DNA from: a virus
Strand: one strand, 5' to 3'
DNA: 64,000 nt
Virus record (IMG/VR): IMGVR_UViG_3300037423_000480
Span: 9,223 to 73,222 of that record
Shown one piece after another: positions 1-64,000 of this stretch (positions are counted from its first letter, which is position 1; each line of letters starts with the position of its first letter). A program made the position numbers and the translations under genes. Below the pieces are notes generated by a model. That model did no database searches, was not told where the DNA came from, and worked only from the letters and a program-made list of their open reading frames with translations.

Positions 1-590
1 CCAAACTGGCCGCCGCTTCCGCGCGCGCCGAGCCCGTCAAGGAGGAGCCGCGGCCGACCCGCGACAAGTACGCCTCCGACGACGAGTACACGGACGCGCT
101 GGGCGACTGGAAGGCCAACCAGGCGATCGCCAAGCGCGAGCGCGAGCATGCCGAGGCACAGGAAAAGGCGGCTCAAGCCCAGCTTTCGAAGCAGTGGCAG
201 GCCGCCCAGGCGCGCGCCAAGGCCGAGATTGACGACTACGAGGAAGTCATCAAGGCATCGGATGTGCAACTGCCGGGCCATCTGCACCAGGCGATTCTGG
301 AAAGCGAAGTCGGACCGCATATGGCCTACTTCTTCGCCAAGCACCCGGACGAAGCAAAGCGGTTTGCGTCGATGACGCCGACCACGGCGCTGCGCCAACT
401 CGGGAAGCTCGAAGACCGCCTGCTGGCCGACGACGAGCCGCAACCGGAAAAAAAAACCTCCCCTGCCGTCGAAACATCCAAGGCACCGCCTCCCATCGTC
501 CCGCCCAAGGACGGCCGTGCAATCGATCCGGGCCCTGCAAAGAGCTTCGAGGATTACCGCGCGCGCCGCCTGGCCGAGAAGAAGCGATAG
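1..590 (+). CDS. Phage scaffolding protein (5' truncated)
   Basis: Frame open from position 3 (KLAAASARAEPVKEEPRP...); helical, charged; directly upstream of the coat gene; basic C-terminus (YRARRLAEKKR). Confidence 0.72.
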   Translation, partial: KLAAASARAEPVKEEPRPTRDKYASDDEYTDALGDWKANQAIAKREREHAEAQEKAAQAQLSKQWQAAQARAKAEIDDYEEVIKASDVQLPGHLHQAILESEVGPHMAYFFAKHPDEAKRFASMTPTTALRQLGKLEDRLLADDEPQPEKKTSPAVETSKAPPPIVPPKDGRAIDPGPAKSFEDYRARRLAEKKR

Positions 591-612
591 CGGACTGCCG
601 CCATCAACCCTG

Positions 613-636
613 AGCCCGCCCAGTGCGGGCTTTTTT
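613..636 (+). terminator. Intrinsic terminator-like hairpin between scaffold and coat genes
   Basis: AGCCCGC-ccagt-GCGGGCT followed by T tract. Confidence 0.65.
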
Positions 637-650
637 GTTTGGAGTGAACC

Positions 651-1967
651 ATGAGCGGAAACACCCTGCTTACCATCAGCGATATCACCAACGAAGCGCT
701 GATGATTCTCGAAAACGAGCTCGTGCTGGTCGACAAGATCAACCGCGAGTACGACGACAAATTCGGCATCGATGGCGCCAAGATCGGCTACACCGTGAAC
801 GCCCGCCGCCCGGCGCGCTTCAAGGGTACGGCCGGCCCGGCGCTGAACGTCGAAGGTTTCACCGAAGGCAGCATCCCGGTGACCCTGACCACGCAGTTCC
901 ACGTCGACACCCAATTCCAGACCTCGGACCTGCTGCTGTCGATGGACCGCTTCAGCGAGCGCGTGCTGCAGCCGGTGATCGCGACCATCGGTAACCGCGT
1001 CGACTACGACGTTGCGATCGCGATGCGCAACAACTTCTTCAACATCACCGGCACCCCAGGCACTCCACTGACCACCATCGACCCGTTCCTCGACGCCGGC
1101 GCGTGGCTGGACTCCGAGGCTGTGTCGCGCGACGGCAAGCGCTCCATGGTCATCGACCAGTGGACCCAGGCGAAGATGGTCAAGGGGCTGTCCGGCCTGT
1201 TCAATCCGCAGGTGCAGATTGGCGAACAGTTCAAGAAGGGCACCATTACCAAGCAGACCCTGGGGGCCGACTGGTACATGGACCAGAACATCACGGCCAA
1301 GACCTTCGGGGCCCTGGGCGGCGCGCCGAAGTTCGACGCGAGCCTAAACTCGTCGGCCATCCTCAAGGATGGCTGGGCCGCGTCCGGCACGTTCGGCACC
1401 AAGGGCTGGACCGCGTCGACCGCGGTGGTCAACGTGGGCGACGTGTTCTCGACCGCGAACGTCAACGCCGTGAACCCGCAAAACCGCCAGAGCATTGGCA
1501 AGCCGCGCTTCTTCGTGGTGCTGCCGCCGGCCGGCAACCCTTCGAACGGTACCTACACGCCGAACTACGACCCGGTCACCGGCGTCGACATGGGTGGGAC
1601 CTACACGTCGGATGGCGCCGGCAAGCTGCAGCTCACCGTGGCGAACGCCTGCATCTACGGCGGCGCGTTCCAGTCGGTCGATGCGGCGCCGGTCGATTCC
1701 GCGAACCTGACCTTCGCGGCCGGCGCCGGCGTCAGCGGCCCGCAGAACCTGCTGTTCCACCGCGACTCGTTCACCCTGGTGTCGGCCGACCTGCCGCTGC
1801 CGGGCGGCGTGGACATGGCCGCGCGTGCCGCGCACAAGGACATCGGCATGTCGATCCGCATCGTGCGCCAGTACACGATCAACAACGACGCCCTGCCGAC
1901 CCGTGCGGATGTGCTGTACGGCTACGCGCCGCTGTACCGCGAGATGGGCTGCCGCGTTTCCGGCTAA
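651..1967 (+). CDS. Major capsid protein, P22 coat (gp5) family
   Basis: 438 aa; N-terminal 'NTLLTISDITNEALMILENEL' and C-terminal 'TRADVLYGYAPL' typical of this family; GGAG RBS. Confidence 0.88.
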   Translation: MSGNTLLTISDITNEALMILENELVLVDKINREYDDKFGIDGAKIGYTVNARRPARFKGTAGPALNVEGFTEGSIPVTLTTQFHVDTQFQTSDLLLSMDRFSERVLQPVIATIGNRVDYDVAIAMRNNFFNITGTPGTPLTTIDPFLDAGAWLDSEAVSRDGKRSMVIDQWTQAKMVKGLSGLFNPQVQIGEQFKKGTITKQTLGADWYMDQNITAKTFGALGGAPKFDASLNSSAILKDGWAASGTFGTKGWTASTAVVNVGDVFSTANVNAVNPQNRQSIGKPRFFVVLPPAGNPSNGTYTPNYDPVTGVDMGGTYTSDGAGKLQLTVANACIYGGAFQSVDAAPVDSANLTFAAGAGVSGPQNLLFHRDSFTLVSADLPLPGGVDMAARAAHKDIGMSIRIVRQYTINNDALPTRADVLYGYAPLYREMGCRVSG

Positions 1968-1989
1968 TAACGGCGGATTCCCTAACCCT

Positions 1990-2015
1990 GCCCCGCTTCG
2001 GCGGGGCTTCTTTTT
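1990..2015 (+). terminator. Intrinsic terminator after coat gene
   Basis: GCCCCGC-ttcg-GCGGGGC + TTCTTTTT. Confidence 0.75.
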
Positions 2016-2027
2016 CAGGAGAGAAGC

Positions 2028-2408
2028 ATGTCAAACACCAATCCGGGACCGGCAGTCACCCAGTCCGGCCCCACTGGCCTACTCTTCGGCAACGCCCAAC
2101 TCGTGGCACTGCTGGCGATCGCACTCACGCCTGCCCAGGTCGCGGCGAATACCACCGCCGAGCAGACCTTCGTCGTCAACGGCTTGCTGCCCGGCGACTT
2201 CGTCGAAGTCAGCAAGCCGACCAACCAGGCCGGCCTGGGCATTTCGAACGTGCGCGTGTCCGCAGCCAACACGCTGGCGATCTCGTTCTCGAACAACACT
2301 GCCGCCGGCGTCACGCCGACCGCCGGTGAGTCGTACCAGTTGTGCGTGATCCGTCCGCTGCCGAGCGCACTGTCCGGCGGCCTGCCGTCGGCACTGCCGC
2401 TGCCGTAA
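2028..2408 (+). CDS. Putative virion structural protein
   Basis: 126 aa beta-rich ORF with RBS, between coat and gp4-like genes. Confidence 0.65.
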   Translation: MSNTNPGPAVTQSGPTGLLFGNAQLVALLAIALTPAQVAANTTAEQTFVVNGLLPGDFVEVSKPTNQAGLGISNVRVSAANTLAISFSNNTAAGVTPTAGESYQLCVIRPLPSALSGGLPSALPLP

Positions 2409-2450
2409 CCCAACCGGGCCGGTACCTCCCGGCCCTTCTTCTTCTCGATC

Positions 2451-3173
2451 ATGACCACTGTCTACGACATCATCCACGGCGCGCTTCGCAAGATCGGCGC
2501 GATTGCGGTGGGCGAGACGCTTTCGGCCGATGACGGCACGACCGGGCTCGAGCAGCTCAACGGGATGCTCGACCTGTGGAGCACCCAGCACCTGGCGGTC
2601 TACAACAACGTCGAGTCGGTTTTCACGCTGCAGGCTGGCAAGGCTACCTACACGGTCGGCACCGGCGGCGACTTCAACATGGAGCGACCATTACGCCTGT
2701 CCGGCGCGTACACCAGGCTGAGCCCAACCGGGACCACGCTCGACTACCCGTGCGACGAGATCGACTACACGCGATACGCCGCGATCGGCCTCAAGAGCCA
2801 ACCTGGTCCGTGGCCGAAGGTCATGTACTTCAACACCTCGTTCCCGCTCGCCCAGATCACCTTCTGGCCTGTGCCGTCGCAGGGCGGCGAGTTTCACCTG
2901 TGGTCGGACATGGTGCTGTCGCAGTTCGTCGATCTGACCGATAGCGTCAACATGCCGCCCGGCTACGTGCTGGCGCTGCAGACGAACCTCGCGCTGCTGC
3001 TCGCCCCGGAATATGGCGTCTCGCCCTCCCCCGACCTAGCCGAGCAGGCGCGCTCGTCCAAGAAGATACTGAAGGCATTGAACGCGACGCCGACGGCTAC
3101 TTCCACCTTCGACGGCGTCCTCGTGAGCGGCAACGCGATCGACGCCGGCTGGTTCCTGAACGGGGGCTTCTGA
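2451..3173 (+). CDS. Head-tail connector, P22 gp4-like packaged-DNA stabilization protein
   Basis: 'DIIHGALRKIG...GLEQLNGMLDLW' N-terminus and position. Confidence 0.75.
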   Translation: MTTVYDIIHGALRKIGAIAVGETLSADDGTTGLEQLNGMLDLWSTQHLAVYNNVESVFTLQAGKATYTVGTGGDFNMERPLRLSGAYTRLSPTGTTLDYPCDEIDYTRYAAIGLKSQPGPWPKVMYFNTSFPLAQITFWPVPSQGGEFHLWSDMVLSQFVDLTDSVNMPPGYVLALQTNLALLLAPEYGVSPSPDLAEQARSSKKILKALNATPTATSTFDGVLVSGNAIDAGWFLNGGF

Positions 3174-4612
3174 TGCCGGAGTTCGCATTCGTCGGCCCGG
3201 CCTACGAGGCCGCCAACCCGCTGCAGGACACCCAGCGCCTGATCAACTGGTATGTCGAAATCGACCAGAACAGCGAGGCGAAGGCGCCACTCGGCCTACT
3301 CGGCGCACCTGGCCTGATTGCCGTCGCTGCTGGCCCGGCCGCGCCGGTTCGCGGCATGTGGCCGCTGCCAGGCGGGGAGCAGGCAGCCGTCGTGATTGGC
3401 AACGCCGCCTACCTGTTCGATGGCATCAACCTGACGCATATCGGCACCCTCGGCACCAGCACTGGCCCCGTGTGGATCCGCGATAACGGCGCCCCACGGG
3501 TCGTGGCGTTTTCCGATGGCGCGGCAATCTACAGTTACAACCTGAATATGGGCACATGGGGTGCCGCCGGAGCGACGGGGCTCTGCGCTGCCTTCATCGA
3601 CGGCTGGCTGGCATTCAACAAGCCGGGCTCGCAGAAGTTCTTCACATCGCCGCTGTACTGGGACGGCGTCACCGCGTTCGACTCGACCTACTTCGCGCTG
3701 AAGGACGCCTCTTCCGACAACGCTGTAGCGCTGATCGAGAACAGCCGTGAACTCTGGCTGCCGGGCGAGCGCACCACCGAAGTGTGGTACGACGCCGGGA
3801 ACCAGTATTTCCCCTTCTCGCGCCTGCAGGGCGTGATGCTCGAGGTCGGCTGCGCGGCTCCGGGCACGGTCTGCAAGACCGGTAAGGGGTTGATGTGGCT
3901 GGCGCGCTCGACCCGTGGCGAGAACGTCGTAATCCGGACACAGGACTACCAGTACGACAACAGCCCTACCCCGCCGGCGCTCGCCTACCAGCTCGCACAG
4001 TACGACAGTGTCGACGACGCCATCGCCTACGTCTACAGCGACGAGGGCCACGAGTTCTATGTACTGACGCTGCCGACTGCCGACGTGACCTGGGTATACG
4101 ACCTGACCACCAACCTATGGCACCAGCGCGCCAGCTTCGACCCGGCCACCGGGCAGTTTCACCGTCACCGCTCGAACTGCTGCATGAACTTCAAGGGCGC
4201 AATCTACGTCGGTGACTACCAGAACGGCACGATCTGGCAGATGACCCGCAAGGCTTACACAGACGGCCCTGACCCGCTGGTAGCCCTGCGCCGCACTCCG
4301 CACGTCTGGGACCGCGGCGAGCGCAACCGCTTGCGCAATACCTGGCTGCAGGTCGAATTCAAGCCGGGTGTCGGCCTAAACGACGGACAGGGGGCAGATC
4401 CGCAAATCATGATGCGCATGTCGAACGACGGTGGCCAGACCTGGGGCAACGAGCACTGGACCGGTATTGGCCGCCTGGGCGAGTTCAAGAACCGTGCAGT
4501 GTTCAAGAGGCTCGGCATGGCGCGCGACCGTGTGTACGAGGTGGCCATTTCGGACCCGGTGCCGCGCGACGTCGTTGGTGCCACCCTGCGTGGCATGGGG
4601 ACGCGGGCATGA
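3173..4612 (+). CDS. Tail hub, P22 gp10-like packaged-DNA stabilization protein
   Basis: 479 aa, beta-propeller-like, 'SNDGGQTW' motif, TGATG overlap with upstream gene. Confidence 0.82.
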   Translation: MPEFAFVGPAYEAANPLQDTQRLINWYVEIDQNSEAKAPLGLLGAPGLIAVAAGPAAPVRGMWPLPGGEQAAVVIGNAAYLFDGINLTHIGTLGTSTGPVWIRDNGAPRVVAFSDGAAIYSYNLNMGTWGAAGATGLCAAFIDGWLAFNKPGSQKFFTSPLYWDGVTAFDSTYFALKDASSDNAVALIENSRELWLPGERTTEVWYDAGNQYFPFSRLQGVMLEVGCAAPGTVCKTGKGLMWLARSTRGENVVIRTQDYQYDNSPTPPALAYQLAQYDSVDDAIAYVYSDEGHEFYVLTLPTADVTWVYDLTTNLWHQRASFDPATGQFHRHRSNCCMNFKGAIYVGDYQNGTIWQMTRKAYTDGPDPLVALRRTPHVWDRGERNRLRNTWLQVEFKPGVGLNDGQGADPQIMMRMSNDGGQTWGNEHWTGIGRLGEFKNRAVFKRLGMARDRVYEVAISDPVPRDVVGATLRGMGTRA

Positions 4613-5565
4613 GCACCGGGCTTCCACAATTTAACGTCCCTCCTTGCGATCCGAAGACGGGACAGTGGAACCGCCAATGGTGGCTGTTCCTATCGGCGCT
4701 GTGGGAGCGCACCGGTGGCGCGCAGGGCATTACGCTCGATGACTTTGTTGCCACGTTCGAACCTGTCTCTGTGCCGACAGTGGTTGAGGATGAGACGCCT
4801 GCGACAGACTTAAGCGCGCGCGTGGCTGAATTGGAAAACCAACTTGCCGACCTGCATGCGGAAATGGCGCGCGCCCGAATCGAAGCCGTGGCGGCTGAAC
4901 TGGCCAAGCAACTTGACGACGGGCGCGCCGACTGGCCAGCGCTGGCCACCGGGGCGGAGGTGCTCAAGGCCATGCGTGATCTGGAAACCCAACTCGCCAT
5001 GCTGCCGGATCCGTCCGCGCGGCTCGCGGCGTTGGGCACGATGGCCAAACAGAACGCCAGCGCCGTGGCAATCACCGGCGGCACCATCGCCGGCCTCACT
5101 TCGCTGGCGGTCAATGGCGGCATCAACCTGGCCAACACTGGGGCGGCTACCGGCTTTGCCTCACTTACCACGACCAGCGGCATCATCCTGGCAGCGACCG
5201 GCAAGCTGACCCTGAACAAGGCATTGGCCGGCGACGTTATCGCCAACCTGGTGAACCTCGACGCGGGCGGCTACGGCCTGCGCGTGGCTGGCGGCAACAA
5301 CGGCGGCGGCTACGTGGCATCGTTCAACAAGTACGACGGCACCAACGTGGCCTTGCTGACGGCTGACGGAAATCTCGCTCTGTCCTCGCTCACAGTGACG
5401 GGCGCGGCCCCGAATCCGGGCGCCGGAAAAGTGGCGTTCGGGGCCAACACGTCCACTACCGTTGGCGCGGCGGGTGCAGCGGCGGCGCTGCCGGCGACGC
5501 CTTCCGGCTACCTGATCTTCAACAATGGCGGCACGAGCTACAAGCTGCCGTTTTACAACGTGTAA
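4609..5565 (+). CDS. Tail needle/plug-like virion protein
   Basis: Follows gp10-like gene; N-terminal segment, coiled coil, beta-rich C-terminus. Confidence 0.55.
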   Translation: MSTGLPQFNVPPCDPKTGQWNRQWWLFLSALWERTGGAQGITLDDFVATFEPVSVPTVVEDETPATDLSARVAELENQLADLHAEMARARIEAVAAELAKQLDDGRADWPALATGAEVLKAMRDLETQLAMLPDPSARLAALGTMAKQNASAVAITGGTIAGLTSLAVNGGINLANTGAATGFASLTTTSGIILAATGKLTLNKALAGDVIANLVNLDAGGYGLRVAGGNNGGGYVASFNKYDGTNVALLTADGNLALSSLTVTGAAPNPGAGKVAFGANTSTTVGAAGAAAALPATPSGYLIFNNGGTSYKLPFYNV

Positions 5566-5581
5566 CCCGAGGGGAAACAAC

Positions 5582-5911
5582 ATGACGACAAGAGCCAAAC
5601 GTATGGTGCCCGGCTCGGTGCTGGCCGCGGCGGTAGGAACGTTCTACACCGCCCCGGCTGCCACGGTGGGCGTGGTCAAGGCCGCGCAGCTGATCAACAC
5701 GACCGGAGGCGCGGTGCCGGCCACGGTCTACCTGGTGCCGTCCGGCGGCGCGGCAGCTGCGGCCAACACCCTGATTAGCGCGCGCGCCGTGGCCGCCGGC
5801 GAAACCTACAACTGCCCCGAGCTGGTCAACCAGGTCATCGAGGCCGGCGGAACGCTGCAGGCGCTCGGCAACGGTTTGACACTGATCGTGTCGGGCGTCG
5901 AGATTGTGTAA
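5582..5911 (+). CDS. Hypothetical virion protein (109 aa)
   Basis: GAGGGG RBS before ATG at 5582; compact beta-rich sequence. Confidence 0.65.
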   Translation: MTTRAKRMVPGSVLAAAVGTFYTAPAATVGVVKAAQLINTTGGAVPATVYLVPSGGAAAAANTLISARAVAAGETYNCPELVNQVIEAGGTLQALGNGLTLIVSGVEIV

Positions 5912-5922
5912 CTGAATTCCTA

Positions 5923-6309
5923 ATGGCGATTCGTAGCAATCTATGCCGCCGACTGGTGCGTGCACTTGGCAAGCGTGCTCCAGCACTTACGCCGTACGAA
6001 CTGGACAAGGCGCTGGCTGACTGGCAACTGCTTGATGTGGCCGGCGCAGTCGTGATGATCAAGGGAGCGGAGATGCATGTCGGCGCAGTGCCCGCAGTGC
6101 GCGGCAAGTGGTTCGGGCCGCGCGCGGTGCGCATCATGTCGGAAGTGCTACACCGCCATGGCCGCATCGAGACCTTGGTGATGAAGGACCACGCCCTGGG
6201 GCACGCGTTCGCGCGGCGTCTGGGCTTCGAACAAGTCGGCGACAGCGGGGCCGCGATCCGCTACGAACTGAGGAAACTACGACATGCGAAATCATCCAGC
6301 ACTGCTTGA
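5923..6309 (+). CDS. GNAT-fold protein (position of P22 gene 14)
   Basis: 'HALGHAFARRLGF' GNAT-like motif; immediately before the ejection genes. Confidence 0.6.
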   Translation: MAIRSNLCRRLVRALGKRAPALTPYELDKALADWQLLDVAGAVVMIKGAEMHVGAVPAVRGKWFGPRAVRIMSEVLHRHGRIETLVMKDHALGHAFARRLGFEQVGDSGAAIRYELRKLRHAKSSSTA

Positions 6310-7048
6310 TCATCCGGTCGGCCTCGCGCGGCGCGACCGGCGACTGTTCGACCCGGTCACGGCTCTCGTCGTCGGCGGTTCCACGCTTCTCGGCGCCAAG
6401 ATGGCATCCAATGCCAGCGAGAGCGCCGCGCAGACACAGGCGAACGCCACAGACCGCGCCACCGACGTGCAGGCCGCGAACCTGCAGCAGATCCGTGACA
6501 GCCTCCAGCCGTTCATCAACAGCGGCTACGACGCCCAGGGGATGCTACGCAACCTGCTCGGCATCGGCACGCCGACCGACAGCGGCAGCTTCGGCAGACT
6601 GATGAAGCCGTTCGACGCCACTACCTGGCAGCAATGGAAGGACCCTGGCTACGACTTCCAGCTCAAGCAGGGCCAGCAGGCGCTGCAGAACAGCCAGGCG
6701 GCCAAGGATGGCGTGCTGTCCGGCGCGGCGCTGAAGGACCTGATCGGCTTCAATCAGGGCATGGCGAGCACCGCCTACCAGAACGCCTTCAGCCGGTATA
6801 TGACCCAGAACGACACGACCTACAACCGTCTCGCGTCTCTTCTGAACTTGGGAGAGAGCGCGGCCGCCGGCGTGGGCAACACCAGCGCGCAGGTGACTTC
6901 GAACATCGGCCAGAACATTACGTCCGCCGGCAACGCGCTGGCGGCCGGCCAGATCGGTTCGGCCAATGCTTGGAGCGGCGCGCTGAACAATATGGGCAGC
7001 ATGTACATGCTCAGCAAGATGCCGGGCTTTACCGGCGCGGGGAAATAA
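6284..7048 (+). CDS. DNA ejection (pilot) protein, P22 gp7-like
   Basis: Ala/Gly/Gln/Asn-rich, 'DPGYDFQLKQGQQAL' motif, first of three ejection-type genes. Confidence 0.72.
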   Translation: MRNHPALLDHPVGLARRDRRLFDPVTALVVGGSTLLGAKMASNASESAAQTQANATDRATDVQAANLQQIRDSLQPFINSGYDAQGMLRNLLGIGTPTDSGSFGRLMKPFDATTWQQWKDPGYDFQLKQGQQALQNSQAAKDGVLSGAALKDLIGFNQGMASTAYQNAFSRYMTQNDTTYNRLASLLNLGESAAAGVGNTSAQVTSNIGQNITSAGNALAAGQIGSANAWSGALNNMGSMYMLSKMPGFTGAGK

Positions 7049-7049
7049 C

Positions 7050-8519
7050 ATGCCGATCGATCCATCCATCCCCCTGCAGGCGCAGGCCCCGTCCTTCGAC
7101 ACTTCGCTCAAGCCGATCGCGTCGATGCTGGGCATCGCTGGCGCACAGCAGCAGCTGCAAACCGGCCGCCTGCAGCAGAATCAGCTTCAAGGACAGGTTC
7201 AAGAGCGCGAAAACCTCTCGAAGATCGACTGGAACCAGTTCCGCGGCGAAGACGGCAACCTTGACCCGGTCGCCGCAGGCAACGCAGCGCTGAAGGCCTC
7301 GCCGGCGTTCTACGGGCCCCAGCTCGCGAAGCAGTTCAACGAGGTCGCGAAGGACCAGATCACGATCAAAAAGGGCCTGCAGGACCTGAACCAGAGCCAG
7401 CGCACCGATATTGGCTCCGGCCTGGGCGCGCTGTCACTCGACCCTGAGCTCTCGCCGCAGAAGGTGATGAGCTGGGCCGCGCAGTTCAGCGAGCAAAATC
7501 CGGGCGCTGCGCCGCTGCTGTTCACCGCGATCAAGCACATGCCGAGCGACCCGGCCCAGCTAAAGCAATGGCTCGTCACCAGCCGCAACAGCGTGCTCGC
7601 GCCGAGTTCGCAGACCACGGCAACCACGCCGATCAGCACCGGTGGCGATACCCGCTTCGTGCAGACCAGCCCGTACCAGCCTGGTTCCATCCAGCAGGTC
7701 GGCCAACCGATCGCGAACACGGTCACGCCGACGCAGGCCGAGGAAGTCCAGACCGACTCGCTGGGCAACAAGTACATCGTGCAGCGCGGTGCAAACGGAG
7801 TTATCCTCGGCACCCGGCCGGTGCCGGGCTCGTACAACGCGGTCAGCAGCGCTCCTGGTTCCGGTCCCGCAATGCTGCCGCCCGGTGGCGCCGGATCGAT
7901 CGACGACGCGCAGAAGGAAGTCACCGCAGCGCGCGCGGCCGCGAACAACGCGCCGGTCATGCACGACCTGAACCGCGGCATCATCGCCGAAGTCGACAAA
8001 GGGATGAACACCGGTTCGCTGGGCTCGCTTACGCAGAAGATCGCCAGCGCCACCGGCTACAACCTGGGCAGCGAGAGCTCGACCGACTACAACGTGCTCG
8101 GCAAGCTGCTCGAGCGCTCGGCGCTGCAGGCCGCCCAAGGCATGGGGCCGCACACCAACGCCGGCCTCGAGGCCCAGGTGCGCGCGAACGGTTCCCTCGA
8201 CTACACGCCCCAGGCCATCCGCAAGATCGCGGTTCTCAATGACGCGCTGACCACCGGAGCCGAACACTACCGTACCGGCATGGAGCAAGCGTTGCAGGCT
8301 TCTGGCCAGAACCCGGCCGTCAAGCGGGTATTCGACCAAGGCTGGGCACAGAACTTCGACCCGCGCATCATGCGCCTGGAGAACGCGCGTGCCTCCGGCG
8401 ACCAGCACGAGATCGACGCGGTGATGCGCGAGCTTGGCGGCCCGAAATCGCAGGCGACCCGTGACTTGATGACCAAGGCGCGCAACCTGAACATGCTGAT
8501 TCAACAGGGGCATCTGTGA
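7050..8519 (+). CDS. DNA ejection protein
   Basis: 489 aa helical Gln/Ala-rich protein in the ejection gene position. Confidence 0.62.
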   Translation: MPIDPSIPLQAQAPSFDTSLKPIASMLGIAGAQQQLQTGRLQQNQLQGQVQERENLSKIDWNQFRGEDGNLDPVAAGNAALKASPAFYGPQLAKQFNEVAKDQITIKKGLQDLNQSQRTDIGSGLGALSLDPELSPQKVMSWAAQFSEQNPGAAPLLFTAIKHMPSDPAQLKQWLVTSRNSVLAPSSQTTATTPISTGGDTRFVQTSPYQPGSIQQVGQPIANTVTPTQAEEVQTDSLGNKYIVQRGANGVILGTRPVPGSYNAVSSAPGSGPAMLPPGGAGSIDDAQKEVTAARAAANNAPVMHDLNRGIIAEVDKGMNTGSLGSLTQKIASATGYNLGSESSTDYNVLGKLLERSALQAAQGMGPHTNAGLEAQVRANGSLDYTPQAIRKIAVLNDALTTGAEHYRTGMEQALQASGQNPAVKRVFDQGWAQNFDPRIMRLENARASGDQHEIDAVMRELGGPKSQATRDLMTKARNLNMLIQQGHL

Positions 8520-10702
8520 TGGCCGGCCCGCTCGATGATGTCATTTCCCTGCTCGGCGGCGCGCAGCCGCCGCAGGGCAAGCAGACGATCCCGGCGACCG
8601 ACCCGGTCTGGCAAATCCCTGCCGACGTGCAGCGGCAGCGAGACGGCGAGCGGCTGGCGCTCCTGCAGAACGAGCGCGCGCAAGCAAAGGACCCCGGCAG
8701 CCGCGCAGCACTGGACCGCGATATCTCTCGGACGCAGCAGGGTATGCGGCCGCAGAGTGGCCCGCTGGACGGCGTGCTGGCGATCCTTGGAGGAGCCGCT
8801 TCCGCGACCGTCAAGCCAGCGGCACCGACCGCGCCGGCCGAGCCGAGCACCTGGGACAAGGTCAAGGGTGCAGGCGAAGCCGCGCTGCACTTTGCATCCG
8901 CAATCCCGGCCACCATTCCGGCGTCGATCGCAGCGGTATCACAGATCGTCGGCGGCGAGGAGAAGTACGGGACCCAGGAACAGGTGCGCGCCGCCGCCAA
9001 CCGGTTCGGGCAGACCATGGACGACTTCTCGTACACGCCGCGCACGCAGGCCGGGCAGGACGCCACGCAGTGGGTGGGCGAGAAGTTGGAGCGCAGCGGG
9101 ATGCAAGGCCTTCCCATTCCGATGTTGAACGACGCCGGCGCCGCACTGCGCCCGGTTGCCGCGCTAGCGACGGGCGGCGCGCGCGCTGGCGCCGCTGCGG
9201 TGGCCGATGCTGTGAGTGCACGGATGGGTCGTAATGGCCAGGCGACAGCAAGTGATGCCAGTGCGCCGGCAGCCGCCGCAGGCAGCAAGCCGCGCGTCAA
9301 GCTGAACGTCGACGGCACCACTACCCCGATCACACCGGCCGCAGAAGCACAGCCGAGCACCGCCGGCGCCGCGCCGCGCCCCAGCGCTGCTGGCTCTCCG
9401 GCGCCGTCCGTGGCTGACGGCCCGCTGCCGGCCGCCGAACAGGCACGCCGCGCCCAGGTCCTGCGCGACATCGGAATTCAGGACGCGCGCCGCAGCGTGA
9501 TCACCGGCGACCGCAAGTCCGGCGCCACCGACTTCCAGACTTCACGCCTGGATAGCCCGGCTGGCCGACTGCTGGCTTCAAAGTTCGACGAGGAGCGCGC
9601 GGCACTGGAGAACCATGCCGATTCGATCGTGCGCGAGAGCGGGGGCACTATCGGCACTGATCAGTCGGCCTTATACGGGCGCGGCAACACGATCATCGGA
9701 CCACTCGACTCGCTCAAGCAATGGTTCGACGATCGCGCGGGCGCGCTGTACCGCGCCGCCGACGAACAATCGCAAGGCGTGCCCACCACGCTCGACCGCT
9801 TCCGTGCCGTGCTCGCCGACGATTCCGAGATGACGAATTCCGACCGCGTGCACCTGCGCGGTGCGGTGAACGCCTACGCGAAGAAGCTGGGCGTTATCGG
9901 TGACGACGGCAGTCTGTCCGGCAATGCCCAGCAGGCCGAGACAATCCGGAAGTTCCTCGGAGAGCACTGGTCGCCGGCAAACGGCAAGCTGGTCGGAAAA
10001 CTGAAGGACGCGCTCGACGAGGACGTTATGGCAGCAGCGGGCGGCGACCTGTATGGTCAGGCGCGCCAGATGTGGGCGCTGCGCAAGCAGACGCTGGACA
10101 ACCCGAACGGCATCGCCAAGCTCATGGACGCGTCCGGGCCAGAGGGGATCAACCGCGCGGTGCCGGTCGAGAAAATCCCAGATGCTCTGTCCGGCATGCC
10201 GGTCCGGCAGTTCGGACATGTCGTCGACACGCTGAAGAACCTGCCGCCCGAGCTGGCCGACCAGGGACAGGCAGCACTGGCCGAGATCAAGGCGCAGTTC
10301 GCCAACAAGGTGCTGGACGCCGGGCGCTCGACGAAGGGGCAATGGAACCAGAAGGCGGTGCGCGCCTACCTGGCCAACAACGCCGAACGAATGCAGCAGG
10401 TATTCACTCCGGAAGAAGTGAGCAAGTTCCGCACGCTGCTCGACGCTGGCGACATCTTGGCCACCGACCAGAGCTATCCGGGAGCCGCCGCGCAGAAGCA
10501 CAACCTGCTACGCAGCGGCACGATGCATGCGATCCGGACGGGTTCAACCACAGCCGGCGCGGCGCTGGGTGGCCCGATTGGGGCCGCAGTGGGCGCGGCC
10601 GTTGGAGAGAAGGCGGCAGGCGCGCTGGGCGACGCCGCTGCACTGAAGGCGGCGCAAAAGCGACTAGTGCCGCTCAGCAGTCTGCTCAACGGCGGGCAGT
10701 AG
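8516..10702 (+). CDS. Large DNA ejection protein
   Basis: 728 aa Ala-rich helical protein; coupled to upstream stop. Confidence 0.62.
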   Translation: MMAGPLDDVISLLGGAQPPQGKQTIPATDPVWQIPADVQRQRDGERLALLQNERAQAKDPGSRAALDRDISRTQQGMRPQSGPLDGVLAILGGAASATVKPAAPTAPAEPSTWDKVKGAGEAALHFASAIPATIPASIAAVSQIVGGEEKYGTQEQVRAAANRFGQTMDDFSYTPRTQAGQDATQWVGEKLERSGMQGLPIPMLNDAGAALRPVAALATGGARAGAAAVADAVSARMGRNGQATASDASAPAAAAGSKPRVKLNVDGTTTPITPAAEAQPSTAGAAPRPSAAGSPAPSVADGPLPAAEQARRAQVLRDIGIQDARRSVITGDRKSGATDFQTSRLDSPAGRLLASKFDEERAALENHADSIVRESGGTIGTDQSALYGRGNTIIGPLDSLKQWFDDRAGALYRAADEQSQGVPTTLDRFRAVLADDSEMTNSDRVHLRGAVNAYAKKLGVIGDDGSLSGNAQQAETIRKFLGEHWSPANGKLVGKLKDALDEDVMAAAGGDLYGQARQMWALRKQTLDNPNGIAKLMDASGPEGINRAVPVEKIPDALSGMPVRQFGHVVDTLKNLPPELADQGQAALAEIKAQFANKVLDAGRSTKGQWNQKAVRAYLANNAERMQQVFTPEEVSKFRTLLDAGDILATDQSYPGAAAQKHNLLRSGTMHAIRTGSTTAGAALGGPIGAAVGAAVGEKAAGALGDAAALKAAQKRLVPLSSLLNGGQ

Positions 10703-10843
10703 TTCCCAGTCGACCGGAATCGGCCGATCTTCCTCGCCGATAGGCGCCAGATCGGAGCTCGGTTCGACTGGTGGCGCGCTGTACTTCGGCTCACGCGCTC
10801 CGATGAAGCAGTAGACCAGCAGCAGCAACACAAAGACGGCCAT
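10664..10843 (-). CDS. 59-aa single-pass membrane protein (absent from the ORF track, which lists nothing under 60 aa)
   Basis: MAVFVLLLLVYCFIGAREPKYSAPPVEPSSDLAPIGEEDRPIPVDWELLPAVEQTAERH*; AAGGAG RBS 6 nt upstream. Confidence 0.65.
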   Translation of the reverse strand: MAVFVLLLLVYCFIGAREPKYSAPPVEPSSDLAPIGEEDRPIPVDWELLPAVEQTAERH

Positions 10844-10861
10844 TTGTGGCTCCTTGTTATG

Positions 10862-10888
10862 AGCACCCCGAGCGGGTGCTTTTTTATT
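10862..10888 (+). terminator. Intrinsic terminator-like hairpin before tailspike gene
   Basis: AGCACCC-cgagc-GGGTGCT + TTTTTATT. Confidence 0.65.
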
Positions 10889-10903
10889 GACCAGAGGAAA
10901 ACT

Positions 10904-12820
10904 ATGGCAAGCTTGATGCCAACCGGGAAGCAGCAGTATTTCAATCCTACGAGCGGCCGTCCCCTGTCTGGAGGACTGCTCTACACCTACGCGGCCGGCA
11001 CCTCGACACCGAAGCCGACCTATCAGGATGCGGCCGGAACAATTCCGAACACGAATCCTATCACGCTCGATTCAACGGGCTCAGCGCTCGTCTATTGGGA
11101 TGGCTCATACAAAGTCGTGCTCAAGGATTCGTCGGAGAACACGATCTATACCGTTGACAACTATAACGAGTTGTCTGGATTGCTGTCCGGCCCAACCGGT
11201 ACGTCGCTCGTCAAAGGTACATGGTTCGGCGGCGTCGTGAAGACCGTTTCGTCGCTGGCCATGGCGGTTGGCGCCTCACTGATTGGGTGGGCCAATGCCG
11301 GCACTGCCGTCTCCGTGGAACAAGGCCTTAACATTCTCTACGAAGGCAGTGCACACGTCAGTAACCCGCGTTTTGCCGGCGGCGCCAAAGGCGACGGCGG
11401 AACCGACGACACCGCAGCGATTCAGGCCGCAATCAACAACGGCGGCAACGTGCACTTCACGGCCGGGGCGACCTACAAGATCACGTCGCCACTGACGCTG
11501 GATATCTCGCTGGGCTCTATGCTCGGGTGCGGCAGCGTGATCGACGCGTCTGCCAGCGCGACCGGGGCGCTGCAGGTGTTCTCCAGTGCCACCTATGGTT
11601 CCCAGCGCCTGGACCGCAACTGGACCCACTGGATCGAGGGTATCGCCTTCGAGGGCAACTACCTCGCCGCGCAAGACCTGGTGACGATCGGGCATGCCGA
11701 CTACCTGAACAACAGCGAAATCACGTTCCGCAACTGCGGCTTCCGGCGCGGCGGCAAGCTGGTCAAGTTCATCGACAACGCGTGGCGCGTCAACTTCGAC
11801 CATTGCGGCTTCGAGACGCCCGTTAGCTACTACCTGCACTTCGACTCGCGCGCAAACGCCGGCGAGCTGATGCGCTTCTCGCACTGCTGGTTCGTCGACG
11901 GTACCAACGCCTACATCTACCTGCACGAGGGCCAGTGGGTGTTCGATACCTGCTCGTTCCCCGGTGGCGGCATCGGTGGCATCCAGTGCGTCGGCGCGCC
12001 GCACGTCGTGATCCGCAACTGCAATCTCGAGGCCCAGGCCGCTTCAGCGACTCAGTACATGGTCGAAGGCTATGGATCGTCCTTCATCCTGATCGACGGC
12101 TGCGTCATCTCTACCAACGGCGGCCAGGCCAAGCAGGCACTGCTTTCCGCGAACGACGCGTGCGGCCTACGCATCGTGAACTGCACGTTGCCACTGTACG
12201 GCACCGACCTGCGCTCCGAGACCAACAGCGGCATCCGGCAGCTCGTGGCTGGGAATTCTCAGTACGTCTCGGCAGAGAACAACTACATCAAGGGAACAGG
12301 CGCGAACGACCGTACACAATGGGCTGTGCTCGGAAAACAGTTCAACAAGCTGCGCAACGGCGACGCGGAGCTCGGCAACACCAACGGCTGGACCGTCACC
12401 ACCTACGGCGCCGGCGCGCCGAGCCTGACGCCCTTTACCGCCGTGGCCGCCGGCCAGAAAAACGGTTCGTACTGCTTCAAGGTGGATTGCACCGTTAGCA
12501 GCCAGGTCATGGCCAGCCAATTGATTAGCGGCGCCTCCGCCTACGTTGGCAGGGCCGTGGTGTACGGCATGTGGGCCAAGGCTGTCGGTGGCGTGGGCAA
12601 TGTGGACTTCCCAACGGTTCAATTTCTGGACGTGGCTGGTGCGGTAATCAGCAGCGCTGCGATTGCCACGTCGGCTGCGGATGCGGCGTGGACTTGGATC
12701 GGCGGCTACAGCGTGGTCCCGGTTGGCACCGACCGAATGCAGTTCTTGGTCGGCGGACAGGAGCAGGCCGCCGGCGCCCACCAGGTGTACTACGACGACA
12801 TCGTGCTGAACATCATCTGA
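10904..12820 (+). CDS. Tailspike / polysaccharide depolymerase (beta-helix)
   Basis: N-terminal head-binding-type segment, pectate-lyase-3-like motif 'GAKGDGGTDDTAAIQAAIN', C-terminal CBM-like 'LRNGDAELGNTNGW'; GAGG RBS before 10904. Confidence 0.85.
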   Translation: MASLMPTGKQQYFNPTSGRPLSGGLLYTYAAGTSTPKPTYQDAAGTIPNTNPITLDSTGSALVYWDGSYKVVLKDSSENTIYTVDNYNELSGLLSGPTGTSLVKGTWFGGVVKTVSSLAMAVGASLIGWANAGTAVSVEQGLNILYEGSAHVSNPRFAGGAKGDGGTDDTAAIQAAINNGGNVHFTAGATYKITSPLTLDISLGSMLGCGSVIDASASATGALQVFSSATYGSQRLDRNWTHWIEGIAFEGNYLAAQDLVTIGHADYLNNSEITFRNCGFRRGGKLVKFIDNAWRVNFDHCGFETPVSYYLHFDSRANAGELMRFSHCWFVDGTNAYIYLHEGQWVFDTCSFPGGGIGGIQCVGAPHVVIRNCNLEAQAASATQYMVEGYGSSFILIDGCVISTNGGQAKQALLSANDACGLRIVNCTLPLYGTDLRSETNSGIRQLVAGNSQYVSAENNYIKGTGANDRTQWAVLGKQFNKLRNGDAELGNTNGWTVTTYGAGAPSLTPFTAVAAGQKNGSYCFKVDCTVSSQVMASQLISGASAYVGRAVVYGMWAKAVGGVGNVDFPTVQFLDVAGAVISSAAIATSAADAAWTWIGGYSVVPVGTDRMQFLVGGQEQAAGAHQVYYDDIVLNII

Positions 12821-12830
12821 TAGGGCGAAG

Positions 12831-13076
12831 ATGGAAAACACAACCGCACAACAAAACGCGATTGAGCTCGCCGCCATGCGGGTCGAGGTGGCGCACCTAA
12901 AGCTGGCTGTGGCTGACCTCCGTGACACCAACAAGCAGCAGAACGAAAAGCTGGACAAGGTTCTGGCGCAGCTGGCTGAGGCCCGCGGCGGCTGGCGCAC
13001 CCTGATGTTAATTGGCGGTGCCGCCGGGACGCTCGGCAGCGGCATCACTTGGATTCTTTCACACCTGAGGACTTGA
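12831..13076 (+). CDS. Holin-like membrane protein (coiled coil + C-terminal TM)
   Basis: 81 aa immediately upstream of the endolysin. Confidence 0.55.
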   Translation: MENTTAQQNAIELAAMRVEVAHLKLAVADLRDTNKQQNEKLDKVLAQLAEARGGWRTLMLIGGAAGTLGSGITWILSHLRT

Positions 13077-13078
13077 CC

Positions 13079-13561
13079 ATGAGCTTCGACCAAGCTTTCG
13101 CCACCATCGCCAGCATCGAAGGCGGCTTCACCGACCGCGACCGGCAGGCCGACCCCGGCGGCGCTACCAAGTACGGCGTTACCGAGCGCGTTGCTCGCAG
13201 CTGGGGCTACCAGGGCGATATGCGCGACCTTCCGCTGGACACCGCCAAGGCCATCGCCAGGACCTGGTACTGGGACAAATACCAATGCGACCAGTTCGAC
13301 CCGCGCATCGCCTACCAGGTCTTCGATACAGCCTACAACGGCGGCTACCCGGTCAAGTGGCTGCAGGAGTGCGTCGGGTCGACGCCGGATGGCGTGATCG
13401 GCGCGAAGACCATCGCCGCGGTGCGTGCGGCCGACGCGGCCAAGGTAGTCGCGCAGTTCAACGCCAAACGGCTGCTGTACCTCACCGAGCTGCAGAACTG
13501 GCCGCAGAACGCGCGCGGCTGGGCGCGACGGATCGCCAACAATCTCTTGATGGGAGCATAA
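13079..13561 (+). CDS. Endolysin, glycoside hydrolase family 108
   Basis: 'EGGF...DPGGATKYGVT' catalytic motif and C-terminal 'ARGWARR' PG-binding motif; GAGG RBS before 13079. Confidence 0.9.
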   Translation: MSFDQAFATIASIEGGFTDRDRQADPGGATKYGVTERVARSWGYQGDMRDLPLDTAKAIARTWYWDKYQCDQFDPRIAYQVFDTAYNGGYPVKWLQECVGSTPDGVIGAKTIAAVRAADAAKVVAQFNAKRLLYLTELQNWPQNARGWARRIANNLLMGA

Positions 13562-13563
13562 GC

Positions 13564-14070
13564 ATGGAATGGCTTAAACAAATCGCGCCTTCGCTGGCAA
13601 CCGCCCTCCTCGGCCCGCTCGGCGGTGCTGCGGTATCCGCGATCGCCTCGGCGCTTGGCATGAGCGATGCCGATAAGGCCAAGGTCGAGGCCGCACTGAA
13701 GAGCGGGCAGCTCTCGGGCGAGCAACTCGCAGCGATCCAGCAGAAGGAAATCGAGTTCAAGGCGCAGATGGCGCAGCTCGGGGTCGACCTCGAGAAGATC
13801 GCTTCCGCCGATCGCGCCAGTGCGCGGCAGATGCAGGTCGAGACCAAGAGCCTGGTGCCGGCCGCGCTGGCGGTCGTAGTCGTGCTGGCGTGGGTGGCGA
13901 TCCAGTGGTATCTGCTCGGGCATGTGGTCGACGCCAGCATGCGCGAGCTGGTAGCGCGCGTGCTCGGCACACTCGACGCGGCGCTGACGCTGGTCCTGTC
14001 GTTTTACTTCGGGTCGTCGCGCGGGTCCCAGGACAAGGACGACACGATCAACAAGCTGTCCGGCGCATAA
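13564..14070 (+). CDS. Putative 3-TM holin (GTA-holin-like)
   Basis: N-terminal hydrophobic helix, coiled coil, two TMs, 'SFYFGSSRGSQDK' ending. Confidence 0.65.
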   Translation: MEWLKQIAPSLATALLGPLGGAAVSAIASALGMSDADKAKVEAALKSGQLSGEQLAAIQQKEIEFKAQMAQLGVDLEKIASADRASARQMQVETKSLVPAALAVVVVLAWVAIQWYLLGHVVDASMRELVARVLGTLDAALTLVLSFYFGSSRGSQDKDDTINKLSGA

Positions 14071-14088
14071 CCTCTCCCGCCTGGCCGG

Positions 14089-14565
14089 CTACTTCAGCGG
14101 CCAGAACCACACCTCGCTCGACAGCCAGTAGCAGTCCTCCTCGCAGGCCAGGTCGCTGGCTCCCCACGGCGCCACCATGTCGATATGCCCTTGCGGATCC
14201 GAGGGAGTCCACAGGTGGTGGAAGCTGATCACGCCGCGGCGACCGCGGATTCCCTTGTACGCCGCCGGGCCTCCCTGGTACTTTTCAGGCGCTCCCCACA
14301 GCCGCACCAGCATGTTGGACAGCTTCACCTGTCCGGGCTCGATCAGCTTCCCCTTGCATTCCCCGGCGAGCACGCGCACTCGGCCTGGCACCGGCACCCC
14401 GCAGCGCACGAGAGCGAGACTCATCCGAACTGCGCAGGTATTCGCCCACTGCGCGTTGGTAGCATACTCGGCGGGGTAGCCGATCCACACGTACAGTTCC
14501 TCGGCACTGATCGAGCGCCGGTCAGGGTACTTGCTGCGCAGGACAGCGTAAAGCGGCTTATGCAT
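14089..14565 (-). CDS. tae4: Type VI secretion peptidoglycan amidase effector, Tae4 family
   Basis: 'NTCAVRMS' catalytic Cys motif, 'GHID' His motif, 'CYW..SEVWFW' C-terminus; no signal peptide. Confidence 0.9.
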   Translation of the reverse strand: MHKPLYAVLRSKYPDRRSISAEELYVWIGYPAEYATNAQWANTCAVRMSLALVRCGVPVPGRVRVLAGECKGKLIEPGQVKLSNMLVRLWGAPEKYQGGPAAYKGIRGRRGVISFHHLWTPSDPQGHIDMVAPWGASDLACEEDCYWLSSEVWFWPLK

Positions 14566-14911
14566 GGCAGCACCTCGCCGTGCACGGCCACTTTTCGCGC
14601 CACGCCTGGATGGCCAGTACCGCGGCGCTTTGCCGGGCCTGCGCCGGCGGCAAGCTTCGCAGCTTGTCCGTCAGCGCAGGTTGCACCAGTCCGGTCCCGG
14701 GTTTGGTCGCGCTGTAGCACCACTCGCGATCCGCGGTGGCGTCCATCACACCCTGCAGGTAGGCGGAAGTCGCTGTTGCCTCGGCCTGGCTGGCCGGCCG
14801 ATCCAGTTTGCGCAGCAGCTCGGCGCCGCTCACCCATGGGAAGGGATGGGTCGCGACGGGTTCGGCAAATACTGGCAGCGCTAACGCCAGAAGAATGAGC
14901 GCGCGCATCAT
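14558..14911 (-). CDS. Periplasmic immunity protein, Rap1a/Tai4 family
   Basis: Signal peptide (MMRALILLALALPVFA), 'SGAELL...AYLQGVMD...C...WPC' pattern; start overlaps hcp stop (ATGA). Confidence 0.82.
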   Translation of the reverse strand: MMRALILLALALPVFAEPVATHPFPWVSGAELLRKLDRPASQAEATATSAYLQGVMDATADREWCYSATKPGTGLVQPALTDKLRSLPPAQARQSAAVLAIQAWREKWPCTARCCHA

Positions 14912-15399
14912 GCGAACCTGTTCGTGGCGAGATCCCAGCCGCCAGCCGTGTTGCCACTGGCACCGCCGCCCACCTTCTGCTGTGTATAGCGCCACCGGAT
15001 TTTCGAGAACTTCAGGCCCAGGTTCTCCATCGGCTGGCCACCGCCGTCGAAGCTCGGCGCCACGTGCGCGATCAGCACGTTCTCGAGCTCGATCTCGTAA
15101 TACTTGATCGGCTGCCCGTTGCCGTCCGCGCGCTGCATTTCCAGCTTGGCCTTCGGGATCGTTTTCCCCATCGCGCAATACTGCGCCAGGATCGGTGACG
15201 ACAGGTCGACCAGCTTGGCGATGCTGATGTCGCTCAGCTCGGCGCGCTCGGCGGTGTGGCCGCCGCCAGTCGATGCCGTGGCCGATTTAGGCTGCCGGAT
15301 GTCGTAGTTGATCGACATGCACTCAATCCAGCCGGGGTGCTTCGAGTCCCCCGACTCGCCCTTGATACCTTCGATTTGCAGGTAGAAGTCCGCTGCCAT
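14908..15399 (-). CDS. hcp: Type VI secretion tube protein Hcp (Hcp1 family)
   Basis: 'FYLQIEGIKGESGDSKHPGWIE', 'KLVDLSSPIL', 'Y.IELENVLI', 'GWDLATN' hallmarks; GAGGAG RBS. Confidence 0.96.
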   Translation of the reverse strand: MAADFYLQIEGIKGESGDSKHPGWIECMSINYDIRQPKSATASTGGGHTAERAELSDISIAKLVDLSSPILAQYCAMGKTIPKAKLEMQRADGNGQPIKYYEIELENVLIAHVAPSFDGGGQPMENLGLKFSKIRWRYTQQKVGGGASGNTAGGWDLATNRFA

Positions 15400-15462
15400 G
15401 TTGCCTCCTCGTTAGTGATGAGGCATCGTCGCAGGATTGCGTTTACTGCAACTTGTTTACGG

Positions 15463-15675
15463 TCAAGACTCGCTCGGCGGCAGGTCAAGCGGGCGGCGTC
15501 GGCTGGGCTCGGCCAGCACGCGCACGATGGTCGAGAAGCTGGCGCCGGCTTCGGTCAGGAACGTGCTCGCGGCACGCTGGCCGTCTTCGTTCAGCAGCTC
15601 AAGTGCCTGATCGACCGCGCGGGCCAGTTCTTTGTTGGCACGGCTGCCGGGATGGGGGATGGCGAAATTAGTCAT
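15463..15675 (-). CDS. Hypothetical helical protein (70 aa), upstream of hcp
   Basis: ORF with TATTCT -10-like hexamer 6 nt before ATG. Confidence 0.55.
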   Translation of the reverse strand: MTNFAIPHPGSRANKELARAVDQALELLNEDGQRAASTFLTEAGASFSTIVRVLAEPSRRRPLDLPPSES

Positions 15676-15740
15676 CCGCGCAGAATAGCGGCCCGGCGCC
15701 GCGCCAAAGTGCGTTGGCTCAACAATGCTACACTCCGCGC

Positions 15741-16040
15741 ATGAAAGTCACCGTCACCCGCCTTCGCGAGCGCGGCAAGCGCCGCAGCGACCACCAGATA
15801 GCGGCCGACCCGGGCACGGTTGGCGACCTCACGATGGCCGCTGTCGGCGGAATCATGCAGCTGAACCTGGCCGCTTTTGACGACCAGCAGATGAAGCCTC
15901 TCATCCCGGTCCTGTATCAGGCAGAGCTCGTTACCATGCATGGCAACGGCATGCTGTTCCGCGGCTACGAGAGCGTGGACGGCGCTGGGTATGTGCAAGA
16001 ATGGCGGGCGATCCTTTACACCGGAGGCAGGCATGGGTAA
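15741..16040 (+). CDS. Hypothetical prophage protein (99 aa)
   Basis: ATG 6 nt after extended -10 TGcTACACT; plausible protein composition. Confidence 0.6.
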   Translation: MKVTVTRLRERGKRRSDHQIAADPGTVGDLTMAAVGGIMQLNLAAFDDQQMKPLIPVLYQAELVTMHGNGMLFRGYESVDGAGYVQEWRAILYTGGRHG

Positions 16041-16272
16041 CGCAACCGAGCTCGAACGGGCAGTCGACAAGCTCCATCGTGTGCTGCATAGGCTGAACGT
16101 CTACAACGGCGCGGCGCTGATTCAGGAAGGCGAGCGTGTGACGATGGACCTGGGCGAAGAAATTGGCGATCTGAAAGATGCCCTGCGGCTGCTGGGCGCC
16201 GATCCGGGCACGCACGTGCCGCTACCGCCAGAGGACCCGGCATGGACTACGCGCACGGCGGGTGATTCGTGA
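16033..16272 (+). CDS. Hypothetical protein (79 aa)
   Basis: GGAGG RBS; overlaps upstream gene. Confidence 0.55.
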   Translation: MGNATELERAVDKLHRVLHRLNVYNGAALIQEGERVTMDLGEEIGDLKDALRLLGADPGTHVPLPPEDPAWTTRTAGDS

Positions 16273-16303
16273 CGCGTTCCTGCCGAACTGAGCAAATCGG
16301 GGC

Positions 16304-16325
16304 TCAGGGAAAAACTCAGGGAAAA
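16304..16325 (+). repeat. Direct repeat pair TCAGGGAAAA (12-bp period), candidate integrase arm sites
   Basis: Exact 10-mers at 16304 and 16316, ~80 bp left of the att core. Confidence 0.55.
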
Positions 16326-16406
16326 TGGAGTGGTAGCGCAGGGGTACTGTAGGGGCCGCTTCCCTATGAGCGACTCCCCCGGTTTCCCCTTACTTACCCT
16401 TGAAAC

Positions 16407-16450
16407 AGGTTCATAGCCTATCGGGGGTTCGAATCCCCCTCTCTCCGCCA
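16407..16450 (+). other. att core: 3' fragment of tRNA-Ser (variable arm, T arm, acceptor 3' strand, CCA)
   Basis: AGGTTCATAGCCTATCGGGGGTTCGAATCCCCCTCTCTCCGCCA; no D arm, anticodon arm or 5' acceptor strand upstream; adjacent to integrase. Confidence 0.88.
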
Positions 16451-16458
16451 AGGATTCT

Positions 16459-16484
16459 AAGCCCCTGATTTCAGGGGCTTTTTT
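16459..16484 (+). terminator. Terminator hairpin after att core (could act on both strands)
   Basis: AAGCCCCTGA-tt-TCAGGGGCTT + TTTT. Confidence 0.75.
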
Positions 16485-16504
16485 ATTTGTTCCGCCGCTT
16501 TCGC

Positions 16505-17686
16505 TCAGACGGCCTCATCGGCTTGGGGAAAAGCCGGGGAAAAATTGGCGATGCCGGCGTCCAGTTTGTCCATCTCGCGCTGGTCATCCGCGCTGCTGAT
16601 CCACTTGGCGTAGACCTCGAAGAACATCCGTAGGCTGTGCCCCAGTTGGGCCGCCATGAATCCCGGCTTGATTCCGTTCATCAGCCCAATCGTCGCGTAG
16701 GAATGCCGCATGTTGTAGGGGCGCCGGTAGCGGATGCCCAACTTCTTGAGGTCCGGCGCCCAGAAGCTGCGCACATCGGTGATCTTCCTGTAGCTCCACG
16801 GCTCGCCCGTGTACGGGTCGTGGAACACGTGCTTGCCTGCCAGCCGGGTGTGTGCCTTCTGCCGCTCCAGCGCCTCAAGGGCAGCCTTGGACAGCCTCAC
16901 GATCCTCGACGCATAGGTCTTGGTCGAATCGGTTTCCTCATCGTAGACGTTGGCGCCGTCGATCAGCATCTCCCGTTTCCGGACGTCGATGTCGCCCCAC
17001 TGCAGGGCGATTCCCTCGGACGTGCGCAGCCCGGTGAAGAACATGAACTGGACGAAGTTGGCGACCTGGTCGTGTCGGTGAGCGCGCAGGTACCCGATGA
17101 TCTGGTGTACCTCCTCCAGGTCGAACGGATCGGGCGCTGGCCCCTGGTAGCCTGCGCGCTTCACTTCCGCGCACGGGTTTTCCGAGATCAGCTTGTCGAG
17201 CCGCGCCATCTCAAACACGCCGTTAATCAGCGACAGCTCGTTATTGCGGCTTTTCCCGCTCTTCCACGTCCCCTTCGCGAGCGCCTCGAGGATTTGCGAG
17301 TAGGTCACGGCGCCGATCGGCTGGTCCGGAAGGGCGGATTTCCAAAAATTCCGGATCCGGTTGCGGTACTGATCCTTGGTCGACTTCTTGCCGTCATACA
17401 GGCGAACGAACTTGTCCATCTGCGCATGCAGCATCGGCACATCCGCAACCTGTTCAACCGCTTTGGCCCGGGGCGAGTGCGGGAAGTAGGACGCATAGTC
17501 GAAGGTGCCGGCCGCGATCTTGGTCCTGATCTCCTCGGCCAGGCGCTTCGCATACTTGGCGTTGGCAGGCGTCGGCGCGGCCGGCGCGTCGTCGATGTAG
17601 AGCGTCTCCTTCCTTGGCTTGCCGCGATAGTGGAAGTAAATCCTGATGCTCTTTTCCCGCAGCTCTACTCCGCCTGTTCCACCCAC
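16505..17686 (-). CDS. int: Tyrosine integrase with N-terminal arm-binding domain
   Basis: R (FTGLRTSE), 'YNMRHSYAT', 'LGHS', Y (VYAKW); GTG start at 17686 with GGAG RBS. Confidence 0.95.
   Translation of the reverse strand: MGGTGGVELREKSIRIYFHYRGKPRKETLYIDDAPAAPTPANAKYAKRLAEEIRTKIAAGTFDYASYFPHSPRAKAVEQVADVPMLHAQMDKFVRLYDGKKSTKDQYRNRIRNFWKSALPDQPIGAVTYSQILEALAKGTWKSGKSRNNELSLINGVFEMARLDKLISENPCAEVKRAGYQGPAPDPFDLEEVHQIIGYLRAHRHDQVANFVQFMFFTGLRTSEGIALQWGDIDVRKREMLIDGANVYDEETDSTKTYASRIVRLSKAALEALERQKAHTRLAGKHVFHDPYTGEPWSYRKITDVRSFWAPDLKKLGIRYRRPYNMRHSYATIGLMNGIKPGFMAAQLGHSLRMFFEVYAKWISSADDQREMDKLDAGIANFSPAFPQADEAV
16523..16544 (+). repeat. Repeat pair (TT/CC)GGGGAAAA (12-bp period), candidate arm sites inside int 3' end
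   Basis: TTGGGGAAAA at 16523 and CCGGGGAAAA at 16535. Confidence 0.45.
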
Positions 17687-17862
17687 TTGTAATACTCCTG
17701 AAGATTCATCGTGATGTGCCCGTCCGGGGCCTTCTTGTAGTGCTTGTTTCGCAGCCAGATGCCGTCCTCGATCTTCCGGCGCACCGCCTTGTCGGTATAG
17801 CCGGTGATGCTGCAGAACATGGGCACCAGCATCCACCGCAGTTGGATTCCCGTGTCATCCAT
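17665..17862 (-). CDS. xis: Excisionase
   Basis: 65 aa wHTH-like 'FCSITGYTDKAVRRKIEDGIW...KAPDG'; overlaps int start. Confidence 0.88.
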   Translation of the reverse strand: MDDTGIQLRWMLVPMFCSITGYTDKAVRRKIEDGIWLRNKHYKKAPDGHITMNLQEYYKWVEQAE

Positions 17863-18079
17863 TTGTTTCTTTCTTCCTTTTGCCCCACGTCCAAAACCAT
17901 GCGCGCGCTTGGGTTGGCGGCTCGTCCTTCGGCAGCACCAGGGCCTTGATCTGCTTCTCGGTGCAACTCAGGATCAGGTAGCGCCGGCCGGTGGTGGTGT
18001 GCAGCTCGTCGCCAGCTTCCGGCATCCCGCCTTCGTGCCAGAGCACGCGCAGCTTCACCTGATCCCAAGGCTGTTTCAT
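17855..18079 (-). CDS. Hypothetical protein (74 aa)
   Basis: GGAG RBS; member of the leftward early operon. Confidence 0.55.
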   Translation of the reverse strand: MKQPWDQVKLRVLWHEGGMPEAGDELHTTTGRRYLILSCTEKQIKALVLPKDEPPTQARAWFWTWGKRKKETNG

Positions 18080-18146
18080 TCGCGCTACTCCGTGCGCGGC
18101 GCCGGCCAGCACATCAGCCACCACAGCCACAGGGCGATGAGCAGGT

Positions 18147-19526
18147 TCATGCCTGCTCTCCCTTCTGGCTTGCCGTAGCGGCGGATATGGCGGCGTCGAT
18201 GGCGGCGCGTGGATCATCCCTAAACACTTCGGCAACCGCTCTCGGCAGAGTCTCGTGTTCGCGGTAGGCAGCAACACGCCATCCGATGTCTTCGCCATAT
18301 GCGGTCGTGAACAAATCCAGTGACCAGTAGTTGTGCGCGATTGCGTCCAACCGCTCCGCATCCTTGCGGACTCCAGCTACCCGCGCAGCGATCAGGGATT
18401 CGATGTGGGCGATGAGCCGAGCAAATCGTGGCTTTTTTGCCTCACTAATTTCCATCGAAGCAGATACATATGAGGATAGAAGCTTTCGGAACTCCGGCGT
18501 ATCGACGCTCTCGGAGCTGGCGGCGGCACGTTGCGCGCAGCGTTCGTTCTCACGCGCCATGCGTTCTTCGTTCCAGTCGCGGTCCTTCTTCTGTGCCGTT
18601 TGTTTCCACGCCATCATTCCGCCATAGAATCGGTTGGCTTCGTTGGCGGCTCTCTCCAGTAGGCCACGCAGGTAGTCATCGCTAGTCCCGCGCGCCACTT
18701 CCATCAGTTCGCGCGAAATCTCAGCCTCGTTTCGAGCGTCTACAGTGGGCTGTTCGGCCTGTGCGCTGGCCTCGGTGCTGCTCGGGGAGGCACCACACCA
18801 GCGGCAATGCTCCAAGCCATCATGTACCACTCGCTCAAACTGGTGGCCGTTCATGTTGGCGGCGCATTCGTCCGGCTCGACCAGTCTCGCGCTCTGCTCG
18901 CCTTCCTGCGCGACCGGGGCGGCGAGATGTTTGACGGCCATATCGTAGATGCGCTTGATCGTGTCCCATCCGACAGATATGTCTTGCAAGACGGTGCCTA
19001 CATTTTCGCAGGTGGGGCACGCGTAATCTTCGCCCTCGTCGTGGCAGTCTGGGCACGGAACTTCGATCTGCTCTTTGAACTCTCCCATGAACAGCGACTT
19101 CGCGCCGTTCTCGGCGGTTAGGCGATTGGGCATCAGCACGAAGCCTTCCGGCACTGCCGCCCGCTCTGCTTGCGGTGCGCTGGCCAGCGTGGGAGCGGCG
19201 AGGTCGCCATCGATCAGCGCATCGGCGAACTTCAACAACGCGCCGTTCGTGCTGCCCCAAATGTCGCCATCGGTATCCGTATCGATGCCGCTGGCGTTGG
19301 CAAGCGCGATGATCTGCGCCTTCCGTGCCGCATCCAGCGCCGGCGGAAACTCGCCCAGGTCATGCGCGATGGTGGCCGGGCCGTCAGCAGCGCCGATCAT
19401 GCACACGCACTCCTTGCCGAAGGTCGTGCCCGTGCCGGCGCAGATCGAGCAGCCATCATCCCAGTGCAGCTTGTCGTCGGCGCGCGCGTCGTCCTTGCGG
19501 CGGGCCTGGTCTTCGATGTGGTTCAT
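18147..19526 (-). CDS. Mosaic early-region protein with Cys-rich Zn-finger motifs
   Basis: GGAGAG RBS before ATG 19526; CxxC pairs (CSIC, CPDC..CPTC, CRWC). Confidence 0.65.
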   Translation of the reverse strand: MNHIEDQARRKDDARADDKLHWDDGCSICAGTGTTFGKECVCMIGAADGPATIAHDLGEFPPALDAARKAQIIALANASGIDTDTDGDIWGSTNGALLKFADALIDGDLAAPTLASAPQAERAAVPEGFVLMPNRLTAENGAKSLFMGEFKEQIEVPCPDCHDEGEDYACPTCENVGTVLQDISVGWDTIKRIYDMAVKHLAAPVAQEGEQSARLVEPDECAANMNGHQFERVVHDGLEHCRWCGASPSSTEASAQAEQPTVDARNEAEISRELMEVARGTSDDYLRGLLERAANEANRFYGGMMAWKQTAQKKDRDWNEERMARENERCAQRAAASSESVDTPEFRKLLSSYVSASMEISEAKKPRFARLIAHIESLIAARVAGVRKDAERLDAIAHNYWSLDLFTTAYGEDIGWRVAAYREHETLPRAVAEVFRDDPRAAIDAAISAATASQKGEQA

Positions 19527-19681
19527 GGGTCTCTCCGTTATTGTTGGATGGTGAAGCGGGCGAAGCGGCAGCCGGTCAGGTGCGGCTGGCCGAGGGGCTG
19601 GCGGCAGCTGGTGCAGCGGCACTGGCTGCGTGTGAGGCTTGTCGTTGTGTTACGATCCCGCAAATAATTCGCGGAGGAAAA

Positions 19682-20317
19682 ATGCTTGCCGAACTGACCA
19701 ACTGGGTGCGATCGACTTGGTACAACAAGTACGCAGTTATGGTGCTGTCCGCCGCAATCGGGCTTGGTGCTCACGAGACCATTCCCTGGTCGAGCCTGTC
19801 CGCTTCTGACTGGGGCACTTGGATCGGCTCCGTCGGCACAGTGTTTACGCTCATTGGAACCATTTGGCTTGCCACTGCCGAGAAGCGCAATCAACGCCGA
19901 CAGGAGAAAGCCAGGGCCGTCGTAGCAGCTGCCTCGTTGGAGGTGAGACTTGAAACTGTAGAGGCAGCCCTGGAGGATGTTATCCAGAACATCCTCGACA
20001 AAGATTCGCTCGCTGATTTCAGTTACTCCGCTCAAGCACGGATTATTACCGCCGCTGGCACATGGAATGACGACGAAATCCTTCCCCTTCTTATCCTGCC
20101 TAATCATGTGTGCGCTAAGCTGTCGGGCATTAGGACAGCTATTGCGGACAGCGCGCAAAAGATCGAAGCCGAGCAGTGGCGGAGCCGCGATCGCGACGCT
20201 GATGCACAAGCTCAAAAGGATCTGGACATCATGCAGGCGCTGGTGAGCCAGCTCGAGGTAATTACCGCTTGCCTCCGTGAATGCCAATTGTTCGCACGGA
20301 AGGTGATACGAGGCTAA
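19682..20317 (+). CDS. Counter-oriented membrane protein (moron)
   Basis: 211 aa, two N-terminal hydrophobic segments + helical domain; GGAGG RBS, extended -10 TGtTACGAT at 19648-19656; lower GC. Confidence 0.72.
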   Translation: MLAELTNWVRSTWYNKYAVMVLSAAIGLGAHETIPWSSLSASDWGTWIGSVGTVFTLIGTIWLATAEKRNQRRQEKARAVVAAASLEVRLETVEAALEDVIQNILDKDSLADFSYSAQARIITAAGTWNDDEILPLLILPNHVCAKLSGIRTAIADSAQKIEAEQWRSRDRDADAQAQKDLDIMQALVSQLEVITACLRECQLFARKVIRG

Positions 20318-20331
20318 CTTCTTCACCGACG

Positions 20332-22026
20332 TCACGACCGCTGCTCCCCAGGCATCGTCAACGCCAACGCCACATTCCGCACCCAGATCGGCGTGGCGCT
20401 CAGCACGAAGGTCTCGCCCGACCAGGCCAGCAGCAGCGTCGTTCCCATGACCTCGCCGATCGCGGTTGCAGCTTTCGGCGGCACCAGGTTGCCGATGTGT
20501 TCGCGCCACACGCTGTCGCTCATCCCGTCCAGCAGCAAGTGTTCTTCTGGCTCGATGAGGCTCTGCAGCGCGGCCAGCTCGAGCGTGGTGAACGGGCGGT
20601 GCCAGGTTCCGTCCAGTGCCCGGATGATGGCGACGGTCTTTTCGGTCAGCGCCGGCAGCGCATCGATGCGCGGATCCGCGACTGACCAGCGGCCGTTGTC
20701 GTAGCCGGCCGAGGCGCTGACCGCGCCGCTCGTACCATCCCATGGCACCACGCCATAGTGGCCGCCCGTCAGGTATGCGTCACCGGCCACCCGGTTATTC
20801 ATCGCGCTGCGCGGGTCGGCGACTGCAAAGGCGCCCTGCCCGGTCGTGCTGCCGGCGATCACCGTGCCGGCCGGCTTGTCGAACGGCGTCACCAGGTATT
20901 TGCCGGCGCCTTCAAATCCCGTCGTCGAGCGCGGGTCCTGAACGGCGAACATGCCCTGCCCTGGCGACTTAACGTTAATTACCGCGCCCATCGTTTCGTC
21001 CCAGCCGCACAAGCCATACTGGCCGCAGTCGTACTTGCCCGAGTCGAAGCGTGGATCGGCCACCGAGAAGTTGCCGTTGTTCGGCATGGCCCGGCTGGTG
21101 ACCGCTCCGGTCGCCTCATCCCAGCGGTTCACACCCAGCACGCCATTGCGCAGCTCGGGGACGATGAGGAAGTCGCGCAGGTGGCCGTTCTCGACCGCCA
21201 GCTTGTTCAGCGAGCGCCAGTCGCTGCCGGCCTCCACGAACGCCAGGCGCACCCAGGTCTTCCACTGCAGGCGCGGGATGCGGTGCATCGGCCCGCCGGC
21301 CGTGTCGCCCGGGAACGGCATGCGGCCGAGCACGTCGCCTACCGCGCGCAGGCGCTTCTTTTCCGGCTCGTACAGGAACGCCGGAACCTTCTCGGTGTGG
21401 CGCGCGACCAGCAGCATTCGCTTGCGCGACTGCGCCAAGGCGCCGAGCTCGCCGCAGTCGTGCGAGGTTTCCGCGACCGCGTAGCCGTAGCGCTGCAGGA
21501 GCTGGATGATCTGGTCCAGCAGATGCCGGCCGCGCGTCGCCAGCCGCGGCACGTTCTCGAACACGATCAGGTCGACCGGATCATCACCCCATGCCTCGCA
21601 CATGAGCCAGACGCAGCGCAGCGTCAGCTCATTGAGGGCCTGGTACTTGGGTGTCTTGCTCTTTTCTTCTGACAGCAGGCCCGAACCGCCCTTGCACGGG
21701 CTGCTGATGAACACGATGTTCGGCCGCTCGTTGCCTGCGGCGCGCCGGATGTCCGCCGCTCCCATTTCGCGCCAGTCCGCCGGCGGCTCCTTGCCGTGGA
21801 ATGCGATGTACTGCTCGCGAGTGAACAGGTCCATCACGGTGCCCGGCACGCCGACCAACCGGTCGAAGTCACGGATTGCGGACGGATCGACGTCGACGCC
21901 ACCCAGACAGCGGAAGCGAGCCTCGAGCGAACCGACACGCGGATTCGCCTTGTTGAACCCCTTGGCCGCGCCGCCGATGCCGCAGCAGAAGTGGAAGTGT
22001 TTGACCTCGCGGATATGACTGCTCAT
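20332..22026 (-). CDS. Phage DNA (cytosine-5) methyltransferase
   Basis: 'FCCGIGG' motif I, 'SSPCKG' catalytic PC, 'FENVP' motif VI, 'GNLVPP' motif X; TGATG coupled start. Confidence 0.88.
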   Translation of the reverse strand: MSSHIREVKHFHFCCGIGGAAKGFNKANPRVGSLEARFRCLGGVDVDPSAIRDFDRLVGVPGTVMDLFTREQYIAFHGKEPPADWREMGAADIRRAAGNERPNIVFISSPCKGGSGLLSEEKSKTPKYQALNELTLRCVWLMCEAWGDDPVDLIVFENVPRLATRGRHLLDQIIQLLQRYGYAVAETSHDCGELGALAQSRKRMLLVARHTEKVPAFLYEPEKKRLRAVGDVLGRMPFPGDTAGGPMHRIPRLQWKTWVRLAFVEAGSDWRSLNKLAVENGHLRDFLIVPELRNGVLGVNRWDEATGAVTSRAMPNNGNFSVADPRFDSGKYDCGQYGLCGWDETMGAVINVKSPGQGMFAVQDPRSTTGFEGAGKYLVTPFDKPAGTVIAGSTTGQGAFAVADPRSAMNNRVAGDAYLTGGHYGVVPWDGTSGAVSASAGYDNGRWSVADPRIDALPALTEKTVAIIRALDGTWHRPFTTLELAALQSLIEPEEHLLLDGMSDSVWREHIGNLVPPKAATAIGEVMGTTLLLAWSGETFVLSATPIWVRNVALALTMPGEQRS

Positions 22027-22466
22027 CAGCATGCGGCCACCTCTCGCGCCGGCCCAAACATCGCCGCGACCAACGGATCGCGCACCATGCCCATCTGGCG
22101 CGCCGGCACGACGCTGCGCTTCACATCGCTCTCGTTGCCCAGCAGCGAACCACCGCGCTGCGGCAAGTGCGGATCCTCGCCAATCCTCCAAAGGGTCGCC
22201 GAGAAGCCTGGCCGCTCCTGCCACCGGCGGATCTCGCGCAGGTCGTGGTGCATGTGGTGCAGGTAGCTCGCGGTCACGTCGGGTCGCAAGCCCAAGGTAG
22301 TCGCGATGGTATCGAGCGATGCCGGGCCTGCTACCAGCAGCTTAAGAATCTTCACCACGTAGTGCTCGCGCTGATCGGTCGCTGCGACCTTACGGAGCAT
22401 GCAGTCAGCCACTCCGCGGCACGGCCGGTCACACGTTTTGCCGCCGCAGTGTTTGGATGTTGCCAT
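22026..22466 (-). CDS. Putative HTH DNA-binding protein with Cys-rich N-terminus
   Basis: 'SLDTIATTLGLRPDVTASYL' HTH-like; GGGGAG RBS. Confidence 0.5.
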   Translation of the reverse strand: MATSKHCGGKTCDRPCRGVADCMLRKVAATDQREHYVVKILKLLVAGPASLDTIATTLGLRPDVTASYLHHMHHDLREIRRWQERPGFSATLWRIGEDPHLPQRGGSLLGNESDVKRSVVPARQMGMVRDPLVAAMFGPAREVAAC

Positions 22467-22513
22467 GATTACTCCCCTGTCTTGGAACGCCGGGACTACG
22501 CCCGGCTTGTGGA

Positions 22514-23050
22514 TTACGCGGCTTTCGCGGGCGCTTCGTCGCCGAACAGTTCCTGCACGGTCTTCGGCTCCGGCGGCGTCAGGGTCAGCTCGATATCGCG
22601 TTGGATGAACTCGCACAGCTTGCCAACGTCGTCGGTCTTGAGGTGCGCGATGACGCGGAAGGTCACGCCTACCGTGCCGCCGTTCTGCGGATCGAAAACG
22701 AAGTGGTCAATCTTGAGGTCCTCGCCCAGCTGGATATCGCTCTTGTCGCCAATGCCGTACGCGACGATGCCGCAGTAGCCGATTGCTTCCCAATCCCACT
22801 TGAGCGGGCCGAGCTTCGGGTAGCGCAGCACCGTCAGGCCATCGCCATCGCTCACCTGGTCGACGAGGTCGGGGTTCTCGTCCTTCTTGTAGAGATGCTG
22901 CCGCAGCTCGGGGTGGAAGTGGATCAGCGCGCTACTCGGCAGCGACGCCTCGATCTTGAGGTCGTATGCCGGCTTGGTGTCTTCGCCGTGCTTCTCGGCG
23001 CGGGCGTTCACGGACGCGAGTTTCACGGTGGCTTGGTCGAGGTCGAACAT
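22514..23050 (-). CDS. Phage hypothetical protein (178 aa)
   Basis: GGAG RBS, host-like codon usage. Confidence 0.72.
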   Translation of the reverse strand: MFDLDQATVKLASVNARAEKHGEDTKPAYDLKIEASLPSSALIHFHPELRQHLYKKDENPDLVDQVSDGDGLTVLRYPKLGPLKWDWEAIGYCGIVAYGIGDKSDIQLGEDLKIDHFVFDPQNGGTVGVTFRVIAHLKTDDVGKLCEFIQRDIELTLTPPEPKTVQELFGDEAPAKAA

Positions 23051-23053
23051 GAA

Positions 23054-23296
23054 TCACTTCTCCTGGTCTTGGGGTTGGTTTTTCGGGTCTTGCTGGAACT
23101 GCAGGTACGGCAATCGGATGAACTGGTGGAAGCGCTTCTCCGCCTGGGCGTCGCGGTCGATGTCACCGCGCGACTTCACGCCGCAGATCGCGCGCACCGA
23201 GTGCGCCGCGGTTGTCTCGTCGGGTACCCGCAGGAAGCGCTGGAACAGCGACTCCTTGCAGCGCAGCGCCACCCAGGCAGAGAGGCGCATAGCCAT
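23054..23296 (-). CDS. Hypothetical protein (80 aa)
   Basis: TAATG coupled start. Confidence 0.6.
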   Translation of the reverse strand: MAMRLSAWVALRCKESLFQRFLRVPDETTAAHSVRAICGVKSRGDIDRDAQAEKRFHQFIRLPYLQFQQDPKNQPQDQEK

Positions 23297-23526
23297 TACG
23301 CGGCCTTGGCCCGGGCTACGGTAGTGACGTGGCGGATCAGGGCAGCGCAGATGGGCTGAAAGTCCGACTCTTGATACAGAACAGCAGCGCGATCTCTGCC
23401 GGCCGGCGCGAAGCCGAGCGAACGCAGGAAGTCGGCGGTCACGGTGAAGCCCAGGCGCTCGGTGATCTGGCCGAGGCGCATACATGGCGTTGTCGCCAGA
23501 GTGTCGAGAATCTGCTCAGCCATCAC
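23296..23526 (-). CDS. Hypothetical protein (76 aa)
   Basis: Coupled to the recT stop. Confidence 0.6.
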   Translation of the reverse strand: MMAEQILDTLATTPCMRLGQITERLGFTVTADFLRSLGFAPAGRDRAAVLYQESDFQPICAALIRHVTTVARAKAA

Positions 23527-24548
23527 TTGCCGCCTTCCAGCTCGGCGCGGCGTTGTTTCGCCAACTCGTTGAGCTTCATGCGGTCTTTCTCGTCCGGCAC
23601 GTCGCGGATTTCATCGGTGACCAGGTCGAGGATCTCGACGGTGGTGGCTGCCTTGATGCGGTTGAACATCGCCAGGTAGATGCCGTCGGCGGGCTCCTGG
23701 GCGCCCGAATTCGTCGCTTCATCGACCAGCTCGAGCGGCATCTCTACTTCGCTGAAGTTGCCGTCGATGATTGCCGAGTTCTGCTGGCTGATGCCGGCTT
23801 CGGCCTGTTCGTCCAAACCGACCGCCTGCTGCATCTCGATCGACACGGGCAGGAATTTGAAGAGGCGACGCACCACGGACTTGAGCGCCATGGCCGCGTA
23901 ATCGGTGACCCACGGGCCGTTGTCGGCCGACTTGCTGCGGGCTCGGATGCCATCCACCTCGGCGCGCGACATGACGTCGAATTGGATACCGCCGTCCTTC
24001 AGCTTTGCCACCGCGTACACGAAGCGCAGCAGCTCAGGGCGTGACCGGTTCGGGTTCTGCCAGTCCGGCTTGTGGGTGAGCTTCGACTCCAGGCCGAGCG
24101 AGCACTCGAACTCGTCACCCTCGTAGACCGCGCGCGCTTCAATGCTGACGATCTGGCCGCTACGGCGGGCCAAGTCGATCATGCCGCGGTAGCCGATGAT
24201 CACCTGCGCCTCGGTGGCGACCGTCTGCCACTGGCCGTTGATCTTCTGGCGCTTGTCGAAGGGCAGGATGTAGGCGTGGCCGAGCGCGTTGCCCGGCTCC
24301 AGGCCGAGCTGCGCGCACTGGATAACGGCGCCGAGGAACGACATCGGGTCGCACTGCGCCAGCTTCGGCACCTTGCGCATCTCGGTTGTCGCGATGCGCG
24401 CCATACGCTCGGCGGTCATGTGGCGCGGCAGAGCGACCTTCAGCTGAGCCTGCACCTTCGGGCTGGCCATCAGGTGGGCCAGGTCTTTCACTTCTTCGGT
24501 CTTGGCCGGTTGGCCGGTCGCGATGGCTTTCAGTTGCGATGTGGTCAT
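23523..24548 (-). CDS. recT: RecT-family single-strand annealing recombinase
   Basis: 'CAQLGLEP...GHAYILPF', 'IIGYRGMIDLARRSG', 'AMALKSVVRRLFKFLP'. Confidence 0.95.
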   Translation of the reverse strand: MTTSQLKAIATGQPAKTEEVKDLAHLMASPKVQAQLKVALPRHMTAERMARIATTEMRKVPKLAQCDPMSFLGAVIQCAQLGLEPGNALGHAYILPFDKRQKINGQWQTVATEAQVIIGYRGMIDLARRSGQIVSIEARAVYEGDEFECSLGLESKLTHKPDWQNPNRSRPELLRFVYAVAKLKDGGIQFDVMSRAEVDGIRARSKSADNGPWVTDYAAMALKSVVRRLFKFLPVSIEMQQAVGLDEQAEAGISQQNSAIIDGNFSEVEMPLELVDEATNSGAQEPADGIYLAMFNRIKAATTVEILDLVTDEIRDVPDEKDRMKLNELAKQRRAELEGGK

Positions 24549-25457
24549 TTACAGGGTCTCCTTGAGTTTGGAAAGACGAAAGTCGACGTAGCGCTGGGCG
24601 GCGTATTCGACGGTGTAGGGTTTCTTGCTGACGACCTTGCGCGTGAAGGCCATGCCGTCGTTGAACTTGATCACGCTGGCGTTACCCATCTCGGCCAGCA
24701 GATGCGCCTTAGCGCCGGCCAGGATCGCTTCGTAGTGGTCGCGCATTTCGGTCGCCGTGCCCATCACCGCGCGCCAGTGCTCGTGCATCGCGTTGGCCTC
24801 GATGGTCGTCCCGTCGGTGCCCGGGTACAGGCGCTTGAGGGTCTCGATGATGTCTTTGTGCTCGTAGTCGAGCGGAGGCTGCACCTTCGGCAGGACGTAC
24901 TTGGTCCAGAACTCGTTCGCCCGGTCGCGCATAGCAGTAATCAGGTCGTCGTCGCGCTCGACCAGGTACGGCTTCAGGTCGTCGCCGATCAGGGCAAACA
25001 CGCGGCAACGGCGCGCGGTCTTCACTCCCATCCCGTGCTGCGTCTGCGCGACGTAGTGCAGCGGCAGCTCGTCGGTGCCATGCTCGCCCCATTCCTTGGC
25101 CTTGAACGGGTGCACCGTCTTGATCTCACCGTTTTCGACCTGGCCGGTTTCCTTGTCCAGGTATTCGAAGTCGATCTCGGCAGCGAGAAACGGCAGCTCG
25201 TTGTCGACGTAGCGACGGTTGGCGGCCACGATCTCAAGGCCATGCTCCTCGCGGATCATGTCGAGGATGTACGGCTCCATCCGTGCACCGCGGCGCTTGG
25301 CGGTCATGTTCTGGCCGCTCTCGACGCGCGGCGTGATCTTGTCCATCCACAGGTCGACCACATTTCGCCACGGACTGACCCCCAGGATCGCGGCAACGTC
25401 ACTGCCGCCGATGTACTTGGTCCGGTCGTACTGCGCCGGTTCGATTACTGCATTCAT
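24549..25457 (-). CDS. YqaJ-like viral recombinase exonuclease
   Basis: 'IGGSDVAAILGVSPW', 'EIKT', 'Q.QH.M.V'; upstream of recT. Confidence 0.92.
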   Translation of the reverse strand: MNAVIEPAQYDRTKYIGGSDVAAILGVSPWRNVVDLWMDKITPRVESGQNMTAKRRGARMEPYILDMIREEHGLEIVAANRRYVDNELPFLAAEIDFEYLDKETGQVENGEIKTVHPFKAKEWGEHGTDELPLHYVAQTQHGMGVKTARRCRVFALIGDDLKPYLVERDDDLITAMRDRANEFWTKYVLPKVQPPLDYEHKDIIETLKRLYPGTDGTTIEANAMHEHWRAVMGTATEMRDHYEAILAGAKAHLLAEMGNASVIKFNDGMAFTRKVVSKKPYTVEYAAQRYVDFRLSKLKETL

Positions 25458-25480
25458 CTGATTGCCCCCCTTGCTTGTTG

Positions 25481-25585
25481 TCAGAAGCCCTTGCGATACG
25501 CACGCACCGCGCGCTTGATGGCCCGGCGCCGACCGAAACCCGCGCGGCAGCCGTGCTTGTACTGTTGAATGAGGAAGCGCAGCAT
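25481..25585 (-). CDS. Small basic protein (34 aa)
   Basis: MLRFLIQQYKHGCRAGFGRRRAIKRAVRAYRKGF; fills operon gap. Confidence 0.45.
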   Translation of the reverse strand: MLRFLIQQYKHGCRAGFGRRRAIKRAVRAYRKGF

Positions 25586-25587
25586 GC

Positions 25588-25869
25588 TCACCACCCCGAG
25601 ATCCGATTGCGCTGCTCCTGCAGTCGCACCTGGTGCTCGCGCTGCTCGCGGATCAGCCGAACTGCGTCCTGGCGCAGCACTTCGAGCCGCGACACCTCGT
25701 GCTCGCTCTCCTGGTACCGGCACGCGTTGATCCACAGGAGCGCGCGCTTCGTGGTCTGGCGGATGGCCCGCCGCGCTTGACGCACCGCCAGCGGAATCGA
25801 CGCCAGCAGGTCCAGCGCGGACAGCATCAGGATCAGCGCCCGCAGCGCTGCGTAGTCGGCGCGCTTCAT
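25588..25869 (-). CDS. Hypothetical protein (93 aa)
   Basis: ATGA overlap with upstream small ORF. Confidence 0.55.
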   Translation of the reverse strand: MKRADYAALRALILMLSALDLLASIPLAVRQARRAIRQTTKRALLWINACRYQESEHEVSRLEVLRQDAVRLIREQREHQVRLQEQRNRISGW

Positions 25870-25955
25870 TGCGACACCGCCAATGCGAACATCGCGACGC
25901 AGCCAACGAAAGCCAGCACGATCAGGTAGCCGAGGCCGTCGCGTGGGGCGCTCAC
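25866..25955 (-). CDS. Small membrane peptide (29 aa)
   Basis: GTG start overlapping upstream stop; MSAPRDGLGYLIVLAFVGCVAMFALAVSQ. Confidence 0.5.
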   Translation of the reverse strand: MSAPRDGLGYLIVLAFVGCVAMFALAVSQ

Positions 25956-26245
25956 GATGCGCCCCCCGACTGGAGCGATGCGAGGACGCCGAGCAGCGAG
26001 TCGGCCAGCTTTGCGTCGCCTTCGTGGCCACGGCTCGCGACCGCCTTCGCAGCGGCGCGGATGATGGTTTCGTGCCTGTCACTCAGCGGCTTGCGTACCT
26101 CGCGCACCGCCTTCTCCGCATCCGTCCGCAGCACCAGCTCGCGGGTCTGGTAGCTCAGTGCGATGTACGTGGCGACGCAGTGGTCCGGCAGCGCCATCCA
26201 CGTGCCGCCTTCGCCCGGCCTGCCCTGGTACAGAATCGTTTGCAT
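25952..26245 (-). CDS. Hypothetical protein (97 aa)
   Basis: GGGAG RBS. Confidence 0.6.
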   Translation of the reverse strand: MQTILYQGRPGEGGTWMALPDHCVATYIALSYQTRELVLRTDAEKAVREVRKPLSDRHETIIRAAAKAVASRGHEGDAKLADSLLGVLASLQSGGAS

Positions 26246-26263
26246 CGTTGCTCCCTGTTGTGG

Positions 26264-26623
26264 TTATTCGTCGAGCGCCCGCGCCACCTCGGCCCGTGCG
26301 ATCCGGTTCTCGTTCTTCGATTCGGTGTGCTGCTTCTCCAGCTGCTCGACCTCGCGCAGCGCCTCGATCTCGGCGCCAGCCAGCAGAGCGTTGCTGACCA
26401 TGGCGGCGAGCTTCGCGCCGGCTTCGGCCGGGTTCATCGCGGCGATCACCACGAGCTGGTTCAGAACGTCGTCGGTCAGGTCGACCGCAACGCGGCCAGC
26501 CACGTCGAGGATGGTCTTGCCGTCGCAGGACAGCAGTTGGGCGCGCAGGGTCTGCTGGTGCTTCTCGGTCAGGTCAGCCACCAGGGCGTCGCGCTCTTCG
26601 TCAAGGGACAGGTCTCGGGGCAT
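26264..26623 (-). CDS. First gene of PL operon, acidic hypothetical protein (119 aa)
   Basis: GGAG RBS, directly downstream of PL. Confidence 0.68.
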   Translation of the reverse strand: MPRDLSLDEERDALVADLTEKHQQTLRAQLLSCDGKTILDVAGRVAVDLTDDVLNQLVVIAAMNPAEAGAKLAAMVSNALLAGAEIEALREVEQLEKQHTESKNENRIARAEVARALDE

Positions 26624-26671
26624 GTCGGTCTCCAGTTCGTCGGCTCGGCTGAGCTCGGTTCGTTGGAGACA

Positions 26672-26722
26672 ACTTTAGCGCACTAAACTAAAGATCGCAA
26701 GGAAAATTTTTAGCGCACTAAA
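26672..26722 (-). promoter_or_regulatory. PL promoter with two OL operators
   Basis: TTGCGA-N17-TAAAGT on - strand (26700-26672); identical palindromes TTTAGCGCACTAAA at 26674 and 26709. Confidence 0.85.
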
Positions 26723-26762
26723 GATTTTGAGCGGGCGCAGGCTGCGCTGCTCGTCAGGACGC

Positions 26763-26787
26763 AAAAAAGCCCGCTCATGGCGGGCTT
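26763..26787 (-). terminator. Terminator of the cI operon
   Basis: AAGCCCGC-catga-GCGGGCTT + TTTT on - strand. Confidence 0.75.
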
Positions 26788-26808
26788 GCTACGGGTGAGG
26801 GGTGGAGT

Positions 26809-27090
26809 TTACTCGGAGAACGAATGTATGCTCGCCGCTTCCGCCTTAATGGTGAGATCTGCCAACTGGCTTTCAAGCTGGTTAGCTAAAGCAGACACGC
26901 GGACCAGTTCGGCATCTGCGAGTTCGAACGACGACGTAAGTAAATCGAGTTTGTATTGCAATATCCAAATGTATGAAAAAGCAGAACCGATTACAAAGCT
27001 AAGTGCCCAAGAGGATTGCGACATCTCATGTACGAGAATAGTAGCGATGGTCCAAACGATGGCGGCTATAGCCTTGTCTCTAAAAGTCAT
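26809..27090 (-). CDS. Small 2-TM membrane protein co-transcribed with cI (93 aa)
   Basis: AGGA RBS before ATG 27090; two hydrophobic helices + coiled coil; AT-rich. Confidence 0.68.
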   Translation of the reverse strand: MTFRDKAIAAIVWTIATILVHEMSQSSWALSFVIGSAFSYIWILQYKLDLLTSSFELADAELVRVSALANQLESQLADLTIKAEAASIHSFSE

Positions 27091-27097
27091 ATATGTC

Positions 27098-27373
27098 CTA
27101 AAACGGAACTTCTGGCTCAGCAAATTCCATCTCGTTCCAATCTATGTCATCAGTAGCGAGAAGTGCAAATAAATACGGGACAGCGTCGAACTCAGCTATT
27201 GCCTTCGCGTTGTTCCAGGCTGCGTCGTCGCGTGCGACAAGCATAACCGGCAGCTTGAATCTCGCCTGCAATTCCACGATAAGCGGTGCTGCCAGGTGCC
27301 AGCTAAGCTGTCGGCGCTCCACAAGTACTACCGCGACGCGCACACCGCGCAAGCGTTGAATCGAGTAAATCAA
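27098..27373 (-). CDS. Hypothetical protein co-transcribed with cI (91 aa)
   Basis: TTG start overlapping the cI stop. Confidence 0.62.
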   Translation of the reverse strand: MIYSIQRLRGVRVAVVLVERRQLSWHLAAPLIVELQARFKLPVMLVARDDAAWNNAKAIAEFDAVPYLFALLATDDIDWNEMEFAEPEVPF

Positions 27374-28065
27374 AACCGTTCTGTTTCCTTCCGCACGATG
27401 CGGCCAATAATCTTCGAAGTGTCGCCTTCAAACGTCACAGGGTAATACTGGCGCTGGTCCGCATTGTCCGAAACGAGCCACCACCTACCCATATCGCGTT
27501 TCAGCCGCTTGATGGCCGGCTCACCTTCGTAATTTACTGCAAACACGGAACCTGCCACTGGCTGTGTATCCGCAGTATTAATCACCACCAGGTCACCTTC
27601 GTAGAACGTCGGTTCCATGCTCTCGCCGCGCACCGTGATCGCAATCAAGTCATCACGGCGATAGCCACGGCGCTCGATCCAGTCCGTTGGCACGGTTGTC
27701 GTCGATCCATCGAATGCCTCAGGCTCGACTTCGAAGCCACTCAGGCCCGCTGTCAGGCGCAGCTTCACTTTAGGGATGATTGTCAGGCGCGGATCGTCAT
27801 CATCAACCGCAATCACGCGCCGAAATCCAGCTGGAACCCCAGACTCTTCAGCCCGGTACTTGGGAAGCCGGCCGTCGGTAATCCAGTCCAAGTTGAACTG
27901 GGTACGAGAGAAAGCGCGAAGCGGCTTTGGCCCGAGCTTCGTTCGGCCAGAGAACCACTGCGACACCAGGCCTTCGCTGACGCCACAAAAGTCGGCTAGG
28001 TCTTTGGGCTTCTCCAGACCCAGTTCTTTCATGACTTCTGTCAGGCGATCGGCGAGTGTGTTCAT
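27370..28065 (-). CDS. cI: CI-like repressor (HTH + S24 autopeptidase)
   Basis: N-terminal HTH, 'VRGESMEP' Ser motif, 'IKRL' Lys motif; start assigned to MNTLADRL. Confidence 0.93.
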   Translation of the reverse strand: MNTLADRLTEVMKELGLEKPKDLADFCGVSEGLVSQWFSGRTKLGPKPLRAFSRTQFNLDWITDGRLPKYRAEESGVPAGFRRVIAVDDDDPRLTIIPKVKLRLTAGLSGFEVEPEAFDGSTTTVPTDWIERRGYRRDDLIAITVRGESMEPTFYEGDLVVINTADTQPVAGSVFAVNYEGEPAIKRLKRDMGRWWLVSDNADQRQYYPVTFEGDTSKIIGRIVRKETERF

Positions 28066-28066
28066 T

Positions 28067-28129
28067 TTTAGCACTCTAAACATTTTTTGCTTTAGTGTGC
28101 TTGCGTAAATTTCTTTAGTAGACTAAAGT
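28067..28129. promoter_or_regulatory. OR region with PRM and PR
   Basis: Operators TTTAGCACTCTAAA (28067), degenerate TTTAGTGTGCTTGC (28091), TTTAGTAGACTAAA (28114); PR TTGCGT-N17-TAAAGT (28101-28129); PRM -10 TAGAGT (28078-28073). Confidence 0.85.
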
Positions 28130-28136
28130 TCCACGC

Positions 28137-28331
28137 ATGGACGCTAAAAAAATCATCGACCGCCTTGGGGGCACCACGAAGACCGCTGAGCTGTGCCAGG
28201 TCACGCCAGGTGCTGTATCGCAGTGGCTCCACGCAGGCATACCTGCCCCGCGTCTCATGTACCTGAGACTCGCGCGGCCGGATGTGTTCGAGGATTCGGA
28301 GCCTACGACAGAGCGCCCTACTCCGACTTGA
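28137..28331 (+). CDS. cro: Cro-like repressor
   Basis: 'IIDRLGGTTKTAELCQVTPGAVSQW...GIP' HTH; divergent from cI. Confidence 0.88.
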   Translation: MDAKKIIDRLGGTTKTAELCQVTPGAVSQWLHAGIPAPRLMYLRLARPDVFEDSEPTTERPTPT

Positions 28332-28475
28332 CGCGAAGCCGAGCGTCTACACGGCGCGGCATTCGCGCGCCCAAACAATTACAACAAGGAAATTTCCACG
28401 ATGGATCGCGGCCCGATCAGAAAGCAAGAAGCCTCGCACCCGGACTACTTGCCGCTGCCAACGTGCATCGCCCAA

Positions 28476-28991
28476 TCACCAGTCGCGCCAAGGCGAAGCG
28501 ACAGGCGCAACGACGGGTTGCGGCTTGTGGCGTTCCAAGAAATTCGTGTCGCATTGGGGGCAACGATGAAAAACCGCGCCGTAGTTTTCGCTGCGCTGGA
28601 GGATCGACTTCTTGCCGTCGTTGCGGCACGGGGCACAGAGGTAATGCATCGGTTCGGTGCTCTCCACGCCTGGACGGCGCGCGTACACAAACACGCCCGG
28701 GGAAAGCTCGTGCAGCGCGTAGTTTTCCAGATCGGCCTTCTCTGCTTTGACGCGTCGCAGTTCTTCTTCGAGGTCTCGTTTTTCGCGCAAAGCCGCCTGA
28801 TGCTCCGCCGCGCGATCCGCGTGGGCGATGAGAAGGGCGCTGATCTTGCTGTGCGCTTCATTGATCTCGGCAAGCAGCTCGTTCGTTGCAGCAAGGCGCT
28901 GCGCCTCATCGCGCAACCCAACAAAGCTTTTTGCCAAGGTGACGGCGGCACTCAAGCTGCTGGTCGCCTGAGAGAAAAGCGATAAGTCCAT
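28476..28991 (-). CDS. Counter-oriented coiled-coil + Zn-ribbon protein (moron)
   Basis: 171 aa; 'YLCAPC...KKSILQ...CPQC'; AAGGA RBS; extended -10 TGcTAGATT at 29040-29032. Confidence 0.75.
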   Translation of the reverse strand: MDLSLFSQATSSLSAAVTLAKSFVGLRDEAQRLAATNELLAEINEAHSKISALLIAHADRAAEHQAALREKRDLEEELRRVKAEKADLENYALHELSPGVFVYARRPGVESTEPMHYLCAPCRNDGKKSILQRSENYGAVFHRCPQCDTNFLERHKPQPVVAPVASPWRDW

Positions 28992-29091
28992 GGGTGATTC
29001 CTTTCGTGAAAGTTGTTTGTGTGGAAACAGCAATCTAGCACGACTGGAATCGCCCACCCCATTTCAAGAAGTTAATAACGAGGAACCAAAA

Positions 29092-29292
29092 TTGGATGAT
29101 CCGATTATTTCGCGCGACCTGATCCGCGAGAAAGCCTGCCGTGCATTCGCGCGCGGCGCCGGCCGTGACGACCACGGCTTCAACTGGCACTGCAAGGATG
29201 CGATCGAGACCTGGCAGCACGAGTGGGACCGGCAGAACGCCGAGAGGACCCTTGCCCGCGTGCGCGGAAATCAGCAGCTGGAGGCTGCATGA
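29092..29292 (+). CDS. Hypothetical protein (66 aa)
   Basis: TTG start with GAGG RBS. Confidence 0.55.
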   Translation: MDDPIISRDLIREKACRAFARGAGRDDHGFNWHCKDAIETWQHEWDRQNAERTLARVRGNQQLEAA

Positions 29293-29579
29293 ACGCGCCC
29301 GAGAACATCTGCCCGGACGCACGCGGCGACAGCGCCCGTGCCCGCCTGGTCGCTTTGTGGATCAGGGCCGCGGAGCATCCGACCGACTGCCTGTGCGTTT
29401 CTTGCGCGCCGATTTCGACGCCCACACGCTCCCCCATCGTCAACGATGCGCTCGCTGGTGCCCACGGTGTTGATGTAGCTCAAGGCGTCGCGTTGTTGAT
29501 GAGCCTCAAACCGTATGGGCAGAGGGTGGCGATCAGCCACCTGAAGGCGCTCAACGGCCTGCAGGGGCATCTGGGATGA
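29289..29579 (+). CDS. Hypothetical protein (96 aa)
   Basis: ATGA overlaps at both ends. Confidence 0.55.
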   Translation: MNAPENICPDARGDSARARLVALWIRAAEHPTDCLCVSCAPISTPTRSPIVNDALAGAHGVDVAQGVALLMSLKPYGQRVAISHLKALNGLQGHLG

Positions 29580-30439
29580 ATACGCCGACTCGCCCGGTGC
29601 TGCGCTACCACGGCGGCAAGTTCCGCCTGGCGCCGTGGATCCTGTCGTTCTTTCCGGAGCACTCCGTGTACGTTGAACCGTTTGGCGGCGCGGCCTCAGT
29701 GCTGCTGCAGAAGAAGCCTGTCGGCGCCGAGTGCTACAACGACTTGGACCGCCAGGTCGTGAACCTCTTCAGAATCCTGCGCGATACCGATCGCGCACTC
29801 GAGCTGCAGCGCCGCGTCGCGCTGACGCCCTTTGCTCGAGACGAGTTCGACTGGGCCTACGAGCCGGCTGCCGACGACATGGATGCAGCGCACAAGCTGA
29901 TCATCAAGTCGTTCATGGGCCATGGCAGCGACTCGGCCACGCGAAGCTGCCGCACTGGTTTCCGCTCGAAGCTGACCGATGGTCGAGTACTCCCGTCCGT
30001 TGAGTTTTCCAGCTGGCCCGACGCCATTCCGACCTTCACGCGCAGATTGCGCACCGTCGTGATCGAGAACCGTGACGCGATCGAGGTCATTCAGCGTATG
30101 GACTCGGCCAAAACACTGTTCTATGTGGATCCGCCCTACTGCCATAGCTCGAGGTCGTCTATCCAGGGGCGATCGAGCAGCACGCACGGGTATCGGCACG
30201 AACTCACGGACGATGATCACCGCCGGCTGGCCGGAGTACTCCGCGGCGTCGAGGGCATGGTTGTGCTGTCCGGGTACCCGACCAAGCTTTACGACGAAGA
30301 ACTGTTTTCTGACTGGGCGCGATACGAACGCCGGGCAGTAGCTGATGGCGCCCGGATCCGCACCGAAGTGGTCTGGATCAATGCCGCCTGCGCGGCCGCA
30401 ATCGAGCAGCAGAGCGCACAACAAAGGATGTTCGGATGA
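29576..30439 (+). CDS. DNA adenine methyltransferase (Dam/D12-type)
   Basis: 'RYHGGK', 'YVEPFGGAASV', 'YND', 'YVDPPY'. Confidence 0.92.
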   Translation: MNTPTRPVLRYHGGKFRLAPWILSFFPEHSVYVEPFGGAASVLLQKKPVGAECYNDLDRQVVNLFRILRDTDRALELQRRVALTPFARDEFDWAYEPAADDMDAAHKLIIKSFMGHGSDSATRSCRTGFRSKLTDGRVLPSVEFSSWPDAIPTFTRRLRTVVIENRDAIEVIQRMDSAKTLFYVDPPYCHSSRSSIQGRSSSTHGYRHELTDDDHRRLAGVLRGVEGMVVLSGYPTKLYDEELFSDWARYERRAVADGARIRTEVVWINAACAAAIEQQSAQQRMFG

Positions 30440-31614
30440 ACGCCCCCGACCCCAATACCCTGCCAGCTCCGCTCACCGCGGCCGACAGTGACCTCCGCGA
30501 CTTCATCTTCATGCCGCTCGACGTGGTGCGCCTGCGTGACAGCGACATCGCTGCGATATCGAGCGGTGACGAATTCCGGTGCGCCGTGCTGCTGTGGTGC
30601 GCGTCATGGCACCAGGTACCCGCTGCGAGCCTTCCCGACGACGACCTGGTGCTGGCCCAGTACGCCGGCTTCGGGCGCGTGGTCAAGGAATGGAAAAAGG
30701 TGCGCGATGGCGCGCTGCGCGGTTGGGTGAAGTGCGCAGACGGTCGCCTGTATCACCCCGTCGTCGCGGAAAAGGCGAACGAAGCCTGGGCCGGCCGCGT
30801 CGCGCACCGCGAGAAGAAGGAAGCCGAGCGTGTGCGCAAGGCAGCGGAGCGCGCAGCGAAGAAGGCGCAGGAAGAAGCGGCCCAACGCGCTGCGGAAGAA
30901 GCCTTGAATCGAGGCGGAAATGATCAGGACAACAAGGATTTGTCCGGCGGACAAACTGGAAATGTCCAGCGGACAGACCCCGGAAATCCGGCGGAAAACG
31001 CTCTGAGAGGGAAAGAGAGAGGGACAGGGACAGTGGAGAGGGACAGTGGACAGGGACAGTTAACTACAAACCCGGACCACCACCACCACCACCATGCAAG
31101 CAGTATTGACGCCCCGGTTGCTGGCGATCTGGCTGACTGCGGCCCGGACGACTTCGACGCTCCCCTGTATGGCGCTCCGCTGCCACCCCGCGAAGAGCCG
31201 CCCCCGCCAGAAGGCGACAACCAGCCTGCGATCGCGCTGACGGTCGACTTGCGCAAGTGGGGCGTGAACGCGACCTTCACGCATCCGACGGTGCAGGACT
31301 GGGCGAGCCGGGACATCCCCCGCGACATCCTGGCTGCCGCAGTGGCTGAGGCGCGCGAGGTGAAGGGCGAAGCGAAGATCGCGCCGAACTACCTGGTACC
31401 GATCGTAGAGCGGCTGCTTAACCCGCCGGCGAAGACCGAGGCAGCACCGCAGAAGCAGCGCGAGGACTACACCTGGGCAGCCAGCAACCAAGGCATCGAC
31501 GCGAAGGCTCGCGAACTGAAAATCCGCGTGCTGCCCTCGCACACCTATGCCGACGTGAAGCAGATGTGCTTCGACAAAATCCGCGAATTGAAGGCGAAAG
31601 GACCACAGCAATGA
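30436..31614 (+). CDS. Replication initiator (DUF1376/YdaU-like)
   Basis: 'LPAPLT...DLRDFIFMPLDV.RL.DS', 'W.K..DGRLYHPVVAE'; internal iterons and purine tract. Confidence 0.82.
   Translation: MNAPDPNTLPAPLTAADSDLRDFIFMPLDVVRLRDSDIAAISSGDEFRCAVLLWCASWHQVPAASLPDDDLVLAQYAGFGRVVKEWKKVRDGALRGWVKCADGRLYHPVVAEKANEAWAGRVAHREKKEAERVRKAAERAAKKAQEEAAQRAAEEALNRGGNDQDNKDLSGGQTGNVQRTDPGNPAENALRGKERGTGTVERDSGQGQLTTNPDHHHHHHASSIDAPVAGDLADCGPDDFDAPLYGAPLPPREEPPPPEGDNQPAIALTVDLRKWGVNATFTHPTVQDWASRDIPRDILAAAVAEAREVKGEAKIAPNYLVPIVERLLNPPAKTEAAPQKQREDYTWAASNQGIDAKARELKIRVLPSHTYADVKQMCFDKIRELKAKGPQQ
30941..31060. promoter_or_regulatory. Putative replication origin inside the initiator gene
   Basis: TGTCC-N3-GGACA palindromes at 30941 and 30963, degenerate third copy at 30985 (22-bp period), then strand-biased purine tract with five GGACAG. 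Confidence 0.6.
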
Positions 31615-32072
31615 GCCACACTCACGACGACCGCGTAGCCGAGCGCCCTGCTCACCTGTGCTCTGCCTACGGCTGCCCGCTGATGGGCACGATGACCAGC
31701 TCGACCAGCGGCGCCAACGACTGGGCATGCGCCCTTCACGCAAACAAGCCGGCCGGCCAACTGCAGCCACTCACCGCGGCGATCCGCCGCTTCGACTGGC
31801 TGGCCAACGCGATCACGGACATCCGCAGCATGGTTCCCGGTAGAGCGGGAACGGCCGAGCTGCTCGAACGCATCCGCCACGACTTCGACCGCCAGGGCCG
31901 CCCCGAGCTGTACTGGGCCGGCAAGCCGGAGACCGTGCGGCAGTGGGTCAACCGCCTGGAGCCCGTGCTCGAGCAGATGGTGCTGGCCGAGGTGAAGCTG
32001 CCTGCCACCGAGAGGCAGCTGCCGACCGATACCTGGCAATCAGCCGCGGCGCACATGCCGCACTGGGCCTGA
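31611..32072 (+). CDS. Hypothetical protein downstream of the initiator (Cys/His motif)
   Basis: ATGA overlap; 'C.AYGCP...WAC..H'. Confidence 0.62.
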   Translation: MSHTHDDRVAERPAHLCSAYGCPLMGTMTSSTSGANDWACALHANKPAGQLQPLTAAIRRFDWLANAITDIRSMVPGRAGTAELLERIRHDFDRQGRPELYWAGKPETVRQWVNRLEPVLEQMVLAEVKLPATERQLPTDTWQSAAAHMPHWA

Positions 32073-32280
32073 TTGCCGAAACAACCCCATAGAGACCGAG
32101 ACCAATTCGCGCGCGAGCGCCAACGACCAACCCCTGCAGGCGGCGCGGGGCCGGCGCAAGCCGGGATGGATAGACCGGAAGCTGCGGTGCCGTTCAGCGA
32201 ACCAATGGGAGCCTTCGAGGCTATCCCGAGTGCCAGGGACCATGAAGGCGCACTACTGACCAACAACGAAGGGAGAACCC

Positions 32281-32706
32281 ATGAACGACCAAGCAATCGA
32301 GCAGGAAATCAAGGCCAAGGGCCTAACCGCGCCGCGCGTGACGCCGGCGGACATCGAAGCGAACATCGCCAGCGAGCACTACTTCACGGCGCAGGAAGGT
32401 TTCTGGGGCGCGCATCCCGGATTCGAGCCGACCCCGGCGCCGCATCCTGCGCTAGCGTTGCTGACCTTCTGCGTGCTGGTCCTGCAAAACGGCTTCACCG
32501 TCACCGGCGAGAGCGCATGCGCCAGTCCCGAAAACTTCGACGCCGAGATCGGCCGCAAGGTCGCGCGCCAGAACGCCGTGCAGAAGATCTGGCCGCTGAT
32601 GGGCTACGCGCTGAAGCAGGAACTGCATGCTGCTGCCCAGCTGGACGACGATCGACCTGACCCGGGCCCGCTGGCCGACGACAGCGTCGACTACGACAAG
32701 CCGTAA
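32281..32706 (+). CDS. N4 gp49/Sf6 gp66 family protein
   Basis: 'APRVTPADIE', 'TFCVLVLQNGFTVTGESACASPENFDAEIGRK'. Confidence 0.85.
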   Translation: MNDQAIEQEIKAKGLTAPRVTPADIEANIASEHYFTAQEGFWGAHPGFEPTPAPHPALALLTFCVLVLQNGFTVTGESACASPENFDAEIGRKVARQNAVQKIWPLMGYALKQELHAAAQLDDDRPDPGPLADDSVDYDKP

Positions 32707-32768
32707 TCGCACCCACCACGCGCCCGGTTCGCCGGGCGACAACAACAACGACAAGGGAGAACCGAAAG

Positions 32769-33515
32769 ATGAACGATCAAGCCATCCTCGAGCAGATCGC
32801 GCTCAACCCGAAATGCCGCGCCGTGCAGCTGGCCGACCGGCTCGACCTGGAGCTGGTCGACGTGCAGGCGACGCTGGTGGCGCTAGCAGCGGCAGGCGAC
32901 GTGACCGTCAGCGAAGGCCAGGCGCCGAACCACCAGCCGTGCAAGGAATACGACCTGTCCGAGAAGTTCAGGGCGTCCGAGCGGTACGAGCAACTGGCCG
33001 CCAAGGTCGAGATCATGGCATTCCGCGAGCGGCACCGGACCCTCGGCACTGCGGCACTGGCGATCGCGTTCATCGAGAATCGCGGCAGCGCCACGTCGAC
33101 GGAGCTGAGTGTGCTGCTGGGGCTTGGGGCAGACCAGTATCCGTCCGTGGAACTGCGCAGCTCGGTGCAGGGTGAGCGCCTGGCGTGCAACGGCAGGGTC
33201 TGGACGCTTGGGCCGAAAGCGTTCCCGGAAAAGCGGGAACCTGTAGCGAAGCCAGACTCGCTGGAATCTGGCGCGGAGCTGGGTCGCGTCGAGAAGCCGA
33301 CCGAGGCGTCGAAGTTCGCTGAGCAGAACGCTGGCCAGCCGTTACGCAACCCCCGCCAGGCGCTGCGCGAGCCGGTGCCGGTCGCTGTGCCGCAATGGCG
33401 CTTCGCCGTCTGGTCCGATGGCCAAGTCGAGATCCAGCGCAACGGCGAGAAGGTGCTGTCGCTGCCGCGCGATGTGGCGAACGAGTTTGCCGGCTTCATG
33501 CGAGGTGCGGCATGA
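32769..33515 (+). CDS. Putative wHTH DNA-binding protein
   Basis: 'AVQLADRLDLELVDVQATL' HTH-like; RBS. Confidence 0.55.
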   Translation: MNDQAILEQIALNPKCRAVQLADRLDLELVDVQATLVALAAAGDVTVSEGQAPNHQPCKEYDLSEKFRASERYEQLAAKVEIMAFRERHRTLGTAALAIAFIENRGSATSTELSVLLGLGADQYPSVELRSSVQGERLACNGRVWTLGPKAFPEKREPVAKPDSLESGAELGRVEKPTEASKFAEQNAGQPLRNPRQALREPVPVAVPQWRFAVWSDGQVEIQRNGEKVLSLPRDVANEFAGFMRGAA

Positions 33516-33673
33516 AGCCGCGCATCGTCGAGTCGCGCAACAAGCGCGAGGGGCGCTACGCCGGACGGTCGCGGTACTACCCTCGGGCAGGCGAGATTGG
33601 CCGACCACACCACTGCCGTGCTGGAAGCGGTGCCGTTCGCCGTACCAGCCTGCGTGAATGGAGGCGCGCATGA
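33512..33673 (+). CDS. Small basic protein (53 aa)
   Basis: ATGA overlaps at both ends. Confidence 0.4.
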   Translation: MKPRIVESRNKREGRYAGRSRYYPRAGEIGRPHHCRAGSGAVRRTSLREWRRA

Positions 33674-34170
33674 ACATCCTCGCAATCGACATCGGCACCA
33701 CCACCGGCTGGGCGCGGAGCTCGCGCGACGGCACAGTGGCCAGCGGCAGCCAGAACTTCGCGCCGCGACGCATGGAAGCAGCCGGCCAGCGCTGGCTGAA
33801 GTTCCGCGCGTTCCTGGCCGAGCAGCGGCAGCAGGCCGGCGACATCCACGCGGTCTACTACGAGGACGTGAAGGCGCACGGCACGAAGCAGCAGCCGAAC
33901 ACGATAGCGGCGCACGTGTACGGCGGATTCCTGGCGATGTTGGAGGCCTGGTGCGCGGCAAACAACATCCCGCTCAAGCCGGTCGGCGTTGGCACGGTCA
34001 AGAAGCACTGGACCGGCAAAGGCAACGCGAAGAAGGACGAGATGATCGCCGCGGCCAAGGCCAAGGGCTTCGCGCCGGTGGACGACAACCACGCCGACGC
34101 ACTGGCGATCCTGTCGCTGGCGCGGGCGCTGGAAGGCGCGCCGAAGGTTGAAGCACCTGTTCCTTTCTGA
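33670..34170 (+). CDS. RuvC-like Holliday junction resolvase
   Basis: 'ILAIDIGTTTGWA', 'YYEDV', 'KKHWTGKGNAKK', 'NHADALAI'. Confidence 0.85.
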   Translation: MNILAIDIGTTTGWARSSRDGTVASGSQNFAPRRMEAAGQRWLKFRAFLAEQRQQAGDIHAVYYEDVKAHGTKQQPNTIAAHVYGGFLAMLEAWCAANNIPLKPVGVGTVKKHWTGKGNAKKDEMIAAAKAKGFAPVDDNHADALAILSLARALEGAPKVEAPVPF

Positions 34171-34180
34171 GGAGACCACG

Positions 34181-34360
34181 ATGGATTACTCACAAGACCC
34201 GAAGGTAAAGGCGCTGCGCGAAGATGCGCTGGCAAAGCTCCGCGCTGCCGAGAGCGCTCTTCATGCCTACTGGACCGAGTGCGATGTCGGACCCGAGCGC
34301 ACTTGGGGTGCGAACCTGTACGAGATCGTGCGGACGGCACCGAGGGACGCGCGCGAATAA
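34181..34360 (+). CDS. Hypothetical protein (59 aa)
   Basis: GAGGAG RBS. Confidence 0.55.
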   Translation: MDYSQDPKVKALREDALAKLRAAESALHAYWTECDVGPERTWGANLYEIVRTAPRDARE

Positions 34361-34509
34361 TGGACACCCTCATCTTCCCGTGCCTCTGCTGCCTGCTGAT
34401 CGGCTTCCTGGGCGGCTTCGCATTCGGCTTCCGCGTCGCGGCGATGGTGCGGCTGCGGCAGCAGGACGCCGCGCCGCCGGGCGCGGACCTGGTGGAGGAC
34501 TTCGCATGA
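34360..34509 (+). CDS. Small membrane protein (49 aa)
   Basis: TAATG coupling; hydrophobic N-half. Confidence 0.5.
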   Translation: MDTLIFPCLCCLLIGFLGGFAFGFRVAAMVRLRQQDAAPPGADLVEDFA

Positions 34510-34712
34510 AGCTGCCGGTACCGCTCCGCGCTTTCTTCGCCCGCCGCAAGCGGCGGAAGCAGATTCGGGAACTCGAACAGTGCCTCACCGTGGTGAGTCC
34601 GTTGCTGGAGCAGCCCGCGATGTCGCTGGACGACGTGATGGCGCGACACGACACGTTTGTACACGTCATCAAGGCGCGATGGTGCCTGTCCTACCTGCGA
34701 GGTCAAGCATGA
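34506..34712 (+). CDS. Hypothetical protein (68 aa)
   Basis: ATGA coupling, GGAGG RBS. Confidence 0.5.
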   Translation: MKLPVPLRAFFARRKRRKQIRELEQCLTVVSPLLEQPAMSLDDVMARHDTFVHVIKARWCLSYLRGQA

Positions 34713-34773
34713 ACGCCCTGCCCCACCGCGCCCCGCTGGGCGTGAAGCGCCGCGAGCATTACGAGGAGGACCA

Positions 34774-35253
34774 GTGACGCGAGAACGGATCACACGCGGA
34801 TGGAAACCGGCGGGGCCCGGTGCGCAGACGGTCGATGATTTCGTGGAGGTCGCGGCCGAAAGCGTACCGGCGCCGGCGTTCGACCACGACGACGACCAGC
34901 CGCGCGAAAGCATCGAACGGCGCCTGGAGAACTGGGGCCGCTTTGCGCGGATGGAGAGTCGGCCCGACGTCAGCCCGACTGCCGTGTACTGCGAACGGCT
35001 GCGCAAGGAGGCAATGGGGGAGCTGGCCGGCGGCTCCGCGGTGCGTGACCCGGTGAACGAAGCCGATGCGCTGCAGCTCGAGCGCGCGATGCGCGAAATA
35101 CCGGGCGACAAGCGCAAGCTGCTGAAAATCTGCTACGTCGACCGGGAGCGTCCGGAGGTGGTCTGCCGCGTGCTGCGGATACCACACCGGCCCATCGAAA
35201 TTTTCAAGCAGCGGCTGCGCGATGCGCAGGCGGCGATCGAGAAGCTGGTTTGA
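34774..35253 (+). CDS. Q-like late antiterminator
   Basis: 'IERRLENWG', 'ADALQLERAM', C-terminal sigma-r4-like HTH; upstream of pR'/tR'. Confidence 0.65.
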   Translation: MTRERITRGWKPAGPGAQTVDDFVEVAAESVPAPAFDHDDDQPRESIERRLENWGRFARMESRPDVSPTAVYCERLRKEAMGELAGGSAVRDPVNEADALQLERAMREIPGDKRKLLKICYVDRERPEVVCRVLRIPHRPIEIFKQRLRDAQAAIEKLV

Positions 35254-35316
35254 TGGCCGCGAGGATCAGCCACGGGCTGCGATAGAATTCATTGTCGAAA
35301 TACCACGGAGGCATGG

Positions 35317-35655
35317 ATGAGTACGAACGAAAATGACCGCGAGCTGCTGCGGCTGGCGGAAAAGGCAGCTGGGCTGAACTTCAAGCCGACCTATGACGGC
35401 AGCACGGGATGGATTGCCAATGTGCTCCACAAGCCATGGAACCCGCTGCTTGACGACGGCGACGCGCTGCGGTTGGCGGTGAAGCTCGGGATCAGCATCG
35501 ACCCCCGTGAAACTGGAGTTTGCGCAATTGCAAGGGCCAATGAGCATGTGGTGATCGAGCAGGGTTGCGGGGCTTTGCTGATCGTCGCCACCCGCCGCGC
35601 CATCGTGCGCGCAGCAGCCGAGATCGGCAAAGGTGTTGACGCCGCGCAAAAATAG
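35317..35655 (+). CDS. Phage hypothetical protein (112 aa)
   Basis: 'WNPLLDDGDALRLAVKL', 'ATRRAIVRAAAEIGK'; GGAGG RBS. Confidence 0.7.
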   Translation: MSTNENDRELLRLAEKAAGLNFKPTYDGSTGWIANVLHKPWNPLLDDGDALRLAVKLGISIDPRETGVCAIARANEHVVIEQGCGALLIVATRRAIVRAAAEIGKGVDAAQK

Positions 35656-35664
35656 CGTTACATT
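35636..35664 (+). promoter_or_regulatory. Late promoter pR'
   Basis: TTGACG-N17-TACATT. Confidence 0.8.
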
Positions 35665-35742
35665 CCGCGCAACAACTAATTTCCGTCCAGACAGACGTGT
35701 ATGGGTTCCCGATGGGAGCCCCCGGCGTCTCCGGAAGAATCG

Positions 35743-35777
35743 AAGCCCCGTGATCAGCGATGATGCGGGGCTTTTTT
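35743..35777 (+). terminator. tR'-like terminator 1
   Basis: AAGCCCCG...CGGGGCTT + TTTT. Confidence 0.75.
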
Positions 35778-35877
35778 GTTTGCCTGCGCCCTATGCCTGA
35801 CCGGTACAGATGCAGCCGACTGGCCGGTCGTAAGCGGCCACCGTGTCTCCTCGCCCCGTAACGATCCGGGGCAATTC

Positions 35878-35911
35878 GGCCCCGGCAGCCAACAGCCGGG
35901 GCCATTTTTTT
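35878..35911 (+). terminator. tR'-like terminator 2
   Basis: GGCCCCGGC-agccaaca-GCCGGGGCC + ATTTTTTT. Confidence 0.7.
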
Positions 35912-35923
35912 GGGATTGAAACC

Positions 35924-36130
35924 ATGCTCGACCGCGAAGAGGCGCACCTGACCGCGACCGGCACGATCACGCTCGACGAGAACCGAATCCTGATCGAAGG
36001 ATTCGGGGCGCAGAACGGCACCTGCCGCGACGTGGCTGCACTGGCACTCGTGTGGGCCATCGGGCGCTTGCAGCGCGAGCTGATGGCAACGCTGGAGAAG
36101 CCGGGCGGCGGAATCGCCATTGTCAACTAA
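35924..36130 (+). CDS. Hypothetical protein (68 aa)
   Basis: First ORF after the terminators; weak RBS. Confidence 0.5.
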   Translation: MLDREEAHLTATGTITLDENRILIEGFGAQNGTCRDVAALALVWAIGRLQRELMATLEKPGGGIAIVN

Positions 36131-36148
36131 GCCAAGGAAGTAGCCACC

Positions 36149-36352
36149 ATGACGCCAGCCGCCTACATCGCAGCGATCGAGCACGCCGTCATGAACGAGG
36201 ACGCCGAGACCGTCGCGTCGATCGCACTGCGCCTGGTGGACACCGCCGAAGCGATGCAGATCCTGCGCGCCAAGGGCTACGGCACATCCGGCATGGATTT
36301 GGCGGCGATGGCCAGGCTTGTCCCGTGCAACACGGCCAGTGGCGCCAAATAG
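36149..36352 (+). CDS. Hypothetical protein (67 aa)
   Basis: AAGGA RBS. Confidence 0.55.
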   Translation: MTPAAYIAAIEHAVMNEDAETVASIALRLVDTAEAMQILRAKGYGTSGMDLAAMARLVPCNTASGAK

Positions 36353-36411
36353 TCCGCAAAGCCGGTCTGCCGCTGGCGGGCAAATTCGATACCCCATGAG
36401 CGGAGGCTTGA

Positions 36412-36972
36412 ATGCCACACGTTGAATGTGGGGCGAAGACACGCGCCGGAGGGCAGTGCAAAGCCCCGGCGATGAAGAACGGGAGATGCCGCGTCCACGG
36501 CGGCGCGAGCACCGGCGCACCGAAGGGCAACCAGAACGCGATCAAGCACGGCTTCTACTCCGACGCCCTGCTCGACGACGCCGAGCGCGAGCTGTACGAC
36601 CGTGCCCAGCCTGGCACCGTCGACGATGAGATCAAGCTGGCCAAGGTCAAGCTGTTCCGCTACGTGCGGGCCGCCGGCAGCGTCGAGCTGCAGGACATGG
36701 TCGACGGTGCGCTGGAGGTGATCCGCAAGCAGGGCGCGGACCTTAAAGGCATCGACTACGACCGGCGCGAGCTGAAGGTCGCGGCACCCGACTACGCCGA
36801 CCTGATCATCCGCACGCTGGACCTGATCCGCAAGCTCGAGCTAGCGCGGGTGCAGCTGCTGACCGCCCAGGGTGGCGGCGGAACTGGCGACGGTGAGGGC
36901 GACGACATCGACCGCGACGACACCGTAATCCTGCGACCAGATGAACCAATCCCGGAAAAGCCCATCGTCTAA
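36412..36972 (+). CDS. Terminase small subunit with HGGxSTG domain
   Basis: 'CGAKTR...C...GRCRVHGGASTGAPKGNQNAIKHGFYS'; overlaps the large-subunit gene. Confidence 0.8.
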   Translation: MPHVECGAKTRAGGQCKAPAMKNGRCRVHGGASTGAPKGNQNAIKHGFYSDALLDDAERELYDRAQPGTVDDEIKLAKVKLFRYVRAAGSVELQDMVDGALEVIRKQGADLKGIDYDRRELKVAAPDYADLIIRTLDLIRKLELARVQLLTAQGGGGTGDGEGDDIDRDDTVILRPDEPIPEKPIV

Positions 36973-38281
36973 CGTCGCGCTGACGCCGAAGCAGGCGAAC
37001 ATCTTCGCCTGGGGGTTTCAACCCTGCGCACGCTTTCGTGACGGAGTGTGCGGGCGCCGTTTCGGCAAGACGTTCCTGGGCGCGAAGGAGATGCGGCGGG
37101 CGGCCAAGCTGGCAGCACGCTGGCAGGTCTCGACCGACGACGAAATCTGGTACGCGGCGCCGACGTTCAAGCAGGCCAAGCGCGTGTTCTGGAGACGCCT
37201 GAAGAAGGCGATCCCGCCGTCCTGGCGGGAGGGCAAGCCGAACGAGACCGAGTGCTCGATCACGCTCAAGAGTGGGCACGTGATGCGGATCGTCGGCCTG
37301 GACAACTACGACAACCTGCGCGGCTCTGGCCTGTTCTTCGTGCTGGTGGACGAGTGGGCCGATTGCCCTTACGAGGCGTGGGAAGAAGTGCTGCGCCCGA
37401 TGCTGTCGACCTGCCGCTACTGGATCGACGGCGTCGAATACCGCGGCGGACACGCGCTGCGGATCGGCACGCCGAAGGGTTTCAACCACTGCTACGACAC
37501 CTGGCTGGATGGCCAGCCTGCCTACCCGGGTGGCCCTACCCGCCAGCCGGACCACAAGAGCTGGCTGTACACGTCCGAACAGGGTGGCAACGTCCCGGCC
37601 GAGGAGCTGGAGGCCGCGCGCCGCAAGATGGACCCGCGCACGTACCGGCAGGAGTACCAGGCCAGCTTCGAGAACTACCAGGGCCTCATCTACTACTGCT
37701 TCGACCGGCGCCTGAATCACACAGACGACACGGTTCAGCCCTATGAAGACTTGCACATCGGGATGGACTTCAACGTCAGCAAGATGGCGGCGATTGTTCA
37801 CGTGCTACGCAACGATTCTCCGCGTGCCGTGGATGAGTTCACCGAAGTGTTCGACACGCCCGCGATGATCGAGGCGATCCAGTTGCGCTTTCCGGGTCAC
37901 AAGGTGACGGTATATCCGGACGCCTCCGGTCAGAACCGCAAGACGGCCAATGCCAGCGAGTCGGACTTGTCGTTGCTGCGGAAAGCCGGCTTCTTGGTCG
38001 TGGTAGACGAATCGAACCCGAGCGTGAAGGACCGTATCAACAGCGTGAATGCGATGCTGTGCAACACGTACGGGGAGCGGCGCTACTTGGTGAATACGGC
38101 CAAGTGCGGTAAGTACACGACTTCGCTGGAGCGGCAGATTTATAGGGAGAAGCCTGGCAAACCAGGCGAGTTCGAGCCAGATAAAACAGGCGGATTCGAC
38201 CACTCGAACGACGCGGGTGGTTACTTCATCGTGAAGCGCTGGCCGCTTGGCGGGCCGCAGTTCGTGTTCGGCAGCGTATAG
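36941..38281 (+). CDS. Terminase large subunit
   Basis: Walker A 'GRRFGKT', Walker B 'FVLVDE', 'GTPKG', nuclease 'GMDFN', 'DH.ND'. Confidence 0.93.
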   Translation: MNQSRKSPSSNVALTPKQANIFAWGFQPCARFRDGVCGRRFGKTFLGAKEMRRAAKLAARWQVSTDDEIWYAAPTFKQAKRVFWRRLKKAIPPSWREGKPNETECSITLKSGHVMRIVGLDNYDNLRGSGLFFVLVDEWADCPYEAWEEVLRPMLSTCRYWIDGVEYRGGHALRIGTPKGFNHCYDTWLDGQPAYPGGPTRQPDHKSWLYTSEQGGNVPAEELEAARRKMDPRTYRQEYQASFENYQGLIYYCFDRRLNHTDDTVQPYEDLHIGMDFNVSKMAAIVHVLRNDSPRAVDEFTEVFDTPAMIEAIQLRFPGHKVTVYPDASGQNRKTANASESDLSLLRKAGFLVVVDESNPSVKDRINSVNAMLCNTYGERRYLVNTAKCGKYTTSLERQIYREKPGKPGEFEPDKTGGFDHSNDAGGYFIVKRWPLGGPQFVFGSV

Positions 38282-38289
38282 GACAACCC

Positions 38290-39603
38290 ATGCTGGAAAA
38301 ACTGAAACTGTGGGCCGCACGGCGCCGCAACGAGCCGCAGCGCGACACCACGGCCTACGCCAGGCTGTCGTCCATCGGCGTGTACGGCGCCAGCCGGCAC
38401 CGGCCGCTGGTCAAGGCCACGCCCGGCAACCTGCGGCGCTTCGCCAACACCCCGTATGCGCGGCGCGCGATCAACGCCATCAAGAACCCGATCGCGATGC
38501 TCGAATGGGAGGTGCGGCCGATCAAGGGCGTCAAGCTCAACTCGACGCTGCAGCGGCAGGTCGACATCGCCACCGCCTGCCTGAAGAGCCCGAACCACGA
38601 CGACTCGGACCGTACGCTGCGCGAGCAGGTCGTCGAGGACATGCTGATCGCGGGCGCCGGTGCGATCGAGCAGCAGGTCGGTGGCGACGCCGCGCGTCCG
38701 CTGTGGCTGTGGCCGGTGGATTCGACCTCGATCCAGATCTACCCCGGCTGGTCCGGCGACAAGCGCGAGGCGCGCTACCGGCAGGTGATCGGCGCCAATT
38801 CAGTCGGTCTGCAGCAGGGGGAAGACCTGCGCAACGACGAGCTGATCTACATCCGCCTGGACACCAACACCGCCAGCCCGTATTCGTACGGGCCCCTGGA
38901 GACGGCGTTTTCCACCATCAGCCGCCTGCTCGGCGTGGCCGAGTACGCGGGCAACGTCGCAGGCAACGCTCAGCCTGGCTTTGCGCTGTACGGCGGCGAC
39001 ATGGACCAGCCGACGTTGGAGGCGTTCCGGCGCTATTGGCGCGACGAGATCGAGGGCCAAGGCAACACCCCGATCCTGGGCGGCAAGCTCAAGCCGGAAG
39101 TGGTGCGGATGCACGGCGGCGGCGACGAGGCGCTTTACCTGAAGTACCAGGCCTTCGTGATCCGCGAGCTGGCCGCGGCGTTCGGCATCAGCCCGCTGAC
39201 GCTCGGCCTCGAGGGCGACGTCAACCGCAACACCGCCGAGGTCACCGACGAGAAGGACTGGAACCTCACGATCAAGCCGATGGCGAAGCTGTACGCGGCG
39301 CACCTGACGCGCGAGGCGATACAGGGAAGGCTCGGCTTTTCGCAGCTCGAATTCGCGTTCCTCGGGCTGGACCTGGACGACGAGAAGAACCTGGCCGAAG
39401 TGTTTGCGATCGAGTACGAGAACAACGCGGCGACGCCGAATGAATACCGCGAGTCGCGGGGACGGCCGCCACTGACTTCGTTCTGGGCCAACCTGGTCAG
39501 GGCTGACGCCGAAGTGGCGGCGCGCGCAGCGCAAGGCGCGCAGGTAATCGACGATCCGAATCTCCCGCCGGCCGTGCCGGCTCAATCAAAAGGAAAGGAC
39601 TGA
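38290..39603 (+). CDS. Portal protein
   Basis: 437 aa after terminase; 'LWLWPVD', 'ELIYIR', 'TPNEYRE..G.PPL'. Confidence 0.88.
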   Translation: MLEKLKLWAARRRNEPQRDTTAYARLSSIGVYGASRHRPLVKATPGNLRRFANTPYARRAINAIKNPIAMLEWEVRPIKGVKLNSTLQRQVDIATACLKSPNHDDSDRTLREQVVEDMLIAGAGAIEQQVGGDAARPLWLWPVDSTSIQIYPGWSGDKREARYRQVIGANSVGLQQGEDLRNDELIYIRLDTNTASPYSYGPLETAFSTISRLLGVAEYAGNVAGNAQPGFALYGGDMDQPTLEAFRRYWRDEIEGQGNTPILGGKLKPEVVRMHGGGDEALYLKYQAFVIRELAAAFGISPLTLGLEGDVNRNTAEVTDEKDWNLTIKPMAKLYAAHLTREAIQGRLGFSQLEFAFLGLDLDDEKNLAEVFAIEYENNAATPNEYRESRGRPPLTSFWANLVRADAEVAARAAQGAQVIDDPNLPPAVPAQSKGKD

Positions 39604-39604
39604 C

Positions 39605-39952
39605 ATGGCACGCAACGCAGGCAAGGCCGCGGCTGAAGGCGCTGGCGAACTGGATGTGAACCTGAATACCACGTCTGGCGACACCGCCGGCACGCCCCCT
39701 GGCGCACCCGAAGCACCGGAGGCGGCCGGCACCGATGTCGCCTATACCGATCAGGCCAAGCCGATAACCCTGCTGCAGCGGCTGCAAGAGCACATCGCGA
39801 CGGCCGAAAAGAACGGTGATCACGCCGGCGCGGGCGTGCTGCACAACATGGAGGTGCGTGTCAGCGAGCTGAAGCGGCACGCGGCCGATGCTGCGTCGAT
39901 GCTGGAAGGCGAAGCGGCCGAGCTGCTGGGCGCCCTCCGCGACCACCTGTAA
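39605..39952 (+). CDS. Hypothetical protein (115 aa)
   Basis: AAGGA RBS; between portal and protease. Confidence 0.6.
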   Translation: MARNAGKAAAEGAGELDVNLNTTSGDTAGTPPGAPEAPEAAGTDVAYTDQAKPITLLQRLQEHIATAEKNGDHAGAGVLHNMEVRVSELKRHAADAASMLEGEAAELLGALRDHL

Positions 39953-39973
39953 TCCGATCCCGCGGGGGCAGGA

Positions 39974-41368
39974 ATGACCAAACTCGAGAGAAAAACACGG
40001 GATGCGCTGCCAGACAGCGACTTTGCCGTGCCAACCAAGCGCGCAATGCCGATCCATGATGCCGACCACGTGCGCATGGCCTGGAACATGGTTGAGCGCA
40101 TGGACCTCAGCGCGGCCGCGCAGGACGAGGCCCGCAAGCGCATTCTGGAGCGTGCCGAGATGCTGGGCGTCGATACCGCGAGCTGGCAAGCGGCGCCCGG
40201 CCGCTTCACGCTGGCCGGGGGCTCGCTCGAGCTGGCGGCTGCCGACGGCTCGCACCCGAACAAGCACCCGTTCAAGGGCATCCTGACGCGACTGGATGCG
40301 GCCAGCGACAAGCCGCCCGGCGGCTCCGAAGGCAAGCGCGTGCTGCTGCCGACCACGGTGGCGGCGAAGTCGCTCAGCACGCTGGTCGGGATGGCGGTCG
40401 ACTTCACGGCCAAGCTCGACGGGCACGACAAGCGGAGCAAGATCGGCTTGATCGAGGCTGCCTACATCGAGGGCGACGCGCTCTGGATCGAAGGTTTTTT
40501 CTACGCAGCCGACTTCCCCGAGGAAGTTGCGCGCATTCAGGCTGAACAGGCGTCCCTGGGCTTCTCGTACGAAGTGCAAGCGGCTATTCAGTCCCCTAAT
40601 GCCGATCCGTTGGTGATCAGTGGCTGCACATTCACGGGCGCTGCGGTCCTCTACAAGGCCAAGGCTGCCTATACCACCACCTCACTCGCCGCGCATGCGG
40701 ACATGGAGATTGATATGACCCCTGAAGAACTGAAAGCGGCCCTCGGCGGCGTGCTGGCCGAGCAATTGGGCCCGCTGTCCGCGCGCCTCGACAAGCTGGA
40801 AGCCTCGGCCGAAAAGACGCTGGCCGCTGCCGCCGTCATCGAGCGCGTCAAGGAGCACGCCACCGCGCTGAAGACCGTCGCTGATGCGATGGAAACCGAC
40901 GGCATTGGCCTGGACCCGGAATACGGCCACGTGGTCATGCTGCGCAAGCTGGCCGGCAACATGGAAGCCGCCGCCGCCCAGGGCCGCGTGCCGTACAGCA
41001 TCGAGGGCTACGTCTACACCGCCGCTGCTGCACCGGCTGCTGCCGCGCAGACCACCCAGGTCGCAGTCGCAGCCGCAGCCACGCAAGCGGCACCGGCCGC
41101 CGATAAAACCACGCTCGACGCGATCGCTGGCCTCGAAACCAAGGTGGCCGACCTGCAGGCCGCCGCGTTCAAGGGCGCGCAGGAACCCGAGCGCAAGACG
41201 CTGTCGCCCGCGATCCTGACCCTGGTCGCGAAGGCCGGCATCACGATGCCGGGCGAAGGCGAAAAGCTCGACGTGGCCACTGTGGACGCGGCGCTCGACA
41301 AGGCGGGCCTGGACCGCACGAAGCGCATCGCAGTCAAGCAAGGCCTGATGATGCAGGGCGCGCTGTAA
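39974..41368 (+). CDS. Prohead protease/scaffold fusion with extra N-terminal domain
   Basis: Central 'H...KIG.I..A......L..EG....ADFP...LGFSYE...FTGAAVL' protease-like segment; Ala-rich coiled C-terminus; upstream of capsid. Confidence 0.7.
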   Translation: MTKLERKTRDALPDSDFAVPTKRAMPIHDADHVRMAWNMVERMDLSAAAQDEARKRILERAEMLGVDTASWQAAPGRFTLAGGSLELAAADGSHPNKHPFKGILTRLDAASDKPPGGSEGKRVLLPTTVAAKSLSTLVGMAVDFTAKLDGHDKRSKIGLIEAAYIEGDALWIEGFFYAADFPEEVARIQAEQASLGFSYEVQAAIQSPNADPLVISGCTFTGAAVLYKAKAAYTTTSLAAHADMEIDMTPEELKAALGGVLAEQLGPLSARLDKLEASAEKTLAAAAVIERVKEHATALKTVADAMETDGIGLDPEYGHVVMLRKLAGNMEAAAAQGRVPYSIEGYVYTAAAAPAAAAQTTQVAVAAAATQAAPAADKTTLDAIAGLETKVADLQAAAFKGAQEPERKTLSPAILTLVAKAGITMPGEGEKLDVATVDAALDKAGLDRTKRIAVKQGLMMQGAL

Positions 41369-41408
41369 GCGTTCGGCCCTTCCAAAACCTCATTCGAAAG
41401 GAAACACC

Positions 41409-42389
41409 ATGACTGGTGAATTCAAAGCGCTGTCGGCCGCCGCCGACCAACTGGGCACCGGCGCCGTCGAAGTGCCGATGTTCGAATCCGAGATTCTCGA
41501 CGTCGTGCGCCGCACGTCGGTAGCGCTGCAGCGCATGCCTGGTCGCCGCGCCACCGGCCACCCGCACCGCTACTTCGAGCAAACCGCGATCGCGACCGGC
41601 GGCTTTACCGACCCGCGCAACATCACCACCAGCGCTACCGGCCCGACCCGTGTCGAGCGCGCCGCGATGATCAAGGCGATCACCGCACAGTCGAACATCG
41701 GCAAGTTCGACCAGGACGTGACCGAGCAGCAGGGCCAGTTCGCATCGGTCGTGGCGCAGGACATCGACGATATCGCCTCGGGCGTGGTCGTCGCCTCGGC
41801 CAAGGCGCTGTGGAACGGTAACGACACCAGCCTGTCGACGCCGACCACGACCCAGTACGTCGGCCTGCTGACGCAGATCACGCAGACCAGCCAGATCGCG
41901 GCCGGCGCGTCGATCATCGACGGCCTAAAGACGATGGTGGCGAACATGTTGGCCAACCAGACCTTCGTGGTGCGTCCGACTGCGATCTACATCAACCCCC
42001 TGCTGGCCGACCTGATCGACCAGGAAGCCAAAACCTTCCACCGCGACCTCGATACCGTGGAGGTGGCTGCGGGCGTGACCGTGAAGGCGATCTCGACGCA
42101 GGCCGGCGTGCTGCCGCTGATCAGCGACTCGTTCATCCCGACCGACACCACCGCCCAGTACGGCTTCACGGCGCCGGCCGCCGGCAAGAAGAACTACTAC
42201 GCGGTGATCCTGAGCGAGCGTCATGTCGAGCGCCCGTACATCTCGGGCAAGGAAGATAACCCGCTGCCGCGCATCTTCCAGCTCGGTCTGGTCGGTAACC
42301 TCGCCGGCCAGCACGTCGGCGCGATGTTCGACTGCGTCATCGCCAAGGGTGCCAGCTACAACCACGCGGTGGTCTGCGTCACCGCCTGA
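41409..42389 (+). CDS. Major capsid protein (HK97 fold)
   Basis: 326 aa, position, AAGGA RBS, strongly biased codon usage. Confidence 0.8.
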   Translation: MTGEFKALSAAADQLGTGAVEVPMFESEILDVVRRTSVALQRMPGRRATGHPHRYFEQTAIATGGFTDPRNITTSATGPTRVERAAMIKAITAQSNIGKFDQDVTEQQGQFASVVAQDIDDIASGVVVASAKALWNGNDTSLSTPTTTQYVGLLTQITQTSQIAAGASIIDGLKTMVANMLANQTFVVRPTAIYINPLLADLIDQEAKTFHRDLDTVEVAAGVTVKAISTQAGVLPLISDSFIPTDTTAQYGFTAPAAGKKNYYAVILSERHVERPYISGKEDNPLPRIFQLGLVGNLAGQHVGAMFDCVIAKGASYNHAVVCVTA

Positions 42390-42465
42390 TTCCCGGCGGG
42401 CCGATGCAAGGCCATTCCCTTACCCGGAGTGGCTTTCTGTAGGCCCGTCACACCAAGGATTCCCC

Positions 42466-42708
42466 ATGTATGTCTACCGCAAGGGCTGCCCCAACAAGCC
42501 GGGCCGTCATTGGCTGCAGGTGCAGCCGGCGCGCCTCTCGAACGACCATCCCAGCGACTGGCTGGACGAGCAAGGGCAGCCGCGCATGTTCAACATCGAA
42601 TTCATGCACGGCCGCACATCGGTTCCCGACAACCTGGGGCGCTGGCTGGTCGACCATGGCTATGCGCAGGAAACCGCACTGATTCTGCCGGCCACCGTAC
42701 AGGGATGA
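42466..42708 (+). CDS. Hypothetical head-associated protein (80 aa)
   Basis: AAGGA RBS before 42466. Confidence 0.6.
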   Translation: MYVYRKGCPNKPGRHWLQVQPARLSNDHPSDWLDEQGQPRMFNIEFMHGRTSVPDNLGRWLVDHGYAQETALILPATVQG

Positions 42709-43613
42709 ATATGAACCTTTACCTACAAGGTGACGACCTGTCAGCATACGGCACGCCGAGTGCCGGCCGGGCCCAGGTGCGAGCGGCATCGGTCCTGATC
42801 GACAGCTTCCTGCAGCGTCCGGAAGGACTGCTGTACACGGCGGACGCCGCCGGCAACCCGTGCTTTATGGCCGGGATGGCGCCGGTGGCCAGCTTCTCTT
42901 GCGTCGCGCCGATCAACCCGGGCAGCAACGTGGTCGTCACCTTGAACGGCCCCTTGGCGCTGCTCGAGGTCGGCAAGGTGTTGATCCTTGACCGCGCCAA
43001 TGCGCAGCTTGTCGAGCCAGTGCTGGTCACGGCGGTGTCCGGCAACCAGGTAACCCTGGCATCGGTGGCGCTCACCCATGCGGCCGGCGCACAGCTGGAT
43101 GCCGGACTGGTCATTCAAGAGGAGAAGTTCATGCCGGAGGGGCGACCACTGACCGCGGTCTCGCGCGCGCCGGTTCTGCGCCTGCTCGCTGGACAGGGCC
43201 GCTACGGCTACGGCCGGCGCGGGCGCGTCAACGCCTTCGCGATGGACGACTTCAACCTGCTGGCCACCATGACCCATTTCGGCGGGCCGCCGCAGTGGGA
43301 GGGCTTCGACGTCGCGCATGCGGGCTTCGAACCGCACACCGGCAAGGTATGGATCCCGTCCGGCGTGCTGCTGGCCTACTTCTCCGAGGTGCGCCTGCAG
43401 TATGTCGCCGGCTACACCTACGCGACGTTGCCTGCGGCCGTGAAGCAGGCCTGCGCCAACATCATCAACGCGGCAGCGAACTTCCCCATGCTTAACGGGA
43501 ACATCCAGCAACTGACCTCGGGCGATACCCAGGTCAAGCGCTTCGCGGACACCGTGCTCGACGCCGACACGAAGGCGATGCTGGGCCCGTATGTGGCGAG
43601 GGCATTTGCATGA
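42705..43613 (+). CDS. Head-tail connector protein
   Basis: 'AASVLIDSFL', 'YVAGY....LPAAVKQAC', 'LGPYV' gp6/gp15-like motifs with an inserted beta domain. Confidence 0.72.
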   Translation: MNMNLYLQGDDLSAYGTPSAGRAQVRAASVLIDSFLQRPEGLLYTADAAGNPCFMAGMAPVASFSCVAPINPGSNVVVTLNGPLALLEVGKVLILDRANAQLVEPVLVTAVSGNQVTLASVALTHAAGAQLDAGLVIQEEKFMPEGRPLTAVSRAPVLRLLAGQGRYGYGRRGRVNAFAMDDFNLLATMTHFGGPPQWEGFDVAHAGFEPHTGKVWIPSGVLLAYFSEVRLQYVAGYTYATLPAAVKQACANIINAAANFPMLNGNIQQLTSGDTQVKRFADTVLDADTKAMLGPYVARAFA

Positions 43614-43948
43614 ACGCGCTGCGTCCCCGGACGATCACCATCAAGCGCAACGCCCCGCAGACCGGCGTCGGCGCGGTCGGCTACGGCGGCGTGACCGCAG
43701 CCGACGAGAAAGTGATCCTCGAAGACATCGAGGCATCGATCCAGAACACGCGGATCGGGCGCGACAACAAGGTTGGTCTGCCAATGGACCGGCAGCAATC
43801 CACCTGGAAGATTTTCTATCAGGCCGACCCGACGCTGGTGCGCGATAACGACCTGATCTACGACGACCTTGGGCGCCGGTTTCGAATCATCGCCGCCTAC
43901 CCGCACGCGCTGGGCTACACCAGCACCTGCGAACAGCTTGAGGTATAG
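43610..43948 (+). CDS. Head closure / head-tail adaptor protein
   Basis: 'VRDNDLIYDDLGRRFRI' and position. Confidence 0.65.
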   Translation: MNALRPRTITIKRNAPQTGVGAVGYGGVTAADEKVILEDIEASIQNTRIGRDNKVGLPMDRQQSTWKIFYQADPTLVRDNDLIYDDLGRRFRIIAAYPHALGYTSTCEQLEV

Positions 43949-43950
43949 AT

Positions 43951-44859
43951 ATGTACGGCGACGCACTCCTCTGCACACACGACGGCACTGGTGGATCCGG
44001 TGCGCTGACCTGCGTCCGCATTCCCGGATTCCCGCTGCCGAGCGACATCCCGGGGCTATCCGGCGCGATACAGGTTGCCTACCAGGCCACCGAGTACAGC
44101 GACAGCACCAGGGTGACGCCGGTTCAGTACGAGCGGGGGATCGGCACGTTTGACTTCGCAACCAAGGTCCTCACCCGCACCTCCGTGCGCGAGACCTGGG
44201 TCGCAACCGGCGCCGTGATCAACGTTGCCAACCCGAGCGCACTCACCTTCGGCAATACCGCCGCTAATATTGAGATAGCCTTCGGGGCCTCGGCGGTTTC
44301 ACAGTCGCCCGCGCTGCCGGGCGTCCCCAACTACGGGGGCGACGCGTACGCGCCGGCTAACTCGCTGATGGCGCTTGACACCAACGCTGGCAGCACGACC
44401 CTGACCGCTGGCCGCCGAAACTATCTGCCGTGCAAGTACACGTACGGCAAGCCGATCAGCACCATTGGCGTGATCGCCGGGTCGGTCGCGACGACGGGTA
44501 ACGTGCGCATCAGCGCCTACGAATGGCGCGCGGATGGCGTACCAGGCGCGCTGATTACGGAATTTACCAGCGCGACGCAAATCGGCATCAACACGGCTAC
44601 CGGCATGAAGTCGATCACGCTGGGGACGCCGTTCTGGTTGCCGCCCGGCTGGTACTACTTCATGGTCCAGGCGGACGCCGCAGTTCAACTGATTTCAGCG
44701 ATCCCTTACGCGAACTGCGGCGCGGGCATCATCAACACCCGCGACGTGATGTCAGCGTACAAGGACGCGACCTACGGCGCGGCACCAACGACCGCTGACA
44801 CCGGGCTCAATGGCGTTACCCGCAGTTCCGGCAACCAAATTGCGATATTCGTGAAATGA
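43951..44859 (+). CDS. Fibre-like structural protein
   Basis: 'YERGIGTFD...LTR' N-terminal motif of fibre proteins; Gly/Thr-rich beta C-terminus; followed by a chaperone-like gene. Confidence 0.55.
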   Translation: MYGDALLCTHDGTGGSGALTCVRIPGFPLPSDIPGLSGAIQVAYQATEYSDSTRVTPVQYERGIGTFDFATKVLTRTSVRETWVATGAVINVANPSALTFGNTAANIEIAFGASAVSQSPALPGVPNYGGDAYAPANSLMALDTNAGSTTLTAGRRNYLPCKYTYGKPISTIGVIAGSVATTGNVRISAYEWRADGVPGALITEFTSATQIGINTATGMKSITLGTPFWLPPGWYYFMVQADAAVQLISAIPYANCGAGIINTRDVMSAYKDATYGAAPTTADTGLNGVTRSSGNQIAIFVK

Positions 44860-45398
44860 CCTACGACGACGCCCACCAGATTACTTTCCCGCCCGGGACG
44901 TACCATGGCCTCGGGGAAGCGCTAGCCGCTACGGGGCTTGCGCTGGAAAATAACAACGGCCGATGGTACGCCAGCGACCCGCAAGCGGTCCTCGCGTTCA
45001 TCGCTGGTTTCGACCCGCTGCCGGGTCAGCGCAAGGCGCTGTGGGCCAGCGTGGCAGATGACCAAATCCGCCGGCAGCAGCTCGGGGTCCCGTACACGTT
45101 CCCTGATGGCCAGGCGGGGACCATCCAGACCCGCAACGAGCAGGACCTCTTGAACATCAACGGCCTCGCAACCCGCGCGCTCATGGCACAAGCGGCAGGC
45201 GTGACCGAACCGGTGTTCGGGTTCCGCGACGAAGAAAACCGCTCGCACTCAATGACGCCGGCTCAGGTTCTTGACCTGGCCGTCGCGGCGTCCAACTTCG
45301 TCGAGGCGCTCTATACCGCGAAGTGGGCGCACGACAGCGCCATTGCGACGTGGGACGGTTCGAGCCAGTACGACCTGGGGGCCTACTGGCCGGAATGA
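44856..45398 (+). CDS. Fibre assembly chaperone-like protein (DUF4376-like)
   Basis: 'IQTRNEQDLLNING...FRDEEN....T.AQV..L'. Confidence 0.65.
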   Translation: MTYDDAHQITFPPGTYHGLGEALAATGLALENNNGRWYASDPQAVLAFIAGFDPLPGQRKALWASVADDQIRRQQLGVPYTFPDGQAGTIQTRNEQDLLNINGLATRALMAQAAGVTEPVFGFRDEENRSHSMTPAQVLDLAVAASNFVEALYTAKWAHDSAIATWDGSSQYDLGAYWPE

Positions 45399-45429
45399 CC
45401 AGCCCCCGACAACTCACGAAAGGATCACG

Positions 45430-45798
45430 ATGAAAAAGCACTTTGCCGCGCTGCTGTTACTGACCGCTGTGTCGTCCCTCGCCCTCGCATTCGACTTCGG
45501 GGTGCCTGTCTCGCGCTCGCTGGACGTGTCTACCGCCTACCAGGCGAACGACCCGACCAAGGCCGCCGTGATCAGCTTCTCGCTGCAATGCTCGCTGCCC
45601 GAGTGCACGCTCGAGGCGCGCGTCGGCATGGGTGCGCTGGACTGCACGAGCGGCACCGTCGTGGGCGAATGGGTCCGCGGCTGGCCCGTCAAGACCCCCG
45701 CGAGCCTGCATGTGCCGATCGGCGCGTCGTTCATCCTGTGCCCGTTGGCCGGCGAGTACGTCGTCCCGATCGCGGCTGCTGATCAGAGCGCTGGGTAA
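45430..45798 (+). CDS. Secreted/periplasmic protein (122 aa) within late operon
   Basis: Sec signal 'MKKHFAALLLLTAVSSLALA', four Cys; AAGGA RBS. Confidence 0.65.
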   Translation: MKKHFAALLLLTAVSSLALAFDFGVPVSRSLDVSTAYQANDPTKAAVISFSLQCSLPECTLEARVGMGALDCTSGTVVGEWVRGWPVKTPASLHVPIGASFILCPLAGEYVVPIAAADQSAG

Positions 45799-46560
45799 AT
45801 GCCGCTCGGCCTCGGACGCCCGCTAGGACTCGGCCCGCTCGGCCTGCGGCGGTCTTCTGGGACGGTGAGCGGGAATACCGTGACCAGCGACACGGCGATG
45901 TGCGCTGCCTGGTCCAGTGCGCGGGCGGTCGATGTCACAACCGGTACCCATTGGTCGGCCGCAGTTTCCCTGGACTCGGCCACCGCTGCAGATTGGCGCT
46001 CACAACTCTCCCTCGACGTGTTCAAAGCGGCGAGCTGGCTCAGGGCCGCGAGCGTAGACGCGCTCGTGCCGGTTGCCGCGATGAGCAGCATTGGTGCGGA
46101 CGGTGTAGCCGTAATCGATCAGGTACCCGGGGTTGCGCGTGATTGCGCAATTCCAGCGGACTGGAGCGGCGCTCTGATGGTGACGGCCCAGGCGGTGCTA
46201 CCGCTGGAATTCGGCGCCGGCCTGGCCGCCACCGCGGTGCACCGTCTCGCATGGCTGGCGACGCTCGTCGGCGACCGGCGCATCCCGGTCGCATTCAATG
46301 CCCTCCTGATTGACGACCAGCAGGGCGCGCTCGACTGGCTGCGCAGCATGTTTGGCGACGCGGTGGCGCCAGGTGAAACGCTGCTCGTGCTTCAGACCGA
46401 TGGGCGTGCACCAGCGGAGTTCGCCGGAAACTCGACATTCGTTCCGGGTAATCCGCTGATTTTCAGTATCGACGCCAGAGGATATGTCTGGCTGGTCGAT
46501 GCACGCAGCACCACCTGGCGTACCGATGAACGCAAGACGGTGTGGACTCCAACGAGATAG
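45799..46560 (+). CDS. Hypothetical virion protein
   Basis: N-terminal PLG repeats; abuts neighbouring genes. Confidence 0.55.
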   Translation: MPLGLGRPLGLGPLGLRRSSGTVSGNTVTSDTAMCAAWSSARAVDVTTGTHWSAAVSLDSATAADWRSQLSLDVFKAASWLRAASVDALVPVAAMSSIGADGVAVIDQVPGVARDCAIPADWSGALMVTAQAVLPLEFGAGLAATAVHRLAWLATLVGDRRIPVAFNALLIDDQQGALDWLRSMFGDAVAPGETLLVLQTDGRAPAEFAGNSTFVPGNPLIFSIDARGYVWLVDARSTTWRTDERKTVWTPTR

Positions 46561-46568
46561 GAAAACTC

Positions 46569-47600
46569 ATGTCAGTTACGCAAGCAGACATCGCCTACTA
46601 CGGCTCGGCCAACATGCCTGACGCCGATGGCGCCACCACTGGCGGCGCGGTCGACTTTAGCAAGCGCATCCTGTTTAGCGACATCGCGCCCGCCGGCGCC
46701 CTGTCCTACTACTCGTCCGCGGCAGGCGACACCGCGGTGACGGTTGCGATCACTGGCCGCGATTCGACCGGCGTAATCCAGACCGAAACCAAGACGGTGA
46801 GCGGCACCGCAGGGGTGGCTGGCTCGCAGACGTTCGAGCGTTTGCTGAAAGGCGTCGTAAGCGGCACGGCCGCAACCGGCGACATCGGCGCGCTATCGAC
46901 TACCGCGGTGGCCAGCGGCACGGCACAGGGCGCGGCGGCAGCGACGGCAAGCGCGCCGGCGTCGATGACGCTGCAGGCCGGCCAGGGTGCGAGCGTCGCA
47001 CTCGGCCAGATCGTGCGCGCCACGAACAACAGCCCGGCGGGCGTGCAGTACCAGATGCGCCAGATCATCGCCATCAGCGGCGACACGGTCTACCTGAACC
47101 GGGACTGGGGCACCGTGCCGACCAACGCGACCACCTACACGGTCAACGAGGGCATGCTGTTCGAGATCCTGCCGAACCGGATCACCCAGGTACGCCGGCC
47201 GTTCTACAACGCCTCGGCCGACGTGGCGGGCGGCGCGAACCGCAACTACTACGAGAAGGTTTTCGCGGTCAACAACAACGCGAGCACTGCGCTGACCACA
47301 GCATCGATCATCAAGCAGGTCGACCCGTCCGGCGCCACGGCGCTGAACATCGCCCTGTGCTCCGCATTGAACGACACCGGCTCGGTCGCGAACCGCCAGA
47401 CCGCGCCATCGAGCGGCATCACTGCCTTCACCAGCGGCGCCGCGCCGCAGTCGATCGGCGTGCCGGGTGCGAACCTGCCGCCCGGCGCCGCGCCGAACGC
47501 AGCCGGCGCCCAAGGCGTGTGGCTGAACCTGACCCTCAACGCAGGCGTAGCGGCCGCCAAAACCTCGCTGACGCTGCGTACCACCGGGACGACCACGTAA
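46569..47600 (+). CDS. Hypothetical virion protein (343 aa)
   Basis: 'DIAYYGSANM.D...GG', 'YYEKVFAVN'; Ala/Thr-rich. Confidence 0.62.
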   Translation: MSVTQADIAYYGSANMPDADGATTGGAVDFSKRILFSDIAPAGALSYYSSAAGDTAVTVAITGRDSTGVIQTETKTVSGTAGVAGSQTFERLLKGVVSGTAATGDIGALSTTAVASGTAQGAAAATASAPASMTLQAGQGASVALGQIVRATNNSPAGVQYQMRQIIAISGDTVYLNRDWGTVPTNATTYTVNEGMLFEILPNRITQVRRPFYNASADVAGGANRNYYEKVFAVNNNASTALTTASIIKQVDPSGATALNIALCSALNDTGSVANRQTAPSSGITAFTSGAAPQSIGVPGANLPPGAAPNAAGAQGVWLNLTLNAGVAAAKTSLTLRTTGTTT

Positions 47601-47971
47601 TGGGCCAGATTCTCGAGAAGCGCACGTTCGACGCGCGCCGTTACGACATCGTGTGCACCGGCTTGCTGGCGGCAGGCGAAACGATCGCTTCGATTGTCAG
47701 TATCGGGGCCGACCAGGGTGGTCTGACGTTCGCCGGCGCCGTGGTCAACTCCCAGCAACTTGCCTACGACAACGACGTTACGGTCGATGTCGGCAAAGCG
47801 ATCCAGGTCGAGATATCGGGCGGCACTATCCCACCGGACGCCGACAGCAGGATTCTCGGCGTGCCGAACCTGCTGTGCACTGTGCGCGCGCGCTTTACGA
47901 CCAGCCTGTCGCCAAATCAGATCGAGGCGACGGTGCTCCTGCTGCTGTGCGACGATCCACATGAACGCTGA
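47600..47971 (+). CDS. Putative fibre-tail adaptor protein
   Basis: 'EKRTFDARRYDI...L..GETI.S' pattern; TAATG coupling. Confidence 0.55.
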   Translation: MGQILEKRTFDARRYDIVCTGLLAAGETIASIVSIGADQGGLTFAGAVVNSQQLAYDNDVTVDVGKAIQVEISGGTIPPDADSRILGVPNLLCTVRARFTTSLSPNQIEATVLLLLCDDPHER

Positions 47972-47986
47972 CAAGGCGCGAACAAG

Positions 47987-48844
47987 ATGGCCGACCTCTC
48001 CGACGTAGAAAACGCGCTGGTGACGCTAATTGCCGACGCCCTTTACCCGGCCGGCGCCAAGCAAGCTTCCACCGCAGGCGTACCCGTGATCGTCTACGCC
48101 GGTTGGCCGACGGCCCCGAGCCTCGACGCCGACCTGGCCAGCGGCAAGGTCCATGTAAGCGTGTTCCCAGCAGCGACAGAGCGCAACACCAGCCGCTATT
48201 CGCGCGACTGGGAACAGCAGTCGGTGTCCATGGCGACGCTGACGCTGGACGTGCTGGGCCAGATGGTGACGGTCGGCGGCGCGATGCCAGTGCCGTTCAC
48301 GCCGCACGTGCTGAGCCTGACGGTCAACGGCGTGCCGCACCCGTATCAGGTGCAGCCGACCGACACGCTCGCCTCGATCGCGCAAGCACTGGCGGACCTG
48401 GTCGGCGCCAGCGTGACCGGGATCGGCGTCGCAGGCGCGGTGATCACGATGCCGCCCGGTGCGCGTATCGATGGCGCGCGGGTCGGGGTCACCGGTACCG
48501 TGGCACGCGAACTGCGGCGCCAGCAGCGCGAGTTCCGGATCACGGTGTGGGCCGACACGCCGGCGCGCCGCATAGCAGTGAGCCGCGTGGTCGACGTGGC
48601 GCTGGCCGAGGTCGACCGGATCCTGCTGCCGGATGGCCAAAATGCGCGGCTTCGCTACCACTCCTCGCTGGAGAACGATAGCCAGCAGAAGACCAGGCTC
48701 TACCGACGCGATTTCATCTACAGCGTCGAATACGCGACCACACAGACCGACGCGGCGACGCAGGTCACGCAGGCGCAGCTGAACGCGTCCGGCCGGCTTG
48801 ATGGCGCGACGCAGGACGGACCGATCACCACGACCTATTTCTGA
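47987..48844 (+). CDS. Tail completion/terminator protein
   Basis: 'IVYAGWP...LD.DL', 'YRRDFIYSVEYAT'; precedes sheath. Confidence 0.65.
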   Translation: MADLSDVENALVTLIADALYPAGAKQASTAGVPVIVYAGWPTAPSLDADLASGKVHVSVFPAATERNTSRYSRDWEQQSVSMATLTLDVLGQMVTVGGAMPVPFTPHVLSLTVNGVPHPYQVQPTDTLASIAQALADLVGASVTGIGVAGAVITMPPGARIDGARVGVTGTVARELRRQQREFRITVWADTPARRIAVSRVVDVALAEVDRILLPDGQNARLRYHSSLENDSQQKTRLYRRDFIYSVEYATTQTDAATQVTQAQLNASGRLDGATQDGPITTTYF

Positions 48845-48856
48845 GAAAGGCAGACC

Positions 48857-49021
48857 ATGAAGCAAGCACTGATCGTCACCGAGCCGTTCGGCCAGTACCA
48901 GCGCGGCGACCAGATCACCGACCCGAAGGTGATCCGCGCCGTGCTGGCGTCCGAGAACTCGGCCAGCGTCAACCGCACGCAGCTCCCGGACGCGCCGGCA
49001 GAACCGGCTCCGCAGCAGTAA
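48857..49021 (+). CDS. Small protein (54 aa) before sheath gene
   Basis: AAAGG RBS; MKQALIVTEPFGQYQRGDQITDP... Confidence 0.6.
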   Translation: MKQALIVTEPFGQYQRGDQITDPKVIRAVLASENSASVNRTQLPDAPAEPAPQQ

Positions 49022-49054
49022 ATCCCATCCACCCTCCCCTTTCAGGAGCCAGCA

Positions 49055-50578
49055 ATGCCCATCAGCCAGCAAGGGCAGCTCAACGCGAGCGCCCTCATCG
49101 TCCCGGACCTGTACGTCCAGATCGTGCCGCCGTCGACCGCATTCCTCAACGGCCAGGCCACCAACATCCTCGGTGTCGTCGGCACCGCCCAGTGGGGCCC
49201 GGTCAACTCGCCCACGCCGGTCGGCAGCATGGCCGAATTTGCACAGAAGTTCGGCGCCATCCAGGTGCGCAAGTACGACATGGGCACGCAGGTGGCCGCC
49301 GCTGTGCTGCAGGGCGCGAACAACCTGCGCTGCGTGCGCGTGACCGACGGCACCGACGTTGCTGCAACGGGCACGCTGACCGCCGCTTCCGCTGGGGATG
49401 CGACTGCGATTGCAGCCGCCATCAATGCCGGCCAATCCGGTCTGCGCGGCCCGTCGCAGGTCGTCGTCGCAACCGCCGCAACCACCACCGTCACGATCAC
49501 GGCGAAATACACCGGCTCCCTGGGCAACTCGATCGTTGCCGCCATCGGCGCCGGCAGCAAGGCGACCAGCACAAAGGTAACGATCCAGCTGCCCGGTCAG
49601 GTGCCGGAGGTGTTCGATAACCTCGGCGCGGCTTCGGCCAGCACCGCCAGCGCGACCATGACCGGCGGCACCGACGGCGCGACCACGATCACCGGCGCCG
49701 TGCTGATCGGCCAGGACACCGTCCCGCGCAAGGGCATGTACGCGCTGCGCAACACCGGCGCCGCGATCGCGTTCCTCGCGGACGTGGACGACACCACGAC
49801 CTTCGCCGCGCAGGTCGCCTACGGCTTGGCCGAGGGCACCTACATGATCGGGGTGACGCCGGCTGGTGACACGATCAGCGGCGCGGTGACGACGAAGAAC
49901 ACGGCCGGCATCGACTCGTATGCGTTCAAGTACCTGCTGGGCGACTGGATCTACTGGAACGATACCGTCAACAACCAGGTGCGACTGATCTCGCCGCAGG
50001 GCTTCGTCGCCGGTCGGCTGGCGAACCTGTCGCCGGAGCAGTCGAGCCTGAACAAGCCGCTGTACGGCATCGTCGGGACGCAGAAGAGCTACCAGAATCA
50101 GGCCTACTCGAACGCCGAGCTGAGCACCCTGGTGGCTGCCGGCATCGACGTGATCACCAACCCGATCCCGGCGGGCGCGATGTTTGGCGTGCGCTTCGGC
50201 CACAACAGCAGCTCGAACCCGGTGATCAACGGCGACAACTACACGCGCATGACCAACTACATCGCGTCGACCCTGAACGCCGGCCTGGGCATCTTCGTCG
50301 GCAAGCTGCAGACGCCGACGCTGCGCCAGGATGCCGCCGCGACCCTGTCGTCGTTCCTCGATGGCCTCGCGCGCCAAGGCATGATCGGCAACGCCAGCGG
50401 CACCCAGCCGTATAGCGTGCAGCTCGACGGCAGCAACAACCCGCAGCAGCGCGTGGCGCTCGGTTACATGCAGGCCGACGTCAAGGTGCAGTACCTGTCG
50501 GTGGTCGAGAAGTTCATCGTGAACATGGAGGGTGGCCAGTCCGTCACCATCAGCCGCCAGTCGGTCGCGCTGGCTTAA
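49055..50578 (+). CDS. Tail sheath protein
   Basis: 'PDLYVQI', 'GTAQWGPVNSP', C-terminal 'ADVKVQYLSVVEKF'. Confidence 0.9.
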   Translation: MPISQQGQLNASALIVPDLYVQIVPPSTAFLNGQATNILGVVGTAQWGPVNSPTPVGSMAEFAQKFGAIQVRKYDMGTQVAAAVLQGANNLRCVRVTDGTDVAATGTLTAASAGDATAIAAAINAGQSGLRGPSQVVVATAATTTVTITAKYTGSLGNSIVAAIGAGSKATSTKVTIQLPGQVPEVFDNLGAASASTASATMTGGTDGATTITGAVLIGQDTVPRKGMYALRNTGAAIAFLADVDDTTTFAAQVAYGLAEGTYMIGVTPAGDTISGAVTTKNTAGIDSYAFKYLLGDWIYWNDTVNNQVRLISPQGFVAGRLANLSPEQSSLNKPLYGIVGTQKSYQNQAYSNAELSTLVAAGIDVITNPIPAGAMFGVRFGHNSSSNPVINGDNYTRMTNYIASTLNAGLGIFVGKLQTPTLRQDAAATLSSFLDGLARQGMIGNASGTQPYSVQLDGSNNPQQRVALGYMQADVKVQYLSVVEKFIVNMEGGQSVTISRQSVALA

Positions 50579-50600
50579 CCCGCTTTAGAAGGAGAACAAC

Positions 50601-51032
50601 ATGCCATTGAACGGCTATTCGGTCGGTCGCGACCACTCGCTGTGCATCGTCGGTCCCAACGGCCCGATCGCCTTCAACCAGATCACCAGTTTCCAGAGCA
50701 AACCGGACACCACCGACAAGAAGATCAAGGGGCTCGACGGCATCACCCGTCACCTACGCTTCCCGGATGGCTGGTCCGGCAGCTTCGACATCGAGCGCCA
50801 GGACAGCACGCTGGACGACTACTGGGCGCAGGTCGAGGCCAACTACTACGCCGGCGTCAACGAGCGGCCGATCTCGATCACCGAGACCATTCAGGAGGTC
50901 AGCGGCGCGATCACGCAGTACCGCTACCTCGACGTGCTGCTCACGCCCGACGACACCGGCAGCTGGAAGGGTGACGACTCGGTCAAACAGAAGCTCAAGT
51001 TCGTTGCCTCCCGCCGGATCAAGGTGTCGTAA
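50601..51032 (+). CDS. Tail tube protein
   Basis: 143 aa directly after sheath; 'GWSGSFDIER'. Confidence 0.82.
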   Translation: MPLNGYSVGRDHSLCIVGPNGPIAFNQITSFQSKPDTTDKKIKGLDGITRHLRFPDGWSGSFDIERQDSTLDDYWAQVEANYYAGVNERPISITETIQEVSGAITQYRYLDVLLTPDDTGSWKGDDSVKQKLKFVASRRIKVS

Positions 51033-51403
51033 TGGACGACGTCAAACTCACCCTCAGGCCAAGCCAGGACGTCGTCCAGAAGGCTATCGCGGAGTTCACA
51101 GTCACCGACTCGGCCGGGCGCGTCATCAAGCTGAAGAAGCCCGGTGTGCTCGCGCAGTTCCGGCTGGTCGAGGTGCTGGGCGAATCGGCCAAGAACCAGG
51201 TCTACATGGGCATGGTACTGCCGCTGATCTACGTCACCGCGGTCGACGACCTGCCGGTGTTCCAGCCGGCCAGCAAGCTGCAAGTCGAGGCACTGATCCA
51301 GCAACTCGACGAGCACGGCGTCGAGGCGGTAATGCAGGGCGTGCAGGAGCACTTCGGCACGACCGATCCGGAGGCGGACAAGGCCGCGCTAAAAAAGTCG
51401 TAA
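51032..51403 (+). CDS. Tail assembly chaperone
   Basis: After tube gene; ends at slippery site A AAA AAG. Confidence 0.8.
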   Translation: MDDVKLTLRPSQDVVQKAIAEFTVTDSAGRVIKLKKPGVLAQFRLVEVLGESAKNQVYMGMVLPLIYVTAVDDLPVFQPASKLQVEALIQQLDEHGVEAVMQGVQEHFGTTDPEADKAALKKS

Positions 51404-51570
51404 CGTCCGCGCCGATCCGGGAATGCCTGTTCCTGGTGAAGCACGGCGTGCCGTTCGATGTGGCGTTCGGGCTTGACGACGTGACCCGTGCTGGCTGGTC
51501 GATCATCTTCTCCGAGCAGGGCGGCGCCAAGTTCGATTTCAACACGATGCAGTTCGAGGACGACAAATGA
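51391..51570 (+). other. Programmed -1 frameshift site and chaperone extension
   Basis: A-AAA-AAG in phase at 51391-51397; -1 frame stays open to 51570 (VVTSAPIRECLFLVKHGVPFDVAF...). Confidence 0.8.
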
Positions 51571-52043
51571 AGGAATTCACCAGCATTGCCGGGTTCATCA
51601 CGCACCTGGCCGCGATGGATGCCGCGGTCGCGCTCGAACTGCATCGGGGCCTGAAGAAGTGCGCGACCGCGATCGAGGCAACGGCCAAATCCGAGTTCGG
51701 TGTCTACCAGGGCGAGGTCGGCGCTTTCGCGGCATGGGCGCCGCTGGCCCAGAGCACGCAGGACGAACGCGAGCGCCTCGGCTACACGCCGGACGATCCG
51801 CTGCTGCGATCAGGTAAGGAGCGTGACGCGATCAGCCACGAGGTCAGCGGGACGGAAGCCGTGATCGGCTCGGACAGCGACGTGATGGTCTATCAGGAAC
51901 TGGGAACGCCGACGATTCCGCCGCGCGCGGTACTGGGCCCGGCCGCGATCCGCAACAAGCCGCTGATCGAGAAGACGCTGGGCGCCGCGGTGGCGAAGGG
52001 GCTGCTGTACGGGTCGGGCGTGACGCTAACTGCCTTGGAATAG
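51567..52043 (+). CDS. HK97 gp10-like virion morphogenesis protein
   Basis: 'LLRSG..RD.I', 'YQELGT..IPPR..LGPA'. Confidence 0.7.
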   Translation: MKEFTSIAGFITHLAAMDAAVALELHRGLKKCATAIEATAKSEFGVYQGEVGAFAAWAPLAQSTQDERERLGYTPDDPLLRSGKERDAISHEVSGTEAVIGSDSDVMVYQELGTPTIPPRAVLGPAAIRNKPLIEKTLGAAVAKGLLYGSGVTLTALE

Positions 52044-52274
52044 GACGGCGTAGACGAGGAAGCAAACCACAGTGAGTCCGGCGAGGCCAACCGCCAGCAA
52101 GCCAAGCGACATCAGAAGCAAATCGATTCTCTTGCCGAGCGGCATCGCGTGCCTGAAGCGGATGCCAGTGCGTGACGCCGTGCGCGTGTTCTCGTCCGCG
52201 GGGCGGATGTTCGGGTACTGGATGAACGACACCCGGTCAGCCAGCCTTTCCTGAAGCCTGTGCAGCAGTTTCAT
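52026..52274 (-). CDS. Counter-oriented small membrane protein (82 aa)
   Basis: GGGGG RBS; C-terminal TM; fills the gap before the tape measure gene. Confidence 0.6.
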   Translation of the reverse strand: MKLLHRLQERLADRVSFIQYPNIRPADENTRTASRTGIRFRHAMPLGKRIDLLLMSLGLLAVGLAGLTVVCFLVYAVLFQGS

Positions 52275-52293
52275 CTTTCCCCCAAGGATTGCC

Positions 52294-54324
52294 ATGTTCG
52301 AAGCTTATAAGATCGGGGTCACCCTGTCGTTGACGAATCACGTCAGCCGCGGCCTGGCCCTGATGGCGCGCGATTTCGCCGCGACCGACGCGCAGGCAAC
52401 CCAGTTGCAAAAGCGCATCGACTCCATCCAGCGCGATGCTCTCAAGGGCGGTCTGATGCTCGGCGCTGGTGTTGCAATGCTAACACTATTCAAAGCGCCG
52501 CTCGAAGAAGCCAAAAAGTTCGAGCAGCAGGTAGGCAAGTTCAAGCTGTTAGGCCTGTCCGACGCGCAGAACGCCGACGCCGTTCGCTTCGTGCGCGCGA
52601 TGGACACGATGGGCACCAGCTACGTCGAGAACATGAAGCTAATGACCGAGGCGCAGGGCGTGTTCCGCGAGTCCGGCCTGCCGGGCGCGCACGCGCTCGA
52701 AGGCGCCAAGATCGCAGCGCCGATGCTGGCCAAGATCCAGTTCGCGACCGCGGCACTGGACGACGAATCGAAGGCCAAGATGCACACGCAGAGCCTGGCC
52801 ATGCTGCGCTTCATCGAGATGCGCGGAGGCCTGAAGGACGCGGCCACGTTCAACGCGATCAGCGACGCCGGCTGGAAGGCGATCCAGTCATCCGGCGGTA
52901 ACGTCAACTGGGAGCAGTTGCGCCAGTTCATGGCGCGCGGCGGTGTGGCGGCGCAGGGCCTTACCGACGCCTCGCTGTTCGGCAAGCTCGAACCGATCAT
53001 CAGCGAGCTCAAGGGCAGCACTGCGGGCAATGCCTGGATGACCGCCTTCAACCGCCTGGTGGGCGGCGTGCGGATCCCGAACCAGGTAGCGCATCTGCTG
53101 GCCGAAAACGGCATCTGGGACAAAAACAAGATCGAGTGGAACAGTCAAGGCGGCATCAAGCGCTTCGACGGCAACCCGCTCAAGGACATGGCGACCTTCT
53201 CCCGCGACCCGGTCGATTTCTACGAGAAGAACATCCTGCCGATGTACTCGCGCATGAACGGCGGCAAGGGGCTGGACATGGCCGAGCGCGCCCGCGAGAA
53301 CATCATGATCTTCGGGCGCACCGGCGGCGCCATGTTCTCGCTGATCGACCGGCAGCTCGCCACCATTCACCGATCGGTCGATGCCTGGAACAAGGCGCGC
53401 GGCGTAGACGATTCGGCCAAAGTAGCGGGCAGCACGCTGGCCGGCAAGGAGGTCGACCTGCACGCGAAGTGGGCTAAGGTGATGAATGACCTTGGCAATA
53501 CTGTGCTGCCCTACGCGATTTCCGGGGTCGAGAAGCTGACCGGCGCGCTGCGCTGGGCTGACGGCTGGATCAATCGCAACCAGACTGGCGTTAGGTTGCT
53601 GGCGGGTGCCTTGGCACTGCTGGCGGGCGGCCTGATGATGCGTGGCTCCGTGCTCCTGCTGTCGGCCGCGTTCCGTGGGCTCGGCCTGGCGCTGATGTTC
53701 AACAGCGTCGGCGGGCTTGCCGGCCTGCTGAAGCTCGGACCAGCCATCGCGTGGATCGGGCGAGGCCTGGGCGCGATCGGCGGCGTTGTCGGCCTCGCGA
53801 CGATGGGTTCCACATTGGTCGCGATCGGCGCCGGTTTCGCCGGCTGGAAGCTCGGCACCTGGTTCAACGACGCCTTCGTCAGCGGCACGAAGTTCCAGAC
53901 CTGGCTGGGGGGCTTCATCGCGCACTTGCTTGCCCCGTTCAGCAAGGACGCGCGCGACGCGATCAAACAGAACACCGGAAAGGAGTGGTACCAGTTCGGA
54001 CCGGCGCTCAACAGCGCGAAGCCGCCTGTCGCTGAAGCGCCGCGCTGGTATCCGTTCGGCAGCGCGGCACCGGTTATCGCCGCTGCCCAGCAGCGCCCCG
54101 TCGCGATCCATACCGGCGGCAGCGAGCGCCCGCCGGCCGCCCCGGCGCCCTACGCCGCACCGAAACCGCAGCCGCTGCAGATCGTGAACAACACGTATCT
54201 GGACGGACGCCTGATCGCGCGGGACGTGGTCGAGCGTGTCGCGCAAGAGTCCATGCGGCCGGCGTCGGGCGTGAGCGGCGTCGATCCGCGCATGGGCTTC
54301 ATGTCCCCGTCAATGGTGAGGTAA
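52294..54324 (+). CDS. Tail tape measure protein
   Basis: 676 aa helical Ala/Gly-rich with C-terminal hydrophobic stretch; 'MFEAYKIGVTLSL' start. Confidence 0.85.
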   Translation: MFEAYKIGVTLSLTNHVSRGLALMARDFAATDAQATQLQKRIDSIQRDALKGGLMLGAGVAMLTLFKAPLEEAKKFEQQVGKFKLLGLSDAQNADAVRFVRAMDTMGTSYVENMKLMTEAQGVFRESGLPGAHALEGAKIAAPMLAKIQFATAALDDESKAKMHTQSLAMLRFIEMRGGLKDAATFNAISDAGWKAIQSSGGNVNWEQLRQFMARGGVAAQGLTDASLFGKLEPIISELKGSTAGNAWMTAFNRLVGGVRIPNQVAHLLAENGIWDKNKIEWNSQGGIKRFDGNPLKDMATFSRDPVDFYEKNILPMYSRMNGGKGLDMAERARENIMIFGRTGGAMFSLIDRQLATIHRSVDAWNKARGVDDSAKVAGSTLAGKEVDLHAKWAKVMNDLGNTVLPYAISGVEKLTGALRWADGWINRNQTGVRLLAGALALLAGGLMMRGSVLLLSAAFRGLGLALMFNSVGGLAGLLKLGPAIAWIGRGLGAIGGVVGLATMGSTLVAIGAGFAGWKLGTWFNDAFVSGTKFQTWLGGFIAHLLAPFSKDARDAIKQNTGKEWYQFGPALNSAKPPVAEAPRWYPFGSAAPVIAAAQQRPVAIHTGGSERPPAAPAPYAAPKPQPLQIVNNTYLDGRLIARDVVERVAQESMRPASGVSGVDPRMGFMSPSMVR

Positions 54325-54327
54325 TTC

Positions 54328-55305
54328 ATGGCAAGCAACCCCGATACCATCTTGGTATTGAGCTCGCCCACACGCGGCGACTTCATGTTCTCGGGCCACG
54401 AGATTCCCGAGAAAATCAACTTCGGCGGCGACCAGCAGCTCATCGAACACAACCTGGTAGGTGGCGCGCGCGTGGTCGACTCCATGGGTCGTAACGACGC
54501 ACCTATGGAGTGGGCTGGAATCTTCGTCGGTGGCGAGGCTCTGGCGCGGGCGCTACTTCTGGATGGTATGCGCGCCGATGGACTGCCGCTCGACCTGAGC
54601 TGGTCCGAGCTCTCGTATCGCGTGGTGATCGCGTCGTTCCGCGCCGATTTTGAGCGCCGCTACCAAATCCCGTACACGATCCGTTGCACCGTCATTCAGG
54701 ACAAGACGCGGCCTGGTGCGGGCGCTCAGTCGAACATCGACGATGCGATCCGCGGCGACATGGCCACGGCAACGGGTCTCGGCGCGCAGGTCGGTGATTC
54801 GACGCTCTCCGGCCTGCTCGGCAATCTGGGCAGCGCCGTGGGCGCGGTCAGCAGCTTCGCGAAAGCGACGCAGTCGACCATCAACAGCGTGCTCGCCCCG
54901 GTCGGCGCCGTGACCGCGCAGGTCAACACGCTGATCGCGTCGTCTGCCAACACGATCGCGAACGTGGCAACGGTCGGCGGCATCCTGCCGAACAACCCGA
55001 TCGCGCAGCAGGCAGCGAGGCTGACAGGCCAGGTCACGGCCATGACCCAGTTGCCGGTGCTGTACCAGCTGCAGTCGGTGGTCGGGCGGATCGGCGCCAA
55101 CGTGATCAGCGTCGGCGCATCAGGCCAGCAAGTCGTGACCGCCGGCGGCAACCTGTACCAGCTCTCGGCGGCTCACTACGGCGACGCCAGCGAATGGACC
55201 GGCATCGCCCGCGCCAACGGTCTGACCGACCCGCAGCTCGTTGGCGTCAACAAGATCAAGATTCCTGCCCTCCCCGAGGGGGTCAAAGGGGTGTTTGCCG
55301 CATGA
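54328..55305 (+). CDS. Baseplate/tube initiator protein with C-terminal LysM-like motif
   Basis: 'GGNLYQLSAAHYGDASEWTGIARANGLTDP'. Confidence 0.72.
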   Translation: MASNPDTILVLSSPTRGDFMFSGHEIPEKINFGGDQQLIEHNLVGGARVVDSMGRNDAPMEWAGIFVGGEALARALLLDGMRADGLPLDLSWSELSYRVVIASFRADFERRYQIPYTIRCTVIQDKTRPGAGAQSNIDDAIRGDMATATGLGAQVGDSTLSGLLGNLGSAVGAVSSFAKATQSTINSVLAPVGAVTAQVNTLIASSANTIANVATVGGILPNNPIAQQAARLTGQVTAMTQLPVLYQLQSVVGRIGANVISVGASGQQVVTAGGNLYQLSAAHYGDASEWTGIARANGLTDPQLVGVNKIKIPALPEGVKGVFAA

Positions 55306-56438
55306 ACCAGTTCGTCAACAACCCGTCGCCAGCTTCGGAGGCGCGCCAGCCGCGCGGCATCGTCAGGATCAACGGTGCCGCAGTCCCCGGCTGGCTCGAG
55401 TTCGAGGTCGAGAACAACGTGTTCTTCCACGCCGACACGTTCCGCTGCAGCTTTGCCGTCTCGGCCCTGCCCAGCGAGTACGGCCCGGCGTGGTGGGCAA
55501 GCCAGTCGACAATCCACATCGAGCTGCTCGCCGGCTTCCCGGCCGACCCGGAGAATTTCACCGCTGCGGACCTCGACAGTTTCATCTACGGGCGCGTGGA
55601 CGAGATCACCTATGACGCAAGCGGCACGGTCATCGAGGTGACCGGCCGCGACCTGACAGCCGCGTTCATCGACGCCAAGACCTACGAGCAGTTCGTGAAC
55701 CAGACGGCCAGCCAGATCGCGACCACGCTGGCGCAGCGCCACGGCATGACGCCGGTCGTCACCGCGACCAGCACCAAGGTCGGCAGCTACTACGAGATCG
55801 AGAACCGGCGCGTGCCGCTTAACCGCAGCGAATGGGACTTGCTGACCTGGCTCGCGCACGAGGAAGGCTTCTCGGTCTACGTGGCCGGCCAGGAGCTGCA
55901 CTTCGAGCCGCAGGCCGAGCCAGGCGCGGAGCAGTACGCGCTGCGCTGGGTGTCGCCGACAGCAGATGGCGGCGCGCCGACCTTCAACGGCAAGCGCCTG
56001 GTCTGCAGCCGCAACCTGACGCTGGCGAACGACATCATCGTCTACGTGCGCAGCTGGAACACGATGCAGAAGAAGGGGTTCACGGTGAAGGCGCAGGCCA
56101 CGCACACGAAAAAGGCGATCGGTCGCGGCAGCGCGCCGGCAGCCGGACCTGAGCAGGTCTACAGCTTCGTGCGACCAGGCCTTACCAAGGAACAGGCGCA
56201 GGCCTACGCAAACCAGCGCCTACGCGAGCTGTCCGCCCACGAGATGAAGATCAGCGCGGAGCTCCCGGGCGACAACCTGCTGACGATGCGAACGCTGATC
56301 GACCTATCCGGCACCGGCACGGCGTTCGACCAGACCTACTACCCGGACAGCATCGTGCGCGCGCTGAGCGTGCGTGACGGCTACACGATGCGCGTCACGG
56401 CCAAGAATCACAGCCCAGAGTCCGAGGTACTTGCGTGA
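55302..56438 (+). CDS. Baseplate hub protein (gp27/late control D-like)
   Basis: 'GRD.TA..ID', 'EWD.L..LA..EGF', position. Confidence 0.8.
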   Translation: MNQFVNNPSPASEARQPRGIVRINGAAVPGWLEFEVENNVFFHADTFRCSFAVSALPSEYGPAWWASQSTIHIELLAGFPADPENFTAADLDSFIYGRVDEITYDASGTVIEVTGRDLTAAFIDAKTYEQFVNQTASQIATTLAQRHGMTPVVTATSTKVGSYYEIENRRVPLNRSEWDLLTWLAHEEGFSVYVAGQELHFEPQAEPGAEQYALRWVSPTADGGAPTFNGKRLVCSRNLTLANDIIVYVRSWNTMQKKGFTVKAQATHTKKAIGRGSAPAAGPEQVYSFVRPGLTKEQAQAYANQRLRELSAHEMKISAELPGDNLLTMRTLIDLSGTGTAFDQTYYPDSIVRALSVRDGYTMRVTAKNHSPESEVLA

Positions 56439-57025
56439 ACCGATTGCACAACATTATGCGTATGCAGGCTCAGATGGCGGCCAGCGACACGGCACTGCCG
56501 AAGACCGGCATCGTGACCAGCTACGACCCCGACCACTACGCAGTCAAGGTCAAACTACAGCCGGAGGACACCATCGAGACCGGCTGGCTGCCACTCCTGT
56601 CGCCGTGGGTCGGCAACGGATGGGGCATGTTCTGCGCGCCATCGGTGGGCGATTCGGTAGAAATCCAGTTCGAGCAGGGCGGCGCCGAGGCAGCGTTTGC
56701 GTGCATGCGCTTCTTCAACGACCAGGACCGGCCGCTGGCCGCGCCAAGTGGCGAATTCTGGCTCGTGCACAAGTCAGGCTCAATGCTGAAGTTCCACAAC
56801 GACGGGACGGTCGAGTTGGCATCCAGTTCGCACCTGACGGCGACAGTGGGCGGCAACCTGACCGCGACCGTGCAGGGCGACGCCGAAGTGGACGCGCAAG
56901 GTTCGATCACCCACAAGGGCGGCGGGGCAAGCAGCGCCGGCGGCGTGGTGCAGAAGGACTGCATCTGCGCCTTCACCGGCAAGCCGCACGTCATGATTTC
57001 CTCCACCGTGAAGGCATCCAAATAA
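56435..57025 (+). CDS. Baseplate central spike (gpV/gp45-like)
   Basis: 'GIVTSYDP...VKV.LQP...TGWLP...PSVGD.V' OB fold + beta repeats; GTG start. Confidence 0.85.
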   Translation: MNRLHNIMRMQAQMAASDTALPKTGIVTSYDPDHYAVKVKLQPEDTIETGWLPLLSPWVGNGWGMFCAPSVGDSVEIQFEQGGAEAAFACMRFFNDQDRPLAAPSGEFWLVHKSGSMLKFHNDGTVELASSSHLTATVGGNLTATVQGDAEVDAQGSITHKGGGASSAGGVVQKDCICAFTGKPHVMISSTVKASK

Positions 57026-57240
57026 TGGCCCTCTCCGCAGCGAGCCTGAAAGGCCGCATCGACACGTACATGGCTGCAATCGGCGCGACGCAGACCAGCG
57101 ACGCTACTACGGCGCAGTCGTACCACGACCAGATGCTGCTGGCTCTATGCCAGGGCATCGTCGACGAGATCACCAGCAACGCGGTCGTCCACACAGTCGA
57201 CAGCCGGGGTGACACCTGCAACAACGGGACGATCACCTGA
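57025..57240 (+). CDS. Small baseplate-region protein (71 aa)
   Basis: TAATG and TGATG coupling on both sides. Confidence 0.6.
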   Translation: MALSAASLKGRIDTYMAAIGATQTSDATTAQSYHDQMLLALCQGIVDEITSNAVVHTVDSRGDTCNNGTIT

Positions 57241-57605
57241 TGAACGACCTCAACCACTACGTCGGCTCGGACCTCTCCGCGTCGATCACTGGCGACTTGC
57301 AGCAGATCGACGGAGCGACCAAAGGTCAACAGCGCGTGCTGCGGCGCCTGCTCACGAATCCCGGCGAATACCTGTTCCATCCCGAGTATGGCGCGGGCCT
57401 GGGCCAGATGATCGGCACGGTCACGGATGTGGCCAAGATCACGGCGCTGATACGAGGCCAGATCCTGCTGGAGGAAGCCGTAGCCAAGGTGCCTCCGCCG
57501 CAAATCAGCGTGACCGTGATTCCCAACGGCGTCGCCGTCAACATCCAGTACACGGACTCGGTCACGAAGTCCGCCCAGGTGCTTTCTTTCGACGTGAATC
57601 GGTAG
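57240..57605 (+). CDS. Baseplate wedge protein (gp25/gpW-like)
   Basis: 'LRRLLTNPGEYLFHPEYGAGL'. Confidence 0.8.
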   Translation: MNDLNHYVGSDLSASITGDLQQIDGATKGQQRVLRRLLTNPGEYLFHPEYGAGLGQMIGTVTDVAKITALIRGQILLEEAVAKVPPPQISVTVIPNGVAVNIQYTDSVTKSAQVLSFDVNR

Positions 57606-57608
57606 ACC

Positions 57609-58733
57609 ATGCCCATTACCACCAAAGACTTCCCTACCCTCGTGTCGCAGCAGGTCGCGGCGATTCAGGCCGGCGCCAGCACGCTGATCGACCTGACCGT
57701 CGGCTCGGTACTGCGTGCCATCGTCGAGGCCAATGCCGCAGTTATCCTGTGGCTGCAAGGCCTGATCCTGCAGCTGCTGGCGACCACGCGCGCGGCGACG
57801 TCGAACGGCAAAGACCTCGACACGTTCGTTGAGGATTTCGGCCTCGCGCGCCTAGCCGCCATTGCCGCCACCGGCAAGGTGACGTTCGCGCGTTTCACCG
57901 CGACGATACAGGCCACGATCCCGCTCGGCACGACCGTACAGACCGCCGACGGCACGCAGGCCTACAGCGTGGTGGCCGACGCTTCGAACAGCGCGTACAA
58001 CGCAACGCTGGGCGTCTACGTGATCCCGGTCGGCACCTCCAGCGCGCAAGTCACGGTGCAGGCGAACACGCCCGGCGCCGGCGCGAACGCGGCGGCGGGC
58101 CAGATTAACACCCTTGCTTCCGCCGTGCCCTACGTGGACACCGTCAGTAATGCGGTGGCCTTCACCAGCGGGCAGGATGAGGAAAAGGACCCCGCGCTGC
58201 GCCGGCGCTTCGTCGGCTACATTGCCAGCCTGTCGAAAGCCACGAAGAACGCGATCGGCACCGCGATCACCGGCGTGCAGCCGGGCATGCACTACACACT
58301 GGTCGAGAACCAGACCTATGCCGGCGCGACGCAACTGGGCTTCTTCTTCGCGGTCGTGGACGACGGTACCGGTGTTCCGCCTTCCTCCCTGATCACGCAG
58401 GTGAGCAACGCGATCGACGCCGTGCGCCCGCTGACTTCGACGTTCGCTGTGTACGCGCCCGTGGTGGTTACGGCCAACATCGCCATGACCGTGACGGTTG
58501 CCAGTGGCTACGACGCGACCTCGACCAAGGCGACCGTGCAGGCCGCGCTGCTCGCACTGGTCAACGGACTGCAACTCGGCCAGACGCTGCCCTACACGCG
58601 CCTCGTGCAAGCCGCCTACGACGCCTCCCCAGGCGTGACCAACGTCACCGGCATCACCCTGAACGGCGGCACGGCAGACCTCACGGCAAACACCTACTCG
58701 GTCATCAAGGCCGGCGTTATTACCATCAATTAA
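57609..58733 (+). CDS. Baseplate J/gp47-like protein
   Basis: 'DLTVGSVLRAI', 'A.G.VTF', 'G.D.E.D..LR.RF'. Confidence 0.88.
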   Translation: MPITTKDFPTLVSQQVAAIQAGASTLIDLTVGSVLRAIVEANAAVILWLQGLILQLLATTRAATSNGKDLDTFVEDFGLARLAAIAATGKVTFARFTATIQATIPLGTTVQTADGTQAYSVVADASNSAYNATLGVYVIPVGTSSAQVTVQANTPGAGANAAAGQINTLASAVPYVDTVSNAVAFTSGQDEEKDPALRRRFVGYIASLSKATKNAIGTAITGVQPGMHYTLVENQTYAGATQLGFFFAVVDDGTGVPPSSLITQVSNAIDAVRPLTSTFAVYAPVVVTANIAMTVTVASGYDATSTKATVQAALLALVNGLQLGQTLPYTRLVQAAYDASPGVTNVTGITLNGGTADLTANTYSVIKAGVITIN

Positions 58734-58749
58734 CCACCTGGAGCGCGTA

Positions 58750-61700
58750 ATGCAGCATTGCACCAATAGCGTCGTCAACACCAGCATCGGCGCAGTCCCG
58801 TACGCGAACATCGCAGTGACCAACCTGGACGGCACGCCGGCTCAGCTCTATTCGGATAATGGCATCACCGCGATCACCGGGAACGTCGCAATCGCTGACA
58901 AGTACGGAAACTTCAGCTTTTACGCGGCCAACGGGCGCTACGTCCTCACGATCTCCGGCGGCGGCATTGACACGATCGTCGTGGCTGACTTGCTGCTGTA
59001 TGACCCGGTCGATGAACAGGCTAACATCAATGCCGCGCTACAGGCCCGCTCTGATGCGCAAGGCTATGCGAACCAATCGGCATCGAGTGCAGTCCAGGCC
59101 AACAACGCGCGCGACGCCGCCATTGCAGCCTGGCAGGCAGGCACGGCGCCCAACGAGCAACTGTCGGCCATTAGCAAACAGTTCCATGTTGGCTCTATCG
59201 TCGACGTGTTCCTGTACGACACCAGGCGCGACAGCGACGGCGGCGTATGGCGCAAGCGCTGCAGGCACACCAGCTGGGAGAACGAAGTGCTGCCCTCGGG
59301 GCGCTGGATGGGCTATCAAGCCAACCTGGCCGGCGCAATAGCTGCTGGATCCACGACCGGCGACTACTACCAGTCGGCTGTCGATGGTAAGTTCTACCTG
59401 TTCACCGCTCCGGGCACGATCACGGAGACCTGGCGCGGCAACACGCGCGAGTTTCCGGCGCTGGCTCTGATCGTGGCCGAATCCAGCCGCGTGATCGTCT
59501 ATGACGCCACCCACCCGGAACTGCCGATGTGGATGGTGTTCGCCGTTGGCGTGACCTCCTACTCGACTGGCAATGCCATCGCCATCGGCACGCTCAGCTC
59601 AGTCACGGCGGTCAATGGAACAATCCTGATCGGATCGAACAATGCGACCGACGGATCGCTGATGACGGCCTCCATGCTGGCCGACACGTTCCGCCTGTCG
59701 CAGTTCGATGCCGCGATTGGTGGCCTGTATCGGGGGCGCATCGCTGACCGCAACAGCGGCAAGGGCTACCCCCAGTCAAACGCCGGTTATACCATCATCA
59801 GCAAGTTTGTTAACGACGTCGCCGCAACCGTGCTGCCCGATGCGCCGATTGATCCATCTACCGGCTTGGCAGCGCCAACCGTCGCCGTGGCGACGAGCGC
59901 CGGCATGAGCGTACTTAAGCACGATGGCACGGTGGTCAACGCTTCCGAAACGTCGTCCACCAAGGCTGTATGGTTCGCTGGTAAAACCCTGGTGCGCGAG
60001 TACGTGAATGGCGTGTGCCCTATCCAGTACCCGGCGTACCTTTCCGCGACCTTCGTGCAGTCGGCACAGTACGACTTGACGCACATTCCCTACGTGCTCG
60101 CTACCGCGCTGGCCTGTGGCACTTCGACCAAGGACTCATACGCCGCAGGCGGATCGACGGCGCTGACGCTGCTCAAGGAAAATCCGGCTTCCCCACAAAA
60201 AGGCATGTCGGCTTTCATCACCAATGCCTACAATAGCGGCTGGCAGGTTGGCGACATTCGCGGCGCCTGGCTGGCCGACACTGTGGCCGAAGTGGTCAGC
60301 GCTAGCGGCGAGCTGGTCACGAACGGGACGTTCACTACGGATACGAGCGGGTGGAGCGAAACCAACTTCTCAACCATTGCTGCCGTCGGTGGAAAGCTGC
60401 AGATCACGAGCGATAACACCGGCAGCCATGCGGGAGGTGTCTACCAAGCCCTCACTGTAATACCGGGTCGAACTTACAAAATCGTTTTTGACTATACCCC
60501 CGGCACCTGCCCGGTAGCTCTGTTGAACGTTGGCAGCTCAATCGGCACCTCGGCATTTGCGCAGTTGGTTATCCCAGGAGTAGCCGGCACTTATTCAGTT
60601 GACATTACGCCGAATGTCTCCACCGTCTACCTGTCGTTCTATAACAATGTAGTAACGGCCAGTGTTACTTCACTGTTCGACAACATCAGCGTCAAACTCG
60701 CCGTCCCCGACCGTAGCGTAAAAAAACGTGGGTTGACGATCAACGGCAGCCTGACCAAAGCGGCTATTGCCACTGGCGCGCAGCTTGTTGCGTTCAGCGG
60801 GTTCAGTGTATCCAGCTACCTCGAGCAGCCTTACAACAGCGATCTGGATTTCGGAACGGGTGACCTCTGTGTGATGGGCTGGGTTAGCACCACTTCCGCG
60901 AGTTCGGAAGTCCTGTTCTCTCGCTGCGACCCCGCGTTTTCCGGCGCGGTCATCGAGTTGCGACTCGACGCAGTGGCGCACGACCTGAGGGCCATCGTCG
61001 GAACGGTGGGCTACACCACATACGACAACGTTTATAGCGGTAAAATCCTTCAGGGTGCGGGGTACACCCACGTTTGTCTCCTGCGCACTGGCGGCAAGCT
61101 CTACCTGTATCAGAACGGCGTGCTGGCGGCGTCCCTCACCAGCGTTAATTCCGCAGGCAGCTTGTCCAACGCTAACGCTAAGGCACGCCTTGGCTGCGCG
61201 CTGGATGGAAGCGCCCCGGCGTCCACGGCCTCCCTCTCCCTCTGGCGCGCTTCCGCCACAGCTCCGTCGGCAGACCAGATCGCCCAAATCTACCGCGACG
61301 AGTTGGCCTTGTTCCAGCCGGGCGCGCAATGCACGATAGATGGCACCAGCACCAACGTTACCGGGCTTGCCTACGACGACACCGCCGACCTACTGCATAT
61401 CGGCACCAGCTGGGGCCGCTCGGCATTTAAGGGTCTGCAGCGCGTGGAGAGCAGCGCGACGTCGGTGGGCGCGGTCACGGCGCTGTCGGCCGCCCTTGGC
61501 GCGCACATCACCGGAGGCCAGAACGCGGCGCGCTACGTGCAACCGGCGATGCAGCTGCGCGACGAACTACGGCGACGTGACGAGCTGCGGTGGGCAAGGA
61601 CCAAGGAAATCATAACGGTCGACCTCGACTTCACGCCAGGCCAAATCAGCTACACACTGCCATACGGCTTCACCGCCACGAACCTGTGGGCAGTAGGCGC

Positions 61701-61845
61701 CCCGAAGCGCGAAGGCTCGACCAAGGACTACACCCGTTCATTTGACGGGTACCGCGAAACGATCACGTTCGCCGTCGCGCCGCTGGCATCGGGCGGCAGC
61801 GGTACCGCATGGGTGCGCCTTGACATGAGCAGGAGCGCAGCATGA
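58750..61845 (+). CDS. Large receptor-binding/tail fibre protein with CBM-like and LamG-like domains
   Basis: 1031 aa; N-terminal adaptor, 'ELVTNGTFTTDTSGW' CBM-like, 'YTHVCLLRTGGKLYLYQNG' LamG-like. Confidence 0.75.
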   Translation: MQHCTNSVVNTSIGAVPYANIAVTNLDGTPAQLYSDNGITAITGNVAIADKYGNFSFYAANGRYVLTISGGGIDTIVVADLLLYDPVDEQANINAALQARSDAQGYANQSASSAVQANNARDAAIAAWQAGTAPNEQLSAISKQFHVGSIVDVFLYDTRRDSDGGVWRKRCRHTSWENEVLPSGRWMGYQANLAGAIAAGSTTGDYYQSAVDGKFYLFTAPGTITETWRGNTREFPALALIVAESSRVIVYDATHPELPMWMVFAVGVTSYSTGNAIAIGTLSSVTAVNGTILIGSNNATDGSLMTASMLADTFRLSQFDAAIGGLYRGRIADRNSGKGYPQSNAGYTIISKFVNDVAATVLPDAPIDPSTGLAAPTVAVATSAGMSVLKHDGTVVNASETSSTKAVWFAGKTLVREYVNGVCPIQYPAYLSATFVQSAQYDLTHIPYVLATALACGTSTKDSYAAGGSTALTLLKENPASPQKGMSAFITNAYNSGWQVGDIRGAWLADTVAEVVSASGELVTNGTFTTDTSGWSETNFSTIAAVGGKLQITSDNTGSHAGGVYQALTVIPGRTYKIVFDYTPGTCPVALLNVGSSIGTSAFAQLVIPGVAGTYSVDITPNVSTVYLSFYNNVVTASVTSLFDNISVKLAVPDRSVKKRGLTINGSLTKAAIATGAQLVAFSGFSVSSYLEQPYNSDLDFGTGDLCVMGWVSTTSASSEVLFSRCDPAFSGAVIELRLDAVAHDLRAIVGTVGYTTYDNVYSGKILQGAGYTHVCLLRTGGKLYLYQNGVLAASLTSVNSAGSLSNANAKARLGCALDGSAPASTASLSLWRASATAPSADQIAQIYRDELALFQPGAQCTIDGTSTNVTGLAYDDTADLLHIGTSWGRSAFKGLQRVESSATSVGAVTALSAALGAHITGGQNAARYVQPAMQLRDELRRRDELRWARTKEIITVDLDFTPGQISYTLPYGFTATNLWAVGAPKREGSTKDYTRSFDGYRETITFAVAPLASGGSGTAWVRLDMSRSAA

Positions 61846-62435
61846 CGATTATCACGCGAGCAACCGGTGACAAGCTGGACATGCTCGGCCGCCTGCGCGC
61901 CCTGCTGCCGCGCTGGTTCAACGACGACGCGACGCTGGTCACGGCTGTACTGCAGGGTTACGCAAACGCAGCTGCTTTCGTCTACGGGCTCTACGTCTAC
62001 GCGAAGATGCAGACCCGCATCTCGACCGCGACCGAAGGTTGGCTCGACATGATCGCGGCCGACTACTTCGGGTCGAGCGTCTCTCGCAAAGCAGGCCAGA
62101 GCGATGACTCGTTCCGGACGGTCATCCTCGGCAACCTGCTACGCGAGCGCGCGACGCACGACGCGATGGTGAAGGCGCTCAGGGACTTAACTGGGCGCAC
62201 GCCGCGGGTGATCGAGCTGCGACGCCCCTTGGACACCGGCGCCTACGGTTATCTGTACGGCTACGGCGTGCGCGGCGCTTACGGCTCGGCGTGGCAAGGC
62301 CCATATCAGGCCTTCGTGACCGCGTACCGGCCGCTGGCGGGGTCCGGCTACGCAGCGACGGACGCCGATATCTATGCCACCATCGACGCCGTGAAGCCTG
62401 CGGGAACGGTCATCTGGACCGCGATCTCGAACTGA
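61842..62435 (+). CDS. Baseplate wedge protein (gp48/gpI-like)
   Basis: 'ATEGWLDMIAADYFG', 'AVKPAGT..W'. Confidence 0.72.
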   Translation: MTIITRATGDKLDMLGRLRALLPRWFNDDATLVTAVLQGYANAAAFVYGLYVYAKMQTRISTATEGWLDMIAADYFGSSVSRKAGQSDDSFRTVILGNLLRERATHDAMVKALRDLTGRTPRVIELRRPLDTGAYGYLYGYGVRGAYGSAWQGPYQAFVTAYRPLAGSGYAATDADIYATIDAVKPAGTVIWTAISN

Positions 62436-62455
62436 GTGCCAACCGCATCAACCAC

Positions 62456-62480
62456 AGCCCCGCTGCGCGCGGGGCTTTTC
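62456..62480 (+). terminator. Terminator-like hairpin
   Basis: AGCCCCGC-tgcgc-GCGGGGCT + TTTC. Confidence 0.5.
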
Positions 62481-62496
62481 ATTTGAAGGAGCACAT

Positions 62497-63927
62497 ATGG
62501 ACCGAATGCAGGTCTATCTCGGACAGGTGCCGCTCGAAACCGATGTCCTGAACACCAACAAGTTCGCGATGATCGGACTGGCCAAGCTGGCTTCCGCGAT
62601 TCTCGGCACCGGGCCTGTGCTGCACAGCCTGCCGTGCACGCCCGGGACCGGCCTGACCGTGACAGTTGGCGCTGGTCAGATTTATCAGATGGCGAACATC
62701 GACAGCACCGCCTATTCGTCGCTGGCTGCCGATACCGCGCACCAGATTCTCAAGCAGGGCATTCTGCTCGACCCAGTGACGCTGAACTGCCCTGCCCCGG
62801 CGACCGCCGGCCAGTCGATCAATTACCTGGTGCAGGTCGGCTTTCAAGAGAACGACACCGGCTCGTCGCTGCTCCAGTTCTACAACGCCAGCAATCCTGC
62901 CGTTCCGTTCGTCGGACCGGCGGGCGCCGGATCGCCAAGCATGACGGTGCGCAGCGGGCAGTGCGTGGTGCAGCTCAAGGCAGGCGCCGCGGCGGCAACC
63001 GGCTCGCAGGCCACACCCAGCCCGGACAGCGGCTTCATCGCGGCCTACGTCGTCACCGTGGCGAATGGCGCCAGCAGCATCGTCTCCGGGAACATCGCGG
63101 TTGCGAACAACGCCCCGTTCCTCGCCGGCCTGCTCGCCTCGCACCATAGCGGCGCTCCGGGGCAGGCGCCGAAGATCAACCTGGCCACCGAGGTGCAGGG
63201 CATTCTGCCGCTGGCGAACCTGCCCGCCGGCCTCTCTGTCTGGTGCGGCACCGCGACCGGCTCGGCCAACGTGCAGACGCTGACGGCACCCGGCTCGCTG
63301 TCGGCCATGACCTCAGGCACCGCGCTGGCATGGCTGGCCGGCTTCACGAACACAGGCGCGACGACGGTCACCATCGGTGGCCTCGGCCCGTATCCGATCG
63401 TGAAAGACGGCCCGACCGGCCCAGTCGCGCTGACCGGCGGTGAGATCGTCGCAGGAGTCGTCATCACCGGGCGGTTCGACGGCACCAGCTTTCACCTGGA
63501 AGACACGGTGCTGGGAACGGCGGCGATGGCGAACAGCTCGGCCGGCACCGGCGTGGTCGCAGCGGTGCGCGGCAGCGTGGTCTCGGGGAACATCGCGATC
63601 TTCGATGACACGACCGGAACGGTGAAGGACGGCGGTCCACCGGGCGGCGTGGCGTCCGCAACCTACGTTACCGGCTCGGCCACGATCGGTCCTGGTTCGT
63701 ACCTCGTGAACACATCGGGCGGCCCGATCACCCTGACCCTACCGGCAGCGCCGCTCACGGGTGCCTCGATGGAGTTCACGGACGCGACTGGAACGTGGAG
63801 CACCAACCCGCTCACCCTGAACGGCAACGGCAAGACGATTTTCGGCTCGACCGATCCGCTGGTCGCGGACATCGGCGGCGAGATTTTCAAGATTTGGTAC
63901 AACGGCTCTGACTGGAGACTTATCTAA
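62497..63927 (+). CDS. Proximal tail fibre protein
   Basis: 'MDRMQVYLGQVPLETD.L' baseplate-attachment N-terminus; 'ITLTLPAAP..G.....TD..GTW.TNPLT' C-terminal domain. Confidence 0.75.
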   Translation: MDRMQVYLGQVPLETDVLNTNKFAMIGLAKLASAILGTGPVLHSLPCTPGTGLTVTVGAGQIYQMANIDSTAYSSLAADTAHQILKQGILLDPVTLNCPAPATAGQSINYLVQVGFQENDTGSSLLQFYNASNPAVPFVGPAGAGSPSMTVRSGQCVVQLKAGAAAATGSQATPSPDSGFIAAYVVTVANGASSIVSGNIAVANNAPFLAGLLASHHSGAPGQAPKINLATEVQGILPLANLPAGLSVWCGTATGSANVQTLTAPGSLSAMTSGTALAWLAGFTNTGATTVTIGGLGPYPIVKDGPTGPVALTGGEIVAGVVITGRFDGTSFHLEDTVLGTAAMANSSAGTGVVAAVRGSVVSGNIAIFDDTTGTVKDGGPPGGVASATYVTGSATIGPGSYLVNTSGGPITLTLPAAPLTGASMEFTDATGTWSTNPLTLNGNGKTIFGSTDPLVADIGGEIFKIWYNGSDWRLI

Positions 63928-64000
63928 TGACTTACCTCAGCGATCTCATCGGGCGCACCCAGCTCTCGAATGTCGTCAACAACAACGCCCCGGCAGGCTT
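63927..64000 (+). CDS. Next tail gene (3' truncated)
   Basis: TAATG coupled start, MTYLSDLIGRTQLSNVVNNNAPAG... Confidence 0.55.
   Translation, partial: MTYLSDLIGRTQLSNVVNNNAPAG

Follow-up and report, generated by a model that had tools for sequence, protein, structure and literature searches.

A three-gene cassette encoding an Hcp tube protein, a Rap1a/Tai4-type immunity protein and a Tae4 amidase sits in the arm of a P22-like prophage. [quoted passage not shown] The analysed stretch of DNA, hereafter the window, is 64,000 nucleotides long and was taken from an IMG/VR virus record of 78.5 kb, of which it covers bases 9223-73222; the positions below are those of the window unless marked as contig positions, and genes in related loci were taken from a crude GC3-based caller.

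As the first-pass annotation had claimed, three overlapping genes lie on the minus strand at 14089-15399, and their order, hcp-immunity-effector, is that of the Agrobacterium hcp-tai-tae operon. The leading gene, hcp (14908-15399, minus strand), encodes a T6SS tube and carrier protein of 163 aa that covers positions 1-129 of 129 of the Pfam profile T6SS_HCP (PF05638; E 3e-39, 134.7 bits, cut-off 23.5). Its stop codon overlaps the start of the second gene by 4 nt (ATGA). This rap1a/tai4-type gene (14558-14911, minus strand) specifies a predicted periplasmic immunity protein of 117 aa, whose N-terminus, MMRALILLALALPVFAEP, looks Sec-signal-like by eye. The protein matches Pfam Rap1a (PF18602; E 3e-11, 44.1 bits, cut-off 27.7), and among solved structures Serratia Rap1a (4BI8/3ZFI, E 1e-5) comes closest, followed by Agrobacterium Tai4 (6IJF, E 5e-4). 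After an overlap of 8 nt between the end of rap1a and the next start codon, the cassette closes with tae4 (14089-14565, minus strand), which encodes a peptidoglycan amidase effector of 158 aa (Pfam Tae4, PF14113; E 8.5e-14, 52.1 bits, cut-off 27). Alignment to Serratia Ssp1 (4BI3) extends over residues 3-157 with an E-value of 3e-27, and the match to Agrobacterium Tae4 (6IJF) has an E-value of 4e-20. Both catalytic residues are kept: the cysteine in ANTCAVRMS aligns with C50 of Ssp1, the site mutated in 4BI4, and the histidine of GHID with that of the Ssp1 GHID motif. As judged by eye, the N-terminus of Tae4, MHKPLYAVLRSKYPDRR, carries no hydrophobic signal. All three proteins thus exceed the Pfam gathering scores of the families to which they had been assigned at first sight, and for Tae4 and Rap1a the assignment is also upheld by the PDB sequence matches. 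A complex prediction for Tae4 with mature Rap1a returned a score of 0.01, which weighs neither for nor against binding.

Left of the cassette, the late operon of prophage 1 runs on the plus strand. Its P22-type genes include the portal (phrog_156, E 8e-127), the major head protein (phrog_283, E 2e-63), a gp10-like head-closure protein (phrog_578 Hc3, E 2e-92) and a beta-helix tailspike (10904-12820) with Beta_helix and pectate-lyase-like domain matches, all of which bear out the P22-like nature proposed for this prophage. The lysis genes follow the tailspike, a placement in which prophage 1 differs from P22. They comprise a GH108 endolysin at the end of the late operon (13049-13561, plus strand; Pfam Glyco_hydro_108, E 4e-23) and, as the last lysis gene, a 3-TM holin-like gene (13567-14070, plus strand; GTA_holin_3TM, E 0.002; phrog_1544), the end of which is 18 bp away from the tae4 stop. 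Copies of the holin-like gene with 87-93% identity occur on the viral contigs L053, L054 and L055, and on the first two of these, at 88-93% identity, it precedes the cargo slot. On the other side of the cassette, the right arm holds three small open reading frames before the att core, namely orf70 (15463-15675, minus strand), orf108 (15714-16040, plus strand; phrog_5560, E 4e-6) and orf79 (16033-16272, plus strand). In at least 10 viral contigs, a homologue of orf108 neighbours an hcp cassette. Reading against the late operon, and placed between the lysis genes and a tRNA-Ser att core, the cassette does occupy the moron position that had been ascribed to it.

Given that the cassette comes directly after the lysis genes and that Tae4 and Tae2 are peptidoglycan amidases, Tae4 might be an extra lysin or virion-associated wall hydrolase of the phage, and Hcp a phage tube-like protein, with no T6SS involved. 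We regard this as very improbable, since the genes of the cassette run opposite to the late operon and include one for a cognate periplasmic immunity protein, and since P22-like podoviruses lack a tail tube. Moreover, the phage Hcp (Hcp1) is 62-67% identical to tssC-adjacent Hcp proteins from four Massilia genomes and falls into one family with them on a tree, which is how the comparison with the T6SS Hcp of the host genus, called for at the outset, turned out. Judging by PDB titles, a like cassette works as a T6SS pair in both Serratia and Agrobacterium.

About 1 kb beyond the cassette lies the att core (16407-16450, plus strand), a 44-nt 3' end of tRNA-Ser(GGA) at which prophage 1 ends (attR) and prophage 2 begins (attL). 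It is identical in 44/44 positions to the tRNA-Ser(GGA) 3' end of Massilia solisilvae and M. rhizosphaerae, whereas the sequence preceding 16407 is unrelated to tRNA, and ARAGORN detected no intact tRNA in the window. In four metagenomes from soil and rhizosphere that contain this DNA, contigs diverge at precisely 16407 and continue into the 5' portion of the intact tRNA; position 16407 is therefore a recombination boundary. Eleven sequencing runs contain at least half of the sampled words of the sequence. A terminator (16459-16480) separates the att core from the integrase of prophage 2 (16505-17836, minus strand; Pfam Arm-DNA-bind_2 and Phage_integrase), with which the next prophage, of myovirus type, begins. 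Core match, metagenome branch point and the integrase beyond all agree with the earlier tandem-prophage reading, and the layout is the one expected of two prophages integrated in tandem at a single tRNA-Ser gene. A tmRNA gene was also considered as the att and rejected, as the tRNA fragment in the window is not ssrA. Self-BLAST and short-word BLAST of the tRNA fragment found no second copy of the core on the 78.5-kb record, so that attL of prophage 1 and attR of prophage 2 must lie off the record. The record starts inside prophage 1, and the left end of this prophage, with its integrase and attL, is located beyond it.

Prophage 2 repeats the arrangement with another cargo. Directly after its lysis/DUF1353 genes, at contig positions 77.6-78.1 kb and outside the window, comes a second hcp gene (hcp2), followed by a 142-aa Tae2 match (PDB 6WIN, E 8e-16) and a small signal-peptide protein. 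The effector has no match in Pfam, and its Tae2 identity came from the PDB sequence search. Both stacked prophages thus carry Hcp, a wall amidase and a putative immunity protein in one common slot. This bears on two statements of the first-pass annotation. The absence of any other T6SS gene from the window was borne out for TssC and PAAR, neither of which occurs anywhere on the 78.5-kb record when searched over its full length, but a second hcp does exist outside the window; the scan of the entire record covered three families (Hcp, TssC and PAAR). Likewise, the description of the carrier as a podovirus is right for the P22-like prophage 1, yet the trait is not specific to podoviruses, as the myovirus-type prophage 2 has hcp and Tae2.

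The same slot recurs in other phages. A profile search recovered the Hcp family in 32 IMG/VR contigs, 20 of them with Rap1a and Tae4 downstream and five with a Tae2-like gene, which is followed by an immunity-like gene in 4/5 cases. An integrase and/or lysis genes, recognised with a small BLAST panel over a 6-kb range, were found near hcp in 14/32 contigs, and both in six. The 42,182-bp contig G001 is lambda-like, with gpA terminase, S49 protease and capsid E genes, and carries hcp-rap1a-tae4 between endolysin/spanin/Dam methylase genes and an integrase. The contig starts and ends inside a single S49 protease gene, the two parts of which cover Pfam profile positions 4-107 and 115-152, and it thus closes on itself to within ~20 nt; the ends suggest a circular genome, while the IMG/VR label is linear. 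On L054, an intact tRNA-Leu(CAA) is followed by integrase, hcp, rap1a, tae4, orf284 (a 284-aa gene without assigned function), a convergent holin that is 88% identical to that of the window, an endolysin and J-type tail genes. By this gene order, the L054 cassette is inside its prophage. L053 has an L054-like backbone, and its slot is filled by a Tae2-like gene and a signal-peptide gene, without hcp. Its homology to the window spans the 18-bp spacer and 20 nt of the tae4 end and then stops, which looks like an exchange of cassettes at a fixed point. In G004, lysis/DUF1353 genes related to those of prophage 2 in the window are followed by a Tae4 cassette and an integrase. We also considered L053, L054 and L055 as relatives of prophage 1 and rejected this, since they have siphovirus-type tails and have only the last lysis gene and a distant endolysin in common with it. 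Among the isolated phages of INPHARED, blastn and tblastn revealed no close relative of the region or of its Hcp; the few Hcp matches there were mislabelled bacterial contigs or tiny fragments. Taken together, the integrase-cassette-lysis slots, the near-closed G001 and the tRNA-Leu-bounded L054 back the claim that the cassette is phage-borne.

Copies apart from phages do exist. M. solisilvae JCM 31607 and an uncultured Massilia have theirs in an islet at ssrA without phage genes nearby, preceded by gyrA-ompA-ubiG-gph-ssrA and with Tae4 proteins of 68-74% identity. The M. solisilvae cassette comes directly after ssrA, and a 15-nt repeat of the ssrA end 3.6 kb downstream suggests a remnant of an integrated element. 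The genome of M. rhizosphaerae also contains the cassette without phage genes. Because of these isolate genomes, carriage of the cassette is not exclusive to phages, and the window copy could in principle be an orphan T6SS islet of the chromosome that happens to lie next to prophage 1, with the prophage ending before 14089 and the cassette not being mobilised. Besides the ssrA copies, the imprecise limits of IMG/VR proviruses and the many hcp matches near contig ends speak for such an arrangement. Against it, only 18 bp separate the last lysis gene from tae4, and this spacer holds no copy of the tRNA-Ser core; when we checked whether attR falls before 14089, the sole att core found was the one beyond the cassette, at 16407-16450. 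An 11-nt partial likeness to the tRNA-Ser end within the spacer was rejected as an att remnant, because the spacer is conserved in the phage L053, together with the first 20 nt beyond it, and the twin backbone L054 adjoins tRNA-Leu. Furthermore, the order integrase-cassette-lysis genes is seen in G001, L054 and others, and prophage 2 shows a like layout. An abutting islet is thus unlikely for the prophage 1 copy, and we give this explanation no more than a slim chance. As a moron inside the phage arm, the cassette would be expected to excise together with prophage 1.

Upstream of hcp, a promoter-like element and 5' leader (15400-15466, minus strand) is conserved among mobile hcp genes. It consists of a -35-like TTGACC (15461-15466) and a TAAACG (15440-15445), then GATGCCTCATCA and a GGAGG Shine-Dalgarno. 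In its shared form, the motif reads TTGAC, 15 nt with AAGTTG inside, and TAAAC, again followed by GATGCCTCATCA and GGAGG. This motif precedes hcp in both cassettes of the record (hcp1 and hcp2) as well as in G001, G002, G003, L054, L018 and L017, and it is also present upstream of the L053 tae2 cassette, which has no hcp. It was not found upstream of the hcp genes of T6SS clusters. Prophage 1 and prophage 2 are 87% identical over the 140 nt that surround their hcp starts. A standard sigma-70 scan of 13900-16600 called no promoter, so it is conservation that speaks for a promoter here; a look for RNA sequencing runs that contain the stretch found none. The cassette is probably read from its own conserved promoter and leader. 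With such a putative promoter and an orientation antisense to the late operon, expression in the lysogen would be expected.

The nearest genomic relatives are all from Massilia, except for one Stenotrophobium MAG, and the host of the phage is probably a soil Massilia (Oxalobacteraceae). TssC was present in 73/81 Massilia genomes searched and in 4/5 genomes that hold the cassette; from this genus-level distribution, we infer that the host of the record possesses a T6SS. The number of hcp genes per Massilia genome ranges from 3 to 24. Tae4-linked Hcps form two well-supported clades, and the Tae2-linked Hcps are 54-58% identical to Hcp1. That Hcp clades follow the type of cargo fits a matching of carrier and cargo, a pattern which shared descent could also explain.

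From these elements, the following course of events can be proposed. The lysogen would express the module, in the direction opposite to the late operon, and the Hcp of the module would join the tube of the host T6SS, with the small, signal-less Tae4 carried in the lumen. Once secreted into the periplasm of a neighbouring cell, Tae4 would cleave the peptidoglycan there, while the Rap1a/Tai4 protein, exported by the Sec route, would keep the lysogen and its kin safe. Lysogens could in this way kill and outcompete non-lysogens. Loss of the prophage would be costly, as a cured cell would become vulnerable to its lysogenic kin, and it is this exposure that would favour retention.

The cassette could also be phage-borne and serve mainly for protection, or as a passenger, with the immunity gene shielding the lysogen from neighbours that use Tae4, and with hcp and tae4 contributing little or their products not being loaded on the T6SS of the host. 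Neighbours armed with Tae4 are probably common, since each Massilia genome contains 3-24 hcp genes; L053 has an effector-immunity pair without hcp in the same slot, and orphan immunity islets are known from other genera (PMC7400221). We nonetheless rate such a role as rather unlikely, because the three open reading frames are intact, overlapping and kept together in 20 viral contigs, the catalytic cysteine and histidine of Tae4 are conserved, and the Hcp clades track the type of cargo. Arming of the host T6SS remains our preferred account, in which loading of Tae4 into Hcp, secretion and killing are predicted steps.

If this account is right, the unit is complete in that it would bring carrier, toxin, antidote and promoter of its own, and being short (1.3 kb), it fits a headful-packaging podovirus. 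One slot with swapped cargo, Tae4 or Tae2, is found across different soil phages. Should the cassettes be functional, Massilia lysogeny would alter who kills whom in soil and rhizosphere communities, prophage retention would be tied to immunity, and the build-up of many orphan hcp genes per genome would find an explanation. A broader generalisation, which we put forward tentatively and would place a little short of even, is that Hcp-effector-immunity units are exchangeable weapon morons with a shared promoter/leader and a single slot in at least four unrelated backbones of temperate Massilia phages, that phages are a main vector of orphan hcp genes in Oxalobacteraceae, and that the stacking of prophages leads to multi-weapon lysogens. 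The four backbones meant are those of the P22-like podovirus, the myovirus, the lambda-like siphovirus and the J-tail siphovirus, and the slot reaches from the lysis genes to att/int. Orphan hcp modules number up to 24 per Oxalobacteraceae genome, and the weapons stacked in the present record are Tae4 and Tae2. If functional, the locus would also offer a simple natural system, with a non-pathogenic soil bacterium as host, for tests of Hcp-cargo specificity and of mutualism between phage and bacterium.

The effector and immunity families found here are those of the Agrobacterium tumefaciens Tae4-Tai4 (6IJF) and Serratia marcescens Ssp1-Rap1a (4BI3/4BI8) pairs. Those pairs, however, reside in main chromosomal T6SS clusters, whereas the present module is an orphan on a prophage arm and has its own promoter-like leader. 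Orphan modules of hcp and effector have been described for DUF4225 effectors, which are encoded beside hcp in Pantoea and Vibrio (10.64898/2026.08.01.741415). As in our case, an extra Hcp, ~67% identical to the cluster Hcp, is combined with a small cargo effector, yet the DUF4225 modules are located in chromosomal hotspots or on plasmids and not inside a phage genome.

Phages that move T6SS modules, on the other hand, are on record with other carriers. In Ralstonia, phiRSY1-like myovirus, siphovirus and inovirus prophages contain vgrG-linked T6SS aux toxin clusters, and carriage of the aux cluster by phiRSY1 was confirmed by virion sequencing (PMC11481896). These phages are likewise temperate, infect a Burkholderiales host and bear toxin-immunity modules that use the host T6SS, but in their modules the carrier is a VgrG spike and the toxins are lipases, nucleases or of unknown kind, in contrast to Hcp with Tae4/Tae2 in Massilia, where one of the backbones is P22-like. 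Similarly, the Burkholderia gladioli phages Mana and AB4 possess a PAAR-TseV-TsiV cluster (PMC13366799). They too are temperate, in this case isolated, phages with a moron made of carrier, effector and immunity genes; they differ in the PAAR carrier, the VRR-Nuc nuclease and the myovirus backbones. Aux3 of Vibrio cholerae, likewise a T6SS effector-immunity module, resides on a prophage-like element that has an integrase and att sites (10.1101/868539; PMC7721734), but it is a PAAR/hydrolase module without Hcp, and the element is degenerate rather than a complete tailed phage. The novelty suggested by the first-pass annotation consequently has to be narrowed: phage-borne vgrG and PAAR modules of the T6SS had been published before (PMC11481896, PMC13366799), whereas our literature search turned up no account of phages that carry an Hcp-Tae cassette. 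The module described here extends this known habit of phages, in that it adds an Hcp-cargo route to the vgrG- and PAAR-linked T6SS toxin modules that phages are known to move.

The tandem array appears, from its gene content, to encode two different T6SS amidase weapons, one in each prophage. The prophage 2 cassette lies outside the window, 3' of the prophage lysis/DUF1353 genes (locus L003, 8772-10140, corresponding to 76.8-78.1 kb of contig G000:C1), and comprises hcp2 (164 aa), an amidase gene and a gene for a signal-peptide protein. A Pfam search returned no match for this amidase; in the PDB it matched 6WIN, which belongs to the Tae2 family (E 8e-16). The lysis cassette of prophage 2 also harbors an HNH endonuclease gene (L003 7346-7723, plus strand), flanked by a glucosaminidase endolysin on one side and an Rz-like lipoprotein gene on the other. 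Besides, the replication/nin regions of prophages 1 and 2 (1-4346 and 39318-44998 of contig G000:C1) share stretches that are 77-94% identical, which probably accounts for the assembly break at the start of the record.

In the related phage locus L053, the slot that holds the window cassette lacks hcp and instead carries genes for a Tae2-like effector and an immunity-like protein (6504-7432). This slot is preceded by a holin-like gene 93% identical to that of the window, and the homology stops 20 nt inside the 3' end of tae4, an endpoint that resembles the scar of a cassette replacement. Metagenome contigs, too, break at window positions 14087-14112. In locus L054, a 284-aa gene (phrog_13198; 6590-7444, minus strand), missed by the GC3-based gene caller used for the related loci, lies between the lysis gene and tae4 and is possibly another moron.

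The 42.2-kb lambda-like contig G001 (IMGVR_UViG_3300046557_000504, loci L020-L022) is labeled as linear and 73% complete. Both of its ends fall within one S49 protease gene, ~7 codons apart, so it probably represents a complete, circularly closed genome. A chromosomal hcp-rap1a-tae4 copy is found immediately 3' of ssrA (tmRNA) in Massilia solisilvae JCM 31607 (L018 8430-12366). A 15-nt stretch of the ssrA end recurs 3.6 kb downstream, so this copy resembles a small islet integrated at ssrA, which may be a decayed element. Hcp genes outnumber tssC by 24 to 3 in Massilia rhizosphaerae (G006) and by 11 to 1 in genome G005, and are for the most part orphans.

Upstream of the T6SS-cluster hcp genes compared, we found none of the conserved promoter-like motif and 5' leader present at window positions 15400-15466 (minus strand) and in loci L003, L005, L006, L008, L017, L018, L053 and L054. 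Pairing of GCCTC...GAGGAGGC could mask the Shine-Dalgarno sequence of this leader. Motif and leader are common to mobile hcp cassettes that differ in Hcp clade and cargo.
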